A stretch of 64,000 bases of DNA from Acidobacteriota bacterium (lineage in GTDB: Bacteria; Acidobacteriota; UBA6911; RPQK01; JAJDTT01), in NCBI GenBank assembly GCA_965217775.1, contig CBDCJH010000002.1, positions 5,920,001 to 5,984,000 of the forward strand, given 5' to 3'. The position numbers were made by a program, and so were the translations under genes. Shown one piece after another: positions 1 through 64,000 of the stretch (positions within the stretch are counted from its first letter, which is position 1; each line of letters begins with the position of its first letter). Below the pieces are notes generated by a model. That model was not told where the DNA came from. It saw nothing but the letters and a program-made list of their open reading frames with translations, and did no database searches.

Positions 1-68
1 CCGGCCAAGGCCACCACGCCCACCGCGGGAACCAGTTCTCCAGGAGAAAGAAAGTTCGCAAAGACCAT
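1..68 (-). CDS. N-terminus of a probable membrane protein running off the left edge (partial)
   Basis: ATG at 68 (minus) preceded by AAGGTGGG; reads MVFANFLSPGELVPAVGVVALA, hydrophobic; co-oriented downstream of pth. Confidence 0.45.
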   Translation of the reverse strand, partial: MVFANFLSPGELVPAVGVVALA

Positions 69-98
69 CGAAAACCCACCTTTCAGTTCAGTGGTTAG

Positions 99-228
99 CC
101 CGCATTTCTCACCAGCGAGCGCGCGCCCAGCGCAGTCTGTCCCGGAGAAACCTTGGCAAAATTCGCGTAAACGCTCAAAAACAGATTATTTTTCATCACA
201 CGCGTAGCGACCTGGTGAGAAATGCGGG
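99..228. mobile_element. MITE-like element family A, complete copy (130 bp)
   Basis: Perfect 17-bp TIR CCCGCATTTCTCACCAG (99-115) / CTGGTGAGAAATGCGGG (212-228), flanked by TTAG at 95-98 and 229-232; related copy at 3498-3607. Confidence 0.85.
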
Positions 229-807
229 TTAGAGATCTTCGTATCTCCAACCATTGACCAAGTCCATGGCCCGCAAACAACCCTGGGTCAAAATCGTATC
301 GACACCCAGGACCGCACGGTCCAATACGGAGTCCAGTACCAGACGCTCATCTCCGGAGAAGGGGGAAAGCAGATAGTCGGTCAGATCGCCTTTCACCGAG
401 TCGCCGCCCACTCCGATTCGCAACCGGGGAATCTGTTTCGTTCCCACCATTCGAATGATCGATTCCATGCCCTTCTGTCCACCCGAACTGCCGGAACGCC
501 GGACTCGCAATCGTCCCAACGGCAGCTGAACCTCGTCGTAGACCACCAGGAGCTCCTCAGGATCGACGCCATATTGAACAAGGAGCGAGCGAACCGCCAC
601 CCCACTGAGATTCATGTAGGTTTGCGGTTTTGCCAGAATCAGGGATCCGCTCTCGCGCTCGACCCGGCAGACTCGAGACTGGCCGGCGGCGGGACCGAAC
701 CGGGCGGCGCTCAAATCCGCCAAGCGGTCGACCAGCATGAACCCCGCGTTGTGTCGGGTCGCTGCGTACCGGCGGCCCGGGTTGCCCAGCCCAACGACCA
801 GAAACAC
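229..807 (-). CDS. pth: Peptidyl-tRNA hydrolase
   Basis: Motifs VVGLGNPG, TRHNAGF, KPQTYMNLSG, RLRIGVG; follows rplY in the conserved prs-rplY-pth order. Confidence 0.97.
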   Translation of the reverse strand: MFLVVGLGNPGRRYAATRHNAGFMLVDRLADLSAARFGPAAGQSRVCRVERESGSLILAKPQTYMNLSGVAVRSLLVQYGVDPEELLVVYDEVQLPLGRLRVRRSGSSGGQKGMESIIRMVGTKQIPRLRIGVGGDSVKGDLTDYLLSPFSGDERLVLDSVLDRAVLGVDTILTQGCLRAMDLVNGWRYEDL

Positions 808-812
808 CAGAG

Positions 813-1469
813 CTACTCCGCGGGTTGGCTTCCTTCCAACTGACCTTCTCCCGCGATTTCCGGTTCAGCGGTTTCGTCTTCCGGCATGATCTCATCGTCA
901 GCCGTCTCGACCGATGGAGCCGCTATCGTCAGGACGGTCAGGTCCGGGTCGGAGAGGATTTTCACCTTGTCCGCATCCACGTCCAGTTGCTCCACCCGTA
1001 CCGAGTCTCCGATCTGCAGATCGGTCACATCGGCACGAATGTGATCGGGCAAGTTCCCGGGGAGACACTCCAGATGGATCTCGCGCACTACCAAATCCAG
1101 AATGCCCCCATGCATCGTCACACCGGCCGCCGTGCCCACGATCTCCACGGGGACGTCAAAGACCATGGTCCGGTCCATGGATACGGCCATGAAATCGGCG
1201 TGGAGGAACTCTTCCCCCACCGGATCACGCTGGTGCGCTCGAATCAGGACAACTCTCTCCTGGTCCTGGTACTTCAACTTGAAAATCGTGTTGCGGCCGG
1301 TATCGGAAAGCAGGATCCGGTCCAGGTCTTTGGGATCGACGGAGACGGCAACCGGCTCCATATTGCGACCGTAGACGATTCCAGGTACCCGCCCCGCGGC
1401 ACGGAGCCTCCGGTTGGCGTTCTTCCCGAACTCTTGGCGTATCTGCGACTCCACCGTCAATCGAGGCAT
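813..1469 (-). CDS. rplY: 50S ribosomal protein L25 / general stress protein Ctc
   Basis: GKNANRRLR...VPGIVYG, HADF, LPDHI...L.IGDSV; start placed at ATG 1469 behind a GGAGGA RBS. Confidence 0.95.
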   Translation of the reverse strand: MPRLTVESQIRQEFGKNANRRLRAAGRVPGIVYGRNMEPVAVSVDPKDLDRILLSDTGRNTIFKLKYQDQERVVLIRAHQRDPVGEEFLHADFMAVSMDRTMVFDVPVEIVGTAAGVTMHGGILDLVVREIHLECLPGNLPDHIRADVTDLQIGDSVRVEQLDVDADKVKILSDPDLTVLTIAAPSVETADDEIMPEDETAEPEIAGEGQLEGSQPAE

Positions 1470-1549
1470 TTCCTCCAACTCCTCATTCCTGTGTTCGAAC
1501 CGCCCTGAGAAAACGGGCAACTCGCGCAACTCGGTTTTCGCATTCAGGA

Positions 1550-2491
1550 TCAGCTGACAAACAGCCGGCTGACCGAGGTTTCCTCGTGGATCGACCGTAT
1601 CGCCTCGCCCAACAGACCGGCGACGCTCAAGGTTTGAATCTTGGGAATCCGCTTTTCCGGACTGATCCACACCGTGTTGGTGACGACAATTCCTTCGAAG
1701 TGCGATTCGCGAAGGCGTTTCACGGCCGGCCCCGAAAGGACGGCGTGGGTGGCGGCGGCGAAGAGCCTCCGGGCTCCCTGCTTCCTCAGGGCGTCCGTGG
1801 CCTGAACCAGCGTCCCCGCCGTGTCGACCATGTCATCGATGATGACCACGTCCCGCCCGTCTACATCGCCGACGATGCGCATGACCTCAGCCGTGTTCAC
1901 CCCGACCCGGCGCTTGTCGATGACGGCCAGATTAGCTCCCATTCTCCGGGCGTAGAACCGGGCCCGCTCCACGCCTCCCGCGTCGGGTGAAACCACCGTG
2001 GGCCGGATCAACGACATCTTGTTCTTCAAATGGGAGAGGATGACCGGAGTGGCGAAGAGATGGTCCACCGGGATGTTGAAAAACCCCTGGATCTGCCCCA
2101 CGTGCAGGTCCATGGAAAGGAGTCGGTGGGTCCCGGCCGCCGTCAGCAGGTCTGCCACCAGCTTGGCCGAGATGGGCACTCGGGGTTTATCCTTTCGGTC
2201 CTGACGGGCGTAGCCGTAATAGGGAACCACGGCCGTGACTCGCCGTGCCGAAGAACGCCGAAAGGCATCCAGCATGATCAGGAGTTCCATCAGGTTTTCG
2301 CCCACCGGCGGGCAGGTGGGCTGAACCACGAAGACATCCTTTCCTCTCACGTTCTCGAGAATCTGGAAATTGACCTCGCCGTCGCTGAATCGGGTCAGGT
2401 TCGCCCGACCCAGCGGTTCTCCCAAATGGTGGCAGATCTCCTCCGTGAGAGGGGCATTGGCGCTGCCGGTAAAGATCTTCAAACTGGACAT
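1550..2491 (-). CDS. prs: Ribose-phosphate pyrophosphokinase
   Basis: FSDGE, YGYARQDRK, DLHVGQIQGFF, VSPDAGGVERA, DDMVDTAGT. Confidence 0.98.
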   Translation of the reverse strand: MSSLKIFTGSANAPLTEEICHHLGEPLGRANLTRFSDGEVNFQILENVRGKDVFVVQPTCPPVGENLMELLIMLDAFRRSSARRVTAVVPYYGYARQDRKDKPRVPISAKLVADLLTAAGTHRLLSMDLHVGQIQGFFNIPVDHLFATPVILSHLKNKMSLIRPTVVSPDAGGVERARFYARRMGANLAVIDKRRVGVNTAEVMRIVGDVDGRDVVIIDDMVDTAGTLVQATDALRKQGARRLFAAATHAVLSGPAVKRLRESHFEGIVVTNTVWISPEKRIPKIQTLSVAGLLGEAIRSIHEETSVSRLFVS

Positions 2492-2547
2492 GGAATCAAT
2501 CCCGCGCCGACACGCTTCCGGATCCCGTACGATCGGAACCGAAGTGG

Positions 2548-3483
2548 TCAGGCCAGAACGTCGAGCCCCGATTCTCTCAGTAGTTTCCTATAAAGTCTGC
2601 TGGAAAGAGTGGAGCAGAACAACAGTTCTCCGCCTTCCTGACAGGCGGGTGGCTTTTCCCCCCGTTGGCGCCGGTCCCGGCACCCCAAGCCCATGAGCGT
2701 CGAGCCGCTCCCACAAACCATGACTCTCTCGCAACCCGAGGCAATGAGGGCTTTTCTCGCCTCGTCGAGAAAGCCGTAGCGCTGGAACAGCAGCGTTTCG
2801 AAGTCGTTCTCCAGATGGGCCCAATGCAGACCGTCTCTGAAGCGTGAGAAGCGATGGATTGTATTCTTCGTCCAGGACCTTGTCAACCTTTCGCCGCCCT
2901 CCCAGACGCCCCAATTCCGCATGGAATACACCGCCTTCGTGGAGAGACCGCGGCCCGGATAAAGGAGCACGATGTCCACTGAGCGCCTGAGGTCGGGCAA
3001 GGGAGTGATGAGTTCTCCCCTACCTTCTCCCAGAGCGGATCCTCCGCGGAAGAAGAATGCGACGTCGGAACCCAGCTCTGCCGCCAACACAGTCAGTCCG
3101 GAGAGACTGAATCCGCAACCCCACAACTGGTTCAGTCCCAGGAGGGTCACCGCCGCATTCCCGGAACCGCCTCCGAGGCCGGCCCCCAAAGGAATTCTCT
3201 TGGTCAGGGTCAAATCCACTCCGGAGGACACGCCCGCCTTCCGCTTCAGCAGCCGGGCGGCGCGGTACACCAGGTTCCCGGGTCCGGCCGGTGCGGCCCG
3301 GCCACGAACCTGAATCCGAATTTCCGGATCTGCCGTGACCCGCAGGATCAGCTCGTCCTTCAGGTCCAGCATCTGGAAGACGGTTCGCAACTCATGGAAC
3401 CCGTCCTCCCGAAGGCCCAGAATCTTCAGGATCCAGTTGGTCTTGGCAAAGGAGGGGAGAGCAAGTGAAGACAACGCAACCAA
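2548..3483 (-). CDS. ispE: 4-diphosphocytidyl-2-C-methyl-D-erythritol kinase
   Basis: AKTN.ILKILG.REDGFHEL.T, KRIPLGAGLGGGSGNAA, LGSDVAFF, NDFE, GSGST; upstream of prs; exact start uncertain. Confidence 0.93.
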   Translation of the reverse strand: MVALSSLALPSFAKTNWILKILGLREDGFHELRTVFQMLDLKDELILRVTADPEIRIQVRGRAAPAGPGNLVYRAARLLKRKAGVSSGVDLTLTKRIPLGAGLGGGSGNAAVTLLGLNQLWGCGFSLSGLTVLAAELGSDVAFFFRGGSALGEGRGELITPLPDLRRSVDIVLLYPGRGLSTKAVYSMRNWGVWEGGERLTRSWTKNTIHRFSRFRDGLHWAHLENDFETLLFQRYGFLDEARKALIASGCERVMVCGSGSTLMGLGCRDRRQRGEKPPACQEGGELLFCSTLSSRLYRKLLRESGLDVLA

Positions 3484-3497
3484 TCAGACCATGGAAT

Positions 3498-3607
3498 GAG
3501 CGCGCCCAGCGCAGTCAGTCGCCGACAGACCTTGGAAATAGCCGAGTAAATGATGAAAAACAAACGCTTTTTCATCATAAGCATAGCGGCCTGGTGAGAA
3601 ATTCGGG
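3498..3607. mobile_element. MITE family A, truncated copy lacking one TIR
   Basis: Shares GCGCGCCCAGCGCAGTC, ACCTTGG, TTTTTCATCA and the end CTGGTGAGAAATTCGGG (3591-3607) with 99-228. Confidence 0.75.
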
Positions 3608-3638
3608 CTGGTGGATTTCCCGCGACGGCTGCCGCAGA

Positions 3639-5561
3639 TCACGGGGCTTTTGACGAGAGGCGCTGCTTCAGGTCAGCCACCTTCCGTTGCAGTCTTTGGA
3701 ATTCCTCGTCGGTGGCCACGCGCACGCCCCGCTCGTAATACTGAAGTGCGGTCTTGGGCTGACCGAGCTCGATGTACAGATCTCCCAGATGATCGAAGAT
3801 CGTCGGGTCCTCGATCAGCCGAGCCGCCCGTTTCAGATTGACCTCGGCCTCATCGAGGCGATCCAGCTTGAAGTAGACCCATCCCAGGCTGTCCAGATAG
3901 GCTCCGTTGTACGGATCCATTTCCGTCGCTTTTCTGATGTAGGCCAACGCTTCGTGGAGACGGATTCCCCGGTCCGCCCACATGTAGCCCAGATAGTTGA
4001 GGACGCCGGCGTGGTCCGGGTTGGACTCCAGAATCCTCTTGAATTCGGCTTCGGCATCAGGAAGCTTCTCCTGTCTTTCGTAGACGGACGCGAGGCGAAA
4101 CTTGAGGGGTTCACTCTCCGGCTTGAGACCGAGTCCTTCCTTGATGGCTTTTTCGGCTTTCCCGTAATTCTTGTGGTCCATGTAGAGTTGGCTGATGATG
4201 CGGTAATACGTCTCGGGATCCTGCTCACGGGGGAGCCGGCTTTGCACGAGATCCACCCCTTCCGACAGCCGGCCGCTTGCCGAGAGCATCTGGGCTCGCG
4301 TCGCAAGGGCGTCCGGGTCGCGCGGATGGTCCTGGAGCAACTCCCCGGCCAGGGAAAGTGCCTCATCCAGCTTTCCCGCATCCTTCAAGGCGTAGATGAG
4401 CATGGCCTTGTGACGGGGGTCGCCGGGTCGGCCCGCCAGCAACTCACGAAAAAGCCGAATGGCATCCTGGTACTGGCGTGATTCCTGGTGGACGTGGGCC
4501 AGCGTGGTTTGGACCTGCTCTCGAAACTCCCACTCTTCCTTCGACTTCGGGTTGTCCAGATCGGCAAGCAGGCGCTGCAACCGCCCGATGGCGCCCTCCC
4601 GTTCACCTCGAACGGCCTCGAGTCGAGACAACTCCAGGTTCGCCTGCATCTGCTTAGGATTGCTTTCCAGGATCCGGCTGAACAGCTCCGTGGCCTCTTC
4701 GTACTCGCGGGCCCGCATCAGCGCCCGGCCCAATTCAACCACCAACGCCGGATCCTGCGGATTCTGTGCCGTTCCCTTCCGCAGCAGATCGACAGCTTGG
4801 CCGTGACGGCCGTGTTGCCCCAGGAGCCTTGCAGTGTGCATCTGGAGTTGGGGGTCCGCCAGGAGCTGAGGGGCCGACAGATAGATCTCCACGGCCCGGT
4901 CCGGCCGTCCGGTCTTTTCGTACAACCGTCCCAGGGAGCGAATGACCTCGTAGTGATGCTTCTGGACGCTCAGCGCCTTTTCCAGCGCCTGGATGGCCCC
5001 AATCGGGTCGCCCAGCCCCTCCAGGGCTCCGGCATGTTGAAAGTGGGCCTCCACCAGACCCGGCCGCAACTCGACCAGACGCGCCAGGACGGGAGCCGCC
5101 TTCCGGTGCTCGCTCCGCCGCAGATGGAGATTCCCCAGTTGATAGAGAGCCTCGGCATGATCCGGATCCAACTCGATGACTCTGTTCAGTTCCGTGATTG
5201 CCTTCTCAGACAGCCTGTTTTGACCGCCGTGGTAGTTGGAATAGAGTTGGCCCAGGAAGTAGTGGGCAGCGACGCTGTTCGGATCCTTCTCGATGGCCTG
5301 TTCGACCTCGCTGACGGCCCGGGAGACCTCGCCTGACCTGACCAGGATGTGGGCAAATTCAATTCGGAGCTGGATGCTGTCCGGATCGAGTTTCAGCGCC
5401 TTCTCGAACTCGGTGATGGAGAGGCCGAAGTCCTTGTTGCCCGAGTGGAGCACACCCAGGACAAAGTGATAGTAGGCCTGGGCCTGACGGTTCGGCGGGG
5501 TCGGGACCGGTTCGACCGCCACAACGGTTCCGAGAATGACTCCGAATACCAATCCGGTCAT
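3639..5561 (-). CDS. Exported tetratricopeptide-repeat protein
   Basis: Signal-like N-terminus, many TPR units, C-terminal LNYLGYMWAD...YLDSLGWVYFK typical of the TPR protein found upstream of ispE; ORF extends to 5627. Confidence 0.9.
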   Translation of the reverse strand: MTGLVFGVILGTVVAVEPVPTPPNRQAQAYYHFVLGVLHSGNKDFGLSITEFEKALKLDPDSIQLRIEFAHILVRSGEVSRAVSEVEQAIEKDPNSVAAHYFLGQLYSNYHGGQNRLSEKAITELNRVIELDPDHAEALYQLGNLHLRRSEHRKAAPVLARLVELRPGLVEAHFQHAGALEGLGDPIGAIQALEKALSVQKHHYEVIRSLGRLYEKTGRPDRAVEIYLSAPQLLADPQLQMHTARLLGQHGRHGQAVDLLRKGTAQNPQDPALVVELGRALMRAREYEEATELFSRILESNPKQMQANLELSRLEAVRGEREGAIGRLQRLLADLDNPKSKEEWEFREQVQTTLAHVHQESRQYQDAIRLFRELLAGRPGDPRHKAMLIYALKDAGKLDEALSLAGELLQDHPRDPDALATRAQMLSASGRLSEGVDLVQSRLPREQDPETYYRIISQLYMDHKNYGKAEKAIKEGLGLKPESEPLKFRLASVYERQEKLPDAEAEFKRILESNPDHAGVLNYLGYMWADRGIRLHEALAYIRKATEMDPYNGAYLDSLGWVYFKLDRLDEAEVNLKRAARLIEDPTIFDHLGDLYIELGQPKTALQYYERGVRVATDEEFQRLQRKVADLKQRLSSKAP

Positions 5562-5633
5562 AACGGCTCGACGGCTAACGGCAAGAAAATTCAGGCCGAT
5601 AGTACCCAACTCCGCGCGGGACGACAACCGTCC

Positions 5634-5710
5634 GGAATGGAAGTGGGAAGCGGGAAGTGAGGAGCGAGAAATGAGAGCGAAGAGTAGAGAAGAGAGAATG
5701 GTGAACTGGG
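5634..5710. repeat. Degenerate purine-rich heptamer tandem repeat
   Basis: GGAATGG AAGTGGG AAGCGGG AAGTGAG GAGCGAG AAATGAG AGCGAAG AGTAGAG AAGAGAG AATGGTG AACTGGG, 7-bp period, intergenic. Confidence 0.6.
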
Positions 5711-5724
5711 AAACGGTTTCGGCG

Positions 5725-8637
5725 TCAATCGATGACCTGCGGAGGGATGATCGATAGCTTTTCGAGATCTTCCGTAAAGATGAGCTCCAACGCCACGATC
5801 GGTTGGTCGGACGACACGGTGATGGAACCGCCGATGGCCGCCGGCAGGCTGGGAAAGATCTCGTGAGCCATCCCGATCTGGCGGTGTCCCCTGTCCAAGG
5901 TCAGGGTCCTTTCCTCTACCAACGGGTTTCCACCGGTGGAGCGGACCGTCAGCTTCACCGTCGCCGTCGGGCCGGGACCGGGATAGAGAAACGCCAGACC
6001 GGTCCTGTACTTCTCGACTCCTCCGTGGGCAACATAGGGTAGAACATACTCCCTGGCCGGCGCCGACACGGCCGGGGTGCTGAGCATGCCCTTTCCGGAA
6101 AAGAGCTGCAATTCGGCACTGCCCACCAGCCCTGGCTGCGAGCCGTCGATCCGAATCCAGCCGGACACCAGCCCTCCCGTGTCCATGAGGTTCGGAAAGA
6201 TGGAGGCCATTTCCATGCGCAGGCCCTCGCCGGGAGCCAGCTCCAGCATCGGCGAAACCTCCACCGATTCCCCTTCATTGTCCATCAGGGAAAGTTGGAC
6301 CGTCATCTCGTCAGTGCCCTGGTGCACCAGGTTGACGTGGGTCTGGCTGCCTCCGAAGGTCACCGCCTGCGGCAGGTAGAGAGTCTCGGCCGGGACGACT
6401 CCCGGGGCTTCCACCACCAGTCCGTCCACCATGGCCATGCGCTCCTCATCGTACCAACGCTGGTAGGCCATGATCCCCTGCTCGCTCTCGACCGTGATGT
6501 AGGAGCCATCGTAGCCGTTGCTGGTCAAGGGCCGGCAGGTCGCCTGTTCAGGGTCCTCACAAGCGGCCAGACTGTCTTCGGCGCAGGGCTCCCCGTTGTC
6601 CGAGCAGGTTCCGCGCTGACAGAAGAAGTCGTCCAGGAAGATCCCGCCGGTGGTAAAGCATTCGAAGGCGAGTCCTTGAAAGAAACCGATCTCGGCTCCC
6701 AGAGGTCCCCGCAACACCAGGCCGCCGAGGGTGTCCCGGGTATCTTCGAGAACCAGATCTCCCTCGGCCGTGTAGAGGCGCACGGAGATCTCCGTGTTGT
6801 TGGAGTTGGGATTGAGCACGAAAAGCTCAGTGGTAAAGCCGTCCTTGACCCGGACTTCGGGCAGGACGACTTTCTGCGCCGTCGTGGAGTACAAGGAGGC
6901 TGCATCCAGACGGCGCCGTTCCCCGCGGTCCCCGACCCTGAAGAACCCCTGGGCCTGGGCCTGGTCATCGTCCAGCAGCATCCACCCTTCCATGAACTGA
7001 TTGCGGTCGGCGCTGACCACTTCCCGAACCGTGGTGGACAACTGTCCCCGGGGAACGATGGTCAGGTTGGTGGGATTCTCTCCGAACTCCACGATGTCTT
7101 CCGTATCGTTCAAATCCTGAAATCGGATCCCCCCCACGTTGACTCCCCGGGCCATGATGTCGCTGGTCCGGGAAGAGAGGTTGGTCAGGTTCACCGCGGT
7201 AAACCATTCCTGAGAACTCAACAGGTAGGGGAGGAACAGCCGGCGGCTGGGGCGCAACAGTTCGATGGTGCCGAGGTTGAAGTTCACCGCTGTGATCGCC
7301 TCCCCGTCGGGACTCACGGCCACGTCCAGAGGCGCTCCGGGAACCTGGGGACGGAGGTCCTCGCTGGCGCCCCGCAACTTCTGTCCCACCAATACGGGTT
7401 GCAGGAGTTCGCCCGTATTCAGCTTGAACTGCAGGAGGACGTCGTCCATGGGAGCACCCAGCATCATGGTGGTTCCGTCCAGGAAGACGGGACGGCTGGA
7501 GTCGCGGAAATCGGATGTCCGGGGCTGGAAGGTGACGACTTCCAGGCTGTCCGCATCGATGGTCCCGTTCTCATCGGGGACGGGAATCGGAACCAGTTCC
7601 AAGTTCAGATTGCTCAGCGCCACGAACCACTTGCCGTCCGGCGTCGGCACGATTTCGACCGGGACGCCGCCCACCTCGAAGATCTTCACCACCTGTCCCG
7701 TCTGGATGTCGAACAGAGTGGCCCGATCCCTCCCCAACTCGGCGAGGGTCTGCAGGGCCCCCAGTTGCCGGTCCGCCACCAGCCCGTACCGGCCGTCCGG
7801 AGAGATGGCGGCTCCCGCACCCACCTCGAAATCATGGGGAGGCACTTGCTGTTCCGGATCCGGAATGATGGTCGTCACCGGAGAGAAGGAAGCGGTGTCC
7901 ACAATGGTAATGGCGTCCCTTTCTTCCGCGGGAGTCAGCAGGGTCGACCCGACCGTGATGACGAAGAACCGGCTCCCATCGGGAGTCATACGGAGGGTCG
8001 TGGGCCGGGTTCCGCCCGGCATCTGGAGTCTGGGTTCCACTTCCTGGAGGGTCGTGGTGTCGAAGCGCAGGATCTCGTCGGTCCCGGACGAGGCCACGAT
8101 GCCCATGCCCCCGTCTCCGGAGAAGACCATGTTGTTGGCGACGGAGAAGAAAGCCTCCATCGCCAGGATCCGGACCTCCAAGGTGTCCACGTCGATGGCC
8201 GCGATCGCACCCTGAACTGGCTGCGTCTCTTCCTGGGAGGCGTCGGCCCTGAAGGCGTCGGCCCGGCCATTTTCGTTGATGAACGCGCACAAGACCGCGA
8301 CCCGGTTCCCGCCGGGCATGAGGGCGATATGGCCCGGGCTCTCGGGAACGTCCACGATGCCCAGGATGTCGCCGGTCTTGGGATTGAAGGCCAGGACCTT
8401 GTCCGAGAAGGTGTAGCTGACGAAGGCCTTGCTCGAGTCGGGAGTGAAGACCACATTGGGAGAGTAATTGAGATCGCTCTGGCCGGCCCCAAGTATCAGG
8501 GGCACTTCGTTGGGATCCATATGCAGCTCGTCCTCGGGCTGGCTGGGATCCAGCGTCATGAATACGCGCTGGCCGCGGAGTGCCGATCCCCCCAGGCTCA
8601 GCAAGACGAACAGAAGAATCACAAGCTGGCGGCGCAT
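5725..8637 (-). CDS. Large secreted protein: YVTN/YncE-like beta-propeller plus four repeated beta-sandwich-like modules
   Basis: Signal peptide MRRQLVILLFVLLSLGG; propeller blade motifs FTPDS, MTPDG, ISPDG, VSPDG; repeated L.LP...G..T.L.L.N modules. Confidence 0.75.
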   Translation of the reverse strand: MRRQLVILLFVLLSLGGSALRGQRVFMTLDPSQPEDELHMDPNEVPLILGAGQSDLNYSPNVVFTPDSSKAFVSYTFSDKVLAFNPKTGDILGIVDVPESPGHIALMPGGNRVAVLCAFINENGRADAFRADASQEETQPVQGAIAAIDVDTLEVRILAMEAFFSVANNMVFSGDGGMGIVASSGTDEILRFDTTTLQEVEPRLQMPGGTRPTTLRMTPDGSRFFVITVGSTLLTPAEERDAITIVDTASFSPVTTIIPDPEQQVPPHDFEVGAGAAISPDGRYGLVADRQLGALQTLAELGRDRATLFDIQTGQVVKIFEVGGVPVEIVPTPDGKWFVALSNLNLELVPIPVPDENGTIDADSLEVVTFQPRTSDFRDSSRPVFLDGTTMMLGAPMDDVLLQFKLNTGELLQPVLVGQKLRGASEDLRPQVPGAPLDVAVSPDGEAITAVNFNLGTIELLRPSRRLFLPYLLSSQEWFTAVNLTNLSSRTSDIMARGVNVGGIRFQDLNDTEDIVEFGENPTNLTIVPRGQLSTTVREVVSADRNQFMEGWMLLDDDQAQAQGFFRVGDRGERRRLDAASLYSTTAQKVVLPEVRVKDGFTTELFVLNPNSNNTEISVRLYTAEGDLVLEDTRDTLGGLVLRGPLGAEIGFFQGLAFECFTTGGIFLDDFFCQRGTCSDNGEPCAEDSLAACEDPEQATCRPLTSNGYDGSYITVESEQGIMAYQRWYDEERMAMVDGLVVEAPGVVPAETLYLPQAVTFGGSQTHVNLVHQGTDEMTVQLSLMDNEGESVEVSPMLELAPGEGLRMEMASIFPNLMDTGGLVSGWIRIDGSQPGLVGSAELQLFSGKGMLSTPAVSAPAREYVLPYVAHGGVEKYRTGLAFLYPGPGPTATVKLTVRSTGGNPLVEERTLTLDRGHRQIGMAHEIFPSLPAAIGGSITVSSDQPIVALELIFTEDLEKLSIIPPQVID

Positions 8638-8693
8638 CACTGGACCTTCATGATATTCCGGCCGGAACCGGCCGCTCAATCCATAGACCCGAC

Positions 8694-9002
8694 TCAAGTG
8701 GAGCGATCTCCCGACCGGGAATGGAGCACCCGGAAATCCAGACTTCGGACCAGGGCCCGGTCCCAGAACCGGTTGACCTTAGATATCAGGGCCGGAGTCA
8801 TTCCCCGGAGTATCCCCTCCCATTCGGAGTCAGGTACTCCGATCTCCAGGATGCGGCCTCGGAGACGCAGAGGATCCGTCGATGCGGCCAACGGCGCCCC
8901 GACGATCCGAGGCCAGAACTCACGCAGGAAGATCACGGCCACTTGCTCGTCCCGAACGATCTCCCGCAGCCAGGGCAGAAAGAGAGATCCGACCGTTCTC
9001 AT
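8694..9002 (-). CDS. DciA / DUF721 family protein
   Basis: WPRIVG..LA..T.PLRL.G.IL.IGV....W...L......LI.KVN pattern; ORF extends to 9080. Confidence 0.8.
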   Translation of the reverse strand: MRTVGSLFLPWLREIVRDEQVAVIFLREFWPRIVGAPLAASTDPLRLRGRILEIGVPDSEWEGILRGMTPALISKVNRFWDRALVRSLDFRVLHSRSGDRST

Positions 9003-9141
9003 CGGCGCCGTCCGTCTGCCCCCAGACAAAAGCGGCGCCTTCCGGCTCGGAACTCGATTTCCCGGGTCCGGTTGTCTCATGACCGCACCAGTCTAGCAAA
9101 ATGAACTCGCGCCATGCCCTGATCTTTACGGATCAACCCTG

Positions 9142-9198
9142 GCAGTCCGCCGGGATGCAGACCCGGTCGAATGCCGCGACGACCGTTGCCACGGGCTG
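9142..9198 (-). mobile_element. MITE family B, partial copy (one end)
   Basis: GCAGTCCGCCGGGATGCAG...GGTCGAATGCCGCGACGAC...CACGGGCTG aligns with the corresponding end of the 62144-62303 copy. Confidence 0.7.
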
Positions 9199-9345
9199 TC
9201 AGGCCCGGCCGGACCCCGCCCCGCACCTGGCGTGACCCTGTTGTCGTTCCCGCCACCGGTCTTCGAGTGGTAGGGAGCTTCCGGATCCTCGACTTGACAA
9301 TGGGCGGAAGCCTCCCTTACATATCGACCCGCGCTTCGTTGACAA

Positions 9346-9873
9346 GTGGAACACACTCTGGTTCTCAACGCCACCTACGAGCCTCTGCAGATCATCGGTT
9401 GGAAACGCGCCGTCCGCATGGTCTTCCAGGAGAAGGTCGAGGTGGTGGCCGAATACGACCGCGAGATCCGGAGTGTCTCGAACCGGATCCGCCTCCCCTC
9501 GATCCTGCGTCTTCTTCACTACGTCAAGCTCCGGCATGGGTGCCACCGGATCAAATTCAGCCGTGAAAACCTGTACGCTCGAGACAACTATCGTTGCCAG
9601 TATTGCGGCTTGAAGGCGCCTCTCAACCAGCTCACTTACGATCACGTGGTCCCCGTGGCCCAAGGGGGGATCAAAAGCTGGGAAAACATCGTCACCTGCT
9701 GTATCCAATGCAACCGGAAGAAGGGGAATCGCTCTCCGGCGCAGGCCAACCTGCGCCTGCTGAGAATCCCCAAGGCTCCCTCAGGTTTTCCCTACCGCGT
9801 CCGTCTCCTGTTCCGCCAGCCGGCCGTTCCCGAGAGTTGGAAGGATTACATCTTCTGGCCCGGGGGAACCTGA
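9346..9873 (+). CDS. HNH endonuclease (McrA-like small HNH family)
   Basis: LVLNATYEPL, SRENLYARDNYRCQYCG, TYDHVVP...GG..SWENIVTCC..CN.KKG. Confidence 0.93.
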   Translation: MEHTLVLNATYEPLQIIGWKRAVRMVFQEKVEVVAEYDREIRSVSNRIRLPSILRLLHYVKLRHGCHRIKFSRENLYARDNYRCQYCGLKAPLNQLTYDHVVPVAQGGIKSWENIVTCCIQCNRKKGNRSPAQANLRLLRIPKAPSGFPYRVRLLFRQPAVPESWKDYIFWPGGT

Positions 9874-10568
9874 TGGACGGATCTCTGGTGATCTTTTCCC
9901 GGTTTCCCCGACTGGGCCGGGTGAAGACCAGACTGGAGCCGGCGTTGGGGCAGCGGGGTTGCTTGGAACTCCACCGGGCGCTGCTTCTGGACACTGTCGA
10001 ACGGACGCGTTTCCTGTGCCGGCGGCACTACCTGTATCTGGGAGACTCGACCGCCCGGGAACGGGCCCGGTTCGCCGAAGCCTGGCGCCTGCCCGCGGAT
10101 CTGATCATCCGCGGACAGACGGGAGCGGACCTGGGAGAGAGATTGTGGGAGGCCTGCCGGCAGGTTGCCGCGGAATCGCAGGAGAAGCCCGTGGTCTTCC
10201 TGGGTGCCGACTCCCCTACGGTGCCGAGAAAATACATTCGCCAAGCCCTGGCACAACTTGCGAGACGGCCCGTAGTCCTGGGACCGGCCGAGGACGGGGG
10301 GTACTATCTCATCGGTCTTTCCCACCCTAGACCGGAACTCTTCTCGAATCTGGATTGGGGGACCGGTAAGGTTCTGGAAGAGACGCTTCAGAGATTGCGG
10401 CCGGAACAATATACGTTGCTGCCCACCTGGTTCGACGTTGACGACGGCGGCGATCTGGCTCGTCTCCACGCGGAGATCGAGGCCGAGCGACCCCACGTCT
10501 TCCGGAACACGCGCCGTTGCCTGCGCCGGCTGCTTCTCGATCCAGCTCTCCGTCCGGTTTTCGGGTGA
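9873..10568 (+). CDS. DUF2064 / TIGR04282-family glycosyltransferase-like protein
   Basis: IFSRFPRLGRVKTRL, QTGADLGERL, GADSP, VLGPAEDGGYYLIG, WFDVDD; ATG overlaps the HNH stop (TGATG). Confidence 0.88.
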   Translation: MDGSLVIFSRFPRLGRVKTRLEPALGQRGCLELHRALLLDTVERTRFLCRRHYLYLGDSTARERARFAEAWRLPADLIIRGQTGADLGERLWEACRQVAAESQEKPVVFLGADSPTVPRKYIRQALAQLARRPVVLGPAEDGGYYLIGLSHPRPELFSNLDWGTGKVLEETLQRLRPEQYTLLPTWFDVDDGGDLARLHAEIEAERPHVFRNTRRCLRRLLLDPALRPVFG

Positions 10569-10700
10569 CCCTTTCAGGGGAAATTCACGTCTCAAGAAGG
10601 TACGGTCGGATCGGGGTTCGGTTGACCCGATGCGGCCACCTTGACTAACATTGCAACAGGTGTGTGTCCGCGGAGAGCGTGAAGGGGTTTTGAACCGGCG

Positions 10701-11540
10701 GTGAAGGATTTCCTGGAACGGCTGTTGGGTCTGAAGGTCTCCGAGGCCCAAATGGAGGGGCCGCGAGACCCATATAACATCTATGAATGGGATCTCGACG
10801 ACCGGAGGCCGTTGGTGGTCGCCGCCATCCTGGCCATCCTCTTTCACGCCGTTTTACTGCTGATGGTCTTCCCCTCGTTCGGCAGGACGGTCCTGGTTCC
10901 GACGCAGCAGGTCCTGGTACTCAAAAACCTGGCGAAGCCGGCGGCTCTCGCCGGAGGCGGTGACCTGCCCAAGGCGACTCCGCCCAAACCCCAGCCGGTG
11001 CGGCCGAAACCCAAGCCGGTTCTGGTTCCCATCCCCGATCCAACTCCCAGAGACCCCGAACCCATTCGCAAGGAGGAACTGGAAGACATCCCCCAGGTCC
11101 TCAAGCAGATCGTCGCGGAATTGAACCTGGACGATATCCAGGCTCCGCCGGGTCGTCCGGGCCGGGGCGGTCAGGGTGAGAGCCGGGGCGAGGGCACGGG
11201 AACCGGACCGCTTGCCGGCTCGGGACCAGCGGCCGGAGACGGTAGCGGCATCTATCGATACGGGAGCGGAGTCACCAACCCCGTCCCCATCGTTCAAACG
11301 ACTCCCAGTTACACCGACGCCGCCATCAAAGCCAAGGTTCAGGGCGTGGTCTGGCTACAGGCCATCATCCGGAAGGACGGCAACGTCGACAGCTTCAAGG
11401 TCATTCGGGGATTGGGCCACGGATTGGAAGAACAGGCCATCCAGGAGATCGCCACCAACTGGCGCTTTCGACCCGGAATGCTCAACGGGAGTCCAGTGGA
11501 CGTCCTGGCGACCATCGAAGTCCAGTTCAACCTGAGATAG
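10701..11540 (+). CDS. TonB-family energy transducer
   Basis: N-terminal TM with His (AILFHA), Pro/Lys-rich and Gly-rich linker, C-terminal P.YT..A....VQGVV.L...WRFRP...G.PVDV domain. Confidence 0.9.
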   Translation: MKDFLERLLGLKVSEAQMEGPRDPYNIYEWDLDDRRPLVVAAILAILFHAVLLLMVFPSFGRTVLVPTQQVLVLKNLAKPAALAGGGDLPKATPPKPQPVRPKPKPVLVPIPDPTPRDPEPIRKEELEDIPQVLKQIVAELNLDDIQAPPGRPGRGGQGESRGEGTGTGPLAGSGPAAGDGSGIYRYGSGVTNPVPIVQTTPSYTDAAIKAKVQGVVWLQAIIRKDGNVDSFKVIRGLGHGLEEQAIQEIATNWRFRPGMLNGSPVDVLATIEVQFNLR

Positions 11541-11571
11541 GCCAACGAGACTGGGTTGAAAAGGGATTATC

Positions 11572-11960
11572 ATGCTCGACACGCTTATGGCAGCCGATCA
11601 ACTCACTGCCGCAGGCGTCGAATCCCGCGCAGGCTAAACAGCCCGTGGTAAAAAGTCATCACGGCATTCGACCGTCCCTGCATCCCGGCGGACCGCGTTG
11701 CGATTCGGTCACAGACTCACGGTATGCGCCCTCATCGCGCCTTGTCCGGCGGGCGCAGGAACGGTCTCGGTGCTCGCGGGACTTTCACCACGGACGGTAA
11801 AGCCATTGTGGCTTTGTTTCGCTCCAGTGAAGAGGCTGCCGTCACTCGGACCGAACTGGAAGTGGCGTTGGCCCAACTGGAAACCAGGCTCTACAGGGCA
11901 CTCCTCGTGCAGACTTTCACCATTGGCGGGTTGGTTGTCGCCTTGCTCAAGCTCCTGTGA
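11572..11960 (+). pseudogene. Small DUF1640/CCDC90-like coiled-coil membrane protein, disrupted by a frameshift and a MITE
   Basis: Removing one base near 11623 and the element 11639-11797 with one TAAA restores MLDTLMAADQLTAAGVE(S/P)AQAKAIVALFRSSEEAAVTRTELEVALAQLETRLYRALLVQTFTIGGLVVALLKLL. Confidence 0.7.
11639..11797 (+). mobile_element. MITE family B copy 1 (159 bp)
   Basis: TIRs CAGCCCGTGGTAAAAAGTC / GACTTTCACCACGGACGG, TAAA direct repeat at 11635-11638 and 11798-11801; near-identical to 16152-16309. Confidence 0.9.
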
Positions 11961-11984
11961 GGGGTCTTTTCCGCAATCCGGTTG

Positions 11985-12038
11985 GGGGGATCCATAAGGG
12001 TTGCCCCGACGAAGGGCAACCACAAGGGTTGCCCCGAC
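11985..12038 (-). repeat. Two tandem REP-like palindromes (GTCG variant of the GTAG-type REP)
   Basis: GGGGGATCCATAAGGGTTGCCCCGAC and GGGCAACCACAAGGGTTGCCCCGAC; same layout as 23791-23819 and 54284-54308. Confidence 0.7.
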
Positions 12039-12053
12039 GCCATCTTATCCCAG

Positions 12054-12059
12054 TATAAT
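12054..12059 (+). promoter_or_regulatory. Candidate sigma70 -10 box for ileS
   Basis: Perfect TATAAT in a GC-rich context, 10 bp before the likely GTG start. Confidence 0.5.
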
Positions 12060-12069
12060 TCCGGCTCTT

Positions 12070-14841
12070 GTGGGTGAAAAACTCGACCTGAAAGGAACCA
12101 TCAACCTTCCCAGAACCCGTTTCCGGATGAAGGCGAATCTGCCCGTTCTGGAGCCGCGGATTCTAAAAACTTGGGAGGAGTCGGGGATTTACGGGAAGAT
12201 CCGCGAGTCGCGGAAGGGCCGGCCCCTCTTCATCCTTCACGACGGCCCCCCCTACGCCAACGGCCATCTCCACGTGGGACACGCAATGAACAAGATCCTC
12301 AAGGATCTCATTGTCCGTTCCAAGACCATGGAGGGTTACGATTGTCCTTACGTGCCGGGGTGGGACTGCCATGGGCTGCCCATCGAGATCCAGGTCATGA
12401 ACCGAAAGCGGGCCGACCTGGACCCGTTGGAAGTGCGCCGGCGATGCCGCCGGCACGCCGGCAAGTTCGTGCGCATCCAGGGGGAAGAGTTCCGCCGCTT
12501 GGGTGTCACGGGAGATTGGACCGCGCCCTACCTGACCATGAGCCGTTCCTATGAAGCCGAGACGGCTCGGTTCCTGGGTGATTTCGTCCGTCGGGGAAAC
12601 GTTTACAAGGGTCTGAAGCCGGTTCATTGGTGCATTCACTGCGAGACGGCTCTGGCCGAGGCCGAAGTGGAGTATTCGGAACATGTCAGCCCCTCGGTCT
12701 ACGTCCGGTTTCCGGTGACGGGAGGACTTCACGGGGTGGATGTCGGGGCCCGGCCCGTCTCGGTTCTGATCTGGACCACGACCCCTTGGACCCTCCCCGC
12801 CAACCTGGGTCTCTGCTTTCATCCCGACTTCGAATACGCGTTGTTGGAAACCGGGGACGACGTTTTCATCCTGGCTGCCGATCTGGTTCCCCGCGTCTCC
12901 AAAGAGTGTGATTTGGGCGACTATCGGATCCTGGGACGGCTCCGGGGAGCCGCCCTCGGCGGTCTCGAGTGCCGTCACCCATGGATTCCGCGCCGGTCCG
13001 CGGTCGTCTTCGGAAATCACGTCACCCTGGATCAGGGCACCGGAGTGGTTCATACCGCGCCCGGACACGGAGAAGAGGACTACCGTCTGGGGGTCGACAA
13101 CGGTCTCGAGATCTATTGTCCGGTGGATGACTCGGGCCGGTTCCTGCCGGAAGTGGCTCACTTCGGGGGCATGCCCGTGTTCGAGGCCAACCCCTCCATC
13201 AACGGCTTTATGGCCCGGGAAGGCCATCTGGTCCGGGAAGGACCGTTCCGGCACAGCTATCCTCATTGCTGGCGCTGTCACAACCCGGTCATTTTTCGCG
13301 CCACGTCCCAGTGGTTCATCAGTATGGACCGGGAAGACCTGCGCGGCCGGGCGTTGCGCGAGATATCCAGGGTGCGGTGGCTTCCCTCTTGGGGCCGGGA
13401 GCGGATCCACAACATGATCTCCAGCCGGCCCGACTGGTGCATCAGCCGGCAGAGAACCTGGGGCGTTCCAATCGTCGCCTTCTACTGCAAGATCTGCCGG
13501 AAGATCCTCTTGGAGAGCGACATCATCGAACATGTGTCTCAGGTCTTCGAGCGGGAGGGAGCCGACGCCTGGTACCGGAGGCCTGCGCCGGAGCTTCTCC
13601 CGGAAGGCACCCGTTGCGACTGTGGAAGCGAAGAATTCGAGAAAGAAAAAGACATACTGGATGTCTGGTTCGACTCGGGGGTCAGTCATCACGTGCTGCG
13701 GAATACGCCGGGACTCGACTGGCCGGCGGATCTCTACCTGGAGGGTGGAGATCAGTTCCGGGGTTGGTTTCACAGTTCCTTGCTGGTCGGAGTCGGCGTC
13801 AGCGACGGTGCTCCCTACAGGTCGGTCCTGTGCCATGGTTGGACGCTGGATGCCGACGGGAAGGCCATGTCCAAATCCAGAGGCAACGTCATTTCTCCCC
13901 AGGAGATCATCAAGCGGGACGGCGCCGAGATCTTGCGTCTCTGGGTCTCGTCCATCGACTACACCGAAGACGTCCGCCTGGGGGAAGAGATCCTTTCCCG
14001 TCTCCGGGACGCCTACCGCAAGCTGAGAAATACGAGCCGCTTCCTCTTGGGCAACCTTCACGACTTCTCTCCGGAACTGGCGGTCCCGGACGGGGAGCTG
14101 CTGGAGTTGGATCGTTGGGCTCTGGCTCACACCGCCGCCACGGCACGGCGCGTGGAGGAGGCCTACCGGAATTTCGAGTTCCACACCGTCTACCATTCCC
14201 TCTACCACTTCTGTGTGGTGGGGCTTTCCAGCTTTTATCTCGACGTTCTGAAGGATCGCCTCTACGTCTCGGCGGCCGATTCCAGAGAACGAAGGTCGGC
14301 CCAGACGGCCCTGTTCCGGATCGCGGACGCATTGGTTCGGCTGCTGGCTCCGATGCTGCCCTTTACCACAACCCAGATCTGGGAAGAACTTCACGGTCAG
14401 AATCCTCCGGCCGAGTCGGTCCACATGGCCGAGTTCTCCCGGGAACTGGACCGGTATGCGAACCTCGAGCTTCTGGAGCAATGGGAGCCGCTCCTGCAAA
14501 TTCGCAACCAGGTCAGTAAATCACTTGAGGAATGCCGGCAGGAGAAGGTCATCGGGAACTCGTTGGAGGCGACGGTCAGGATCGAGGCCGGTGCGGAGAC
14601 TTACAAGACCCTCAGCCGGTATTCGAAGGATCTGGCCTCCGTCTTCATCGTCTCCGAAGTTGAACTCGGACTGAGAGAGGACATGGCGGCGGATGAGACC
14701 GAGATCAGGGTGACCAGAACCCGGGCGGAGAAATGCGCACGGTGCTGGAATCATAGACGCTCGGTGGGGACCCATGCCGATCTCCCGCAAGTCTGCTCCC
14801 GCTGCCATTTGGTGTTGAAACAGATCGGTGCCCTCAGTTGA
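12070..14841 (+). CDS. ileS: Isoleucyl-tRNA synthetase
   Basis: LHDGPPYANG.LHVGH, GWDCHGLPIE, WTTTPWTLPAN, AMSKS, C-terminal KCARCW...CSRC zinc site; followed by lspA. Confidence 0.98.
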   Translation: MGEKLDLKGTINLPRTRFRMKANLPVLEPRILKTWEESGIYGKIRESRKGRPLFILHDGPPYANGHLHVGHAMNKILKDLIVRSKTMEGYDCPYVPGWDCHGLPIEIQVMNRKRADLDPLEVRRRCRRHAGKFVRIQGEEFRRLGVTGDWTAPYLTMSRSYEAETARFLGDFVRRGNVYKGLKPVHWCIHCETALAEAEVEYSEHVSPSVYVRFPVTGGLHGVDVGARPVSVLIWTTTPWTLPANLGLCFHPDFEYALLETGDDVFILAADLVPRVSKECDLGDYRILGRLRGAALGGLECRHPWIPRRSAVVFGNHVTLDQGTGVVHTAPGHGEEDYRLGVDNGLEIYCPVDDSGRFLPEVAHFGGMPVFEANPSINGFMAREGHLVREGPFRHSYPHCWRCHNPVIFRATSQWFISMDREDLRGRALREISRVRWLPSWGRERIHNMISSRPDWCISRQRTWGVPIVAFYCKICRKILLESDIIEHVSQVFEREGADAWYRRPAPELLPEGTRCDCGSEEFEKEKDILDVWFDSGVSHHVLRNTPGLDWPADLYLEGGDQFRGWFHSSLLVGVGVSDGAPYRSVLCHGWTLDADGKAMSKSRGNVISPQEIIKRDGAEILRLWVSSIDYTEDVRLGEEILSRLRDAYRKLRNTSRFLLGNLHDFSPELAVPDGELLELDRWALAHTAATARRVEEAYRNFEFHTVYHSLYHFCVVGLSSFYLDVLKDRLYVSAADSRERRSAQTALFRIADALVRLLAPMLPFTTTQIWEELHGQNPPAESVHMAEFSRELDRYANLELLEQWEPLLQIRNQVSKSLEECRQEKVIGNSLEATVRIEAGAETYKTLSRYSKDLASVFIVSEVELGLREDMAADETEIRVTRTRAEKCARCWNHRRSVGTHADLPQVCSRCHLVLKQIGALS

Positions 14842-14899
14842 AGTCTGGGATGGTGGGAAACGATTTCTTTCGGAAGCGATTATTGCGCTGGAGAAGACG

Positions 14900-16330
14900 A
14901 TGAAACTCCTGGCGATCGGAGTGGCGGCAGTGGTGCTGGCGCTGGATCTCCTCACCAAGTGGTGGGTCAAGAACACCGCCTGGCTGCACTACTACAAGGT
15001 CATCGACGGATTCTTCACGATCCACTTCGTCCGCAACGAGGGCATTGCATTCGGCTTGTTCCATTCCAATCCATCGGCCTGGAAACCGGTGATCCTTTCT
15101 TTCCTGGCCGTCGCAGCGGCGATCATGGTGCTGTATTACATCTGGACCAGTCCTCCCGGGGAAAGAGGCGTCCAATTGTTTCTGGGGCTTCTGTTGGGAG
15201 GGATCCTGGGGAATTTCTGCGACCGGCTGTCACGTGGGTATGTCGTCGATTTTCTGGAGTTTCATTGGCAGGACCGTTTCGCTTGGCCGACCTTCAATCT
15301 GGCCGATGCCGCAATTACCTGCGGAGTCGCGGCGATTCTCTACCAGGGCTTTTTCGGAACGGGAAGCGGGGACCGGGCCGCGAACCGTCCCCGCCCGAGA
15401 AACTCCGGCACCTTGGGTGCGATTCTTCTGGCAGGTATGCTCTCGGCGCCCCTGCTGGGACAATCGTCCTCCCCCGGGGCGCTGGAAATCGTGGACCGCG
15501 TCCAGGAGCGGTACGAACAGGTCGAAAGCTTCGCCGCCGATTTTCGGCAGGTTTTCCAGTCGCAGGGGGTCTATTTCGAGAGCGACTGGGGAGAGGGGAT
15601 TCTGCTGATGAAGCGCCCTGGAAAGATGTACTGGGAATACCAGCGTCCCACCAGGAAGCTGTTCGTAGCCGACGGCAAACAGACCTTCTTCTACGTCCCC
15701 AGTGAGAATCAGGTGACGATCTCCGATCTGGACCCGGAGACCGCGGATACGCCGCTGCTTTTTCTGCTGGGACCGAAACGGATCCGGGATGATTTCCTGG
15801 TGCAATTCGAGACCGGGGAAGGGCCGTTGGACGAATCCAACCTCCTCCTTCGCTTGACGCCCATTCGGGCCCGGCCTGAATTCAGCTACCTGCTGTTGGA
15901 GTTGTCACCGAAGACTTATCTCATCCAAAGATTGTCCGTAGTCGAGCCTATCGGGAACCGGAACGACTACATCTTCAGCCGTTTCCGGGAGAACGTGAAG
16001 ATTCGAGACAAGCAGTTCCGCCTGGAGTTGCCGGACGGAGTGGAGATCATCCGAATCGGATCGAGCGCCGGTTTCAGGCCGGAGGAAGATCCCGGCCGGT
16101 CTCCCCATCGAAGTCGGCTCGTCACCGGGATGGAGAGGACAGGTACGTTAACAGCCCGTGGTGAAAGTCGTCACGGCATTCGACCGTCCCTGCATCCCGG
16201 CGGACGGCGTTGCTATCGGCTCACATACTCCCGGTATGCTCCCTCATCGCGCCTTGTCCGGCGGGCGCAGGAACGGTCTCGGTGCGCGCGAGACTTTCAC
16301 CACGGACTGTTAAGGAGAGTGCCGATTTGA
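14900..16330 (+). CDS. lspA: Lipoprotein signal peptidase II fused in frame to a LolA-like lipoprotein carrier domain
   Basis: N-part: DLLTK, NEGIAFG, GNFCDRL.RGYVVDF, WPTFNLADAAI. C-part: F.ADFRQ, G.LLMKRPGKMYWEY..P...LFVADGK..FFY.P..NQV, FRLELPDGVEII. No stop between the two parts. Confidence 0.88.
   Translation: MKLLAIGVAAVVLALDLLTKWWVKNTAWLHYYKVIDGFFTIHFVRNEGIAFGLFHSNPSAWKPVILSFLAVAAAIMVLYYIWTSPPGERGVQLFLGLLLGGILGNFCDRLSRGYVVDFLEFHWQDRFAWPTFNLADAAITCGVAAILYQGFFGTGSGDRAANRPRPRNSGTLGAILLAGMLSAPLLGQSSSPGALEIVDRVQERYEQVESFAADFRQVFQSQGVYFESDWGEGILLMKRPGKMYWEYQRPTRKLFVADGKQTFFYVPSENQVTISDLDPETADTPLLFLLGPKRIRDDFLVQFETGEGPLDESNLLLRLTPIRARPEFSYLLLELSPKTYLIQRLSVVEPIGNRNDYIFSRFRENVKIRDKQFRLELPDGVEIIRIGSSAGFRPEEDPGRSPHRSRLVTGMERTGTLTARGESRHGIRPSLHPGGRRCYRLTYSRYAPSSRLVRRAQERSRCARDFHHGLLRRVPI
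16152..16309 (+). mobile_element. MITE family B copy 2 (158 bp), inserted in frame in the lspA-lolA tail
   Basis: TIRs CAGCCCGTGGTGAAAGTC / GACTTTCACCACGGACTG; TTAA duplicated at 16148-16151 and 16310-16313. Confidence 0.92.
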
Positions 16331-17331
16331 GCGAGATTCGGGCGAACATAACGGCCGTGGGGATGTACGTTCCGGAGAAGCGCGTCACGAACCAGGACTT
16401 GAGCCGGGTTCTGGACACTTCCGACCAGTGGATTCGAGAGCGAACCGGGATCTCGGAACGCCGGATTGCCGGCAAGGACGAGGCCAACAGCGACCTCTCG
16501 GTTCGAGCCATCCAAAACGCTTTGGAAGGCACGCCGCATCGCCCTGAAGACATCGACCTCATCATTGTCACCACCGTCACTCCGGACATGATGTTTCCTT
16601 CGACCGCCTGCCGGATCCAGGAAAAGATCGGGGCCAGGAACGCGTGGGGATTCGATCTGTCCGGCGCCTGCTCCGGGTTCCTTTTCGGCCTCTCGACGGC
16701 TGCGCAGTTCATTCGGACGGGAACCCACAAGAAGGTCCTGGTGGTGGGAACCGACGTGATGAGCTCCATCATCGACTTCAAGGACCGGGCCACCTGCGTT
16801 CTCTTCGGAGACGGCGCCGGGGCCGTTCTCCTGGAGCCCACCGAGGAGGAGGAGACGGGCATCCTGGACACGACCCTGGGGTGCGACGGGTCAGGAGGGA
16901 AATTCCTGTTCATGCCCGCCGGAGGGAGTCACCGCCCCGCGAGCCACGAAACCGTGAACAAGCGAATGCACTATGTCCATCAGGACGGCAGGAACGTCTT
17001 CAAGTTCGCGGTCCGGGTCATGTGCCAAACTTCGGTCGGATTGCTCCGGCGAAACGGCATTCCCACCGATGAGCTGTCGCTTTTCGTCCCCCACCAGGCC
17101 AACCTGCGAATCATCAAGTCGTCCATGACGCGCCTGAAATTGAGAGAGGAGCAGGTTGCGGTCAACATCGACCGCTATGCCAACACCACGGCGGCGACCA
17201 TCCCCACCTGTCTGGCCGAAGCTCACCGGCAGGGACGATTGAAGAAGCGGGACAAGATCCTCATGGTCTCCTTCGGAGCGGGATTCACCTGGGGGGGGAT
17301 TCTTCTCGGCTGGGGAATGGATCCGCCTTAG
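16327..17331 (+). CDS. fabH: Beta-ketoacyl-ACP synthase III
   Basis: WIRERTGI, ACSGF (catalytic Cys), LFGDGAGA, PHQAN, ANT, FGAGFTWG; TTG start behind AAGGAG. Confidence 0.96.
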   Translation: MSEIRANITAVGMYVPEKRVTNQDLSRVLDTSDQWIRERTGISERRIAGKDEANSDLSVRAIQNALEGTPHRPEDIDLIIVTTVTPDMMFPSTACRIQEKIGARNAWGFDLSGACSGFLFGLSTAAQFIRTGTHKKVLVVGTDVMSSIIDFKDRATCVLFGDGAGAVLLEPTEEEETGILDTTLGCDGSGGKFLFMPAGGSHRPASHETVNKRMHYVHQDGRNVFKFAVRVMCQTSVGLLRRNGIPTDELSLFVPHQANLRIIKSSMTRLKLREEQVAVNIDRYANTTAATIPTCLAEAHRQGRLKKRDKILMVSFGAGFTWGGILLGWGMDPP

Positions 17332-17382
17332 GCCGCATTTCTTGGCGGGCGTATCTCCAGTGAGATACTCGGGCTGATGGCG

Positions 17383-17907
17383 TCAGATGAAGAGTTCCTC
17401 TTCAGGCGACTTGGTTCCGGTCTTTTTCCCTCGCCGCCCCAGTAGAAACGATAGTCCCGACCGGACCCCTTTGAAGAAGGAACCGATTTCCAGAATGGGT
17501 CTCAAGACGTCCTTCTGAATCACTTCGCTGGTCTGCTCGAACTTTTCGACGGTGTCGGTGACCAGGCCGTCCACTCTCTGGGCCTGATCGTGGCCCAGCC
17601 GAATCACTTCCTTCACCAGGCCATCCACCTCTTCGGTGGTTCTTCGGAAAGCGCCCATTACGAAGCGGACATTGTCGTTGAACTCGTTGCCGAGCTGCCG
17701 CACCGGCTCCAGACTCTCGGACACTTGGGTCAATTTGCTGCTGACGGACTCGACAGCCGCTTGAAGTTTCCGGGTCTCCTGCTGCAGTTCCTCGGCCATC
17801 TTTCGAACCGTCTGGGCCGCCCGCCACACGGCTAGGGCTTGAAGGGTCATGGAGAGGGCGGTAATGCCGATGAACAGGATGAGCAGGAGTTCAGCGCTCA
17901 AGTGCAT
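17383..17907 (-). CDS. Membrane-anchored coiled-coil hypothetical protein (DUF948-like)
   Basis: N-terminal TM, heptad-rich middle, acidic EEELFI end; co-oriented with the YtxH-like gene. Confidence 0.7.
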   Translation of the reverse strand: MHLSAELLLILFIGITALSMTLQALAVWRAAQTVRKMAEELQQETRKLQAAVESVSSKLTQVSESLEPVRQLGNEFNDNVRFVMGAFRRTTEEVDGLVKEVIRLGHDQAQRVDGLVTDTVEKFEQTSEVIQKDVLRPILEIGSFFKGVRSGLSFLLGRRGKKTGTKSPEEELFI

Positions 17908-17985
17908 TCCCCACGGTTAGGACCGGATCGAACGAGGGACGGTGCTCCGTCCTCGGAATCAAGACGCGTTGTCTTCGTCCGGACC

Positions 17986-18321
17986 TCAGTCGGCGGACTC
18001 TTCCTGCGTCTCCGTCTCGCCCCGATAGGTCCGGCGTGCGGCATCCAGGACGACTCCGAGTTGCTCCTTCTTCTTCCGGAGACTCTCCCTTTCCCGGTTC
18101 AGGGTCTGACTGGCCTTGCCGGCAAGCTCTCGCCCCCTCTCCTCCAATGTGTCCCTGCCTTCCCGGAGCCTTCGACCGGCCTTGTCGGCGCCCTCTCGAG
18201 CTTTGCCTTCCAACAGGCCCCGAGTCTCTTCACCTGACTGGGGGGCCAGCAACAGCGCCACGCACGCGCCCACAAAGCTGCCGATGAGAAAATAGACCAG
18301 CTTGTCTCCACTTGAGGCCAT
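17986..18321 (-). CDS. YtxH domain-containing protein
   Basis: FLIGSFVGACVALLLAPQSGEETR signature. Confidence 0.88.
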   Translation of the reverse strand: MASSGDKLVYFLIGSFVGACVALLLAPQSGEETRGLLEGKAREGADKAGRRLREGRDTLEERGRELAGKASQTLNRERESLRKKKEQLGVVLDAARRTYRGETETQEESAD

Positions 18322-18545
18322 AGCCGTTACTCCTTCCGGTCCCGGTCCGGATCCATCAGGTCAAGGTTATCATAGGCAGGATGAGGCGTGGCGAAGGAGG
18401 AGAAGGCGCGGGAACGGGATGTGCCCGGCAGAACGATATGGTGTCTGCTTCCTGCTACTCCGCTCGATGAGCTCCCTCTGCGGCCGGGTTTGTGGAGGCA
18501 GACGGGTCTCGGGTAGAATACCGGGCGTTACGGAAGGAAGCTGCG

Positions 18546-18788
18546 GTGATCAAGGATTTGCTGCCCAGACAGGTCGTGTGCAACGAGAGAAATGCCAAGG
18601 GCAAGCCCTGCCACGGCAAGTTGAAACGATATTATCCGTTTGCCGGATACTACAACGAGCCCGATAAAACGCTCCGGCAGGAAATCGAGAGCGAGTTCGG
18701 AAAGAAAAAGACTTTGGTGCTGCTCAAGTGCGAGGAGTGCGCCGTCGTATTCCGGCTGCCTGGGGAATTGAAGGTCAAGTTCGGCTGA
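18546..18788 (+). CDS. Small Cys-containing hypothetical protein, possibly zinc-binding
   Basis: GTG behind GGAAGGAAG; C-x9-C...CEEC; ORF extends to 18492. Confidence 0.6.
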   Translation: MIKDLLPRQVVCNERNAKGKPCHGKLKRYYPFAGYYNEPDKTLRQEIESEFGKKKTLVLLKCEECAVVFRLPGELKVKFG

Positions 18789-18887
18789 ACCGAGTCCGGA
18801 CCCCGCACCAATTACTGCGTAGTACTTATTCTGCTTTCATCTCACGGGACTGCTGGCCGAGTCTGCCAGCGGCCCCTGTCTGCCGTC

Positions 18888-19511
18888 GTGCTCCAGATGC
18901 AGATTTACACCGATTTTGACGGAACCATTACCGATCGGGACTCTATCGTCCTGCTGGTCCAGGAGTTCGGAGGCGGCGACCGCTATCGGCGAGACCTGCT
19001 GGCCGAATTCGAGAACGGGACCCTGTCGGCGGCCGAGGTGATCGCCGAGGAGATCGCCTCGGTCGACGCCTCGTGGGAAGAGGTCGCCGCCTGTCTCAAG
19101 CAAATGGTCCGAGTCGACCCCACTTTTCCCGGGTTCGTGAACTGGTGCCGCGAATCTTCGATTCCTCTCCGTGTCGTCAGTTCGGGGCTGGAGCAGATCA
19201 TCAACTTCATGATCGGAGACCTGGGGTTGCCTGTCGTGGCGCATACGGCCCGGATCGACGGTCGGAGTTGGCGCTACTATCGGCGGCCGGAGTCGGAGAA
19301 GGAGTCGGTGGTGCGGGCGGCGAGCGAGGCCGATGAGGTCACCTTCATCGGCGACGGCATATCGGATATCTGTGTTCTCCCCTATGTGGATCGCGTCTTT
19401 GCAAAACGCTACCTGGAAAAGTATTGCCGGAAACGGAGTATCGACTTTTTCCCCTACGACACCTTCCAGGACGTCCGGAACCAGTTGCAGGCCGAGTTCC
19501 AATCGGACTGA
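18888..19511 (+). CDS. HAD-IB phosphatase, MtnX-like
   Basis: DFDGTIT motif I, VVSSG, IGDGISD, VFAK. Confidence 0.88.
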   Translation: MLQMQIYTDFDGTITDRDSIVLLVQEFGGGDRYRRDLLAEFENGTLSAAEVIAEEIASVDASWEEVAACLKQMVRVDPTFPGFVNWCRESSIPLRVVSSGLEQIINFMIGDLGLPVVAHTARIDGRSWRYYRRPESEKESVVRAASEADEVTFIGDGISDICVLPYVDRVFAKRYLEKYCRKRSIDFFPYDTFQDVRNQLQAEFQSD

Positions 19512-19513
19512 TT

Positions 19514-20542
19514 TCACACTGGCCAGTACGGGCTCAGGACGGGACGGAGCTGATCCATATAGGGCACTGAATTCGGACTGGGTTCCAGCTCGGGACCGGC
19601 TTCCGGCGGGTCCATGCCGGCGGCCACCGTAGTCCCCACAGAGGCGGCCAAGGCCTTCAGGTTGTAGCCGCCTTCCAGCACGTAGAGAATCCTGCCGCCG
19701 CAGATCTTCCCGGCGGCACGGTTCAGATCCACCGCCATCCTGGCGTAGCCTCGCTCATCCAACAGCATTCCGGCCAGGGGATCATCCCGGTGGGCGTCGA
19801 ATCCCGCGGAAACCAGAATCAACTCGGGCTCGTAGCTGACCAGGACGGGCAGCACCATGCCGAGCAGCAGGGAGGAATAGAAGCCGTTGTTCTGACCGGC
19901 GGGAATCGGGAAATTGACCGTCATCCCCTTGCCTTTCCCCACGCCCACTTCGGTGTAGTAGCCGGTTCCCGGGTACAGAGGGTGCTGGTGCATGGACACG
20001 TAGAGAACGTCGTCCCGGTGGTAGAAGGCGGCCTGGGTGCCATTGCCATGGTGGACATCGAAGTCGACGATGGCCAAGCGCCGAACCAGACCCTGGTCCA
20101 GGGCCCACTGGGCGCCCACGGCCACGTTGTTGAAGAGGCAGAAACCCATCGCCTTCCCCGGTTCGGCGTGGTGGCCGGGTGGCCTGACGGCCGCGAACCC
20201 GGAGTCGAGGTCTCCTCGAAAGAGAAGCTCGATCATTCGAATGACGCTCCCTGCGGCCAGCAGCGCCACGTCAGGGGAAGCTCCGCCCGAATAGGTGTCC
20301 CAGTCCAGGGGATGGAGCGGTTGATATCGTGTCCCCCGGATATTGGCCACGTGGTCTTGCGTGTGGACCCGGAGGACGGCCTCTTCGGGTGCGGGCACGG
20401 GCGCCACTTGCACTAAACGGTTGAATGCCGAGTGAGCGGACAGTCTCTGGGAGATGGCTCGGAGCCTGTCCGGACGTTCGGGATGCTCAGGTGGGACCTG
20501 GTGTTCGAGGAAGACCGGATCCGACACCAGGCCATAGCGCAT
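19514..20542 (-). CDS. Histone deacetylase-family (class II-like) amidohydrolase
   Basis: HPERPDRL, RPPGHHA, GFCLFNN, DFDVHHGNGTQ, SAGFDAH, LEGGY; ATG overlaps the queE stop. Confidence 0.95.
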   Translation of the reverse strand: MRYGLVSDPVFLEHQVPPEHPERPDRLRAISQRLSAHSAFNRLVQVAPVPAPEEAVLRVHTQDHVANIRGTRYQPLHPLDWDTYSGGASPDVALLAAGSVIRMIELLFRGDLDSGFAAVRPPGHHAEPGKAMGFCLFNNVAVGAQWALDQGLVRRLAIVDFDVHHGNGTQAAFYHRDDVLYVSMHQHPLYPGTGYYTEVGVGKGKGMTVNFPIPAGQNNGFYSSLLLGMVLPVLVSYEPELILVSAGFDAHRDDPLAGMLLDERGYARMAVDLNRAAGKICGGRILYVLEGGYNLKALAASVGTTVAAGMDPPEAGPELEPSPNSVPYMDQLRPVLSPYWPV

Positions 20543-21216
20543 CAGACCCCTCTCGTCTCGGCTCCCCAGAAGATCTTGTGCAACTGCACCTGGATCCGGA
20601 CGGGAAGACCGTCCTCCAGGATCCAGCGGGCCAGCCGCCCGGCCTCCATGCGATTCCATTCCGGCGAAAACAGGACCAGGTGCCTCCGGGTCAGTTCCAG
20701 CTCGAGGGTCTTCCGTTTGGCCCACTCGTAGTCGTGCCGCGTGGAAATCACGAACTTGATTTCATCGTGCGGTCGCAGGTGATCCAGGTTCTCCCAACGA
20801 TTTCGTCCCTCCATGAGGCTGTCCGGACACTTGATGTCGTAGATCAGGACCGCTCTGGGATCCACCGGACGGATGTCCAGGCTGCCCCCGGTCTCGATCA
20901 GGACCCTTTTGCCCGCGTTCAGAAGCCTCTCTACGAGGGTGTGCGCCCGGGAGTGAAGCAGGGGCTCTCCTCCCGTGATCTCCACCAGGTCGGTAGGGTA
21001 CTGCTCCAATCTGCCGGCGATCTGCGACAGCGACATCCGGATGCCCCCCTCGAAGGCGTATTCGGTATCGCAGTAGTTGCACCTGAGATTGCAGCCGGTC
21101 AGCCGCACGAACGCGCAGGGTTGCCCGCTGTAACTGGATTCTCCCTGGATGCTGAAGAAGATCTCGGTGACGGGGAGAGTCCCGGTCTTTCGGTCTGTCG
21201 AGGCGGCGATGCTCAT
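20542..21216 (-). CDS. queE: 7-carboxy-7-deazaguanine synthase (radical SAM)
   Basis: EIFFSIQGE, FVRLTGCNLRCNYCDT, ITGGEPL, QLHKIFW. Confidence 0.9.
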   Translation of the reverse strand: MSIAASTDRKTGTLPVTEIFFSIQGESSYSGQPCAFVRLTGCNLRCNYCDTEYAFEGGIRMSLSQIAGRLEQYPTDLVEITGGEPLLHSRAHTLVERLLNAGKRVLIETGGSLDIRPVDPRAVLIYDIKCPDSLMEGRNRWENLDHLRPHDEIKFVISTRHDYEWAKRKTLELELTRRHLVLFSPEWNRMEAGRLARWILEDGLPVRIQVQLHKIFWGAETRGV

Positions 21217-21374
21217 CAGTGCCTCCCGTAGTATACCCGGGACGAAGAGGACAGGAGGAAAAGAGGACGGAGATAAGAGAATGGGAGGCGGCGGCATGGG
21301 AAGGATGGGCGCATGCCGTGACGGATTTCACCTGAGGCTGCTAGAATCGGAAAAAAGATCAAGGAGACACCCAG

Positions 21375-23120
21375 ATGAGTTGGAGTGGCCGGATGGCCGT
21401 CGGCGTGGTTGCGGTCGCGGCGTTTTCGTTCGTATTTCCCCGGGTCGGCAGGGAAATTCGGGACGAGTACGTTCAGCGTTTCGAGAACAAGGCGGTCTTT
21501 CTGAAGGTTCCGGTCCGCGGACTGCAGCAGGTGGTCCACGTCTTGGATTCCGGCGCCAAGCTCGACCGGGGGAACCTGAACCAACCGGTGAGCTTCAAGG
21601 TCGGGGATCAGGTTCGGATCATCGACGTGAATTTCAGGGACAAAATGGTCCGGTTCCGATTCTCATCCGTGGACACGACCCGTGAGGGTTCGTTGGAATT
21701 CCGGTTTCCCGTCTCGACACAACAAACTTTCCCCCAGAGAGAGAACTTCGAAAAAAGCCTGGCGAGCAGCCTGACCGAAGGACTTTCCTACAAGGAGTTG
21801 GAATCCGCCAAAGGAGAGTTCATCCGGGGGCAGGTGAAGACTCTGGTCCGCGAATTCGCCACGACCACCAACACTCCGGATGAGGTGGTGCTGCGGACCA
21901 TCGTGGAGGACAGCCCTCAGTACCAGGCTCTGGAGCGGGAGTATTCTCAGATCCAAAAGAAAAACCAGGTCCTCGATCGGGACGTGTCCCGGTTGGGACG
22001 GGCCAGTCGAGAGCAACGCGCGCAGATCGCGGACATGACGGTCGAACTGGACCGTCTCAGAACCCAGGTCCGGGAATTGGAGCGGGACCAGAACCTGGCG
22101 ACCAGGACCCGGCGATCTCTGGAAGGGCAGTTGAAGGACGCCCAGGTCAAGATGCACGAGCTCTTGGGCAGCCTCAATCTCGAGTCGGCCTCGAACGCCG
22201 AGCTGGACAACCGGATGCAGTCGTTGAGCGCGGGCATCGAGTCGGCGCGCCGGGAGCGGGAGAAGCTCTCGGAGGATTTGGCACAGGCCCGCGCCGACTT
22301 GAACGAGCGGGAACATGCCAATTCGAAGCTCACCGCCGACTTGAAGAAGGTCCGGGACCGGAACCGGCGGCTCTCCTCGGAACTCCGGAGTCTGACCTCC
22401 AACAAGGACAGCATTCAGTCCCAGTTTCTGCAGGCCAAACGGCAGAGCGACGCCTTGGAGATGGCCTCTCGCCTGAGCGCCGGCCTGCGTCTGGAGAGGT
22501 CGTTCCAGGAGCTGGAGGGACGGCCTTTGGAAATTGCCGACCTCTATTTGCTTTCCAAACGGGTCGGCCGGTTTGAGATCGAGACTCCGGATCATCCAGG
22601 ACAGATCTGCAGGATTAAGTTTCTGATGGAGTCTCCGGACCGGGTGGAATTCCAGGAGGAAGAACGGGTCCTATTCGATTCCCTGGGAGAACGTTTCAAG
22701 ATTGAGCCATCCTGGTCCTTTGCGGGTGACCGGCTGAGGGCGGTTCTCATGGAGGGGGAGGCGGCCAGGGAGGCCAAGCCCCGCGAGGCGGTCGAGTGGA
22801 CCTGGATTTTGGAAGGTGAAATCTCGGAACCGGAGCGGGCTCAGTTGCGGGTTCTATTCGTCAACTCGGACGATCAGAAAATCTCTCTGGATCCCCATGA
22901 GTTCTATTTGACGCCACCGGGGCTGATGTCCTATCTGATCCGTAGCTTTTCGCCCGTCTCCCTGGGGGCGGGCGTGTTCCTGGGTCTGGTTTTCGCCGGG
23001 GTTGCCGGACTCTTCCGGAGACGTTCTTCTTCCAAGTCTTCCAAACCTTCCAAGCGCAGGCCGACTCAGCCGGCTCCGGAAAAGCCCGATCGCGAATACG
23101 TGATCAAGAAAAAGCTTTAG
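21375..23120 (+). CDS. Exported long coiled-coil protein with C-terminal membrane anchor
   Basis: N-terminal hydrophobic segment, long heptad region, C-terminal TM followed by RRR and a basic tail. Confidence 0.75.
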   Translation: MSWSGRMAVGVVAVAAFSFVFPRVGREIRDEYVQRFENKAVFLKVPVRGLQQVVHVLDSGAKLDRGNLNQPVSFKVGDQVRIIDVNFRDKMVRFRFSSVDTTREGSLEFRFPVSTQQTFPQRENFEKSLASSLTEGLSYKELESAKGEFIRGQVKTLVREFATTTNTPDEVVLRTIVEDSPQYQALEREYSQIQKKNQVLDRDVSRLGRASREQRAQIADMTVELDRLRTQVRELERDQNLATRTRRSLEGQLKDAQVKMHELLGSLNLESASNAELDNRMQSLSAGIESARREREKLSEDLAQARADLNEREHANSKLTADLKKVRDRNRRLSSELRSLTSNKDSIQSQFLQAKRQSDALEMASRLSAGLRLERSFQELEGRPLEIADLYLLSKRVGRFEIETPDHPGQICRIKFLMESPDRVEFQEEERVLFDSLGERFKIEPSWSFAGDRLRAVLMEGEAAREAKPREAVEWTWILEGEISEPERAQLRVLFVNSDDQKISLDPHEFYLTPPGLMSYLIRSFSPVSLGAGVFLGLVFAGVAGLFRRRSSSKSSKPSKRRPTQPAPEKPDREYVIKKKL

Positions 23121-23131
23121 TCTGATGCTCT

Positions 23132-23782
23132 ATGGTCAACCGTAAGGAAGCCCGTCGCGTCTTTGAGATCATCCGCCTCCTGGAGCAGGAGTACGGAGAG
23201 GCCGAGTGCGCTCTCCATCACGAGGACGCCTACCAACTCCTTGTGGCCACCATTCTCTCCGCCCAGTGCACCGATGCCCGGGTGAACATGGTGACTCCGG
23301 CCCTCTTTCGCCGATTTCCCGATCCCCACGCTCTGGCCCAAGCGGAGCTGGACGAACTCCAGGAAATCATACGCAGCACGGGATTCTTCAGGAACAAGGC
23401 TCGGAGCCTTCAGGGATCCGCCAGAAGGCTGGTGGACGAGTTCGACGGAGAAGTTCCATCGAACATGCCGGACCTTCTGAAGCTGCCCGGAGTGGCCCGG
23501 AAGACGGCCAACGTGGTTCTGGGCACCGCTTACGGCATCGCCACCGGAGTGGTGGTGGATACGCACGTAGGCCGTCTCTCCAGACGATTGGGGCTGACCT
23601 ACGAAAAGACTCCGGTGAAGGTGGAAAAGGATCTGATGGGCATGATTCCCCGTGAAGAGTGGATCAACTTCGCACACCGTCTGATCCACCACGGGAGGCG
23701 GGTCTGCCAGTCTCGACGTCCCCGCTGCGGAGAATGCGCTTTCGCCGACCTCTGCCCAAGAGTTGGAGTGACGATTTCCTGA
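23132..23782 (+). CDS. nth: Endonuclease III
   Basis: LSAQCTD, LPGVARKTANVV (HhH), VDTHV, C-x6-C-x2-C-x5-C Fe-S motif. Confidence 0.97.
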   Translation: MVNRKEARRVFEIIRLLEQEYGEAECALHHEDAYQLLVATILSAQCTDARVNMVTPALFRRFPDPHALAQAELDELQEIIRSTGFFRNKARSLQGSARRLVDEFDGEVPSNMPDLLKLPGVARKTANVVLGTAYGIATGVVVDTHVGRLSRRLGLTYEKTPVKVEKDLMGMIPREEWINFAHRLIHHGRRVCQSRRPRCGECAFADLCPRVGVTIS

Positions 23783-23790
23783 GACGAATT

Positions 23791-23819
23791 GGGCGCCCAC
23801 ACACACGGGGCGCCCCTAC
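23791..23819 (-). repeat. GTAG-type REP-like palindrome between convergent nth and thiD
   Basis: GGGCGCCCACACACACGGGGCGCCCCTAC; minus strand starts GTAGGGGCGCCCC. Confidence 0.7.
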
Positions 23820-24631
23820 GCGCTCCCCTCTTGGCCCCAGAGAGCGTGGAAGTGTCCCAGCGGTCCGCTACCCGCTCCCAGCCGCAGGGAATGGCGAATC
23901 GCCTCGGTGACGTACTCCTTGGCGCGGCGAACCGATTGCTCCAGTCCACTTCCCCGGGCCAGATGTGCGGCGACGGCGGAGGCGAAGGTGCAGCCGCTGC
24001 CGTGGGTGTCTCGGGAGGGAAGACGGGGTCCCTCCAGCCGAACCTGGCCGGTTTCGGTGAAGAGCAAGTCGGTCGAACTTTCCGGATCCCTGAAGTGGCC
24101 CCCCTTGATGACGACGGCTCGGGGGCCCATGTCCAGCAGCGATCGAGCCGCTTGGGCGGCATCGTCCTCGGAACGGATCTCTCGTCCGGCCAACTGTTCC
24201 GACTCGTGCAGGTTGGGAGTCAGGACCAGGGCGAGGGGGAAGAGGAGGGACTTCATCCGGGATACGGCTTCCGCGCTGGCCAGCGCATGGCCGTAGCCGC
24301 TCTGAATGACCGGGTCCACCACGACCCGCTCCAGACGGTGGCGCCGGATCCGGTCCGACACCGCCTCAACGGTTTCGGGAGTCGGGATCATCCCGGTCTT
24401 GACGGAGTCGACTCCTGGGTCCCGGACGGCGGCATCGATCTGGCGGGCCACGTGCCCGGCGGGAAGCGGATACACTTCATGCACGCGACAGGTGTCTTGC
24501 ACCGTGGTCGCCGTGATCGCGCTCATCCCATGCACACCGAGCGCGGCGAAGGTCTTCAGATCGGCCTGGATTCCGGCACAGCCGCCGCTGTCGGAGCCGG
24601 CGACGGTAAGTGCGCAGGGAATCGACCTCAC
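23816..24631 (-). CDS. thiD: Hydroxymethylpyrimidine/phosphomethylpyrimidine kinase
   Basis: ALTVAGSDSGG.AGIQADLKTF, VKTGM, TPNLHE, KGGH, THGSGCTFASA; GTG overlaps the upstream stop (GTGA). Confidence 0.95.
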   Translation of the reverse strand: MRSIPCALTVAGSDSGGCAGIQADLKTFAALGVHGMSAITATTVQDTCRVHEVYPLPAGHVARQIDAAVRDPGVDSVKTGMIPTPETVEAVSDRIRRHRLERVVVDPVIQSGYGHALASAEAVSRMKSLLFPLALVLTPNLHESEQLAGREIRSEDDAAQAARSLLDMGPRAVVIKGGHFRDPESSTDLLFTETGQVRLEGPRLPSRDTHGSGCTFASAVAAHLARGSGLEQSVRRAKEYVTEAIRHSLRLGAGSGPLGHFHALWGQEGSA

Positions 24632-25839
24632 CGGCGGCGAGTCCCGCTCCGGCCGCTCCCGTCCCGCAGCCGCTGGAGCCGGCTTCGAGCCTCCGCCAAC
24701 ACGTCCATGGTCTTGCAGAAGGCGAAACGGATGAGTCGCTTTCCCTGCTGCTTGCCAGGCCGGTAGAAGCTGCTGCCGGGGACGGCCGCAACCCCGTAGT
24801 CCCGGACCAGCTCGGCGGCGAAGTCGACGTCGTCCTTGTCGGTCACCCGGGAGATGTCGGCCATGATGTAGTAGGCTCCGGCCGGCTTCCAGATTCGGAA
24901 CCCCACTTCGACCAGCGTCTCCATGAGAAAGTCCCGACGTTCGAGATAGTCGTGCGCCAACTGCCGGTAGTAGTCGGATTCCATGGCCAGAGCCGTGACT
25001 CCCGCCTCCTGCAGGGGCGCCGGGGAGCCCACCGTCAGAAAGTCGTGCATCTTCCGGATGGCTCCGGCGAGGTGGCCCGGTGCGATGGTGTACCCGACGC
25101 GCCATCCAGTCACGCTGAAGGTCTTGGAGAGAGCGCTGATGGTGACGGTTCTCTCTTGCATGCCCGGAAGCAGGGCGATGGGCTGGTGGACGTGCCCGTC
25201 ATACAAGATGTGCTCGTAGATCTCGTCGGTGAACACGTAAAAGTCGTACTTGACCGCCAACTCGGCGATCCGGTTCAGCTCGTCGCCGTTGAAGACCTTT
25301 CCCGACGGGTTGTTGGGAGAGTTGAGGATGAGGGCCCGCAGCCGGCCGCGATCGCAGGCTTCGCGGATGGTTCCTTCCAACACGTCGAAATCCAGAGCCC
25401 AGTCGGTTTCGGAATCCAGGGAGACATAGATGGCAGAAGCCCCGGCAATGATGGAATCGGGGCCGTAGTTCTCGTAGAAGGGTTCGAACACCAGGACCTG
25501 TTCGCCGGGATTGACCAGGGCCAGCATGGTGGAAATCATGCACTCGGTGGAACCGCAGGCAACCGTCACCTCCACATCGGGGTCGACGTCCCAACCGTAG
25601 TCCCGGCGGTACTTTTCGGCCACGGCCCGGCGGAAGGACGGGGCCCCCCAGGTGACGGCGTATTGATTGATGTCCTCCTGGATCGCCCGGCAAGCGGCAT
25701 CCTTGACGACTTGGGGCGCAGCGAAATTGGGGTAGCCCTGGGCCAGGTTGATGGCGCCGTGTTCGTACGCCAGACGGGTCATCTCCCGGATCACCGACTC
25801 GGTGAATCGGGAGGCCTTCTCACCAATGTATTGTTTCAA
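24628..25839 (-). CDS. PLP-dependent class I/II aminotransferase
   Basis: AINLAQGYP, NSPNNPSG, DEIYEH, SKTFSVTGWRVG, IRFAFCK. Confidence 0.93.
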   Translation of the reverse strand: MKQYIGEKASRFTESVIREMTRLAYEHGAINLAQGYPNFAAPQVVKDAACRAIQEDINQYAVTWGAPSFRRAVAEKYRRDYGWDVDPDVEVTVACGSTECMISTMLALVNPGEQVLVFEPFYENYGPDSIIAGASAIYVSLDSETDWALDFDVLEGTIREACDRGRLRALILNSPNNPSGKVFNGDELNRIAELAVKYDFYVFTDEIYEHILYDGHVHQPIALLPGMQERTVTISALSKTFSVTGWRVGYTIAPGHLAGAIRKMHDFLTVGSPAPLQEAGVTALAMESDYYRQLAHDYLERRDFLMETLVEVGFRIWKPAGAYYIMADISRVTDKDDVDFAAELVRDYGVAAVPGSSFYRPGKQQGKRLIRFAFCKTMDVLAEARSRLQRLRDGSGRSGTRRR

Positions 25840-26057
25840 ATCAGTTGCCTCGGGTCCGGTTCACATGGTCCCGAAAAGCGACACGCTTCGGGAACCTGCC
25901 GGAAAGAGTACGCTTGCGACGGTCCGTCCCGCAAGAGCCGGCCGGGAGCGGGTCCGTGGACGGCAATCGCCGCCGCCGAAACTTGACTATTCCTCTCCCG
26001 GTTGGCTATGTCATGGGCGGAAACGCGGTCGATGGGATCGGTCTACGGAGAGATGTC

Positions 26058-27194
26058 ATGATGAACCTGACGATACTGGGGGGAGGGAACACCGCTTTTG
26101 CCGTCGCCGCCAACTTGAGCCTCCGCGGCTTCCAGGTGACGATCTGCGAGCACCCCGACTTTGCTCATACCCTCGACCCGGTCCGAGCCGAGGGAAGGAT
26201 CCTGCTGGACGGCGTGGCGTCTCGCGGCCGAGCCCGTATCCACGCCCTGACCACCGATTTCCAGGAAGGTCTGGAAAACGACCTGCTCCTGCTCATCGTT
26301 CCCGCGTATGCCCACCGTCCCTTCGCCCTGGCCTGCTCCCCCTACCTGAGAGAGGGGCATACCCTGGTCCTGCTTCCGGGAACCCTGGGGACTTTGGAGT
26401 TCCACACCCGGTTGCGGGAGGGAGGCCGGAACTTGTCCGGGATCACGCTGGCCGAAACCGACACGGCTCCCTACGTCTGCCGAAAGCTGACCCCCGACTC
26501 GGCCCACATCTGGGGGGTCGTCTCCTCGTTGGGTCTCGGGGTCCTGCCGAAGTCGGAGACGGACCGGACCAGGGACCTGCTGCGGTCCATCTTCACTGTC
26601 GACGGTCTGGGTGAGCCCGGCGGGGAAGACGATTCCGCAGTCACCTGCTACGGCAATGTTCTGGAGTGCGGTCTGAGCGCCATGAACCCGGTGGTCCACC
26701 CTCCCGGTGTGCTCATGAACGCCGGCCGGGTGGAGTATTCCAGGGGAGATTTCTACTTCTACGAAGAGGGAGTCACGCCGGGGGTGTGCAATGCCATCTA
26801 CGGCGTCGACCGGGAGCGCCGCGAGGTGGGCCGGGCACTCGGATTCGAGCTGTCGGTCGTGGAGGAGGCCTTTTTCTCCGCCGGGTTCGGTCCCAAGGGC
26901 GATCTCTGGAGCACCATCAACGGCAGCCGCATGCTGACCCAGTTGAGGGCTCCGGGCGAGCTGGGCAGCCGCTGGTTGACCGAAGACGTGCCCTATGGAC
27001 TGGGAGCGTGGAGCTCGCTGGGCCGCCACTTGGGTGTAGCGACCCCGCTCATGGATGGTCTGGTGGCGCTCGCGTCCGCGGCGCTGAGAGAGGACTTCAG
27101 GGCCTCCAGCCGGACCGTCGAGCGGCTGGGAATTGCCGGAATGGGGCGGGACTCCTTGCTTCGCTTCGTGGAAACCGGGGAGCTGCCGGCATGA
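26058..27194 (+). CDS. NAD/NADP octopine/nopaline (opine) dehydrogenase family protein
   Basis: ILGGGNTA Rossmann motif, AETDTAPY, MNPVVHPPG.LMN, FYFYEEG, RWLTEDVPYGL. Confidence 0.88.
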   Translation: MMNLTILGGGNTAFAVAANLSLRGFQVTICEHPDFAHTLDPVRAEGRILLDGVASRGRARIHALTTDFQEGLENDLLLLIVPAYAHRPFALACSPYLREGHTLVLLPGTLGTLEFHTRLREGGRNLSGITLAETDTAPYVCRKLTPDSAHIWGVVSSLGLGVLPKSETDRTRDLLRSIFTVDGLGEPGGEDDSAVTCYGNVLECGLSAMNPVVHPPGVLMNAGRVEYSRGDFYFYEEGVTPGVCNAIYGVDRERREVGRALGFELSVVEEAFFSAGFGPKGDLWSTINGSRMLTQLRAPGELGSRWLTEDVPYGLGAWSSLGRHLGVATPLMDGLVALASAALREDFRASSRTVERLGIAGMGRDSLLRFVETGELPA

Positions 27195-28237
27195 GAGCGT
27201 GCCGGATCGCCGAGGCCAGCGTCGGCGGGATCGAGAGCCTGGTCCTGGAGAACGAGCACCTGGAGGTGGTCGTGCTGGTGGGGAAGGGGACGGACATCTT
27301 CTCCTTCCGCCACCGGGCCAGCGGCACGGACTTTCTCTGGAAGGCCCCCTGGGGAGTGAGAGATCCCGCCACCACCATCCAGGACACGGCCAATTCGGCT
27401 TCTTCCTTCCTCGATTATTATTTCGGGGGCTGGCAGGAGCTCTTTCCCAACGCGGGAGCCGGCTGCACCTATCGGGGTGCCGAGTTGGGGGTTCACGGCG
27501 AGGCCTGCAAGGTGCCCTGGTCCTGGCAGATCACGGAAGAGACCTCCCGCAGGATCTCGGTCCGCTTCCGGGCCCGAATGGTGCGGACGCCTTTCCTGCT
27601 GGAAAAGCAGCTGACTCTGGAGGCCGGCCGGGCCGTGCTCCTGATCGAGGAGACGGTCACCAACGAGGGTGCGGATGCAGTCGATTTCATCTGGGGACAC
27701 CATCCGGCCCTGGGAGCTCCGTTCCTGAGCGGCCACTGCCGACTCTATACCCCGGCTCGGGTCGTGGAGACGGATGACTCCAACCTTTTCCTCGCCCCCC
27801 GACGGCGTTTCGAGTCCTATCCCATGATCGAGACTGTGGATGGAGCGCCCTTCGACGTCTCCCGGATTCCGCCCCCGTCGGCGCGGGTCACCATGCAGAG
27901 CTTTCTGCGGGAGTTGGCGGAGGGTTGGTACGCTCTGGTCAACCAGGAGAGCGGACTCGGGTTCGCCCTGTCCTGGGACCTGGAGGTGTTTCCCTGTCTC
28001 TGGCTCTGGGAGGAACTGTGCGGGTCCGCGGACTATCCGTGGTGGGGACGATGTTACGTGGCCGGAATCGAGCCCAACAGCACGCCCACGGGCGGGGGTC
28101 TGGCGGAGGCGGTGGAGAACGGGACCCAACACCGGTTGCCGGCGGGGAAATCGCTCCATTCCATTCTGTGCGCCACGGCGTTCGAGACCCAGGGGGAACC
28201 GCGGCGCGTCGACCCCGAAGGCCGGATCGAGTACTGA
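27191..28237 (+). CDS. Aldose 1-epimerase-like (DUF4432 / galactose mutarotase fold) protein
   Basis: LENEHLEVVVL..KG.DI, GGWQELFPN, HGE, WGHHPA, GIEP; ATGA overlap with the opine dehydrogenase. Confidence 0.85.
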   Translation: MRACRIAEASVGGIESLVLENEHLEVVVLVGKGTDIFSFRHRASGTDFLWKAPWGVRDPATTIQDTANSASSFLDYYFGGWQELFPNAGAGCTYRGAELGVHGEACKVPWSWQITEETSRRISVRFRARMVRTPFLLEKQLTLEAGRAVLLIEETVTNEGADAVDFIWGHHPALGAPFLSGHCRLYTPARVVETDDSNLFLAPRRRFESYPMIETVDGAPFDVSRIPPPSARVTMQSFLRELAEGWYALVNQESGLGFALSWDLEVFPCLWLWEELCGSADYPWWGRCYVAGIEPNSTPTGGGLAEAVENGTQHRLPAGKSLHSILCATAFETQGEPRRVDPEGRIEY

Positions 28238-28300
28238 CCCGGAGGTTGCCATCATCTGCCGTCGGCACGGGCGGCTTCGAGGCGCAAAAAGGAGGATCTG

Positions 28301-29824
28301 ATGCAGAGTAGAACCGGGCTTTCCCTGCTGGGCGGTTTGTTGTTTCTGACCGGCTCGGCCGAGGTTTCGGGCGGTGAGATTCGACACCTCGGCGGTCGGC
28401 TGCAACTGTTTCTGGATGACTGGCTCGTCGACTCCAGCGACAACATCCGCTGGGTACTCCACAGTCCCGAGCGCCGCGAGGCGGCGATTCGCGTCGACCG
28501 CCCCTGGGAAGACATTTACATGTACAACCCGGTGGTCATCAAGGACGGTCATCGCTACCGCATGTGGTATCGGGCCAAATACGTGGAGAGGCCCTTCCTG
28601 ACGGCTTACGCCGAGAGCCTGGACGGCATCCACTGGGTCAAGCCCAGTCTGGGTCTCATCGAATTCGACGGCTCCCGGGACAACAACATCATCTGGCCCA
28701 TTCCCGGGGCGGACGGGAGGTCGTTCTCCGTCTTCAAGGACGAGAATCCCGATGCGCGGGCCGACGCGCGCTACAAGGCCATTACCAATCTGAACGAGGT
28801 CACTGCGTCGGGGAAGCGGCGGGCGGTGATCTACGGACTCGCTTCTCCCGACGGCTTGCGCTGGCGCCATCTCCAGAAGGAGCCGATGGTGAAGGCCCTG
28901 GTGGAGGATCCCCAGTTCGATTCCCACAACATCGTCCTCTGGGACTCGGTCCGCCGGCACTACGCCATCTATGCCCGGGGCTGGTACCGGAAAGGCCTGC
29001 CTCCCCCGGGTTCGGAGCGGGTGGGCCGCACCGCGGACACCGTGACCATGAAACTCCCCTCGGGAGAGACCCGGGAACTGGTCCACATCCGGGACATCCG
29101 CCGCTACGTCTCCAAGGACTTCGCGAACTGGTCCGCGCAGGAGTACATCGGATTGGGCGAAGCGCCGTTGGAGCACCTCTACAAGAACTCCGCGACTCCC
29201 TACTATCGGGACCCGGGCCTCATCTTCATGTTCCCGAAGCGTTTCCTTCCCACCCGAAAAGCCGATCCGGACTGGGAACACGTCGGTCTTTCCGACATCG
29301 TATTCATGTTCAGCCGGGATGGCCTCAACTTCGACCGCCTTTACATGGAAGCCTTCCTCCGGCCGGGCCGGAACCCGTTGGCCTGGCACGAACGTTCGAT
29401 CCACGTGGGCACCGGCCTGGTCCCCACCGGAGAACGGGAGATGTCCCTCTACTTCATCGAGCATGGCAAGACCGCTCAGATGGTCATTCGGCGGGGAGTG
29501 TTGAGGGTGGACGGCCTGGCTTCGCTGCGGGCGCCCTATGCGGGAGGGACGGTCCTGAGCCGTCCCCTGACCTTTTCCGGTTCCCGACTGGTGCTCAACT
29601 ATTCCACCTCGGCCGCCGGCCAGATTCGGGTGGAGGTCCAGGACGAAGCGGGGGCGGCGTTGCCTGGATTCAGGATGCAGGACTGTCCCGAGATCTATGG
29701 GGATGAGATCGAGCGGGTCGTCTCCTGGCGGACCGGTTCCGACCTGACCTCCTTGGCGGGGCGCACCGTGCGTCTCAAGATCGAGATGAAGGATGCCGAC
29801 CTCTACTCCCTCCGGTTCCGGTAG
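28301..29824 (+). CDS. Secreted glycoside-hydrolase-like beta-propeller protein, paralog 1
   Basis: Signal peptide, QLFLDD, RPWE, YAES.DGIHW.KP.LG, FDS.N, C-terminal R.DG..SL...DADLYS.RF domain. Confidence 0.8.
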   Translation: MQSRTGLSLLGGLLFLTGSAEVSGGEIRHLGGRLQLFLDDWLVDSSDNIRWVLHSPERREAAIRVDRPWEDIYMYNPVVIKDGHRYRMWYRAKYVERPFLTAYAESLDGIHWVKPSLGLIEFDGSRDNNIIWPIPGADGRSFSVFKDENPDARADARYKAITNLNEVTASGKRRAVIYGLASPDGLRWRHLQKEPMVKALVEDPQFDSHNIVLWDSVRRHYAIYARGWYRKGLPPPGSERVGRTADTVTMKLPSGETRELVHIRDIRRYVSKDFANWSAQEYIGLGEAPLEHLYKNSATPYYRDPGLIFMFPKRFLPTRKADPDWEHVGLSDIVFMFSRDGLNFDRLYMEAFLRPGRNPLAWHERSIHVGTGLVPTGEREMSLYFIEHGKTAQMVIRRGVLRVDGLASLRAPYAGGTVLSRPLTFSGSRLVLNYSTSAAGQIRVEVQDEAGAALPGFRMQDCPEIYGDEIERVVSWRTGSDLTSLAGRTVRLKIEMKDADLYSLRFR

Positions 29825-29840
29825 GCGCAAGGAATTCTGA

Positions 29841-31490
29841 ATGAGTGCAGTGATGCGATTCCACCACCGAGTTGGGGCCGAAACCCAAGTGGCCGGCGTC
29901 GGGAGTTCCCGGGGGAGAAGGGCCTTCTTGAAGGCCGCGGGCCTCGGGATCTTTGCCGTTGCTCACGAACATCTGCGGGCCCAGGTTCGTGGCCATGAAG
30001 GCCCGGCCTGGTATCCGCTGGAGGATCTCTACCGTCGCATCCGGCGATTGGGCCGTGAGCATGGAGACTTTCTGAAGCTGGAGGATCTGGGCAGGAGCGT
30101 CCAGGGGCGTCCCCTGATCGCGGTCCGTCTGAGCGACTGGTCGATCGCGGACGAGCACAAGGAGCATGTGCTCCTCACGACGCTCCACTCGGGCGGGGAG
30201 CGGATCGGTCCCAGTGCCATATTGGAACTGGTGGAGTGGCTGCTCTCCGGGCATCCCCGGGCCCGGCGAATTCTCGCCCGCCAGCAGGTCGTGTGCATCC
30301 CCATCGTCAATCCGGACGGGTACGTGGCCGGCAGCTTTCACAATGCCAACGATCTGGACCCCTACAACAGCTGGACCTTGGAGGGTCCGGTGCAACCGGA
30401 AAAACATCCTGAGGCCAGTGCCGTCCAGCGGCTCATGGATGACCTGCAGCCCGAGGTGCACGGAGACCTGCACGGCTCCTTCCTGGAGTTCTACGGATCC
30501 ATCCACGCCGATACGGCGGCCGCTTACTCGAACGTCTCCCTGCGGCCGTATCATCACGAGATCATGCGTCTCATGAACGAGGCGGCTCTGGAGGAGGGCT
30601 ACCCTGCCGATTGGCTGGAGGAGGATTCGGAACGCATGTTCTGGGGCCCCGATCTGGAGCCGATGCGGGAGAAGACATGGAAAGGCCGGCCGCGGGTCTA
30701 TGCCGCCACGTATTGCTACAACCGCTACCACTCGCTGGTCACGGCCAACGAGAATGCGTGGGAACGAAGCGCGCTGCTCCGGTATCGCCGGCTGCTCGAA
30801 GTGGGGAACGAGGTCTGGCCGGGAGAGTATTACCCCGGGTACCCGACCCGGGTGATGATGGGCAACGACCTGCATCGCCTGACCGCCTATGGAACTACTG
30901 CGGGAGCCCGCCGGAGGAGCCGGGTGGAGCTGTGGAACAAGCTTCGTCAGCTCAGTTTCGGCTTCGACTGGCCGGAGGTCGAGGGCATGGCTCTTTGCGT
31001 CTGTGCCACCTCCCGGGAAGCGGCCCGCAAGTGGTTGGGGGACAACACCCTCCTGGACCTGCTCTCTCGAATCGAACGTCATCCGGGGATGAACCTGGAG
31101 CCCATCCGGCGGCTGGTCCATCGTCATCCCTTGGACGACGGCAAGCGCCCGGCGCGATTTCTGGTGGAGGGGGGAGGCGCCAAGTTCTACCGGCAGGACT
31201 CCGGACCCGACCGTCTGGAGGCGGGGGACAGTGGCCCCGTCCGTCACGGAATCTGCGTGCGGCTGCGAATCCCCTACCAGAACGCCCGCATCCTCGATCT
31301 CAGGCTCAACGGGCACGTCGTGGATCCGTCCCAAGCGGACGGTTACGTCACCTGGGTGGCCCGGGGGTTCACTCATGTCCAGATCGCCATTCCTCCCCGC
31401 ACGACACAGTCGGAGGAGATCTTCCTGGTGACCTGTGAATACGACCCCCGCGAGAGGCGCCGGCAAGGGAAGATCCGCTTCACGAACTGA
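29841..31490 (+). CDS. M14-family zinc carboxypeptidase-like protein with Tat signal
   Basis: RRAFLK twin-arginine motif; GRSVQGRPL, HSGGE, IPIVNPDGY, DLHG. Confidence 0.8.
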   Translation: MSAVMRFHHRVGAETQVAGVGSSRGRRAFLKAAGLGIFAVAHEHLRAQVRGHEGPAWYPLEDLYRRIRRLGREHGDFLKLEDLGRSVQGRPLIAVRLSDWSIADEHKEHVLLTTLHSGGERIGPSAILELVEWLLSGHPRARRILARQQVVCIPIVNPDGYVAGSFHNANDLDPYNSWTLEGPVQPEKHPEASAVQRLMDDLQPEVHGDLHGSFLEFYGSIHADTAAAYSNVSLRPYHHEIMRLMNEAALEEGYPADWLEEDSERMFWGPDLEPMREKTWKGRPRVYAATYCYNRYHSLVTANENAWERSALLRYRRLLEVGNEVWPGEYYPGYPTRVMMGNDLHRLTAYGTTAGARRRSRVELWNKLRQLSFGFDWPEVEGMALCVCATSREAARKWLGDNTLLDLLSRIERHPGMNLEPIRRLVHRHPLDDGKRPARFLVEGGGAKFYRQDSGPDRLEAGDSGPVRHGICVRLRIPYQNARILDLRLNGHVVDPSQADGYVTWVARGFTHVQIAIPPRTTQSEEIFLVTCEYDPRERRRQGKIRFTN

Positions 31491-31651
31491 AAATCACGAA
31501 TAATGGAAAGCGGAGAGACGAGATAGGTCTTTGAGGAGCCTGGTCCTTGGCAACCCCGGTTGCCCGGGGCTTGGGCTCATCACCACGGACTGTTGAGATT
31601 CCGCGTCGATCGATCCGCACGAGCTGACCCCATCGAAATAAAGGTTGAATC

Positions 31652-32863
31652 GTGGCTACGAGCGCGTCCAAGAACAGCATCATCGCCTTCCTCTTCGAAA
31701 ACTCCATCTTCCTGCTCGCCGGGGCCTTCGGCGCCCTGCTGTGGGCCAATCTGGACCACGACTCTTACCACCACCTGGTCCACCTGAAACTGTTTGAGGA
31801 CACGTTGTTCGGAACGTTGAAAGCCGACGGCACGCGGGTCCTCGACCTCCACTACTTGGTCAACGACATTCTGATGGCGTTCTTTTTCGCCATCGCCGGC
31901 AAGGAGGTCTGGGAAGCCACGCTTCCCGGAGGCCCCCTCAGCAGCCCCAAACGGGCCGCCGTTCCCCTTGTCGCCGCCGTGGGCGGAATGGTGGCGCCGG
32001 CCCTCATCTACCTGCTGGGAGCGGCACTGGTCGGGCGCTTCGGCGAACTCTCCAACGGCTGGGCCATTCCCTGCGCCACGGACATCGCCTTCAGCTACAT
32101 GGTGGCCCGGATCGTCTTCGGCGCCGGCCATCCCGCGATTCCATTCCTGTTGCTGCTGGCGATTGCCGACGACGCCATGGGCCTGCTGATTCTTGCGGCC
32201 TTCTACCCGCAGGGGGAAGTGCAGATGCTCTGGATGATCCTGGCCGTGGTGGGCGTAGGCGTCGCCTTCCTGTTTCAGCGCCTGCGCCTCCGCAGCTTCT
32301 GGTGGTATCTGGCCGTTCCCGGCACCCTATCGTGGATCGGGTTTGCGATGGCTGGCCTGCATCCGGCTCTGGGTCTCCTGCCCGTCATTCCTGCCATGCC
32401 TCACCACGACTCCGACAGGGGCCTTTTCGATTGGAAAGAGTTGGAGGCGACGGACACGCTGAACGAATTCGAGCATTGGTGGCAGAAACCGGTGGAATTG
32501 ATCCTGATGCTCTTCGGCCTCTTCAACGCCGGCGTATTGTTCAGCGCAGTGGATTCCCCCACCTTCCTGGTCCTGATCGGACTCCTGGCGGGAAAGCCGG
32601 TGGGAATCTGGGCCGGAGCCATGCTGGTCGCCAGAGGGTTCCGGTTGGGACTCCCCGAAGGGATCGGCACGCGGGACCTGGTGGTTGTGGGGTTCGCTGC
32701 CGCGATCGGGTTCACGGTGGCGCTTTTCGTGACGACCGTGGCGTTTCCGGTGGGACAGATCCAGGACGCCGCCAAAATGGGCGCGCTGGGTTCTTTCGCC
32801 GCCGCCCTGATCACTTACTGCGTGGCCCGGGCCACAGGCGTCACGCCGAGCACTGCGAAGTAG
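31652..32863 (+). CDS. nhaA: Na+/H+ antiporter NhaA
   Basis: VNDILMAFFF, AAVGGMVAPALIY, GWAIPCATDIAF, LAIADD, GKPVGI, IGFTVALF. Confidence 0.93.
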   Translation: MATSASKNSIIAFLFENSIFLLAGAFGALLWANLDHDSYHHLVHLKLFEDTLFGTLKADGTRVLDLHYLVNDILMAFFFAIAGKEVWEATLPGGPLSSPKRAAVPLVAAVGGMVAPALIYLLGAALVGRFGELSNGWAIPCATDIAFSYMVARIVFGAGHPAIPFLLLLAIADDAMGLLILAAFYPQGEVQMLWMILAVVGVGVAFLFQRLRLRSFWWYLAVPGTLSWIGFAMAGLHPALGLLPVIPAMPHHDSDRGLFDWKELEATDTLNEFEHWWQKPVELILMLFGLFNAGVLFSAVDSPTFLVLIGLLAGKPVGIWAGAMLVARGFRLGLPEGIGTRDLVVVGFAAAIGFTVALFVTTVAFPVGQIQDAAKMGALGSFAAALITYCVARATGVTPSTAK

Positions 32864-32885
32864 AAGTCGTTCCGCGGCTTTCGGC

Positions 32886-34349
32886 TCACGCCAGCAGGGG
32901 CTTCACCACTTCACCGTGGATGTCGGTGAGCCGATAGTGGCGTCCCTGGAACTTGAAGGTGAGCCGGGAGTGGTCGATTCCCAGGCAATGGAGGACCGTC
33001 GCCTGGAAATCGTGGACGTGGACCGGATCCTTCACCACGTTGTAGCTGAAGTCGTCGGTCTCGCCGTAGCTGATCCCGGGACGGATGCCGCCTCCCGCCA
33101 TCCACATGGTGAAGCAGCGGGGATGGTGGTCGCGCCCGTAGTTGTCCTCGGTGAGCCGGCCTTGGCAATAGACGGTTCGCCCGAACTCGCCCCCCCAGAT
33201 GACCAGGGTCTCGTCCAGCAATCCCCTCTGCTTCAGGTCGGTGACCAGCGCCGCCGAGGCCTGATCCGTGTCCTCGCACTGTCCCCGAATCTGGGCCGGC
33301 AGGTTGTTGTGCTGGTCCCAACCCCGGTGGTAGAGCTGCACGAAGCGGACGCCCGCTTCGCTGAGTCGCCGGGCCAGGAGGCAGTTGGCGGCGTAGGTTC
33401 CCGGCTTTCCGGAGTCGGGCCCGTAGAGCTCGAAGATATGGTCCGGCTCGTTCGAGACGTCGGTCAGCTCGGGGACCGAGAGCTGCATCTTGTAGGCCAT
33501 CTCGTATTGGCTGATCCGGGTCGTGATCTCGGGGTCGCCGAGAGATTCGGCTCGCATCCGGTTCAGCTCACCGATCCCGTCCAGCATCCGTCTCCGGCTC
33601 CGGTGGTCCACGCCGGGCGGGTTGGACAGGTACAGGACCGGGTCCCCGACGCCCCTGAATTTGACGCCCTGATGGTCCGAGGGAAGGAAACCGGCCCCCC
33701 AGAGGCGGGAGAAGATGGGCTGGGGATTGGTCTTGATCCTGCCGATGGAGACCATCACGACGAAGCTGGGAAGGTCCTGGCTCTCGCTTCCCAGTCCGTA
33801 GCTCAGCCACGCACCCAGGCTGGGACGGCCCGGCTGCTGACTTCCGGTCTGGAAGAAGGTGATGCCCGGATCGTGATTGATGGCTTCGGTGTGCAGGGTC
33901 TTGACGACGGCGATGTCGTCTGCGATCCGGCCGGTGTGGGGCAAGAGTTCGCTCACCCAGGCGCCCGACTCCCCGTGCCGGGCAAACTTGAAGATGGACG
34001 GAGCCACGGGGAGGGTTTTCTGCCCCGAGGTCATGCCGGTGATTCTCTGGCCCCGGCGCACCGAATCGGGCAGGTCCGTCCCCCGATGTTTCTCCAACTG
34101 AGGCTTGTGGTCGAACAGGTCCATCTGAGCCGGCGCGCCCGACTGGAAGAGGAAGATGACCCGTTTCGCTTTGGGAGCAAAGTGAGGCAGGTCAGGCCGG
34201 ATCCCGGTTAGAGACGCCTTATCGGTCCGACCGGAGAACAGATGGGGATTCAGAATCGAGGCCAGGGCGGCCGTGCCGATGCCGGTGCTGGTTCGGCCGA
34301 AGAACTGGCGCCGAGTGATCTCGAGTCGCAATCGGGTTTCCGGGTCCAC
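32886..34349 (-). CDS. DUF1501 (planctomycete-type, sulfatase-like) Tat-exported protein
   Basis: TRRQFF, HFAPKAKRVIFLFQSGAP, NCLLARRL, WDQH, WGGEFGRT, GRDHHP. Confidence 0.9.
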   Translation of the reverse strand: MDPETRLRLEITRRQFFGRTSTGIGTAALASILNPHLFSGRTDKASLTGIRPDLPHFAPKAKRVIFLFQSGAPAQMDLFDHKPQLEKHRGTDLPDSVRRGQRITGMTSGQKTLPVAPSIFKFARHGESGAWVSELLPHTGRIADDIAVVKTLHTEAINHDPGITFFQTGSQQPGRPSLGAWLSYGLGSESQDLPSFVVMVSIGRIKTNPQPIFSRLWGAGFLPSDHQGVKFRGVGDPVLYLSNPPGVDHRSRRRMLDGIGELNRMRAESLGDPEITTRISQYEMAYKMQLSVPELTDVSNEPDHIFELYGPDSGKPGTYAANCLLARRLSEAGVRFVQLYHRGWDQHNNLPAQIRGQCEDTDQASAALVTDLKQRGLLDETLVIWGGEFGRTVYCQGRLTEDNYGRDHHPRCFTMWMAGGGIRPGISYGETDDFSYNVVKDPVHVHDFQATVLHCLGIDHSRLTFKFQGRHYRLTDIHGEVVKPLLA

Positions 34350-34354
34350 GCTAC

Positions 34355-37300
34355 TCACTCCCGGGTAATGGTTTCGTCCAGGTTCAGAATGCTGCCGGTC
34401 ACGGTGGTCCATGCGGCCAGCTCCACCGGGTCCAGGCTCGGATCGAAGGGGGATTCGCCCACCTCGATCAGACGCCGGGCCGCCTCGGGATCCGACCTGT
34501 AATAGCTTCGCTGCTGCTGGAGGATCCGGTCCAGGATCGGGGTCTCCCGAGAGTTGGGTGCCCGTCCCGTGGCCAGACGGAAAGCAAAGTGGATCCGATC
34601 CTCCGTGTCCGAAGCCGTTCCTCTCAGAGTGTGTTGGGCCAGGGATCGGGCCGCCTCCACGTAAGTCGGGTCGTTCAGCAGGATCAACGCCTGCAGCGGA
34701 GTGTTGGTCCGCGGCCGCCGCATGGTGCAGGTTTCCCGGTCGGGTGCGTCGAATGCCATCAATGTCGGCGGAGGAATCGTCCGCTTCCAGAAGGTGTAGA
34801 GGCCACGGCGGTAGAGGTTCTCGCCCTCTCCTTGGACATACTCCTGGGCCGTGTACTTCTCGCCGTAGGCCATCTCCTTCCACAAACCGGGGGGCTGGTA
34901 AGGAAAGACGCTGGGTCCACCGATCGTGTTCACCAGAAGGCCGCTGGCCCTCAAGGCGTTGTCACGAACCAGCTCGGCCGGGAGCCGGAACCTGGAGGCC
35001 CGCGCCAGCAGCCGGTTTTCCGGGTCCCGCTTCAACAACTCGGGCGTGACGCGGGAACTCTGGCGGTAGGTGGCGGACGTGACCAGGAGCCGCTGCAGAC
35101 CTTTCACGTCCCAGCCCGAGGCCACGAACTCGGTGGACAGCCAGTCCAGAAGTTCCGGGTGACTGGGCTGATCTCCCTGGGAGCCGAAGTTCTCCGCCGA
35201 CTTGACGAAGCCGATGCCGTAGTACATCTGCCAGAATCGGTTTACGGTGACCCGGGCCGTCAACGGGTGGTCCGGGTCGACCAGCCATCGGGCCAGGCCC
35301 AGACGGTTCGGAGAGGCATCTTGCGGAAACGGCGGCAGCGCCGCCGGGACTCCCGGCTCCACCTTCTCCCCTCGATTGCGGTAGTCTCCCCGATCCAGGA
35401 CGACCGTATCCCGCGGCTCCCCCATTTCCTCCATCACCATGATGGTGGGAACGGTTGCCTGTAGCTCCTGCTCTTCCCGGCGAAGGGCCTCCTGTTCCCG
35501 GTGCAGTTCCCGATAGAGGGCAGGTGCATCTCGCTCCATGTAGAACCGGAACAGATCCTCCTGCTTCTGCTCGGTCCGCTCCTCTTCCGGCTCCTGCAGG
35601 ATGGCTCGGATGGGATGATAGACGGCCAACTGCTCCACTTCGTTCGCTGTCAGGTTCCGATCGTAGATGCGCACCTCGTCCATCTGGCCGTCGAACATCC
35701 CCTTGGCGTGGCGCCGGCCCAGAAGCAGCGGCCGTTCGGTTCTGATGGAACCGGTCAGGCTGGCGTGCAGGGCCTCGACTTCCTGACGCCTCCCGTCCAG
35801 GTAGAGGGCCACGCCGGAAGCTCTGCCGGAACCGTCGTAGGTGAGGGCCAGGTGATGCCATTCGTTCAAGGAAACAGGGGTAAGCGTCCGAACCTTGACG
35901 GCGTTGTCGGGCCAGGCATGAACCAGGTGCGCCATGAGCAGGGGGCCGCTGTACTTGGGACCGTCATGCTCTTTGAAGTCGCCCACGAAGAGGTCATATC
36001 CGCGGAGCCCCTCCACATCGTCCATGCGGGCGACGATGGCCTGGTCCCCTTCGTTCCTGAGACGAACCCAGGCCAGCAGAGAGAAGGCGTCGGTCCGCTC
36101 GAAGCCACCCAGGTCGCCGAGGTTCACATGGGTCCGGGTGGTGAACTTGAAAGCGCCGCCGACTTTTCCCTCGGTCGGCACCAGTTCCTCGCCTCTGGGT
36201 TTCCCGTGACGATAGTGGCCGCTGGTGTCCGAGGTGTGGTGGTCCAATTCGTAGTGGGCCAGGAGGCCCTGGCGTGGACTCTCGCGGAGCTTGGCCAGTG
36301 TGGGCGCCTCCCACTCCCGTACCAGGGACTTCAAGCGGCTTTCCGGCATCCGGGTCTCGATGGCTTCCAGCCTTTCCCGCAACTTCCGCAGGCGCGTCGC
36401 CTGTTCGGGATAGGGCAATTGCATGACCGGAGCCGCGTTGCCTTTTCGGCCGTCCAAGCCCTTTTCGGGGATGGTGTTGAAGAAGGCCGAAAAGCGGTAG
36501 AACTCCCGCTGCCGAATCGGGTCGTACTTGTGGTCGTGGCAGCGGGCGCACCCCATGGTCAGGCCCATCCAGACCGTCGACGTGGTGTTGACCCGGTCGA
36601 CCACGTACTCCAACTGGTACTCCTCGGGAATGGCGCCGCCCTCGAAGTTGATCATGTGATTGCGATTGAATCCGGTGGCCAGCTTTTGTTGAGCCGTGGC
36701 GCCCGGGAGAAGGTCGCCGGCCAGTTGCTCGATGGTGAACTCGTCGAAGGGCTGGTTCCGGTTGAAGGAGTCGATGACCCAGTCCCGCCAGAGCCACATG
36801 TCCCGGTGGCTGTCGATGTGGTAGCCGTGGGTGTCCGCGTAGCGGCTGGAGTCGAGCCACTCCAGGGCCATCCGCTCCCCGTAACGCCGGGAGGAGAGGA
36901 GCCGTTCCACCACCCTTTCGTAGGCTCCGGGGCTCCGGTCCGCCCGGAACGCGTCCACCTCCTCCGGCGTTGGAGGCAGTCCGGTCAGGTCCAGAGTCAC
37001 CCGGCGGATCAAGGTGACGCGGTCGGCTTCGGGTGATGGTTCCAGCCCCTCGCTTTCGAGTCGGGCCAGGATGAACCGGTCGACGGGGTTGCGGACCCAG
37101 GAGACGCGCTTCACCTGCGGAAGAGGCGGCCGGCGAGGCTTGACGAAGGCCCAGTGGTCTTTGGCCTCGGCGCCTTCGCTGATCCAACGGCGGATGAGGT
37201 CGATCTGGTTCTGGTTCAGCTTCCGGTCGAATCCGGGCGGCGGCATCCGCGCCGCCTCGTGCTCCGCCGATATTCTCTGGTACATACGGCTCGATTCAGC

Positions 37301-37579
37301 GTCTCCCGGAGTGACGATCTTGTAGCCGTCCCGGTCCTGGAACAGCCCGTCCTTCGAATCCAGGCGCAGACCCGCCTGTCTCACCTTTTCGTCCGGACCG
37401 TGGCAAGCGAAACAGTGGTCCGAGAGGATGGGGCGTATCTGGCGGCTGTAGTCGACGCCGCCGGCCGCCGCCTCGGCTTGAGCCGGTGGCAGAAATGCAC
37501 CGGAAGCCATCAACCCCGCCAGAACCGCCGCCCTCACCGTCAGTTCCGCAATGCTCTTCCTGCCGTCTGATTGCTTCAT
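34355..37579 (-). CDS. PSD1/DUF1553-DUF1549 planctomycete cytochrome c protein with LamG-like insert
   Basis: CFACHGPD and CARCHDHKYDP heme-type motifs, LIRRVTLDLTGLPP, WHHLALTYDG (LamG), HPLTARV.VNR.W, TNTPLQAL. Confidence 0.92.
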   Translation of the reverse strand: MKQSDGRKSIAELTVRAAVLAGLMASGAFLPPAQAEAAAGGVDYSRQIRPILSDHCFACHGPDEKVRQAGLRLDSKDGLFQDRDGYKIVTPGDAESSRMYQRISAEHEAARMPPPGFDRKLNQNQIDLIRRWISEGAEAKDHWAFVKPRRPPLPQVKRVSWVRNPVDRFILARLESEGLEPSPEADRVTLIRRVTLDLTGLPPTPEEVDAFRADRSPGAYERVVERLLSSRRYGERMALEWLDSSRYADTHGYHIDSHRDMWLWRDWVIDSFNRNQPFDEFTIEQLAGDLLPGATAQQKLATGFNRNHMINFEGGAIPEEYQLEYVVDRVNTTSTVWMGLTMGCARCHDHKYDPIRQREFYRFSAFFNTIPEKGLDGRKGNAAPVMQLPYPEQATRLRKLRERLEAIETRMPESRLKSLVREWEAPTLAKLRESPRQGLLAHYELDHHTSDTSGHYRHGKPRGEELVPTEGKVGGAFKFTTRTHVNLGDLGGFERTDAFSLLAWVRLRNEGDQAIVARMDDVEGLRGYDLFVGDFKEHDGPKYSGPLLMAHLVHAWPDNAVKVRTLTPVSLNEWHHLALTYDGSGRASGVALYLDGRRQEVEALHASLTGSIRTERPLLLGRRHAKGMFDGQMDEVRIYDRNLTANEVEQLAVYHPIRAILQEPEEERTEQKQEDLFRFYMERDAPALYRELHREQEALRREEQELQATVPTIMVMEEMGEPRDTVVLDRGDYRNRGEKVEPGVPAALPPFPQDASPNRLGLARWLVDPDHPLTARVTVNRFWQMYYGIGFVKSAENFGSQGDQPSHPELLDWLSTEFVASGWDVKGLQRLLVTSATYRQSSRVTPELLKRDPENRLLARASRFRLPAELVRDNALRASGLLVNTIGGPSVFPYQPPGLWKEMAYGEKYTAQEYVQGEGENLYRRGLYTFWKRTIPPPTLMAFDAPDRETCTMRRPRTNTPLQALILLNDPTYVEAARSLAQHTLRGTASDTEDRIHFAFRLATGRAPNSRETPILDRILQQQRSYYRSDPEAARRLIEVGESPFDPSLDPVELAAWTTVTGSILNLDETITRE

Positions 37580-37691
37580 GGAGACTCCGATGCCGGTGTC
37601 GAATCCGTCCGGGCCCGGTCGGCTCCTGGGAACGCTCCCCAAGGCCGTGCCAAGAGTGTACGCCCGTGGAAGTCTGCCCGGCAACCCGCGG

Positions 37692-37746
37692 ATACATTGA
37701 GGCTTCAATCTATCTTCACGGCTTCTTGAAACACGCCACGTACACT
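37692..37746 (+). promoter_or_regulatory. Candidate PhoB/OmpR-type direct-repeat box plus -10 element
   Basis: ATACA (37692), CTTCA (37703), CTTCA (37714), CTTGA (37725) at exact 11-bp spacing, then TACACT at 37741-37746 and a GGAGGAGG RBS before ATG 37787. Confidence 0.5.
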
Positions 37747-37786
37747 CCCAGCGGTTCTTTTCCGTGTCGAGGGAGGAGGACTGCGC

Positions 37787-39359
37787 ATGGTCACATACGC
37801 GAAAAATGGATCGGCCGGAGGGGTTGCCTGGTCATGAGAGCCGGAACTATTACCGTTCGGCAGGTCAGGGGAAGCTCTCCCCGCTGCGAGAATATGAGAT
37901 GGACTTCAGCACCCGCTCCATCCTCACCGGCATCACCGCAAACTTCGCCTACGAGCTCACCGGCAACAACCGGATCCGGTTCCAGAACTTCTTCAGCAAG
38001 GACACCAGCGACGAGTCCCGGTTCTTCGAGGGTTTCGACTCGGACGGGCAACAGCGGGTCCGCAACCAGCGCATCCGCATGATCGAGGAGGACGTGGGCT
38101 CCACCAAGGTCTCGGGTGAGCATTACCTGACCGCCCTGGGCCACAGCTTCCTGACTTGGCGCCTGTCTTATTCCCTCTCGACTCTGGACGAACCGGATCT
38201 GAGAGAGGCCCTCTACGAAGAGCGGAACGACCGCTTCCTGCTGGCCGACGAGAGCCAGAGCGGCTTCCGGCTCTTCAACGACCTGGACGAAAACATCTGG
38301 GAGCCGGGTCTCGACTGGACCACCTACTTCAACCGCGGGATCGTGAACAGCTCCATCAAGGTCGGCGCGTCCTACCGGTCGCGCCAGCGGGACTTCCTCT
38401 CGCGGCGGTTCCGGTTCGTTCCCCTGCGGACGGCGGGGATCGATCTGGCACGGGCGCCGGAGCAGATCTTCGCCCCCGAGAGTATCCATCCCAGCGGATT
38501 CGAGCTGCGGGAGGAGACGCGCCCCACCGACACCTACGACGCCAAGCAATTGACCCGCGCCGGTTACGCCATGTGGGATCTGTCCATCAACAATTGGCGG
38601 TTCATCGGTGGCGCGCGGGTGGAGGCCGACTCGCAACGCGTTGAAACCTTCGATCCCTTCGACCGAACGGCCCCCACGGGCGTCTCAACGCGCTTGGACA
38701 ACACGGACCTGCTCCCCGCCTTCTCGGTGGTGTACCGCCTCGACAACGACATGAATCTGCGGGGTGGCTACGGCAGAACCCTGAATCGTCCCGAGTTTCG
38801 CGAACTGTCTCCCTTCGAGTTCACCGACGTCGTGGGAGGCCGAGCCGTGGTTGGAAACCCGGAACTGGTCCGGGCCCGGATCCGGAACTGGGACGTTCGG
38901 TGGGAATGGTTCATGAGTTCCAATGAACTGCTTTCGGCCAGCTTCTTCTTCAAGGACTTCGAGAACCCCATTGAAAGAGAGATCCAGTTGACCGCTCAGC
39001 TCAGGACCTCCTTCATCAACGCGCAGGGCGCCAAGAATCTGGGGATGGAGTTGGAGACACGCAAGAACCTGGGCGGCCTCTCGTCAGCTCTTCAGAACTT
39101 CTTCGTCTCGGCCAACTACACCTTGGTCGACTCGGCGGTGGAAATCTCCCGGGAGCAGGCTCCGTTGCTCACCAACTTGAATCGGGCGCTGGAAGGACAA
39201 TCCCGGCACGTTTTCAACGGGGTCCTTCAGTACGAGCACCCGACCGCCGAGTCCATGGCCCGGCTGCTCTACAACTACCAGGGGGACCGGATTCAGCGAT
39301 CGTATCGAATCGGACGGAGCTTCTCCGTCAGTATTTCCAAGACTTTCTTCAGAGAGTAG
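37787..39359 (+). pseudogene. TonB-dependent receptor remnant (partial barrel only)
   Basis: Barrel motifs NLRGGYGRTLNRPEFREL, GNPEL, D.RWEWF, G.ELE; no signal or plug domain; strong RBS-ATG at 37787 stops after 16 codons; last strands look deleted. Confidence 0.8.
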
Positions 39360-39401
39360 ACGACCAACCCTGAATCACTTGTAGGAAAGGAGCCAAGACC
39401 C

Positions 39402-40980
39402 GTGCGAAGAACCATTGCGGTAATGATTCTGACTTTGATCCCGATCCTGGCGGTCGCCAATCTGGCGGCGGCTGCGGAGGGTGGCGGAGCGGCTGGGGAC
39501 GTCCAGTTCGTGCGGATGATGGATCAGTCCAGCGGCCCTCACGCCAGCATCTTTCTGCGGACGAACGAAGTGGGCTATTTGACCCAGTTCGACGATCCGC
39601 GGAACCAGATCATGGTGATGGTGGACCTGGACCCCAACGGCCACATGTACGATAAGACCTATTTCATTTCTTTCCTGAATAAGGAGACGGGTGAGTCACG
39701 GTACCTCGATGTGATCGGTGGCCGACTGCAGGAGGCCTCCGAAGGAATCGTTGATTTCGAAGGGAATCCCCCCGGATCGGTCAACGCCTATCCCATTCCG
39801 TCCCTTGCGGCGCCCCTGAACACTCTCGTAGGCCCCCCGCCTGCTCCCGTGAGCACGTTGGATCCCGGTGACTTGGGCGCCGGCCGCTGGGCCGTTGTCT
39901 TCGACATCCGGGACGTCACCGGAACCCGGATCTTCCAGCGTGCCTATTGGCATTTCGTCATCGCCGGGCAGGCGATGGAACTGCCCGCCGAGATCAACGC
40001 CGATATGACGCTTGACTGGAGGACCCTCTGGATTCTGCCATCGCGACTGCATACCGTTGGTCCTGGCGCCACCCTGACCATCGAGCCCGGCACGGTGCTG
40101 TTGGGTGCCGACATCGCGACCCTGCTGATTGGACGGGGCGGTCGGATTCATGCCGAGGGAACCGCGCTCAGCCCGATCATCATGACCTCCGACGAGAGCG
40201 TGGGGTCCCGGCGCGTCCAGGGTTGGGGCGGACTGGTGCTCGCCGGCAACGCTCCCATCAATGGTTGCGAGGGAGGCAATTGTGAAGGAGACGTCGAGGG
40301 TGTGAGCAATGCCCAATACGGCGGCAATGATCCGGCGGATGACGGGGAGTGCTGAAATATGTCCGAGTGGAATTTGCGGGAGCAGAGTTCTCGCCCGAAA
40401 ACGAGCTCAACGGTATCGCCTTCCACGGTATCGGAAACCAGACCGAAGTCGACTATGTCCAGGTCCATTACAAGAAGGATGACGGCATAGAGATGTTCCG
40501 GGGTACCGCCAATATCAGACACGCACTCCTGACGGGGGTTGCCGACGACAGCCTCGATTACACGGAAGGCTGGGTGGGCAAGGCTCAGTTCATCTGCATC
40601 CAGCAGGACAAGTCCGATGCCGACAACGGTTTCGAGTTCGACAGCAACGGCGACGCCAACGATCTGCTGCCCCGCTCCAATCCCACGATTTCGAATGTGA
40701 CGCCGGTGGTTACGGGGTTGACGCCTGGATCCGGGGTGCGTCCCAGATGAATCGCTTTGCCGATTCGGCGAGTGGAGTCGGGTTGGCCGATCCGTTCAAC
40801 GCTCTTTCCCCCGACTTCTGGCCCATGCCCAACTCCATGGCCCTTGACGTGAACTACGTCAAGACGCTGCCGGAAGACGGTTTCTTCACGCCGGTGACCT
40901 ATGCGGGTTGTGTGGGCCCGAACGACGATTGGACCCACAGCTGGAGCACCAGTGAACCGTCACTTGCCTCTGGGAACTAG
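39402..40980 (+). pseudogene. Secreted beta-helix-like protein split into three ORFs (39402-40355, 40349-40750, 40747-40980)
   Basis: Continuous motif GATLTIEPGT...WGGLVLAGNAPIN...YGGNDPADD/GVLKYVRVEFAG...DDGIEMF is broken by a frameshift at about 40345; second break near 40700-40750. Confidence 0.8.
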
Positions 40981-41054
40981 TCAGCCGGAGGACTTCAGGG
41001 CGGGCTCGGCGGTTGTCGCCGGGCCCGCCGCAGCACGGCGTATCGCGCAACAGG

Positions 41055-41637
41055 ATGACGATGCTGTCAGATAGGCTCCAATCCACGAGGAAATCTGTGG
41101 CGAGCCCCTGGCTCTTGGGAATCGGGGGCATGGTGGTCCTGGCAGCGTCCCTGGCGTTGCTGTTGAGCGGATTCAGCCACAGTTCGCTGCTGTTCGAAGA
41201 CGGCGAGTTGAAGGGTTCCGCGGTCTCGCCGCATGCGTTGGGGCGCCTTCTGCTGGAGAGGCTGCGAGAAGGGGATCTCTCGGAGGTCGCCCAACTCGGG
41301 CTTTCCAAGGAGGAGTGGGTCCGCCACGTCGGGCCGGTGAGTGCGGCGAATCGGCCCGGCTCCAATTTCACACCCGATTTCGTCTGGGGTCCGGACGCCT
41401 TCAGGAGCCGGCGAGATCTTTCCGACACCGTGCGGCGTTATAGTGATAAAGAGTTGGAGTTGATACGGGTCCGATTCCGGAAGGGAATATCGGGACTATG
41501 ACGGCTTTCGCCTGCACCGGGACGCCCGCTTGGAGGTGGGTCTTCCGGACGGCGGCAAACGGGAATTGAAGCTGTTCGGTTCCGTCTTCGAGCGAAACGG
41601 GGAGTTCAAGATCTTTAGCTTCAAGACTGACAATTGA
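41055..41637 (+). pseudogene. Conserved-looking hypothetical protein with a frameshift near 41490
   Basis: The ORF ends at 41501, but a shifted frame continues RDYDGFRLHRDARLEVGLPDGGKRELKLFGSVFERNGEFKIFSFKTDN to TGA at 41635-41637. Confidence 0.65.
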
Positions 41638-41655
41638 AGCGGGGGAGGAAAAAGA

Positions 41656-42408
41656 ATGTCGGGTTTCAGAATTCTAATTTTGTCCATTTTCTGCGGGGCG
41701 GTCCTGGCCCAGGACCAACCCGTATACGTTGCCCAGGTGGGTCACGGCGGCGGGTTCGAGACGACGCTCAGCTTCGTCGGACTCACCAACACCACCACGA
41801 ACGTCCTGATCGAAACCTTCGATGAAGACGGCGACCCCATCGCTCTCCTGGACCGGCCCAGCCTCACCAGTCAGTTCGGCGTTCCTGGAGGAGGTGCAGC
41901 GAGCAGCTACGGCATCGAGGTGTCTGCTAAGGGAACGCGAGAAGTCCGGAGCCTGAACGAAAACGAGGCCGTGATCCAAGTGGGCTATGCGAAGATCACA
42001 TCCGACAGCGCGGTTGGTGTGGAAGTCGTGTTCCGCAATTTTGCGAACGGCGTTCGAGTCACCACGACCAGCGTCCTGCCGGAGAGTCCGACGATGGCTT
42101 TCTCGATACTGGCCTACGGGCGAACCGGATTTGCGCTCTTGAATCCGCCTGACAACGGCGGAGCTGCAGAGGTCACGGTGACCCTTTTTGACGGTGCCGG
42201 CAGGATGGTAACGGAAACCGAGTTCTCGTTGGAGGCCGGCAGCAAAACGACGAAATTCCTCTATGAGGAGCCTTTCTTCGATCGGACGCTCGTGCCGGCC
42301 GATTTCTTCGGGTCCGTAGAGATCAGTTCGACCCAGCCGGTGGTGCCAGTTGTCATCAAACTCGAAGGCAGCGCCTTGGTCACCCAGACGGTACAGCCCG
42401 CCCGATAG
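41656..42408 (+). CDS. Secreted protein made of two modules like those of 5725-8637
   Basis: Signal peptide, GGAGG RBS; VAQVGHGGGFETTL, RTGFALLNP, GSVEISSTQPV resemble RTGLAFLYP and GSITVSSDQPI. Confidence 0.75.
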   Translation: MSGFRILILSIFCGAVLAQDQPVYVAQVGHGGGFETTLSFVGLTNTTTNVLIETFDEDGDPIALLDRPSLTSQFGVPGGGAASSYGIEVSAKGTREVRSLNENEAVIQVGYAKITSDSAVGVEVVFRNFANGVRVTTTSVLPESPTMAFSILAYGRTGFALLNPPDNGGAAEVTVTLFDGAGRMVTETEFSLEAGSKTTKFLYEEPFFDRTLVPADFFGSVEISSTQPVVPVVIKLEGSALVTQTVQPAR

Positions 42409-42558
42409 ATCAAATCACGTTCGGCGCCGGCGGCGGTTGCCGCCGGTGCCGGCGCGGACCGCACCCAGACGCCGAGAATCGTCGCGGCGCAACCTCACTG
42501 GCCCTCGCCGGCCGCAGCTTCCCAACGCTTTTTCTCCTCGTCCGTCCGTCCTGGTCTT

Positions 42559-43869
42559 CTAGATCTTCTCCGGCAGCGTCCAAGGCTCCCGGTACGACTT
42601 GGTGAGCATGGCATTGGCTTCCGAGTCGTGGGGAAAGGTTTCCGTCTCAGGATCGAACTCCAGGACGCGGCCGACCCGGTACGCGATCTCGGCCAAGTGA
42701 ATGACGCCGCAACTCAGATGGGCTACGTCGGCCGGAGCATACGGTTGCTTGCGGGTCTTGACGGAATCCAGGAAGTTGTCCATGTGGGCTCTCGAGTTCT
42801 GGCGGAACTCCCGTCCCGTGACGCCCGGTCCCTTCTCCTCCTTGCGGCCCATGTAGACCTGGAAGTGGCCGCGGCGGGAGAAGATCATGTAGCCCTCCGT
42901 CCCGTAGAAGGCATTGCCGTTGTCGTACCCATGGAGCCCGTACGGAGTCCACAACCGGTCCTCGTAGAGAAGCACCTTCCCTTCGGCGTACTGGAGGGCC
43001 ACCGTCATGTTGTCCGGGTACTCCCGCTCCCCCTCCAGATCGATGGTGCTGCCGTGGGACGTGATCCGGACGGGATGGGTCGTCACACCCAGGGCCCAGC
43101 AGGCCATGTCGATGTCGTGGGCGCCGTCGTCCCCCATGTCTCCGTTTCCATAGTCCCGATAGACGCGCCAACTCCGGTGGAAACGATTGGGGTTGAAGGG
43201 ACGCTTGGGCGCAGGACCCAACCACCGGTCGTAGTCCACGCCGTCGGGGACGGGACCGTCGGGCTTGGGCTCCAGGGCGTTGCCGCGCTGGACGTTCCAG
43301 GCCTTGGTCATCTTGATCTCACCCATCAGGCCCGACTTCAGCACCTCCGCAGCCCGCAGCGTCACATTGGTGGAGCGCATCTGGGTTCCGTGCTGCACGA
43401 TCCGGTCGTACTTTCGGGCGGCCTCGACCAGAAGCCGACCCTCCCGGAAGACGTGAGAAGCGGGTTTCTCCACGTAGAGGTCCTTTCCCGATTGCAGAAC
43501 CGGGATGGCGATGGGGATGTGCCAGTGGTGGGGTGTGGCCACCACCACGGCGTGAATGGAGGCGTCTTCCAGAAGCCGCCGGTAGTCCTTCACCAGCCGG
43601 GGTTTCTTGCGATTCGCCTTCTGGACCGTGCCGGAAACCTGTTCCAGAACCGCGTCGTCCACGTCGCACACGCAGGCGATGTGGACGTCTTCTCTCAGGA
43701 GCAGGTTCCTCAGATGGCCGCGTCCCATGCCGCCGGCCCCGATGAGACCCACGGATATCTGATCGTTAAGCGACGCCCGGGAGGCCTTCAGAGCCGGCGC
43801 GGCAAGTGTTGCGGCAGCCGTGGTTCCGGCCAGAGCGGTGAGGAATTCTCTTCGAGCTACGGATTTCAT
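42559..43869 (-). CDS. Gfo/Idh/MocA oxidoreductase with Tat signal
   Basis: RREFL, GLIGAGGMG, ATPHHWH, YVEKP, WLGPAP. Confidence 0.92.
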   Translation of the reverse strand: MKSVARREFLTALAGTTAAATLAAPALKASRASLNDQISVGLIGAGGMGRGHLRNLLLREDVHIACVCDVDDAVLEQVSGTVQKANRKKPRLVKDYRRLLEDASIHAVVVATPHHWHIPIAIPVLQSGKDLYVEKPASHVFREGRLLVEAARKYDRIVQHGTQMRSTNVTLRAAEVLKSGLMGEIKMTKAWNVQRGNALEPKPDGPVPDGVDYDRWLGPAPKRPFNPNRFHRSWRVYRDYGNGDMGDDGAHDIDMACWALGVTTHPVRITSHGSTIDLEGEREYPDNMTVALQYAEGKVLLYEDRLWTPYGLHGYDNGNAFYGTEGYMIFSRRGHFQVYMGRKEEKGPGVTGREFRQNSRAHMDNFLDSVKTRKQPYAPADVAHLSCGVIHLAEIAYRVGRVLEFDPETETFPHDSEANAMLTKSYREPWTLPEKI

Positions 43870-43988
43870 GCCGATTTCCTTTCCGTTTTCGAAATTCAAC
43901 GGTCAACAGTGACTAACCGGCAGCGCATCCGCGCTGGGATGCCGCGCCGGTCAAATGGCGCTCCGGCTCTTGCCGTATGCAGCCGATA

Positions 43989-45053
43989 TCAGACGTCGAC
44001 GCCGGACGCCTGCAGCAGGGCTCGCTGCACTGCAAGATCGTGCTCCGGCGTGAAGAATTCGACCCCTCTGCCTCCGCGGATGGCTCCGGCCAGATCGTCC
44101 ACGTCGGGCAGGTAGCGGGGCGAAGGTCCCACCGGCACGTCGTGGACTCCGGCGCCGAATTCACCGTGAGGATGGCTCAGGGCCAGCCTCACCCTTGGAC
44201 GGTCGGGAGAGTCGATCTGGATGGAGCCCTCCTCTCCGAAGACGTAGAAATAACGGCTCCCGTTGAGGCTGTGGCTCTTGACCACGGCCACCGCTAGGTC
44301 GAACTCGAAAGTGGCCAGCACGTCGTCCTCCAACTGGTCCGGAACCGGATCGCTGTGCCGCAGCACCGGGCTGACGCGATTGGGAGCGCCCAGGAGCCAG
44401 ATCAGGGCGTCGATCATGTGGCCGCAGATCTCGAACATCTGTCCGCCGGGGTAGTTGTCGAGGCGCCGCCGGCCGACCGGACTCAAGGTATCGTTCATCT
44501 GGCAGACGGCGGATCGAATCGGGCCCAGCCAACCCTCCCGGATGGCTCGGTGGGCCAGCCGGAAGGCGGGATTGTAGCGATAGACATACCCCATCTGAAT
44601 CAGCAGGTTCCGGCGGCCGGCTTCCTGGAAGAGACGCTTCAGGGCCGTCAGATCGGCCCCTGGAGGCTTGTCGATCTTCAGGTGCTTGTTGGCGACAATC
44701 GCCCGGTGGGAGTAGCGCAGGGCCTCCAGCGGATCGGTTTCGACGCACACCATCCGCACCCGGTCGTCTCTCAGGACCTCATCGACGCTGGTCCAGGGAA
44801 CGCCTTCCCAGCGGGGACTCTTCTCGGCCCGGGCGCGCAGCTCGGGGTCCGGCTCCGCCACGCCCAGAACTTCGTAGTTGGAGGACTTCCGCAGCGTCTG
44901 CAGGTGGCCCACGGCGTGGGAATGGACGGTGCCGATAATGGCGGCCCCGATGGGGTGCGACGCCGCGGGAGCGGCGGCACGCGCCTCCAGGGCCGCCAGA
45001 CCCGCCGCCGCGGCCGTGTGGGTGAGGAACTGACGTCTGGCGATCTCAGTCAT
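43989..45053 (-). CDS. Gfo/Idh/MocA oxidoreductase with Tat signal
   Basis: RRQFL, IIGTVHSHA, IDKP, MGYVYRYNP, GHMID. Confidence 0.88.
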   Translation of the reverse strand: MTEIARRQFLTHTAAAAGLAALEARAAAPAASHPIGAAIIGTVHSHAVGHLQTLRKSSNYEVLGVAEPDPELRARAEKSPRWEGVPWTSVDEVLRDDRVRMVCVETDPLEALRYSHRAIVANKHLKIDKPPGADLTALKRLFQEAGRRNLLIQMGYVYRYNPAFRLAHRAIREGWLGPIRSAVCQMNDTLSPVGRRRLDNYPGGQMFEICGHMIDALIWLLGAPNRVSPVLRHSDPVPDQLEDDVLATFEFDLAVAVVKSHSLNGSRYFYVFGEEGSIQIDSPDRPRVRLALSHPHGEFGAGVHDVPVGPSPRYLPDVDDLAGAIRGGRGVEFFTPEHDLAVQRALLQASGVDV

Positions 45054-45155
45054 TCGGTTGTCTCCCGGAGTAGGTGCCGACTAGCATAATCCAGCGCCTT
45101 ACGCGCATCAATCATGCCTTGCCTCACCTCCTCCGGTGTGATTCTATTTGAGCCA

Positions 45156-46565
45156 ATGATCGACACTCCGGATCGGCCAAACCGCCGCCGTTTCCTTTCC
45201 AGAACCGCACTGGCGGCGGGGTCGGCCGCCGGCGTTTCGCTGCCCGCCGCCCTGGCCTGTAATCCGAGTTCCAGCCCTGCCATCGCCACCCCCTTGGATC
45301 TGACTGTGGCGCGGACGGAGACCGTGACGGTCAACGTCCCCTTCCGTCCGGTACCGGCCCGGAACATGATCCGGGAAATCCCCCACTGGACGGTGTTCGA
45401 AATCTGCCGGGTGGAGCTCAAGTGCGGGGTCAGCGGATTCGGCGAGACCATGGAGTACTACACCTGGAGCCGGGTTTCGGAGGAGAGCCTGCAGCGGGTC
45501 CGGGGAAAAAACGCTGCCGAGCTCATGTGGGACGATTCCCTGGGCGCCGGCCTTCAAATGGCTCTCTTCGACGCTGTCGGCAAGGCCTGGGGCGTTCCCT
45601 GCCACCGGCTGCTGGGACATCAGGTCCGGGAGCGGGCGCCGATCAGTTGGTGGGACATCGACATGCCCGGCTCCGACTGGGTCCTGGAGTGCGCCGAGGC
45701 GATGCGGCAGGGCTACAAGGCCTTCAAGACCAAGGGCCGGCCCTGGTTCGACCTGGACCAGCAGTTGGCGACCCTGATGCCGACTCTTCCCGAAGACTTC
45801 GAAGTGGACATGGACTTCAACGGGTTTCTCCTGGACGCCGACCGGGGCGCCGAGCGGCTCAAGCGCTGGGAGGCGTATCCGCAGATCGCCATCTACGAGA
45901 CCCCCATCCCCCAGGGCGACATCCCGGGAAACCAGCGCCTCAAAGCGGCCACCCGGGTCCCCATCGCCATGCACTACGGGAATCCGGAGCCGGCCGTGGC
46001 GATCCGTGAAGAGGTCTGCGACGGGTTTGTGGTGGGGGGCGGGGCCTCCAGGGTGATGGGAGCCGGGCACTTCTCGGCCGAGGTGGACCTGCCCTTCTGG
46101 CTCCAGTTGGTGGGGACCACCATCACGGCCACCTTCTCCCTCCACCTGGGAGCCGTCCTCAAGCAGGCGGTCTGGCCGGCGGTGAACTGCCATCAACTCT
46201 ACACTCACGCCATGGTGCGCCAGCCCATGCGGGTGTCGGGAGGGACGGCTCCGATCCCGGAGGGTCCCGGTCTGGGCGTGGATCTGGATGAGGACGCGGT
46301 GGAACGGTTTCGCATGGAGCCCCTCAAGGAAAGGCCCTACCCGGCTCCGGGGCTCCTGATCGGAATCCGGTGGCCGTCCGGCCGCACCAGCTACTACACC
46401 CACGCGCGCCAGTACTGGGAAGATTTCCATGCGGACAAGCTTCCGGTTTTCGAGTCCGGCGTGGATCTCAAGAGTATCCCGGACGACGGGTCGACGGCGT
46501 GGAGAAAGCTGCAGGCCCAGGCGCAGGAGGGGGGAGTGCACCTGGAGGAGCCCCGATTGTGGTAA
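45156..46565 (+). CDS. Enolase-superfamily (mandelate racemase/muconate lactonizing enzyme) protein with Tat signal
   Basis: RRRFL, GFGE, ALFDAVGKAWGVP...LLG, KTK, DFN, ETP, PEGPGLGV.LDE. Confidence 0.85.
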   Translation: MIDTPDRPNRRRFLSRTALAAGSAAGVSLPAALACNPSSSPAIATPLDLTVARTETVTVNVPFRPVPARNMIREIPHWTVFEICRVELKCGVSGFGETMEYYTWSRVSEESLQRVRGKNAAELMWDDSLGAGLQMALFDAVGKAWGVPCHRLLGHQVRERAPISWWDIDMPGSDWVLECAEAMRQGYKAFKTKGRPWFDLDQQLATLMPTLPEDFEVDMDFNGFLLDADRGAERLKRWEAYPQIAIYETPIPQGDIPGNQRLKAATRVPIAMHYGNPEPAVAIREEVCDGFVVGGGASRVMGAGHFSAEVDLPFWLQLVGTTITATFSLHLGAVLKQAVWPAVNCHQLYTHAMVRQPMRVSGGTAPIPEGPGLGVDLDEDAVERFRMEPLKERPYPAPGLLIGIRWPSGRTSYYTHARQYWEDFHADKLPVFESGVDLKSIPDDGSTAWRKLQAQAQEGGVHLEEPRLW

Positions 46566-46591
46566 TCACCCGAGCCCGAGGAGGACACGAA

Positions 46592-48061
46592 GTGTTGTTG
46601 CTGAGACTGGTCGCCGGCCTGTTGCTGTTGTCTTCGACGAACCTGCCGGCAAAGGATGCGAAGGCGCCGGTGCCGTTGGATCTGGGCTCACGCCTCGAAC
46701 TCTTCGTCGACGACTACCTCATCGAGTCCATGAAGGGGCTGGAGCAGAGACTGCATCACCCCGTGTCCGCGGGAAAGATCCTCACCCTGGACCGGCCCTG
46801 GGAAGGCATCACCTGCGATTATCAGGTGGTCTTCAAGGATGGGGACCTCTACCGCATGTACTATCGCGGAAGCAGTCACGAGGGCTACACCATCCCGTCG
46901 TTCCTGAAGCCGGGAGAGACGGTGGTCCCGGTGCATCCCCAGTTCGCGCTTTACGCCGAGAGTCCCGACGGCTTGACCTGGACGCGGCCGGAACTGGGGT
47001 TGATCGAGTTCAACGGTTCCAAGCAGAACAACATCGTCCTGGAGGGAGACGGGGCCCACAATCTGGCGCCCTTCCGGGACCGGAACCCGGCTGCTACCGA
47101 GTCGCAACGTTACAAGGCGGTCGGTTCCGGCTCGCTCAACCGGAATCCGGTCCTATGGGGGTTCGTCTCGCCCGACGGCCTGAGATGGAGCAAGATCCGA
47201 GAGGAACCCGTCATCACCGACGGCAAGTTCGATTCCCTGAACGTGGCCTTCTGGGACACGATCCGGAAAGAGTACGTGGCCATCTACCGGGATTTCCGGC
47301 ACGGGGTCCGAACCATCCGCCACTCGACGTCACCGGATTTCGTGAACTGGACGAAGGGTGAATGGGGCCAGTTCGGCGACGTGGAGCGGGACCATCTCTA
47401 CACCAACGCCACCACACCCTATTTCCGTGCGCCCCAGATCTACCTGGCGTTCCCCCGGAGGTACATCCCTTGGAAGACCCGTCTCAGCGAGTCCCCTTGG
47501 CCGGGAGCCTCGGACACGGTCTTCATGACCAGCCGCGACGGTGTCCACTGGGACCGGCGTTTCATGGAGTCGTTCATTCGGCCCGGACGGCAGAGGCGGG
47601 CCTGGATGCATCGCACCAATCTGGCCTCGTGGGGCGTCGTTCCCACGGGCCCCGATGAGATCTCCCTCTACGTGCTCCGGGAACGGGATTTCCCCTCGGT
47701 CCATTTCGAGCGCATGGTCCTCCGGACCGACGGCTTCGTCTCCCTTCGAGCCGGCTACTCCGGAGGCGAACTGGCGACCCGGCTGTTCACCTTCGACGGC
47801 GGCGCCTTGGTGCTGAACTTCTCCACTTCGGCCGCCGGGAGCATCCGGCTGGAGTTGCAGGACATCAATGGTCATCCCGTCCCCGGTTTCTCTCTGGCCG
47901 ACTCCCCGCTCATATTCGGAGACGAAATCGAACACCGCGTCGAATGGGAGCGCCCCACCGGCCAGACCGACCGGGAACCCTTGAAGCACTTGTCCGGCAA
48001 ACCCCTGCGGTTGCGCTTCGTGATGAAGGACGCGGATCTCTATTCCATCCGATTCCAGTGA
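46592..48061 (+). CDS. Secreted glycoside-hydrolase-like beta-propeller protein, paralog 2
   Basis: GTG behind GAGGAGG; ELFVDD, RPWEG, YAESPDGLTW.RPELG, FDSLN, RTDGFVSL, DADLYSIRF. Confidence 0.82.
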   Translation: MLLLRLVAGLLLLSSTNLPAKDAKAPVPLDLGSRLELFVDDYLIESMKGLEQRLHHPVSAGKILTLDRPWEGITCDYQVVFKDGDLYRMYYRGSSHEGYTIPSFLKPGETVVPVHPQFALYAESPDGLTWTRPELGLIEFNGSKQNNIVLEGDGAHNLAPFRDRNPAATESQRYKAVGSGSLNRNPVLWGFVSPDGLRWSKIREEPVITDGKFDSLNVAFWDTIRKEYVAIYRDFRHGVRTIRHSTSPDFVNWTKGEWGQFGDVERDHLYTNATTPYFRAPQIYLAFPRRYIPWKTRLSESPWPGASDTVFMTSRDGVHWDRRFMESFIRPGRQRRAWMHRTNLASWGVVPTGPDEISLYVLRERDFPSVHFERMVLRTDGFVSLRAGYSGGELATRLFTFDGGALVLNFSTSAAGSIRLELQDINGHPVPGFSLADSPLIFGDEIEHRVEWERPTGQTDREPLKHLSGKPLRLRFVMKDADLYSIRFQ

Positions 48062-48072
48062 GGATCCCTGGG

Positions 48073-48903
48073 TTGACCGAGAGAACAGCCGGGAGCGCAT
48101 TCGGGACCGGTCGCCTCGAGGCCGAGGTGAGGCGGGCGCGCTCGGCGCCGGTTCTCAGACGGGAATTCCTGAAGCGGAGTCTGGTGGCGGCGGGGGCCGC
48201 AACCGCCGCCGGAAGCCGGATGCCCCAAACCTCCGCCGCGCCCGGTCCGGTCCGGGTCCTCTGCTGGTCGGAGCGGACGGAACCCAAGGAGGTCTATCCG
48301 GAGGGGATCAGCGGGGCCATCGCCCGGCACCTCCGCTCCGTCCCCGAGGTGACCGTCCAGACCGCCTCCATTCGGGATCCGAACCAGGGGCTCGCCTCAT
48401 CGGTCCTGGACGGCACCGACGTTTTGATCTGGTGGGGACACAAGAAGCACAAGGACGTCCTCTTCGACCGTGTCGCCGACGTGGTGGCCCGGGTGCGGGC
48501 GGGCCGGCTGGGGTTCATCGGGCTGCACTCGGCCCACTGGTCCAAGATGTTCAAGAGCATCCTGGAGTGCACCGGGAACCTCGGGGGCTGGAGGCACGGC
48601 GCCGGGCCGGAGCATCTGAAGGTGGTGGCTCCGTCGCACCCCATCGCGCGGGGGATTTCGGACTTCACCATCCCAGAGACGGAGATGTACGACGAGCCCT
48701 TCGACGTACCGCCGCCGGAGAAAGTGGTCTTGTTCGGCTACTGGGCCACGGGAGAACAGTTTCGCAGCGGTTGCGTCTGGACGGTGGGCAAGGGGAGGGT
48801 CTTCTATTTTCGTCCCGGTCATGAAACCGACCCCGTGTATTTCCATAAGGAGCCGCTTCAGGTGGTGGCCAACGCCGTCCAATGGTGCGCCCACCGGACC
48901 TGA
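48073..48903 (+). CDS. ThuA (trehalose utilization)-like protein with Tat signal
   Basis: RREFLK, VYPEGI, DVLIWWGH, LHSAHWSK, EMYDEPF, FRSG, FYFRPGHET; start uncertain (48073 or 48127). Confidence 0.88.
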   Translation: MTERTAGSAFGTGRLEAEVRRARSAPVLRREFLKRSLVAAGAATAAGSRMPQTSAAPGPVRVLCWSERTEPKEVYPEGISGAIARHLRSVPEVTVQTASIRDPNQGLASSVLDGTDVLIWWGHKKHKDVLFDRVADVVARVRAGRLGFIGLHSAHWSKMFKSILECTGNLGGWRHGAGPEHLKVVAPSHPIARGISDFTIPETEMYDEPFDVPPPEKVVLFGYWATGEQFRSGCVWTVGKGRVFYFRPGHETDPVYFHKEPLQVVANAVQWCAHRT

Positions 48904-48983
48904 TGGCGGGCTTCCTGGCGCGGCTCTGAAGCGTCGCGGACGCCGAGGACCTGGATGGGACCGGCCGGCATGGGAGGTAGAAC

Positions 48984-50162
48984 ATGGAATCGTGGAAACG
49001 GAAGCTGAGAATGGGAATGGTGGGAGGCGGCCAAGGCGCCTTCATCGGGGGTGTTCACCGCATGGCCGCCGCCCTGGACCAGCAGGCGGAGCTGGTGGCG
49101 GGCTGCTTCTCTCAGGATCCTGAGAACACCCGAATCACTGGAGAACAGTTGTATGCCGATCCTGCCCGCTGCTATGCCACGTATCAGGAGATGGCGGCCC
49201 GGGAGTCGGAGTTGCCGGCGGACAGGCGGATCGACTTCGTCAGCGTCGTGACCCCCAATGCCTCCCATTTCGACATCTCCAGAACCTTTCTGGAGGCGGG
49301 CATCCACGTCGTGTGCGACAAACCCATGACCTACTCCCTGGCGCAAGCGGACGAGTTGTGCCGGCTGGTGGAGCGGACAGGCCTGGTCTTCGGCCTGACC
49401 CACAACTACACGGGACATCCTTTGATCCGGCACGCCCGCCATCTTTTCCATACCGGCCAGATGGGTACGGTGCGCAAGGTCATCGTCGAGTATTTGCAGG
49501 ATTTCCTCTCGGTCCCGCACGAAAAGCTGGGGCAAAAGCAGGCCTCGTGGCGGGTGGACCCGGCCCAGGCCGGTGCGGGAGGGACTCTAGGCGATCTGGG
49601 AGTCCACTGTCTGAACCTGCTGGAGTACGTGACCGGAGATCCCGTGACCTCGATCTGCGCCGACACGAGCCATTTTCTTCCGGACCGGACACTGGACGAG
49701 GACGCCAATATCCTCTTGAGGCTCAAAGGGGGCGGCAAGGGTGTTTTGACCATCAGTCAAATCGCCACCGGCGAAGAGAACGGGCTGCGCCTGAGAGTGT
49801 ATGCGTCGGAGGGAGCCATCCTCTGGGCCCAGGAGGATCCGAACCAGATGCAATTCTACCGATACGGTGAGCCCCGTCAGACTCTCACCCGCGGGCGCGG
49901 CGAGTACCTGGACGAAGCGGCCGGAGCCGTGACCCGTATTCCACCGGGGCATCCGGAGGGGTACCTGGAGGCCTTCGCCACCATCTACTGCGGCGCCGTC
50001 GAGGCGATCCGGCGGCATTTGGAGGGCGCGCCGCTGAAACCGGAAGAATACGGCTGTCCCAACGTCTATGACGGGCGCCGGGGATTGGAGTTCATCGAGA
50101 AGGCTGTGGAGTCCAGCGGCCGGGGCGCGGTCTGGATCGAGATGTCGGAGGGAGCTCCGTGA
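48984..50162 (+). CDS. Gfo/Idh/MocA oxidoreductase (cytoplasmic)
   Basis: GMVGGGQGAFIG.VHR, VTPN, CDKP, GDLGVH, PPGHPEGYLEAFA. Confidence 0.92.
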   Translation: MESWKRKLRMGMVGGGQGAFIGGVHRMAAALDQQAELVAGCFSQDPENTRITGEQLYADPARCYATYQEMAARESELPADRRIDFVSVVTPNASHFDISRTFLEAGIHVVCDKPMTYSLAQADELCRLVERTGLVFGLTHNYTGHPLIRHARHLFHTGQMGTVRKVIVEYLQDFLSVPHEKLGQKQASWRVDPAQAGAGGTLGDLGVHCLNLLEYVTGDPVTSICADTSHFLPDRTLDEDANILLRLKGGGKGVLTISQIATGEENGLRLRVYASEGAILWAQEDPNQMQFYRYGEPRQTLTRGRGEYLDEAAGAVTRIPPGHPEGYLEAFATIYCGAVEAIRRHLEGAPLKPEEYGCPNVYDGRRGLEFIEKAVESSGRGAVWIEMSEGAP

Positions 50163-51424
50163 AGACGACACTGGTTTCCGCATTTCTGGGTCTGTTGCTG
50201 GCTATTCCGTCCTCCCCCGCGTTGCGCGCCGGAGAGCCGGAACCGGGTTTCATCTCCCTTTTCAACGGCCGGGACCTGACCGGATGGAGGACGATCCGAC
50301 AGCGGAATCAGGGTTGGCTGGTCCGGGACGGCCTTCTGATCTGTCCCGAAGGGGAGGGGGCCAAGCTCCTGACGGAGAAGGAATACGCCGACTTCATTCT
50401 GCGCTTCGAGTTCAAGCTGCGGCCGGGAGGCAACAATGGCGTCGGCGTCCGGGCTCCCATGGATGGACACGCCTCCATCGAGGGCATGGAGATCCAGATT
50501 CTGGACAACACGGCGACCAAGTACGCCGGGATCAAGCCCTATCAGGCGCATGGATCGGTCTACGGACTGGTTCCGGCCCGCCGCGGCGCGCTGGCGCCGG
50601 TGGGGGAATGGAACCGGCAGGAGATCGCGCTCCTGGGCCGCCGGGTGAAGGTCACGCTCAATGGAACGGTGATCGTCAGCGCTAATCTGAACGACATCCG
50701 CGACGCCGAGGTTCTCCAAAGGCATCCGGGAATGATGCGCTCCCGAGGGCATGTGGGTCTTCTGGGGCATTCCACTCACGTGGAGTTTCGAAACATCCGC
50801 ATCAAGGACCTGGGTGGGGAGCAGCCGGACAATCTGGCTCCCGAGGGTTTTCAGGCCCTGTTCAACGGCATGGACCTGGAGGGCTGGAAAGGCTTGGTGG
50901 CCAATCCCAAGAAACGGGCCGCCATGGACCCGGCGGAACTGGCGGCGGCCCAGCGCGAGGCGGACGCCAAAATGCGGAAGCATTGGACGGTCGAAGAGGG
51001 TGTGCTGCTCTTCGAAGGCAAGGGCGGCAGCCTCTGCAGCCGCCAGGACTTTCGAAACTTCGAATTGTGGGTCGATTGGAAGATCGAGCCCAAGGGAGAC
51101 AGTGGCATCTACCTGCGAGGGAGTCCCCAGATTCAGATCTGGGCAGACCCCGAGGGCTCAGGGGCCATGTGGAACAACAAGAAGAACCCGTCCAAGCCCA
51201 AGTTGGCGGCCGACAATCCGGTGGGGGAGTGGAACCAGTTCCGGATCCTCATGTCCGGCGAGAAGGTGACCGTCTGGCTCAACCACCGCCTGGTGGTCCA
51301 TAAGACCACCATGGAGAACTACTGGGAGCGGGACAAGCCCATCTATCCCACGGGCGCCATCGAGCTCCAGGCCCACGGGAACCCCCTCTACTTCAAGAAC
51401 GTCTACGTCCGCCGGCTCGACTGA
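50159..51424 (+). CDS. Tandem DUF1080 (3-keto-disaccharide hydrolase-like) secreted protein
   Basis: Two copies of LFNG.DL.GW...EIQI...GEWN...F.NI; signal peptide. Confidence 0.9.
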   Translation: MKTTLVSAFLGLLLAIPSSPALRAGEPEPGFISLFNGRDLTGWRTIRQRNQGWLVRDGLLICPEGEGAKLLTEKEYADFILRFEFKLRPGGNNGVGVRAPMDGHASIEGMEIQILDNTATKYAGIKPYQAHGSVYGLVPARRGALAPVGEWNRQEIALLGRRVKVTLNGTVIVSANLNDIRDAEVLQRHPGMMRSRGHVGLLGHSTHVEFRNIRIKDLGGEQPDNLAPEGFQALFNGMDLEGWKGLVANPKKRAAMDPAELAAAQREADAKMRKHWTVEEGVLLFEGKGGSLCSRQDFRNFELWVDWKIEPKGDSGIYLRGSPQIQIWADPEGSGAMWNNKKNPSKPKLAADNPVGEWNQFRILMSGEKVTVWLNHRLVVHKTTMENYWERDKPIYPTGAIELQAHGNPLYFKNVYVRRLD

Positions 51425-51426
51425 AA

Positions 51427-52032
51427 TCAGGATTCGGGCGCCACGGCGTTGCGGACCAGAAGGTGAAGGGATTCCGGCAGCGTTCCGGCCACCGCCAGGG
51501 CTGCCTCCCGCCCCTGCAGGGACATCTTTCGCCAAGTCTTCCGAAGGATGTCGGCCAGTTTGGCGTCGTCGTGCATCCGGGAGAATGCCTCGAACTCGTT
51601 CTCCAGGAAGACCAGGCAGACGGCGTCCTCCAGAAGCTGCGACTCCCGATCCAGCTTGAGGCGCAGTTTCCGGACCAGCGCCTGGACCCGTCCGATGGTG
51701 GTCGCGCCGTATCCTGACGCCCCGAGTATGCGTCCCGCCTCCTGGGCGTGGTATTGGGCGAGAGTCTTCCGCCACCGTCTGTAGCCCGCTCCCCCCAGCG
51801 GGTAGCGGTCACGGGGAATGGTCCAGCGGCGAATGTGCTGGCAATGGGCCGCCAAGACCAGCGCTTCCGAAGCCTCCGGCTCCAGCCGGAGGACCCACGC
51901 CACCAGCCGGCGGTGGTAGTGGACGGACCAGGGGACCTGTCCACCTCCCGTCTCCACGGTGACCGGATCTTCGCAATGCGCCTCCTGGAATCGGGCGACA
52001 GCCACCTGAAATCGGGAGTGGTCGACAAGCAT
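51427..52032 (-). CDS. DUF4202 domain-containing protein
   Basis: ASEAL.LAA.CQHI.RW.IPR..YP.G..GY..WR, LEDAVCLVFL, KTWRKMS. Confidence 0.88.
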   Translation of the reverse strand: MLVDHSRFQVAVARFQEAHCEDPVTVETGGGQVPWSVHYHRRLVAWVLRLEPEASEALVLAAHCQHIRRWTIPRDRYPLGGAGYRRWRKTLAQYHAQEAGRILGASGYGATTIGRVQALVRKLRLKLDRESQLLEDAVCLVFLENEFEAFSRMHDDAKLADILRKTWRKMSLQGREAALAVAGTLPESLHLLVRNAVAPES

Positions 52033-52270
52033 CTTCCGATGACTATATCAGCCCGATCTTGCCCGCCGCTAAGGGATGCGAGCTTAGCGCTGAACGCGCA
52101 GCGGCAAAAGCGGCGACCGATGCACCATGAGCCTGGCGAGCAACGTGAAACGTTTCCGGGGCGAGAGCGGATCGGAGCCACGCGCGGCGTGGCGGTTCAT
52201 TCAGAAGGATGTCGTGGCCCTGGACCGAGGCCGCGTTTCCAGACAGGAGGCCTTCTTGTAGACTGTTTCC

Positions 52271-53578
52271 ATGATCCGCCGCATCGAAGCCCTGAACTTT
52301 CGTTGCCTGCGCTACGTGGATGTTCACCTCGACGGCTCGTTTCACATCCTGGTCGGCCCCAACGCCAGCGGGAAGAGCACCCTGCTCGACGTGATCGGTT
52401 TTCTGGGCGACCTCATTCGCGATGGACTCGACGCGGCCGTCGACCGGCGCACCCGAAACTTCCAGGATCTGGTGTGGAATCGCCCGAGAAAGAACCCCGG
52501 TTTCGAGTTGGCAGTGGAGTTCGACATTCCCGAGGCGTTTGCACGCAAGCTGCCTGATAAGGAGGATTATCGAACCTTCCGATACGAGATCGCCGTCCGG
52601 GAGGGAAATGATGGCCTCGGCATCGCTTCCGAAGGAGGCTTTCTGGGTACTGGGTGGCGGACGATCCCCGAGGAAAACCCGTCGTTTGACGAAGACCCAT
52701 TCTCGCTGACAAGGAATTTTCCGTCGTCCAGACCGACCCCGAAGTCGATTCTCACAAATGCCGATGACTACGACTATCGCCCTGTCCTCCAAAAGTCCGC
52801 GAAGGGTACCGACTCCTTCAACATGGAGGCATCACGGCGTCACGCGTATTTAAGTAGTTCGGATTTGAGCATCAGGTTCGGCCCGCGCCGCTCCACGCTC
52901 AAGAATCTGCCGGAAGACTCGAAGCGGTTTCCGGTTGCCACCTATGTGAAGCGGGTCCTGGAATCAGGCGTACAAAAGTTGTTTCTTGACAGCTGGCGGT
53001 TACGGCGGGCCAGTTCGCCAAATACCCGTCGCGTGGGCTTCGTTCCGGATGGCTCCAACCTCGCCTGGGCAATTCAGCGGCTTGGCAAGATCGATCCCGC
53101 GAAATCAACGGAATGGCTTGAACACGTCCGCACGGCGCTCCGCGAAATCGAAGACATTCGCGTCGTGGAACGGGAAGACGACCGCCACGCGTACCTGATG
53201 CTCCGCTACGCGACGGGAGTGGAAGTTCCGTCCTGGACGGTCTCCGACGGCACCTTGCGGCTGCTGGCACTGACGCTTGCGGCGTATCTGCCCGACAGCG
53301 AAAAGATCTACCTGCTGGAGGAACCGGAAAACGGAATACACCCCATGGCCGTCGAGACCGTGTACCAGTCACTCTCCTCCGTTTACGACTCGCAGGTGCT
53401 GGTCGCCACTCATTCCCCGGTCTTTCTGAGTTGTTCCGAGCCGAAGGAGATCTTGTGCTTCGCCAAGAACGACGAGGGCGCCACGGACATCATCGCCGGA
53501 CACCAGCACCCGCGGTTGGCGGATTGGCGCAGCTCCGCCGACGTAGATCTGCTCTTTGCTTCCGAGGTATTCGGGTGA
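52271..53578 (+). CDS. ABC/AAA_21-type ATPase, MAD3-like (putative defence ATPase)
   Basis: Walker A GPNASGKST, signature VSDGTLRLL, Walker B LLEEPENGIHP, H-loop ATHS; more AT-rich codons than neighbours. Confidence 0.85.
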   Translation: MIRRIEALNFRCLRYVDVHLDGSFHILVGPNASGKSTLLDVIGFLGDLIRDGLDAAVDRRTRNFQDLVWNRPRKNPGFELAVEFDIPEAFARKLPDKEDYRTFRYEIAVREGNDGLGIASEGGFLGTGWRTIPEENPSFDEDPFSLTRNFPSSRPTPKSILTNADDYDYRPVLQKSAKGTDSFNMEASRRHAYLSSSDLSIRFGPRRSTLKNLPEDSKRFPVATYVKRVLESGVQKLFLDSWRLRRASSPNTRRVGFVPDGSNLAWAIQRLGKIDPAKSTEWLEHVRTALREIEDIRVVEREDDRHAYLMLRYATGVEVPSWTVSDGTLRLLALTLAAYLPDSEKIYLLEEPENGIHPMAVETVYQSLSSVYDSQVLVATHSPVFLSCSEPKEILCFAKNDEGATDIIAGHQHPRLADWRSSADVDLLFASEVFG

Positions 53579-53580
53579 CG

Positions 53581-54208
53581 ATGGGGCGCCAACAGAAGGA
53601 TCTGTTCGTGCTCGTCGCGGATCAGGACATGTACCAAGCCATGCAGAAACTGTTGGCACGTGGCGAAGGTCTTGGAATCCGTTCCATCAGATACTCTGTT
53701 GGTAGACATCTGCAGCGCGATCCGGGCTGTCGAACCGATGCGTCTCGATATCTTCGCCACCGCATTCGCTTTTACCGGTATGCACTCGTAGTGTTCGACA
53801 GAGAAGGTTGCGGTGACGACGCGCCGCGTGGGGAAATTCAGCACAATGTCGAGTGTAACCTGGAGCGCAACGGCTAGGAGCCTGCGCCGCAGAAATTGAT
53901 CTACTGCGAAAGCGGTAGAATCGGTCCAGATTTCCCCGATTTCTCGGCGAATAGAACGACTATGCACCTCAAAATCGAGAAAATCTGGCCTCGATTCCCC
54001 ACTTTCTCGCTACGATCATTTCTACCGCGCAGACTCCTAGAGTGGTCGATCAAAAGCAATCGTGATCGATCCGGAACTTGAGGCGTGGGTTTGGGGCGAT
54101 TCTCAGCGCGTTGCCGAAGTTCTGGGCTGGGGCACCGACTATTCGGGTTTACGGAACTGGCTGTAATCTCAAGATCTTTGGCCGCGCGAATGCCCGAAAC
54201 CTCCGAAA
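53581..54208 (+). pseudogene. MAD4-like (Toprim-like) partner of the ATPase, interrupted
   Basis: KDLFVLVADQDM...RDPGC...ALVVFDREGCG stops at TAG 53875-53877; after the MITE the frame resumes SGRSKAIVIDPELEAWVW...LRNWL, hits TAA 54164-54166, then LWP..CPKP. Confidence 0.75.
53878..54036. mobile_element. MITE family C copy 1 (159 bp)
   Basis: Imperfect TIRs GAGCCTGCGCCGCAGAAAT / ATTTCTACCGCGCAGACTC; CTAG at 53874-53877 and 54037-54040; near-identical to 61323-61481. Confidence 0.92.
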
Positions 54209-54283
54209 CTTCTTCGCCGGAGCGGTGCTTTTCAGCCGCCGGCTCTTCCTCCGGTCCCGTCGTGCTCCGCTTTGGACCGAAGA

Positions 54284-54308
54284 GGGCACCCACAAGGGGC
54301 GCCCCTAC
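54284..54308 (-). repeat. GTAG-type REP-like palindrome
   Basis: Minus strand GTAGGGGCGCCCCTTGTGGGTGCCC. Confidence 0.75.
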
Positions 54309-54498
54309 CAAATTATTCTTCGTCAATTCGCACAAGAATTCGAGATTGAGGAACTAAATCAGGGCCGCATCCCCTTACCGGAAACTGGACCTACGGACAT
54401 TTGCGGGCAAATGCATTAGCAATTCAGGATCGTGATCTTCACGTAACTCGCTCCGGAATAGTCTCCTTCAAATCCCGGCGTCTCCTCTGGAGACCCGC

Positions 54499-55725
54499 TC
54501 AATAGGACACCAGGTGAGGCCGGAGGGCATCCTCGTCGAACTCCACGCCCAGACCCGGGCGGTCGGGCACCAGCAAGGCTCCGTCCTGAAATACCAGAGG
54601 TTCCTTGAGCACTTCGTCGCGCCAGGGAATGCGGCTGGGGGCGATCCACTCCAGAATGAGCGGGTTGGGAATGGCGGCCATGACATGAGCGGCGGCCATG
54701 GTCCCGACCGGTCCCTTGGTGTTGTGCGGCGCGATGGAGACCTGATGGGTTTCGGCCAGCGCACAGACTTTCTTCATCTCCGTGATGCCGCCGATGTAGA
54801 CGGGGTCGGGCTGTGCCACGTCGACGGCGCCGGCCCGGAAGAAGTCGTTGAAACGGTGCTTGTTGGTCAGGCGTTCGGAACCTGCGATGGGGGTCAGGGT
54901 GCCTTGCCGCACTTGAGCGTATCCGGCGGGGTCTTCCGGGATGGTAGGTTCTTCCAGAAACAGCAGGCGATACGGTTCCAGAAGACGGGCGACCTCCAGC
55001 GCGGCGCCGGGAGCGAAGGCGGCATGCGGATCGTCCATCAGCAGCACCTCTTCCCCCAGCGACCGGCGAAGGGCGGCATAACGCCGGTCGATGTTCCTCA
55101 GCTCCTGACGGCTGATCCCGGGTCCCCGAGTCTCCTGGATGGTGATGCCCGACTTGAGCGCCTTGAAGCCCTCGCCCAGGACCCTCTGCGCGTTGGCCAC
55201 CAGCGTGTCCTCATCCCGTCCGCCGAAATGGGAGTAAACGGGAATTCGGGCAGAGCGGGGGCCGCCCAGAAGGGTGCAGACCGGGGCTCCCAGGGCCTTT
55301 CCCTTCAGGTCCCAAAGAGCCTGGTCGATGCCGCTGATGGCGCTGGTGAAGATGATCCCTCCGGTTCGATAGGCGGTGCCGCCACCGGAGTAGAGGTCCC
55401 GATAGATGCCTTCGATGTCGAGAGCGTCCCGGCCCAGGATGTAGGATTTGAGCTCTTCGACCATTCGAGCGACCACCGTCTCCTTCCGGCTGTAGGTCGC
55501 CTCGCCGATGCCGGTCAGGCCTTCCCCGGTGTGGACCCGCACGTGGGTCCACTTGCGCCCGCAGTCGGACTGAACCAGTTGAACGGTGATGTCCCGGATC
55601 GGCAAGGAGACACCGGACTCGGCCGTTGAAGCCCGGCCGCGAGCCACGCCGGAGCCGCGCGCGCCAAGCCCCCACATCCCGGACCCGAATCCGGCGGTCT
55701 GCAGGAGAAACCTTCTTCGGTTCAT
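54499..55725 (-). CDS. Galactonate dehydratase-like enolase-superfamily protein with Tat signal
   Basis: RRRFL, GIGEAT, SGIDQALWDLKGKALG.P...LLGG, DDPH, EEP, GSERL, QPD, APHN, PGLGV. Confidence 0.9.
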   Translation of the reverse strand: MNRRRFLLQTAGFGSGMWGLGARGSGVARGRASTAESGVSLPIRDITVQLVQSDCGRKWTHVRVHTGEGLTGIGEATYSRKETVVARMVEELKSYILGRDALDIEGIYRDLYSGGGTAYRTGGIIFTSAISGIDQALWDLKGKALGAPVCTLLGGPRSARIPVYSHFGGRDEDTLVANAQRVLGEGFKALKSGITIQETRGPGISRQELRNIDRRYAALRRSLGEEVLLMDDPHAAFAPGAALEVARLLEPYRLLFLEEPTIPEDPAGYAQVRQGTLTPIAGSERLTNKHRFNDFFRAGAVDVAQPDPVYIGGITEMKKVCALAETHQVSIAPHNTKGPVGTMAAAHVMAAIPNPLILEWIAPSRIPWRDEVLKEPLVFQDGALLVPDRPGLGVEFDEDALRPHLVSY

Positions 55726-55775
55726 GGTGGAAGCCTCTCTGTCCAAAGGTTCGGAACCCGAAGTCCGACCTCGTT

Positions 55776-57482
55776 TCACGACGGTTCGATACGATCGGCC
55801 CCCTCGATCCCCTCGGGACGGGCGAAGCTCCGATACCGCGTCTGGATCTCCACTCCGCTGACGAAGCGCGTCCAGCTTGCCGTCGGCGTCAGCCTCCGGG
55901 CCAGGATCTCGACCGTGTTCTCTCCCTGTTTCAGAAGTTCCGGATCCAGCTTCGTCCGGAGCCAGTGGGCGGCAAAACCGGACGGCGCCTCGATGGGCCG
56001 GCGCAGGCGGACCGGAATTCGAAGCGCGCGTTCATCCGTCACTTCGAAGCGCTCCAGGGGCAGAAGCCGTCCGTTGAAGCGGATCCGGATCTCGTCCTCC
56101 ACCGGGAAGTTCTGAAGCCGGAGGGTGAGCCTGGGTCTCCTCAGCTCGCCGTCTTTCTCCGCTCCCTTCAGATCGTCGGCGACCTGAAGCGTCAAACTGG
56201 CCCACTCGCCTTCTTTCAGTGCGAGTGGCAGCATTCGTTTCGGCGGTGGATCGGTGAAGGTTCCGGCTCCTTCCACCGGCTGGAGAAAGTAACGCTTGTC
56301 CTCTCGTTGGTAGGTCTCCGGATAGGCCATCTCCCGGAGGATCTGATGCTCCTTCCGGTCCAGGGGCCAGCGCAGGTAGCCGAGATAGAGGCCGGTGGCT
56401 CCCTGGGACCTGAGGGACTGTCCCAGGGCTCGATACATCTCGATGGTGGGTCGGGGCGTCCTTTCGTCGTAGACTCTCAAGGGAGGACGGACATAGACTC
56501 CGGCCCTTTGCCCGGACGCCTCCACCAGCCAACCCACGTCCACGGCCGGCTCGAAGAGCTGGTCCGGGACCTGGCCCACCACCAGATCCAGGTTGCCCTG
56601 GCGGAGCCACGCTTCAACGTCGAGGCCCAGCTTGAGGTTCTCGTCCTTCCGGTGGAACACGCGGGCGCTGACGGTAACGGGTCGATTCCGCTTGCGGCCG
56701 ACCTCATCGGCCAACTCGCGGACCTGGCTCACGAAGCGGTTCATGAGGGGGATGTTCTTCTCCACTTCCCGCTGCTTGAAGTAGGAGGCGAAGAACATGA
56801 AGTCCAACTCGATGCCGTCGGCTCGGTAGTCTTCCAGAACCTCACGGACCATGGCCAACTTGTCCGCCCGGACGCTCTCCAGGGAGAAGTCATAGCAGAA
56901 CTGGAATCCGGGATGTTTCTCATCCGTCTCCCCGATGCAGACTGACTTTCCCCGTCTCCACTTGAGCCACCCGCAACGCTGGGAGCCGGGTCTGTTCCCG
57001 TCCTGAAGCTTCAAGCTGGGGAGAACCGGAAGTCTCTCTTTCCGTCCCCGTCGGATCACCTCGCGGAGCTGGTCCGTCCCCAGCTTTCTGGCGTCCCGAA
57101 CCATGCACATGATCCGCCAGTCGATGATGTGTTCCCAGGTCTGCTTCTCCTGTCCCACCACTCGCCCGGCCTTGCTGGCGTGGAAATACACGTCGCCATA
57201 GCCCAACCCCAGGACCAGCATTCCCACTCCCGTTCCCAGCACTTCGTCCACCGGCCGCTGGAGCTGAAAGCGGCTCACCGGCGGATCGATCCTCTTGGCA
57301 TGGAAGTGGTGGGCGTCGTTGTAGTAGATGAGGCGAGGCAGCGTCGGAACGCCACGATCCGCGGCGGCCGGCGCTGCTCGGCCCGATTCGCGGGCAGAGA
57401 CCCCACGGGACGCCGCCAGCGAGGTGGCCGCTACTCCCGGCCCCACGCCCACGAATCGTCTCCGTGTCCAGTTCGGTTTCAT
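55776..57482 (-). CDS. Tat-exported glycoside-hydrolase-like TIM-barrel protein
   Basis: TRRRFV, IYYNDAHH, YDFS...VR, DGIELDF, GLDVEAW; C-terminal beta domain. Confidence 0.7.
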   Translation of the reverse strand: MKPNWTRRRFVGVGPGVAATSLAASRGVSARESGRAAPAAADRGVPTLPRLIYYNDAHHFHAKRIDPPVSRFQLQRPVDEVLGTGVGMLVLGLGYGDVYFHASKAGRVVGQEKQTWEHIIDWRIMCMVRDARKLGTDQLREVIRRGRKERLPVLPSLKLQDGNRPGSQRCGWLKWRRGKSVCIGETDEKHPGFQFCYDFSLESVRADKLAMVREVLEDYRADGIELDFMFFASYFKQREVEKNIPLMNRFVSQVRELADEVGRKRNRPVTVSARVFHRKDENLKLGLDVEAWLRQGNLDLVVGQVPDQLFEPAVDVGWLVEASGQRAGVYVRPPLRVYDERTPRPTIEMYRALGQSLRSQGATGLYLGYLRWPLDRKEHQILREMAYPETYQREDKRYFLQPVEGAGTFTDPPPKRMLPLALKEGEWASLTLQVADDLKGAEKDGELRRPRLTLRLQNFPVEDEIRIRFNGRLLPLERFEVTDERALRIPVRLRRPIEAPSGFAAHWLRTKLDPELLKQGENTVEILARRLTPTASWTRFVSGVEIQTRYRSFARPEGIEGADRIEPS

Positions 57483-57516
57483 GGTCAGGGGGCTCCTGTA
57501 GCCACTGCGCCGGATT

Positions 57517-58809
57517 CTATCCCTGGGGATCCCGTTTCCAGCCTTCCATCTGCTCCCGGTACCACTCTTCCCCGTGCACTTCCTTCTTGTTGAGGTACCG
57601 GCTGATGTGGGGGAGGATTTTCAGCTCCCGGTCCTTAACCGGAAGCCGAACGGGGGCGTAACCCTGGCGGTGCGACTGCCGCAGGGCGATGCCCAACTCC
57701 AGGGCCAGCCGGAGGTCGTCTCCGCTGGTTCGCGGCGGGATTCCCTTTTCCAGGGCGTCCACCAGGGACTGGATTCCGGCCATCTGACGGGTGCCGGGGT
57801 GCCGCCACCCTTCCTCGTCATAGACCCTCCGCCCGAGTCCCGAATCGGGGTACAGTCCCCGGATTTCCTCCAGGCTGTCCCGCCGTCGAGGATCCTTGGC
57901 ACTGGCCTTCATCCGGAAGAGGCGGAACGTATACCAGTCGCTCAAGAAGACCCCTTTGCTGCAGAGCACCTCGATCCCCATACGAGCCACAGGCTGGTTG
58001 TGAATGAAGCACTCTATGCCGTTGCTGAAGCGGACGGTTCCGCCCATGCCCTGGTCCTGGTCGCTGAAGGGATCTCCGCGGGTCCAGCCACACACCCACT
58101 CCACGGGTGCATCCCGGGCGAACAGCCTCATGACGCTCAGGCCCTGGCACCCGCCCCCGGAGATCTCGTTGGTGGACTGGTAGAGGTTCAGGCCGCGGAC
58201 TTCGCCCAACTCCCCGGATTCCAAGGCGTCTCGAGCCTGCCAGAACTGGGGAAAGTTGCGGTACATGTCGCCGCCGGCGAAGACGATTCCCTTTCTCTTG
58301 CAGGCTTCGACCATCTCGTCCGCCTGCCGTAGACTGGCGGAAATCGGTTTCTCGCAGTAGATCGCCTTGACCGGGAACTCGGTACATCCCACGACCACGC
58401 CCGGGTTGGCTTTCACCGGAAGGATAGGCGAGACGATGTCCACCTTCTCCCGGGCCAGCATCTCCCTGTAGTCCCTGTATCCCGGAACGCCGAACCTTCT
58501 GGTGAAAAGCTCCAGGTTCTCCGGGTCGATATCGGCGGCGGCCACGACCTCCGTCCTGGGATGGAGCACATAGCCCCTGGCGTAGCCGGTCCCCTTGCGG
58601 CCGCACCCCACGATGGCGGCCCGGTACGGGGACCCCGTGGCGGGCGTAGCAGCCTTGAGGGAGGACTCCTGCGAGGCGACCGCGAACAGGGAGACTCCGC
58701 CGGCCCGAAGGAATTCACGCCGGTTATGACCCGAGGCTTCCCGGGAAGAGGTCTCGATGTCTTGAGCCCCGGTCGTGCCAACGACGGAAAAGTTTTTTGG
58801 CCTCATCAT
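57517..58809 (-). CDS. Gfo/Idh/MocA oxidoreductase with Tat signal
   Basis: RREFL, AIVGCGRKG, YCEKP, GELGEV. Confidence 0.88.
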   Translation of the reverse strand: MMRPKNFSVVGTTGAQDIETSSREASGHNRREFLRAGGVSLFAVASQESSLKAATPATGSPYRAAIVGCGRKGTGYARGYVLHPRTEVVAAADIDPENLELFTRRFGVPGYRDYREMLAREKVDIVSPILPVKANPGVVVGCTEFPVKAIYCEKPISASLRQADEMVEACKRKGIVFAGGDMYRNFPQFWQARDALESGELGEVRGLNLYQSTNEISGGGCQGLSVMRLFARDAPVEWVCGWTRGDPFSDQDQGMGGTVRFSNGIECFIHNQPVARMGIEVLCSKGVFLSDWYTFRLFRMKASAKDPRRRDSLEEIRGLYPDSGLGRRVYDEEGWRHPGTRQMAGIQSLVDALEKGIPPRTSGDDLRLALELGIALRQSHRQGYAPVRLPVKDRELKILPHISRYLNKKEVHGEEWYREQMEGWKRDPQG

Positions 58810-59000
58810 TGCACCCCGTGGTTGATCGAGCCCTCGTCGGACGGTCTGGAAACCCTTGCCAGACTGGAGTTCCTGACTGGTTCAAGAGAGTACCCATGGC
58901 CTTGGCCTGTTGGCAAATCCGGAGGCTGTCCTGCAGCCGTGTGCCCGCAAGGCGGCCAACCCGTCCTCGCCCCGGGGAATACGGGAAGACGGGAAATGGT

Positions 59001-59804
59001 TCAGCGAGACTTCTTCAGCGCGTAAAGGGCGATCGGAGTGATCAGTCGAGCCGCCAGCGCCGGCGACAAGCGGTTCAAGCCGACCATGAGCCGACCCAGC
59101 CCGGTCAGGTGCACTTCCCGGCGCCGCCGGCGAACCGCCTCCACAATGGTACGAGCTACGGATTTCGAGGTGGCGGCCGCCCGGAAAAGACTGATGGCGG
59201 GAGCAGCGCTGGCAGTGCGGTGGGCCGCCTCAAGGAACTCGGTTTCGGTCAGGCCGGGACAGATGAGACTGATCCCGACACCGCTCCCTCGAAGTTCTCC
59301 CCAGAGCGCTTCGGCCAGGGCCGCCTGGGCGAACTTGGTCACGCAGTACGCCGAGAAATAGGGCATGGCCAGTCTGCCGACGACGCTGCTGACCAGGACG
59401 ATGTGTCCGCTCCCTTGCCGGAGCAGTCCGGGAAGGGCCGCGTGGATGGTCTCGTATCCGGACTGAAAGTTGACCTGCCAGATTCGGGTCAGCTCGTCCG
59501 GAGGAGTCTCGACGACGGGCCCCACAATGCCGTATCCGGCGTTGGAGACGACAATATCGAGGCCTTGGAGTCGACTCCGGCATTCGCGGACGATTTCCGT
59601 TCCGCGGCCCGGCCGGCTCAGATCATGGGCGGCCCAGACGGCCTCTCGTGCACCCCGGCGGCCGCACTCAAGTGCCACCTGCTCCAACCGTTCGGTCCGG
59701 CGAGCCACCAGAAAGAGCTCGCAGGATTCCGCGGCGAACGCGTAGGCGGTGGCTTCCCCGATGCCGGACGACGCCCCCGTAATGAGGACCTTTCCGCCCC
59801 TCAT
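59001..59804 (-). CDS. Short-chain dehydrogenase/reductase
   Basis: ITGASSGIG, NAG, VSS, YCVTK (YxxxK), ICPG. Confidence 0.93.
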   Translation of the reverse strand: MRGGKVLITGASSGIGEATAYAFAAESCELFLVARRTERLEQVALECGRRGAREAVWAAHDLSRPGRGTEIVRECRSRLQGLDIVVSNAGYGIVGPVVETPPDELTRIWQVNFQSGYETIHAALPGLLRQGSGHIVLVSSVVGRLAMPYFSAYCVTKFAQAALAEALWGELRGSGVGISLICPGLTETEFLEAAHRTASAAPAISLFRAAATSKSVARTIVEAVRRRRREVHLTGLGRLMVGLNRLSPALAARLITPIALYALKKSR

Positions 59805-59850
59805 TTCTGGGCTCGGATTGCTCGCCGCGGGGTGCGAGGAGAAATACCGG

Positions 59851-61245
59851 TTAATCTTCGTCGTCCAGTTCTTCCGGCATGAGGACGAACTCGGGATAGG
59901 CTTCCATGCCCAGCTCCCCCACGTCCTGTCCCAGCCGTTCCACCTGGGCCGACACCCGCACGCCCATCGTCACCGCCAGCACCTTCCACACGATCAGTGA
60001 AGTCGCGAACACGAACGCACCCACCGCCAAGATGCCCAGCAACTGGACGCCGATGTTGCCGCCCGCCGCGATGCAGACCGCGATCGTTCCCCAGGTCCCC
60101 GCAAACAGGTGCGCCGGCACCGCCCCCACCACGTCGTCGATCTTGAACTTCTCCAGGAACTTGATCCCCGCCGTGCACAGGATCGCTCCGATGGCGCCGA
60201 TGATGATCGACCAGTGGTGCGACACGATGTCCGGTCCCGCCGTGATCGCCACCAGGCCCGCTATCGCCCCGTTCAACGTGGCGAACAGGTCATTGCGCCC
60301 CAGTATCGGCCTCGACACGATCAGGGCCGTCACCACCCCGGCCGCCGCCGCCAGGTTCGTGTTCACCAGCACGTGGCTCATCGCCATCGCGTCCGCCGCG
60401 CTCCCCAGCGCCAACTGCGACCCGCCGTTGAATCCGAACCACCCGAACCAGAGGATGAACACCCCCAGCGTCACCACGATCACGTTCGACGGCGGCGTCG
60501 GCTTCACCGTCCCGTCCTTCCGGTACTTGCCCAGCCGCGGCCCCACGATCAGGATCCCCGCCAACGCGGCCCAGCCGCCCGTACTGTGCACGATCGTCGA
60601 ACCGGCGAAATCCTGGAATCCCATCGCGTTCAGCCAGCCGCCGCCCCAGGTCCACGCGCCCACCACCGGGTAGATCACCGCCGTCAGCACCGCCACGAAC
60701 ACGAAAAACGACCACATCTTCACCCGCTCGGCCAGCGCCCCCGAGACGATCGACGCCGCCGTCGCCACGAACACCATCTGGAAAAACCAGTCCGACATGG
60801 TCGAGTACTTGCTGTCGGCCCCCGTCACCGCGGCCGCCGCCCCGTCCTGGCCCGCCACCAGCGCCAGATCTTCCGCCGACGGCCCGTACAGCAGCTTGAA
60901 CGACCCGATCACGCTCCCCACGTCCGTGTACATCAGGTTGTACCCGATCACGTAGTAGGCCAGCCCCGCGATCGAGTACAGCCCGATGTTCTTCATGCAG
61001 ATCATGGAGGCGTTCTTGGTCCGCACCGATCCCGACTCCAGCATCGTGAACCCGGCGCACATCCACATCACCATGGCGCCCCAGATCATGAACGAGAAGG
61101 TGTTGAAAACGTACAGCACCTCTTCGTCCACCGCCGCCTGCGCCGCCGCCGTCCCGCAGAGCAGACAGATCACCAACAGCAACAGCTTTCCCACCACGCC
61201 CCGCACCAGCCGTCTGTGCAGCGGGGTCTTCGCTCCTTCTCTCAT
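59851..61245 (-). CDS. amt: Ammonium transporter (Amt family)
   Basis: GFTMLESG, FFQMVF, DFAGSTIVH, ILWFGWFGFNGGS, NGAIAGLVAITAG, DDVVGAVPAH (twin His present). Confidence 0.96.
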   Translation of the reverse strand: MREGAKTPLHRRLVRGVVGKLLLLVICLLCGTAAAQAAVDEEVLYVFNTFSFMIWGAMVMWMCAGFTMLESGSVRTKNASMICMKNIGLYSIAGLAYYVIGYNLMYTDVGSVIGSFKLLYGPSAEDLALVAGQDGAAAAVTGADSKYSTMSDWFFQMVFVATAASIVSGALAERVKMWSFFVFVAVLTAVIYPVVGAWTWGGGWLNAMGFQDFAGSTIVHSTGGWAALAGILIVGPRLGKYRKDGTVKPTPPSNVIVVTLGVFILWFGWFGFNGGSQLALGSAADAMAMSHVLVNTNLAAAAGVVTALIVSRPILGRNDLFATLNGAIAGLVAITAGPDIVSHHWSIIIGAIGAILCTAGIKFLEKFKIDDVVGAVPAHLFAGTWGTIAVCIAAGGNIGVQLLGILAVGAFVFATSLIVWKVLAVTMGVRVSAQVERLGQDVGELGMEAYPEFVLMPEELDDED

Positions 61246-61322
61246 TGCTCCCTCCCAACTTGTAATCGTGGCGAACGCAGAATCCGTTGGACCCGCAGTC
61301 GAGATAAATTGATCTCAGCTAG

Positions 61323-61481
61323 GAGCCTGCGCGGCAGAAATTGATCTACTGCGAAAGCGGTAGAATCGGTCCAGATTTCCCCGATTTCTCGGCGAATAGA
61401 ACAACTATGCACCTCCAAATCGAGAAAATCTGGCCTCGATTCCCCACTTTCTCGCTACGATCATTTCTACCGCGCAGACTC
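61323..61481. mobile_element. MITE family C copy 2 (159 bp)
   Basis: Near-identical to 53878-54036; flanked by CTAG (61319-61322) and CTGG (61482-61485). Confidence 0.9.
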
Positions 61482-61541
61482 CTGGAATTATCGAATCCAT
61501 CCAGTCGATGCCGAACTTCCCGGGACGTCTACCGCGAGCAC

Positions 61542-61877
61542 TCAACCCGCATATGCGGCACGGGCTTCGGATCGTGAACCATGGGTTTGGATGACTCTGT
61601 CGAAGCCACTGATGGTGAAGACCTTATCGATGGAATCCGAAAGCGAACAGATCGAGAATCGTCCGCTTCGTCTCCTGACTTCTTTCGCAGTCAGCAGAAA
61701 GACACGCAGGCCCGCGCTGCTGACGTAGGAGAGACCCTCCAGATCCAGGATCACGTCATCGTCGTCGCCGATCGCCGCTCGCAGCGCGTTCTGAAACTCC
61801 AGAGCGTTGGCGCCATCGACGCGACCCACTGCCCTGGCAATCAAGATGCCATCTTCCTTCTCTGCATGTACCTTCAT
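61542..61877 (-). CDS. STAS-domain anti-sigma-factor antagonist
   Basis: GRVD..NA, ILDLEGLSYVSSAGLRVFL, VF.ISGF; GGAGG RBS. Confidence 0.92.
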   Translation of the reverse strand: MKVHAEKEDGILIARAVGRVDGANALEFQNALRAAIGDDDDVILDLEGLSYVSSAGLRVFLLTAKEVRRRSGRFSICSLSDSIDKVFTISGFDRVIQTHGSRSEARAAYAG

Positions 61878-62143
61878 TTATCCAAACCTCCCGCGATTCG
61901 CCAGCCGCAAGCCCCCCATTACTCGTGCCTCGGATTCTCCCGGATGACTAGGCCCAAAGCTAACAAGTCTAACCGGTCACTCGTCCAGATAACAGGCTGG
62001 GAAACGCCTGGATCGAACCCCGCTCCATGGGAGTCCAGTCGATATCCGGGATCTCGAAAACCGCGGAAAAATCTCGCCACCCGTTCAATTGACTCCCCGT
62101 CCGGGAACGTGGTACGTCTCTGCACGGAACGTCGGCAGCATAG

Positions 62144-62303
62144 CAGTCCGTGGTGAAAGTCTCGCGAGCACCGAGACCGCTCCTGCGCCCGCCGGACAAG
62201 GCGCAACGGAGGGAGCATACCGGGAGTATGTGAGCCGATAGCAACGCAGTCCGCGCACGATGCAGGGACGGTCGAATGCCGTGACGACTTATGGCACGGG
62301 CTG
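62144..62303 (-). mobile_element. MITE family B copy 3 (160 bp, inverted orientation)
   Basis: Starts CAGTCCGTGGTGAAAGTC, ends CACGGGCTG; reverse-complement match to 16152-16309; flanks ATAG and GTAA are not a clean duplication. Confidence 0.88.
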
Positions 62304-62322
62304 GTAACCAAGGAGACCACTC

Positions 62323-63828
62323 ATGAAGTCAAGTCGTATCCCGGGATTCACCCTGATCTTCTTCTGTCTGGCTGCAACGGGTTTTCCGGCCAAACCGCCG
62401 ACCTACGTCCACATCCCTACGGGCCAGCATCAACTGTTTCTCGACGACTTCATGGTCGGCGCCCTGTACCGGGTCGAGCGGCGCGTCAATCCGCCCGCGA
62501 AGTACGAGGGCAACCCGGTGGTCCGGGCGGACCGGCCCTGGGAGCAATCGCCGGGACCCGATTGGAATCCCGGAGTCAGCAAGTCGATCCAGATCCGCAG
62601 CGCCCCCTGCTGGGACCCCCAGGAGGAGGTCTGGAAGATGTGGTACCACGCTAATGGGGAAACGGCGTTCGCCCGTTCCCGGGACGGGATCCACTGGGAG
62701 AAACCGTCTCTGGGAATGCGGGAGTTTAAGGGATCCAAGGACAATAATCTGGTGGTTCTTCGAGACGCGCCCGGGACCTTCATCCAGCACGTACTGCTGG
62801 ACCCCGACGCGGGGCCTGAACGGCGATACAAGGGACTGACCGGCTCTCATAACCGGCATCCCGTGGTCTCATCCGACGGCTACGAGTTCACCAAGCTGGA
62901 CGTGCCCGTGATCCCCAGCCAGGATGAGTCCCATCTGAACTACGACGAGGTGAAAAAGCGGTTCATCGCCACGGTCAAGCACCGGGGCCCCTTCGGCCGA
63001 TCCGTTTTTCTGTCCCTGAGCACCGATTTCGAGAACTGGACCGATCCCGTGCTCATCTTCCACGCCGATGCCTATGACCAGTTGCTGGGCGAGAAACGGG
63101 TCCGCGAACATCTGGCCAATCCCAAGCTCCGCCTGATGACCGTCAACCAGCCGGAGCACTACAACACCGAGATCTACAACATGCCCATCTTCCCCTACGA
63201 GGGGATCTACATCGGGCTGCCCAACCACTTCGAAGCCGCCGGCCACTCTCCCAACCGGAACCAGGAAGGGATCAACTCGGTGAAGCTGTCCACCAGCCGC
63301 GACCTCCGGCGGTGGGTCAAGGTGGGCAACCGGGGATCCTTCATTCCGGTCTCGGAATTGGGTAAAGGGGTGATCGACACGGGCCAGGTTCTGGCCGCCT
63401 CCCGGCCCCAGGTCCACGGAGACGAACTCTGGTTCTATTACACCGGCCTGAACCATCGTTTCCAGACCGACGATCCCTACCGGGGCGGTATTCACCTGGC
63501 GAAGCTGAAACGGGACCGGTTTGCCTATTTCGGGGCCGACCAGGAGGGTGGGTTCGTGGAGACCAGAGCCATCCGCTTCGACGGGAACCGGCTCTTCATA
63601 AACGCCGACGCCACGGACGGAGAAGTTCGAGTCGAAGTGATCGACCAACGGGGCCGACGGGTGCTGAAAGGGTGGAGCCGGGACCGGTCCCAGCCGATCC
63701 AGGGCGACCACCTGCGGGCCGAGGTGAAGTGGACGGGCAAACCGGACCTGGGCGCCTTTCAGGGTGAGTCGATCCGTTTCCGGTTCCGCCTCTACAACGC
63801 CCGTCTGTTCTCATTCTGGCTGGAGTAA
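62323..63828 (+). CDS. Secreted glycoside-hydrolase-like beta-propeller protein, paralog 3
   Basis: AAGGAG RBS, signal peptide, QLFLDD, DRPWE, SRDGIHWEKPSLG, RDRFA, RLFINADA, ARLFSFW. Confidence 0.82.
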   Translation: MKSSRIPGFTLIFFCLAATGFPAKPPTYVHIPTGQHQLFLDDFMVGALYRVERRVNPPAKYEGNPVVRADRPWEQSPGPDWNPGVSKSIQIRSAPCWDPQEEVWKMWYHANGETAFARSRDGIHWEKPSLGMREFKGSKDNNLVVLRDAPGTFIQHVLLDPDAGPERRYKGLTGSHNRHPVVSSDGYEFTKLDVPVIPSQDESHLNYDEVKKRFIATVKHRGPFGRSVFLSLSTDFENWTDPVLIFHADAYDQLLGEKRVREHLANPKLRLMTVNQPEHYNTEIYNMPIFPYEGIYIGLPNHFEAAGHSPNRNQEGINSVKLSTSRDLRRWVKVGNRGSFIPVSELGKGVIDTGQVLAASRPQVHGDELWFYYTGLNHRFQTDDPYRGGIHLAKLKRDRFAYFGADQEGGFVETRAIRFDGNRLFINADATDGEVRVEVIDQRGRRVLKGWSRDRSQPIQGDHLRAEVKWTGKPDLGAFQGESIRFRFRLYNARLFSFWLE

Positions 63829-63855
63829 CTCTCGCGACGTGAAAGGAACGAAAGA

Positions 63856-64000
63856 ATGAAGGACAGGCCCAGGATCACCAGCATCGAGGTCTTCCAGTAC
63901 GAGCGGGACGTCAACGACGTGGGGGTCGAGCCGAACATCGGCATTTTCATCTACCAGCCGGCCGGGGTTCAGAAGTTTCGCGGCCGGGGCCTCCGGATCC
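63856..64000 (+). CDS. N-terminus of a protein running off the right edge, possibly enolase superfamily (partial)
   Basis: ATG behind AAAGGA; MKDRPRITSIEVFQY...YQP...GLRI stays open to the window end. Confidence 0.55.
   Translation, partial: MKDRPRITSIEVFQYERDVNDVGVEPNIGIFIYQPAGVQKFRGRGLRI

Follow-up and report, generated by a model that had tools for sequence, protein, structure and literature searches.

We analysed a 64,000-nucleotide stretch of DNA from an Acidobacteriota genome (the window), in which a single open frame on the + strand (14828/14900..16330) joins a lipoprotein signal peptidase (LspA) to a LolA-type lipoprotein carrier. The frame has 476 codons from the ATG at 14900, the likely start codon, to the TGA at 16328-16330. 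An earlier sequence-only reading had ended it at 16060, which is wrong, as 89 further codons lead to the TGA. In the sequence, this TGA overlaps the start of fabH, the probable start codon being the TTG at 16327. The stop codon of ileS lies at 14839-14841, 5' of the fusion gene; lspA follows ileS in many bacteria, and the order is the same here. The parts of the locus are as follows.

14890..14902, + strand: Shine-Dalgarno-like GGAG (14890-14893) and ATG (14900-14902), from the sequence and the ORF list
14900..15355, + strand: LspA (signal peptidase II) domain, residues 1-152, from Pfam, TIGR00077, PDB, AF2 and Foldseek
15356..15412, + strand: n-region of the linker, GTGSGDRAANRPRPRNSGT, residues 153-171, basic and predicted to be cytoplasmic
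15413..15460, + strand: hydrophobic segment LGAILLAGMLSAPLLG, residues 172-187, the h-region of the former LolA signal peptide, now internal
15461..15493, + strand: polar c-region and predicted start of mature LolA, residues 188-198 (QSSSPGALEIV)
15494..16060, + strand: LolA domain, residues 199-387, from TIGR00547, Pfam, PDB and Foldseek
16061..16330, + strand: non-conserved C-terminal tail, residues 388-476, and TGA 16328-16330, from the indels among genomes
16146..16315, no strand assigned: hairpin-forming high-copy repeat (MITE-like) of 170 nt in the lolA-fabH spacer

In model organisms, unlinked genes encode LspA and LolA, two distinct proteins that act at different stages of outer-membrane lipoprotein biogenesis. 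LspA (signal peptidase II, MEROPS A8) is a globomycin-sensitive enzyme that cleaves diacylglyceryl-prolipoproteins. LolA is a soluble periplasmic protein with a cleavable N-terminal signal peptide, and it takes lipoproteins from LolCDE/LolDF to the outer membrane. The sequence-only reading had placed signal peptidase II and LolA, both complete, in one frame, and we confirm this, as both domains exceed the curated cut-offs and show the expected folds. All the strings it had quoted were found, namely GYVVDF (Asp117), FNLAD (Asp136) and the linker string RPRPRNSGTLGAILLAGMLSAPLLGQ (residues 163-188).

Residues 8-151 matched Peptidase_A8 (PF01252) with an E-value of 8.3e-38 and 130.2 bits (Pfam cut-off 25), and the NCBIfam model TIGR00077 (lspA) scored 113.5 bits against a cut-off of 73.95. 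By sequence, the LspA part also matched PDB 5dir/9emz at an E-value of about 1e-19. The AF2 model placed helices at residues 2-25, 62-83, 89-112 and 134-152, together with strands, mostly at pLDDT >85, and its Foldseek comparison with 5dir_A gave an E-value of 1.3e-10 and a TM-score (target) of 0.83. Aligning 76 fused proteins, we found that the catalytic D117 and D136 were invariant, as were D16, K20, N46, G48, G104, N105, D108, R109, V115, F132, N133 and A135. These invariant residues correspond to the conserved list of S. aureus LspA, which includes, in an excerpt of PMC6952399, Asn106, Asp109, Arg110, Val116, Asp118, Phe132, Asn133, Ala135 and Asp136.

In the LolA part, residues 207-375 matched PF03548 (E-value 1.5e-27, 96.8 bits; Pfam cut-off 23.6), and residues 194-384 matched the equivalog-level model TIGR00547 (lolA) with 124.3 bits (cut-off 112). 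The sequence comparison with PDB 2w7q gave an E-value of 3.4e-15. Residues 192-387 were modelled by AF2 mostly at pLDDT >85 as an unclosed beta-barrel with a helical lid, and Foldseek matched them to 2w7q, 4ki3, 8orn and 6f3z at E-values of 1e-15 to 1e-16 and TM-scores (target) of 0.79-0.85.

We hold with high confidence that the LspA-LolA fusion is real and inherited. Reading 47 junctions directly (38 + 9), we found 22 fused and 25 split. The fused junctions came from the genome's own genus (9/9), a sister genus (6/6), family f6 (4/4) and family f12 (3/3). Genome G016, which gave two separate matches in the tables and is included in the tool tallies but carries no conclusion here, was left out of this reading, as were G030 and G039, whose LolA-like matches were weak. 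In a class-wide table of 137 genomes, the genes were fused in 15/15 genomes of family f1 and 3/3 of f12, and a junction-spanning match was present in 16/16 genomes of f6, one with a stop elsewhere in the match and one cut by a contig end. Overall, roughly 34 genomes of the class are fused and 100 split. Among database matches, 94/112 carried both Pfam domains, three of them under the JGI name 'lipoprotein signal peptidase/chaperone LolA'. Surveying species genomes with LspA motif patterns, we found both domains in five of the loci listed (at least 80), all from Acidobacteriota, two being fused and three split.

A metagenome-type assembly with an estimated contamination of 7.47%, and a frame whose 3' tail is clearly an unselected read-through of spacer and repeat, might suggest errors in assembly or bases, or a decaying gene that recently lost its stop by accident and has no function. 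This reading is already contradicted, and we give it hardly any weight. The same in-frame junction recurs in three families, in 22 genomes that were assembled independently, and one systematic error common to all fused assemblies is excluded because their linker sequences differ. The 94 database proteins with both domains and the full invariance of the catalytic and conserved LspA residues also speak against it. Within the genus, the junction was in frame in 9/9 genomes, free of stops and indels, with 0 indels over 387 codons; near the junction, all three forward frames had 0 stops. The dN/dS values within the genus (LspA, 0.215; linker, 0.42; LolA, 0.126; residues 191-203, 0.25) point to purifying selection across LspA, linker and LolA, which likewise disfavours decay. 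The sequence-only reading had called for read mapping over 15340-15470; at the level of contigs, those of two DNA-type public runs from two studies crossed the junction with 0 gaps. An RNA-library contig of 807 nt (14906-15712) also bridged it with 0 gaps, a result for which contaminating DNA is a possible source and which an operon would equally give. On the gene tree, the fused rows need 2 changes and strongly supported branches force 1; a count as low was reached in 0/500 label shuffles. The junction is thus more than chance, and the tree indicates a genuine, vertically inherited fusion.

The tail of the frame behaved differently from the two domains. Beyond residue 387, it ranged from 9 to 89 residues among the nine genus genomes, with large indels, and a Pfam scan of the whole 476-residue protein gave no family for it at E <= 0.1. 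In this genome, the frame runs through the 170-nt repeat, where contig depth rose to 35,000-92,000 (16146..16315) from roughly 50-210 in the flanks. Out of 296 first-look candidates, 40 were further full-length copies of the repeat in the same genome, at 91-97% identity. Its predicted hairpin has an MFE of -96.1 kcal/mol (z -8.4), and an Rfam search of 14500-16800 returned no RNA family at E <= 0.01.

The probable origin of the fusion emerges from its relatives. The sequence-only reading took lspA and lolA to be normally unlinked, which fails in this lineage: in the class-wide table, the two genes are neighbours in nearly all genomes, which makes adjacency the normal state for this class of Acidobacteriota. 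It had also named two separate genes in close relatives as grounds for rejecting the fusion. Such pairs do occur in other families of the same order, while the genus, the sister genus and two further families have the fusion. The pairs of sister families in the order and class share the gene order, and their orthologues are 42-64% identical per domain. They differ in that lspA has its stop codon and lolA its own ATG and classical N-terminal signal peptide, the two genes meeting at an ATGA overlap, at a TAG-ATG junction or across short gaps (0-60 nt). From these abutting or overlapping genes, we infer that the fusion arose by loss of the lspA stop codon. The functional relatedness of the two proteins had been held to argue against a random stop loss; given the class-wide adjacency, a simple stop loss between neighbours is the probable origin. 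An ancestor within the order would have lost the lspA stop codon before an abutting lolA, and ever since, LolA would have come solely from the C-terminal portion of a joint LspA-LolA precursor.

How LolA could reach the periplasm depends on the linker. LspA has four helices and C-terminal residues that extend into the cytoplasm, according to the excerpt of PMC6952399, and the linker must therefore carry LolA across the membrane. An n-h-c signal lies internally, between the LspA membrane domain with its cytoplasmic C-terminus and LolA. In the fused proteins, the hydrophobic stretch was present in 76/76, and 67/76 had K/R within the 12 residues before it; the mean net charge around the hydrophobic core was +1.0 before and -0.9 after. 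Comparing fused loci (n=21) with split ones (n=17), we obtained medians of 18 versus 15 for the apolar run, 1.34 versus 1.38 for KD19, 2.43 versus 2.73 for KD9, and 11 versus 11 for the distance to the first LolA helix. With its basic start, short apolar core and polar end, the linker is thus the former signal peptide of LolA and has not been remodelled into a longer anchor. Across the 76 fused proteins, the median linker KD19 was 1.41, and LspA helix 3, with a median of 1.46, scored alike, so a Kyte-Doolittle threshold over 19 residues does not tell the linker apart from a genuine membrane helix. In the AF2 model, the linker helix covers 11 residues only (171-181); pLDDT is <50 for residues 155-168 and the whole-model pTM is 0.53, which makes the model uninformative on the fate of the linker. 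The earlier proposal of an internal export signal or an extra membrane pass is supported by these data, and its two outcomes, tethering of LolA or release by signal peptidase I, are both live.

LolA is most likely released by signal peptidase I. The four LspA helices would enter the inner membrane, leaving the C-terminus on the cytoplasmic side, and the linker would pass the membrane once, so exporting the LolA domain to the periplasm. Export and cleavage are both predicted steps. Signal peptidase I would cut behind the hydrophobic stretch, near the boundary of LLG and QSS (residues 185-190 in this genome), the candidate site being after Gly187. LspA would retain a fifth hydrophobic stub, and the freed, soluble LolA would carry lipoproteins from a LolD/LolC-E-like transporter to the outer membrane. 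As a precursor of two proteins, the fusion would ensure that the components for two steps of this pathway are made 1:1 and inserted together. The gene content of the genome fits such a pathway. It encodes no LspA besides the fusion, and no other LolA that scores above the NCBIfam cut-off, hence the need for a free LolA. Lgt and Lnt were found, together with two genes for signal peptidase I; a LolC/E-like permease and LolD were also present, at 324 and 254 bits against cut-offs of 362 and 308, respectively. A search for LolB (PF03550) gave no match in this genome. The whole explanation, namely fusion by stop loss, export via the linker and cleavage by signal peptidase I, we regard as somewhat better than an even bet.

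The cleavage motif itself leaves room for another outcome. The best candidate in the genus, L-L-G followed by Q, is not a canonical A-x-A. Under the strict (-3,-1) small-residue rule, 53/76 fused proteins had a site versus 53.5 in composition-preserving shuffles, and under the loose rule 68 versus 69.1; since the shuffles match the observed counts, there is no positional signal for a cleavage site. This would suit an uncleaved fifth helix that keeps LolA covalently bound to LspA on the periplasmic side of the inner membrane, an arrangement to which we assign a minor share of the probability. There, LolA would act as a local acceptor, coupling processing to extraction, and another factor, e.g. 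a weak LolA-like paralogue, would take over the onward transfer. Also in its favour, KD19 was >=1.6 in 16/76 linkers, the apolar run of the genus is 19 residues, the fusion was kept across families whose domains are about 43-55% identical, and the genome encodes a second secreted LolA-like protein (234 aa; 46.1 bits with TIGR00547, cut-off 112). However, the segment is neither longer nor more hydrophobic than the signal peptides of split relatives (KD9 2.43 versus 2.73), and AF2 gave no confident packing of LspA against LolA, with its pTM of 0.53. The first LolA helix follows after only about 11 residues, too short a tether for LolA to get to the outer membrane. The weak paralogue occurs in split as well as fused genomes and so is not a fusion-specific substitute. 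If LolA were nevertheless never released, it would form a fixed domain on the periplasmic side of the signal peptidase, within an inner-membrane machine for processing and hand-off; we consider this possible, though doubtful. Transit would then run through the weak LolA-like paralogue or some other route, instead of a freely diffusing canonical LolA, and this we can propose only tentatively.

A separate LolA could also arise, for the most part, by initiation at a codon within the linker (TTG, Leu172 in the genus), the fusion being a tolerated by-product. Leu172 is encoded by TTG in 9/9 genus genomes, while neighbouring Leu codons vary, and it marks the N-terminal border of this stretch of apolar residues, about where the ancestral start would be expected. 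Yet 0/9 of these genomes have a Shine-Dalgarno-like motif 5' of the TTG, and ATG, GTG and TTG are absent from the relevant span in 5/6 loci of the sister genus and 2/3 of f12. The basic n-region residues lie upstream of the TTG, with their positive charge kept, and as no stop codon intervenes, translation yields the fusion product regardless. Ahead of the hydrophobic core, an in-frame ATG was found in 0/21 fused loci versus 13/17 split loci, and the fused loci thus have no independent lolA start. We consider such initiation improbable, and release from the precursor by signal peptidase I remains our preferred reading.

The LspA-LolA fusion in one group of uncultured Acidobacteriota appears to be undescribed. 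The sequence-only reading had known of no described case. We found no published description in literature searches, though supplementary phylogenomic tables of Lol papers may mention one, and the fusion is not in the passages of PMC9963962 and PMC11784454; the architecture nevertheless sits unremarked in databases. An ESM Atlas search gave no usable match. To our knowledge, lipoprotein trafficking in the Acidobacteriota phylum has hardly been studied. A fusion kept this long, in three families and at such domain divergence, is a natural 'Rosetta stone' joining two steps of lipoprotein biogenesis. If LolA is cut off, the protein would be a rare bacterial membrane polyprotein with an internal signal peptide, and the way in which signal peptidase I deals with such signals could be studied in a simple natural setting. 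If LolA remains attached, it would not be, in this lineage, the diffusing shuttle of the accepted view.

The FbcH cytochrome b-c1 precursor of Bradyrhizobium is a bacterial membrane polyprotein with an internal signal peptide that is processed into two proteins. The likeness lies in a polytopic membrane protein followed by a signal-like internal segment and then by a partner of the same pathway that faces the periplasm; the proteins differ, and processing of the LspA-LolA precursor is only predicted. Our literature search found no relevant open paper on this precedent. Should LolA be tethered, LolB (PF03550) would offer an analogy, as a LolA-type fold held at a membrane; unlike the fused LolA, it is lipid-anchored in the outer membrane and forms a separate family. 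With stand-alone LspA of family A8 (5DIR of P. aeruginosa, 6RYO/6RYP of S. aureus), the fused LspA shares the four helices, the beta-cradle, the Asp dyad and the conserved residues. Stand-alone LspA ends at its cytoplasmic C-terminus, whereas in the fused enzyme a basic-hydrophobic linker and an entire LolA follow. With stand-alone LolA (1IWL of E. coli, 2W7Q of P. aeruginosa), the fused LolA shares the fold and the equivalog-level TIGR00547 match, and its n-h-c signal precedes the first helix at the spacing seen in split relatives. It differs from the stand-alone protein in the long unconserved C-terminal tail that follows LolA in this genome, and in a signal that lacks a start codon of its own and lies internally, behind a four-helix membrane enzyme.

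A complete LspA and a complete LolA are encoded together in one open frame of the + strand. The coordinates of the frame and its surroundings are as follows.

Features of the fusion gene and its flanks
14828 to 16330, + strand: single open frame, closed by TGA at 16328-16330
14841, end of the upstream gene ileS
14890-14893, + strand: GGAG, upstream of the ATG
14900, + strand: ATG, probably the start of the fusion gene
16146-16315, within the C-terminal tail: 170-nt MITE-like element with terminal inverted repeats
16312-16317, + strand: AAGGAG, preceding the TTG
16327, + strand: TTG, the probable start of fabH, overlapping the TGA (TTGA)

From ATG 14900 the product has 476 residues. Pfam matched Peptidase_A8 at residues 8-151 (E 8.3e-38) and LolA at residues 207-375 (E 1.5e-27), and the cut-offs of both NCBIfam equivalogs were exceeded, with 113.5 bits against 73.95 for lspA and 124.3 bits against 112 for lolA. 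Compared by sequence with solved structures, the LspA half matched 9emz and 5dir (E about 1e-19) and the LolA half 2w7q (E 3.4e-15). The AlphaFold2 model, built from 76 fused homologues (mean pLDDT 83.7), shows four membrane helices and then a LolA barrel; Foldseek aligned it with LolA structures at a TM-score (target) of 0.79-0.85 and with LspA 5dir at 0.83. All the sequence and fold features that we tested are present, and both halves are typical of their families. The strings quoted in the sequence-only reading all occur in the fusion. That reading had placed the end of the frame at 16060, which is wrong, as 89 further codons are read beyond it.

Past the LolA domain, the frame runs to the fabH start. 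The conserved end of this tail, 'RRVP(I/S)', in fact corresponds to the fabH ribosome-binding region. Across the nine genomes of the genus, the tail extends 9-89 residues beyond residue 387, with large indels and with earlier stops in three, and the Pfam scan of the fusion protein returned no family in it. The 170-nt element occupies this site in the source genome and one congener (G006) and is absent from most others. It forms a single long hairpin with a folding energy of -96.1 kcal/mol (z -8.4), has no Rfam match, and is present in 40 further full-length copies in its own genome (91-97% identity, from 296 first-look candidates). Contig depth rises to 35,000-92,000 over the element versus roughly 50-210 in the surroundings. 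The tail is spacer plus a mobile repeat, read through for want of a stop, and no third domain.

The fusion is real and inherited. We extracted 47 lspA-lolA junctions in two sets (38 + 9) and inspected each directly. The fusion, which the sequence-only reading had proposed to look for in relatives, was in frame and free of stops at 22 of them.

Fused lspA-lolA junctions read directly
Own genus: 9/9
Sister genus: 6/6
Family f6: 4/4 of those read
Family f12: 3/3

Searching the class (137 genomes, 129 with a match at E <= 1e-20), we obtained junction-spanning matches in 15/15 genomes of family f1, 3/3 of f12 and 16/16 of f6; in f6, one match had a stop elsewhere and one was cut by a contig end. 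Across the genus (nine genomes), the 387 codons align with zero indels, with dN/dS at 0.215 in LspA, 0.42 in the linker and 0.126 in LolA. The junction as assembled was also upheld by public runs: contigs from two DNA-type runs of two studies span it with 0 gaps, as does an 807-nt contig (14906-15712) from a metatranscriptome whose library carries the label 'sponge metagenome'. The latter shows presence in an RNA library and is no proof of a single translated product. The sole indels reported by these contigs lie at 16215-16246, within the repeat.

Both Pfam domains were found on 94 of 112 protein-database matches. Where both-domain entries bear a name, they are Acidobacteriota MAG proteins annotated as 'signal peptidase II'; three entries from JGI carry 'lipoprotein signal peptidase/chaperone LolA'. 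Among the best 150 of 23,758 matches at 50% clustering, there was one full-length fused representative plus two junction-crossing fragments. On these names and matches, the architecture is restricted to a narrow lineage. Two distant matches differ in layout: P0140 (358 aa) has LspA at residues 193-337 behind an N-terminal part without assignment, and P0151 (797 aa) has a LolA domain at 605-793.

The 25 split relatives among the 47 junctions carry lolA directly 3' of lspA. In 15 of them lolA lies in another frame, often with overlapping lspA stop and lolA start (ATGA) or gaps of tens of bases. The other 10 share one frame with a stop between: G021 (three stops), G032 and eight from other families. 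In G032 (locus L034) the spacer up to the putative lolA start is unusually long (232 nt); it shares the frame of the two genes and stays open from the first codon past the lspA stop. The eight (loci L129-L135 and L137; genomes G089, G125, G135, G086, G041, G115, G051 and G090) have a single stop, several as TAG-ATG, and are one substitution short of fusion. Split LolA begins at an ATG of its own, and its classical signal peptide closes with motifs such as AWA|Q, ARA|Q or AFA|Q. To create the fusion it is sufficient that the lspA stop is lost or that an overlap shifts by one base. The fused rows cluster in a two-domain gene tree (quick search with midpoint rooting; SH-aLRT as the sole support measure). 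They need 2 changes, with 0/500 label shuffles as low, and branches of strong support force just 1; a single ancient origin is thus possible. Among the 80 loci listed from many phyla, both domains occurred in 5, all Acidobacteriota, and no lspA-lolA adjacency was seen outside this class.

According to the available text of PMC6952399, LspA spans the membrane with four helices, its catalytic dyad lies close to the outer surface, and its C-terminal residues reach into the cytoplasm. On this topology the linker must start in the cytoplasm and cross the membrane once to place LolA in the periplasm. Each of the 76 fused proteins carries a hydrophobic linker stretch, behind which comes a polar tail rich in Ala/Ser/Gly; 67 have K/R no more than 12 residues ahead of the stretch. 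Over the 76 proteins, net charge averages +1.0 ahead of the stretch and -0.9 behind it, a pattern that fits the positive-inside rule for an in-to-out pass. We compared 21 fused segments with the true signal peptides of 17 split relatives, rows that are kin and whose p-values overstate significance. The fused segments were judged not longer (median apolar run 18 versus 15) and not more hydrophobic (KD19 1.34 versus 1.38; KD9 2.43 versus 2.73), and the distance to the first LolA helix was 11 residues in both. By these measures, the segment still resembles a signal peptide. In the AlphaFold2 model the linker holds just one 11-residue helix (171-181) of low confidence, and the two domains show no defined packing (pTM 0.53).

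An in-frame ATG ahead of the hydrophobic core was found at 0/21 fused loci versus 13/17 split loci, and most sister-genus and f12 loci have no ATG, GTG or TTG in that span; hence LolA would be made only within the fusion. At the N-terminal edge of the segment, the Leu172 codon (15413-15415; same codon in loci L002-L009) is TTG in 9/9 genus genomes, while neighbouring Leu codons vary. This TTG may be left over from the ancestral lolA start; nothing SD-like precedes it in these nine genomes.

The source genome has one LspA and one LolA above the NCBIfam cut-off, both in the fusion gene. It also encodes Lgt, Lnt (298 bits), two signal peptidases I, and one LolC/E-like permease (324 bits, cut-off 362) adjoining LolD (254 bits); LolB gave no match. 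The lone permease suggests a homodimeric LolDF-type transporter and not LolCDE. The permease-LolD pair (L042 1495-3385; G000:C2 about 1406247-1408137) immediately follows lysS. A second secreted LolA-like protein (234 aa) scored far under the cut-off with TIGR00547 (46 bits), was under that of LolA2_flexi too (42 bits), and has its own non-lipoprotein signal peptide. Its gene (L040 1360-2064; G000:C2 about 5315260-5315964) has a divergently oriented ABC ATPase gene as its neighbour, and weak counterparts occur in split and fused relatives alike.

In the E. coli pathway, canonical LolA must depart the inner membrane for cargo delivery. For this reason, and because the segment looks like a signal peptide, we lean towards release, in which signal peptidase I would cut behind the linker segment and free LolA. 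Permanent tethering of LolA to LspA is less likely, yet it keeps some weight because of three observations: (-3,-1) sites are no commoner than in shuffled tails (53/76 fused proteins versus 53.5), LLG|Q, the strongest candidate site in the genus, is non-canonical, and the linker and helix 3 of LspA itself overlap in hydrophobicity.

The sequence-only reading knew of no described case, and our literature searches (main texts) likewise found no paper describing an LspA-LolA fusion. The lipoprotein transport pathway is described in the review PMC11784454; the available text of this and one other Lol-evolution/review paper contains 0 occurrences of 'fusion', 'fused' or 'Acidobacteri'. The fusion is of moderate interest as found, and would be of high interest if LolA is tethered. 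What sets it apart from known LspA and LolA systems is that the two are covalently joined and that the export signal is internal. The closest analogy in function that we can name is FbcH, the Bradyrhizobium cytochrome b-c1 precursor, which is cleaved at an internal signal.
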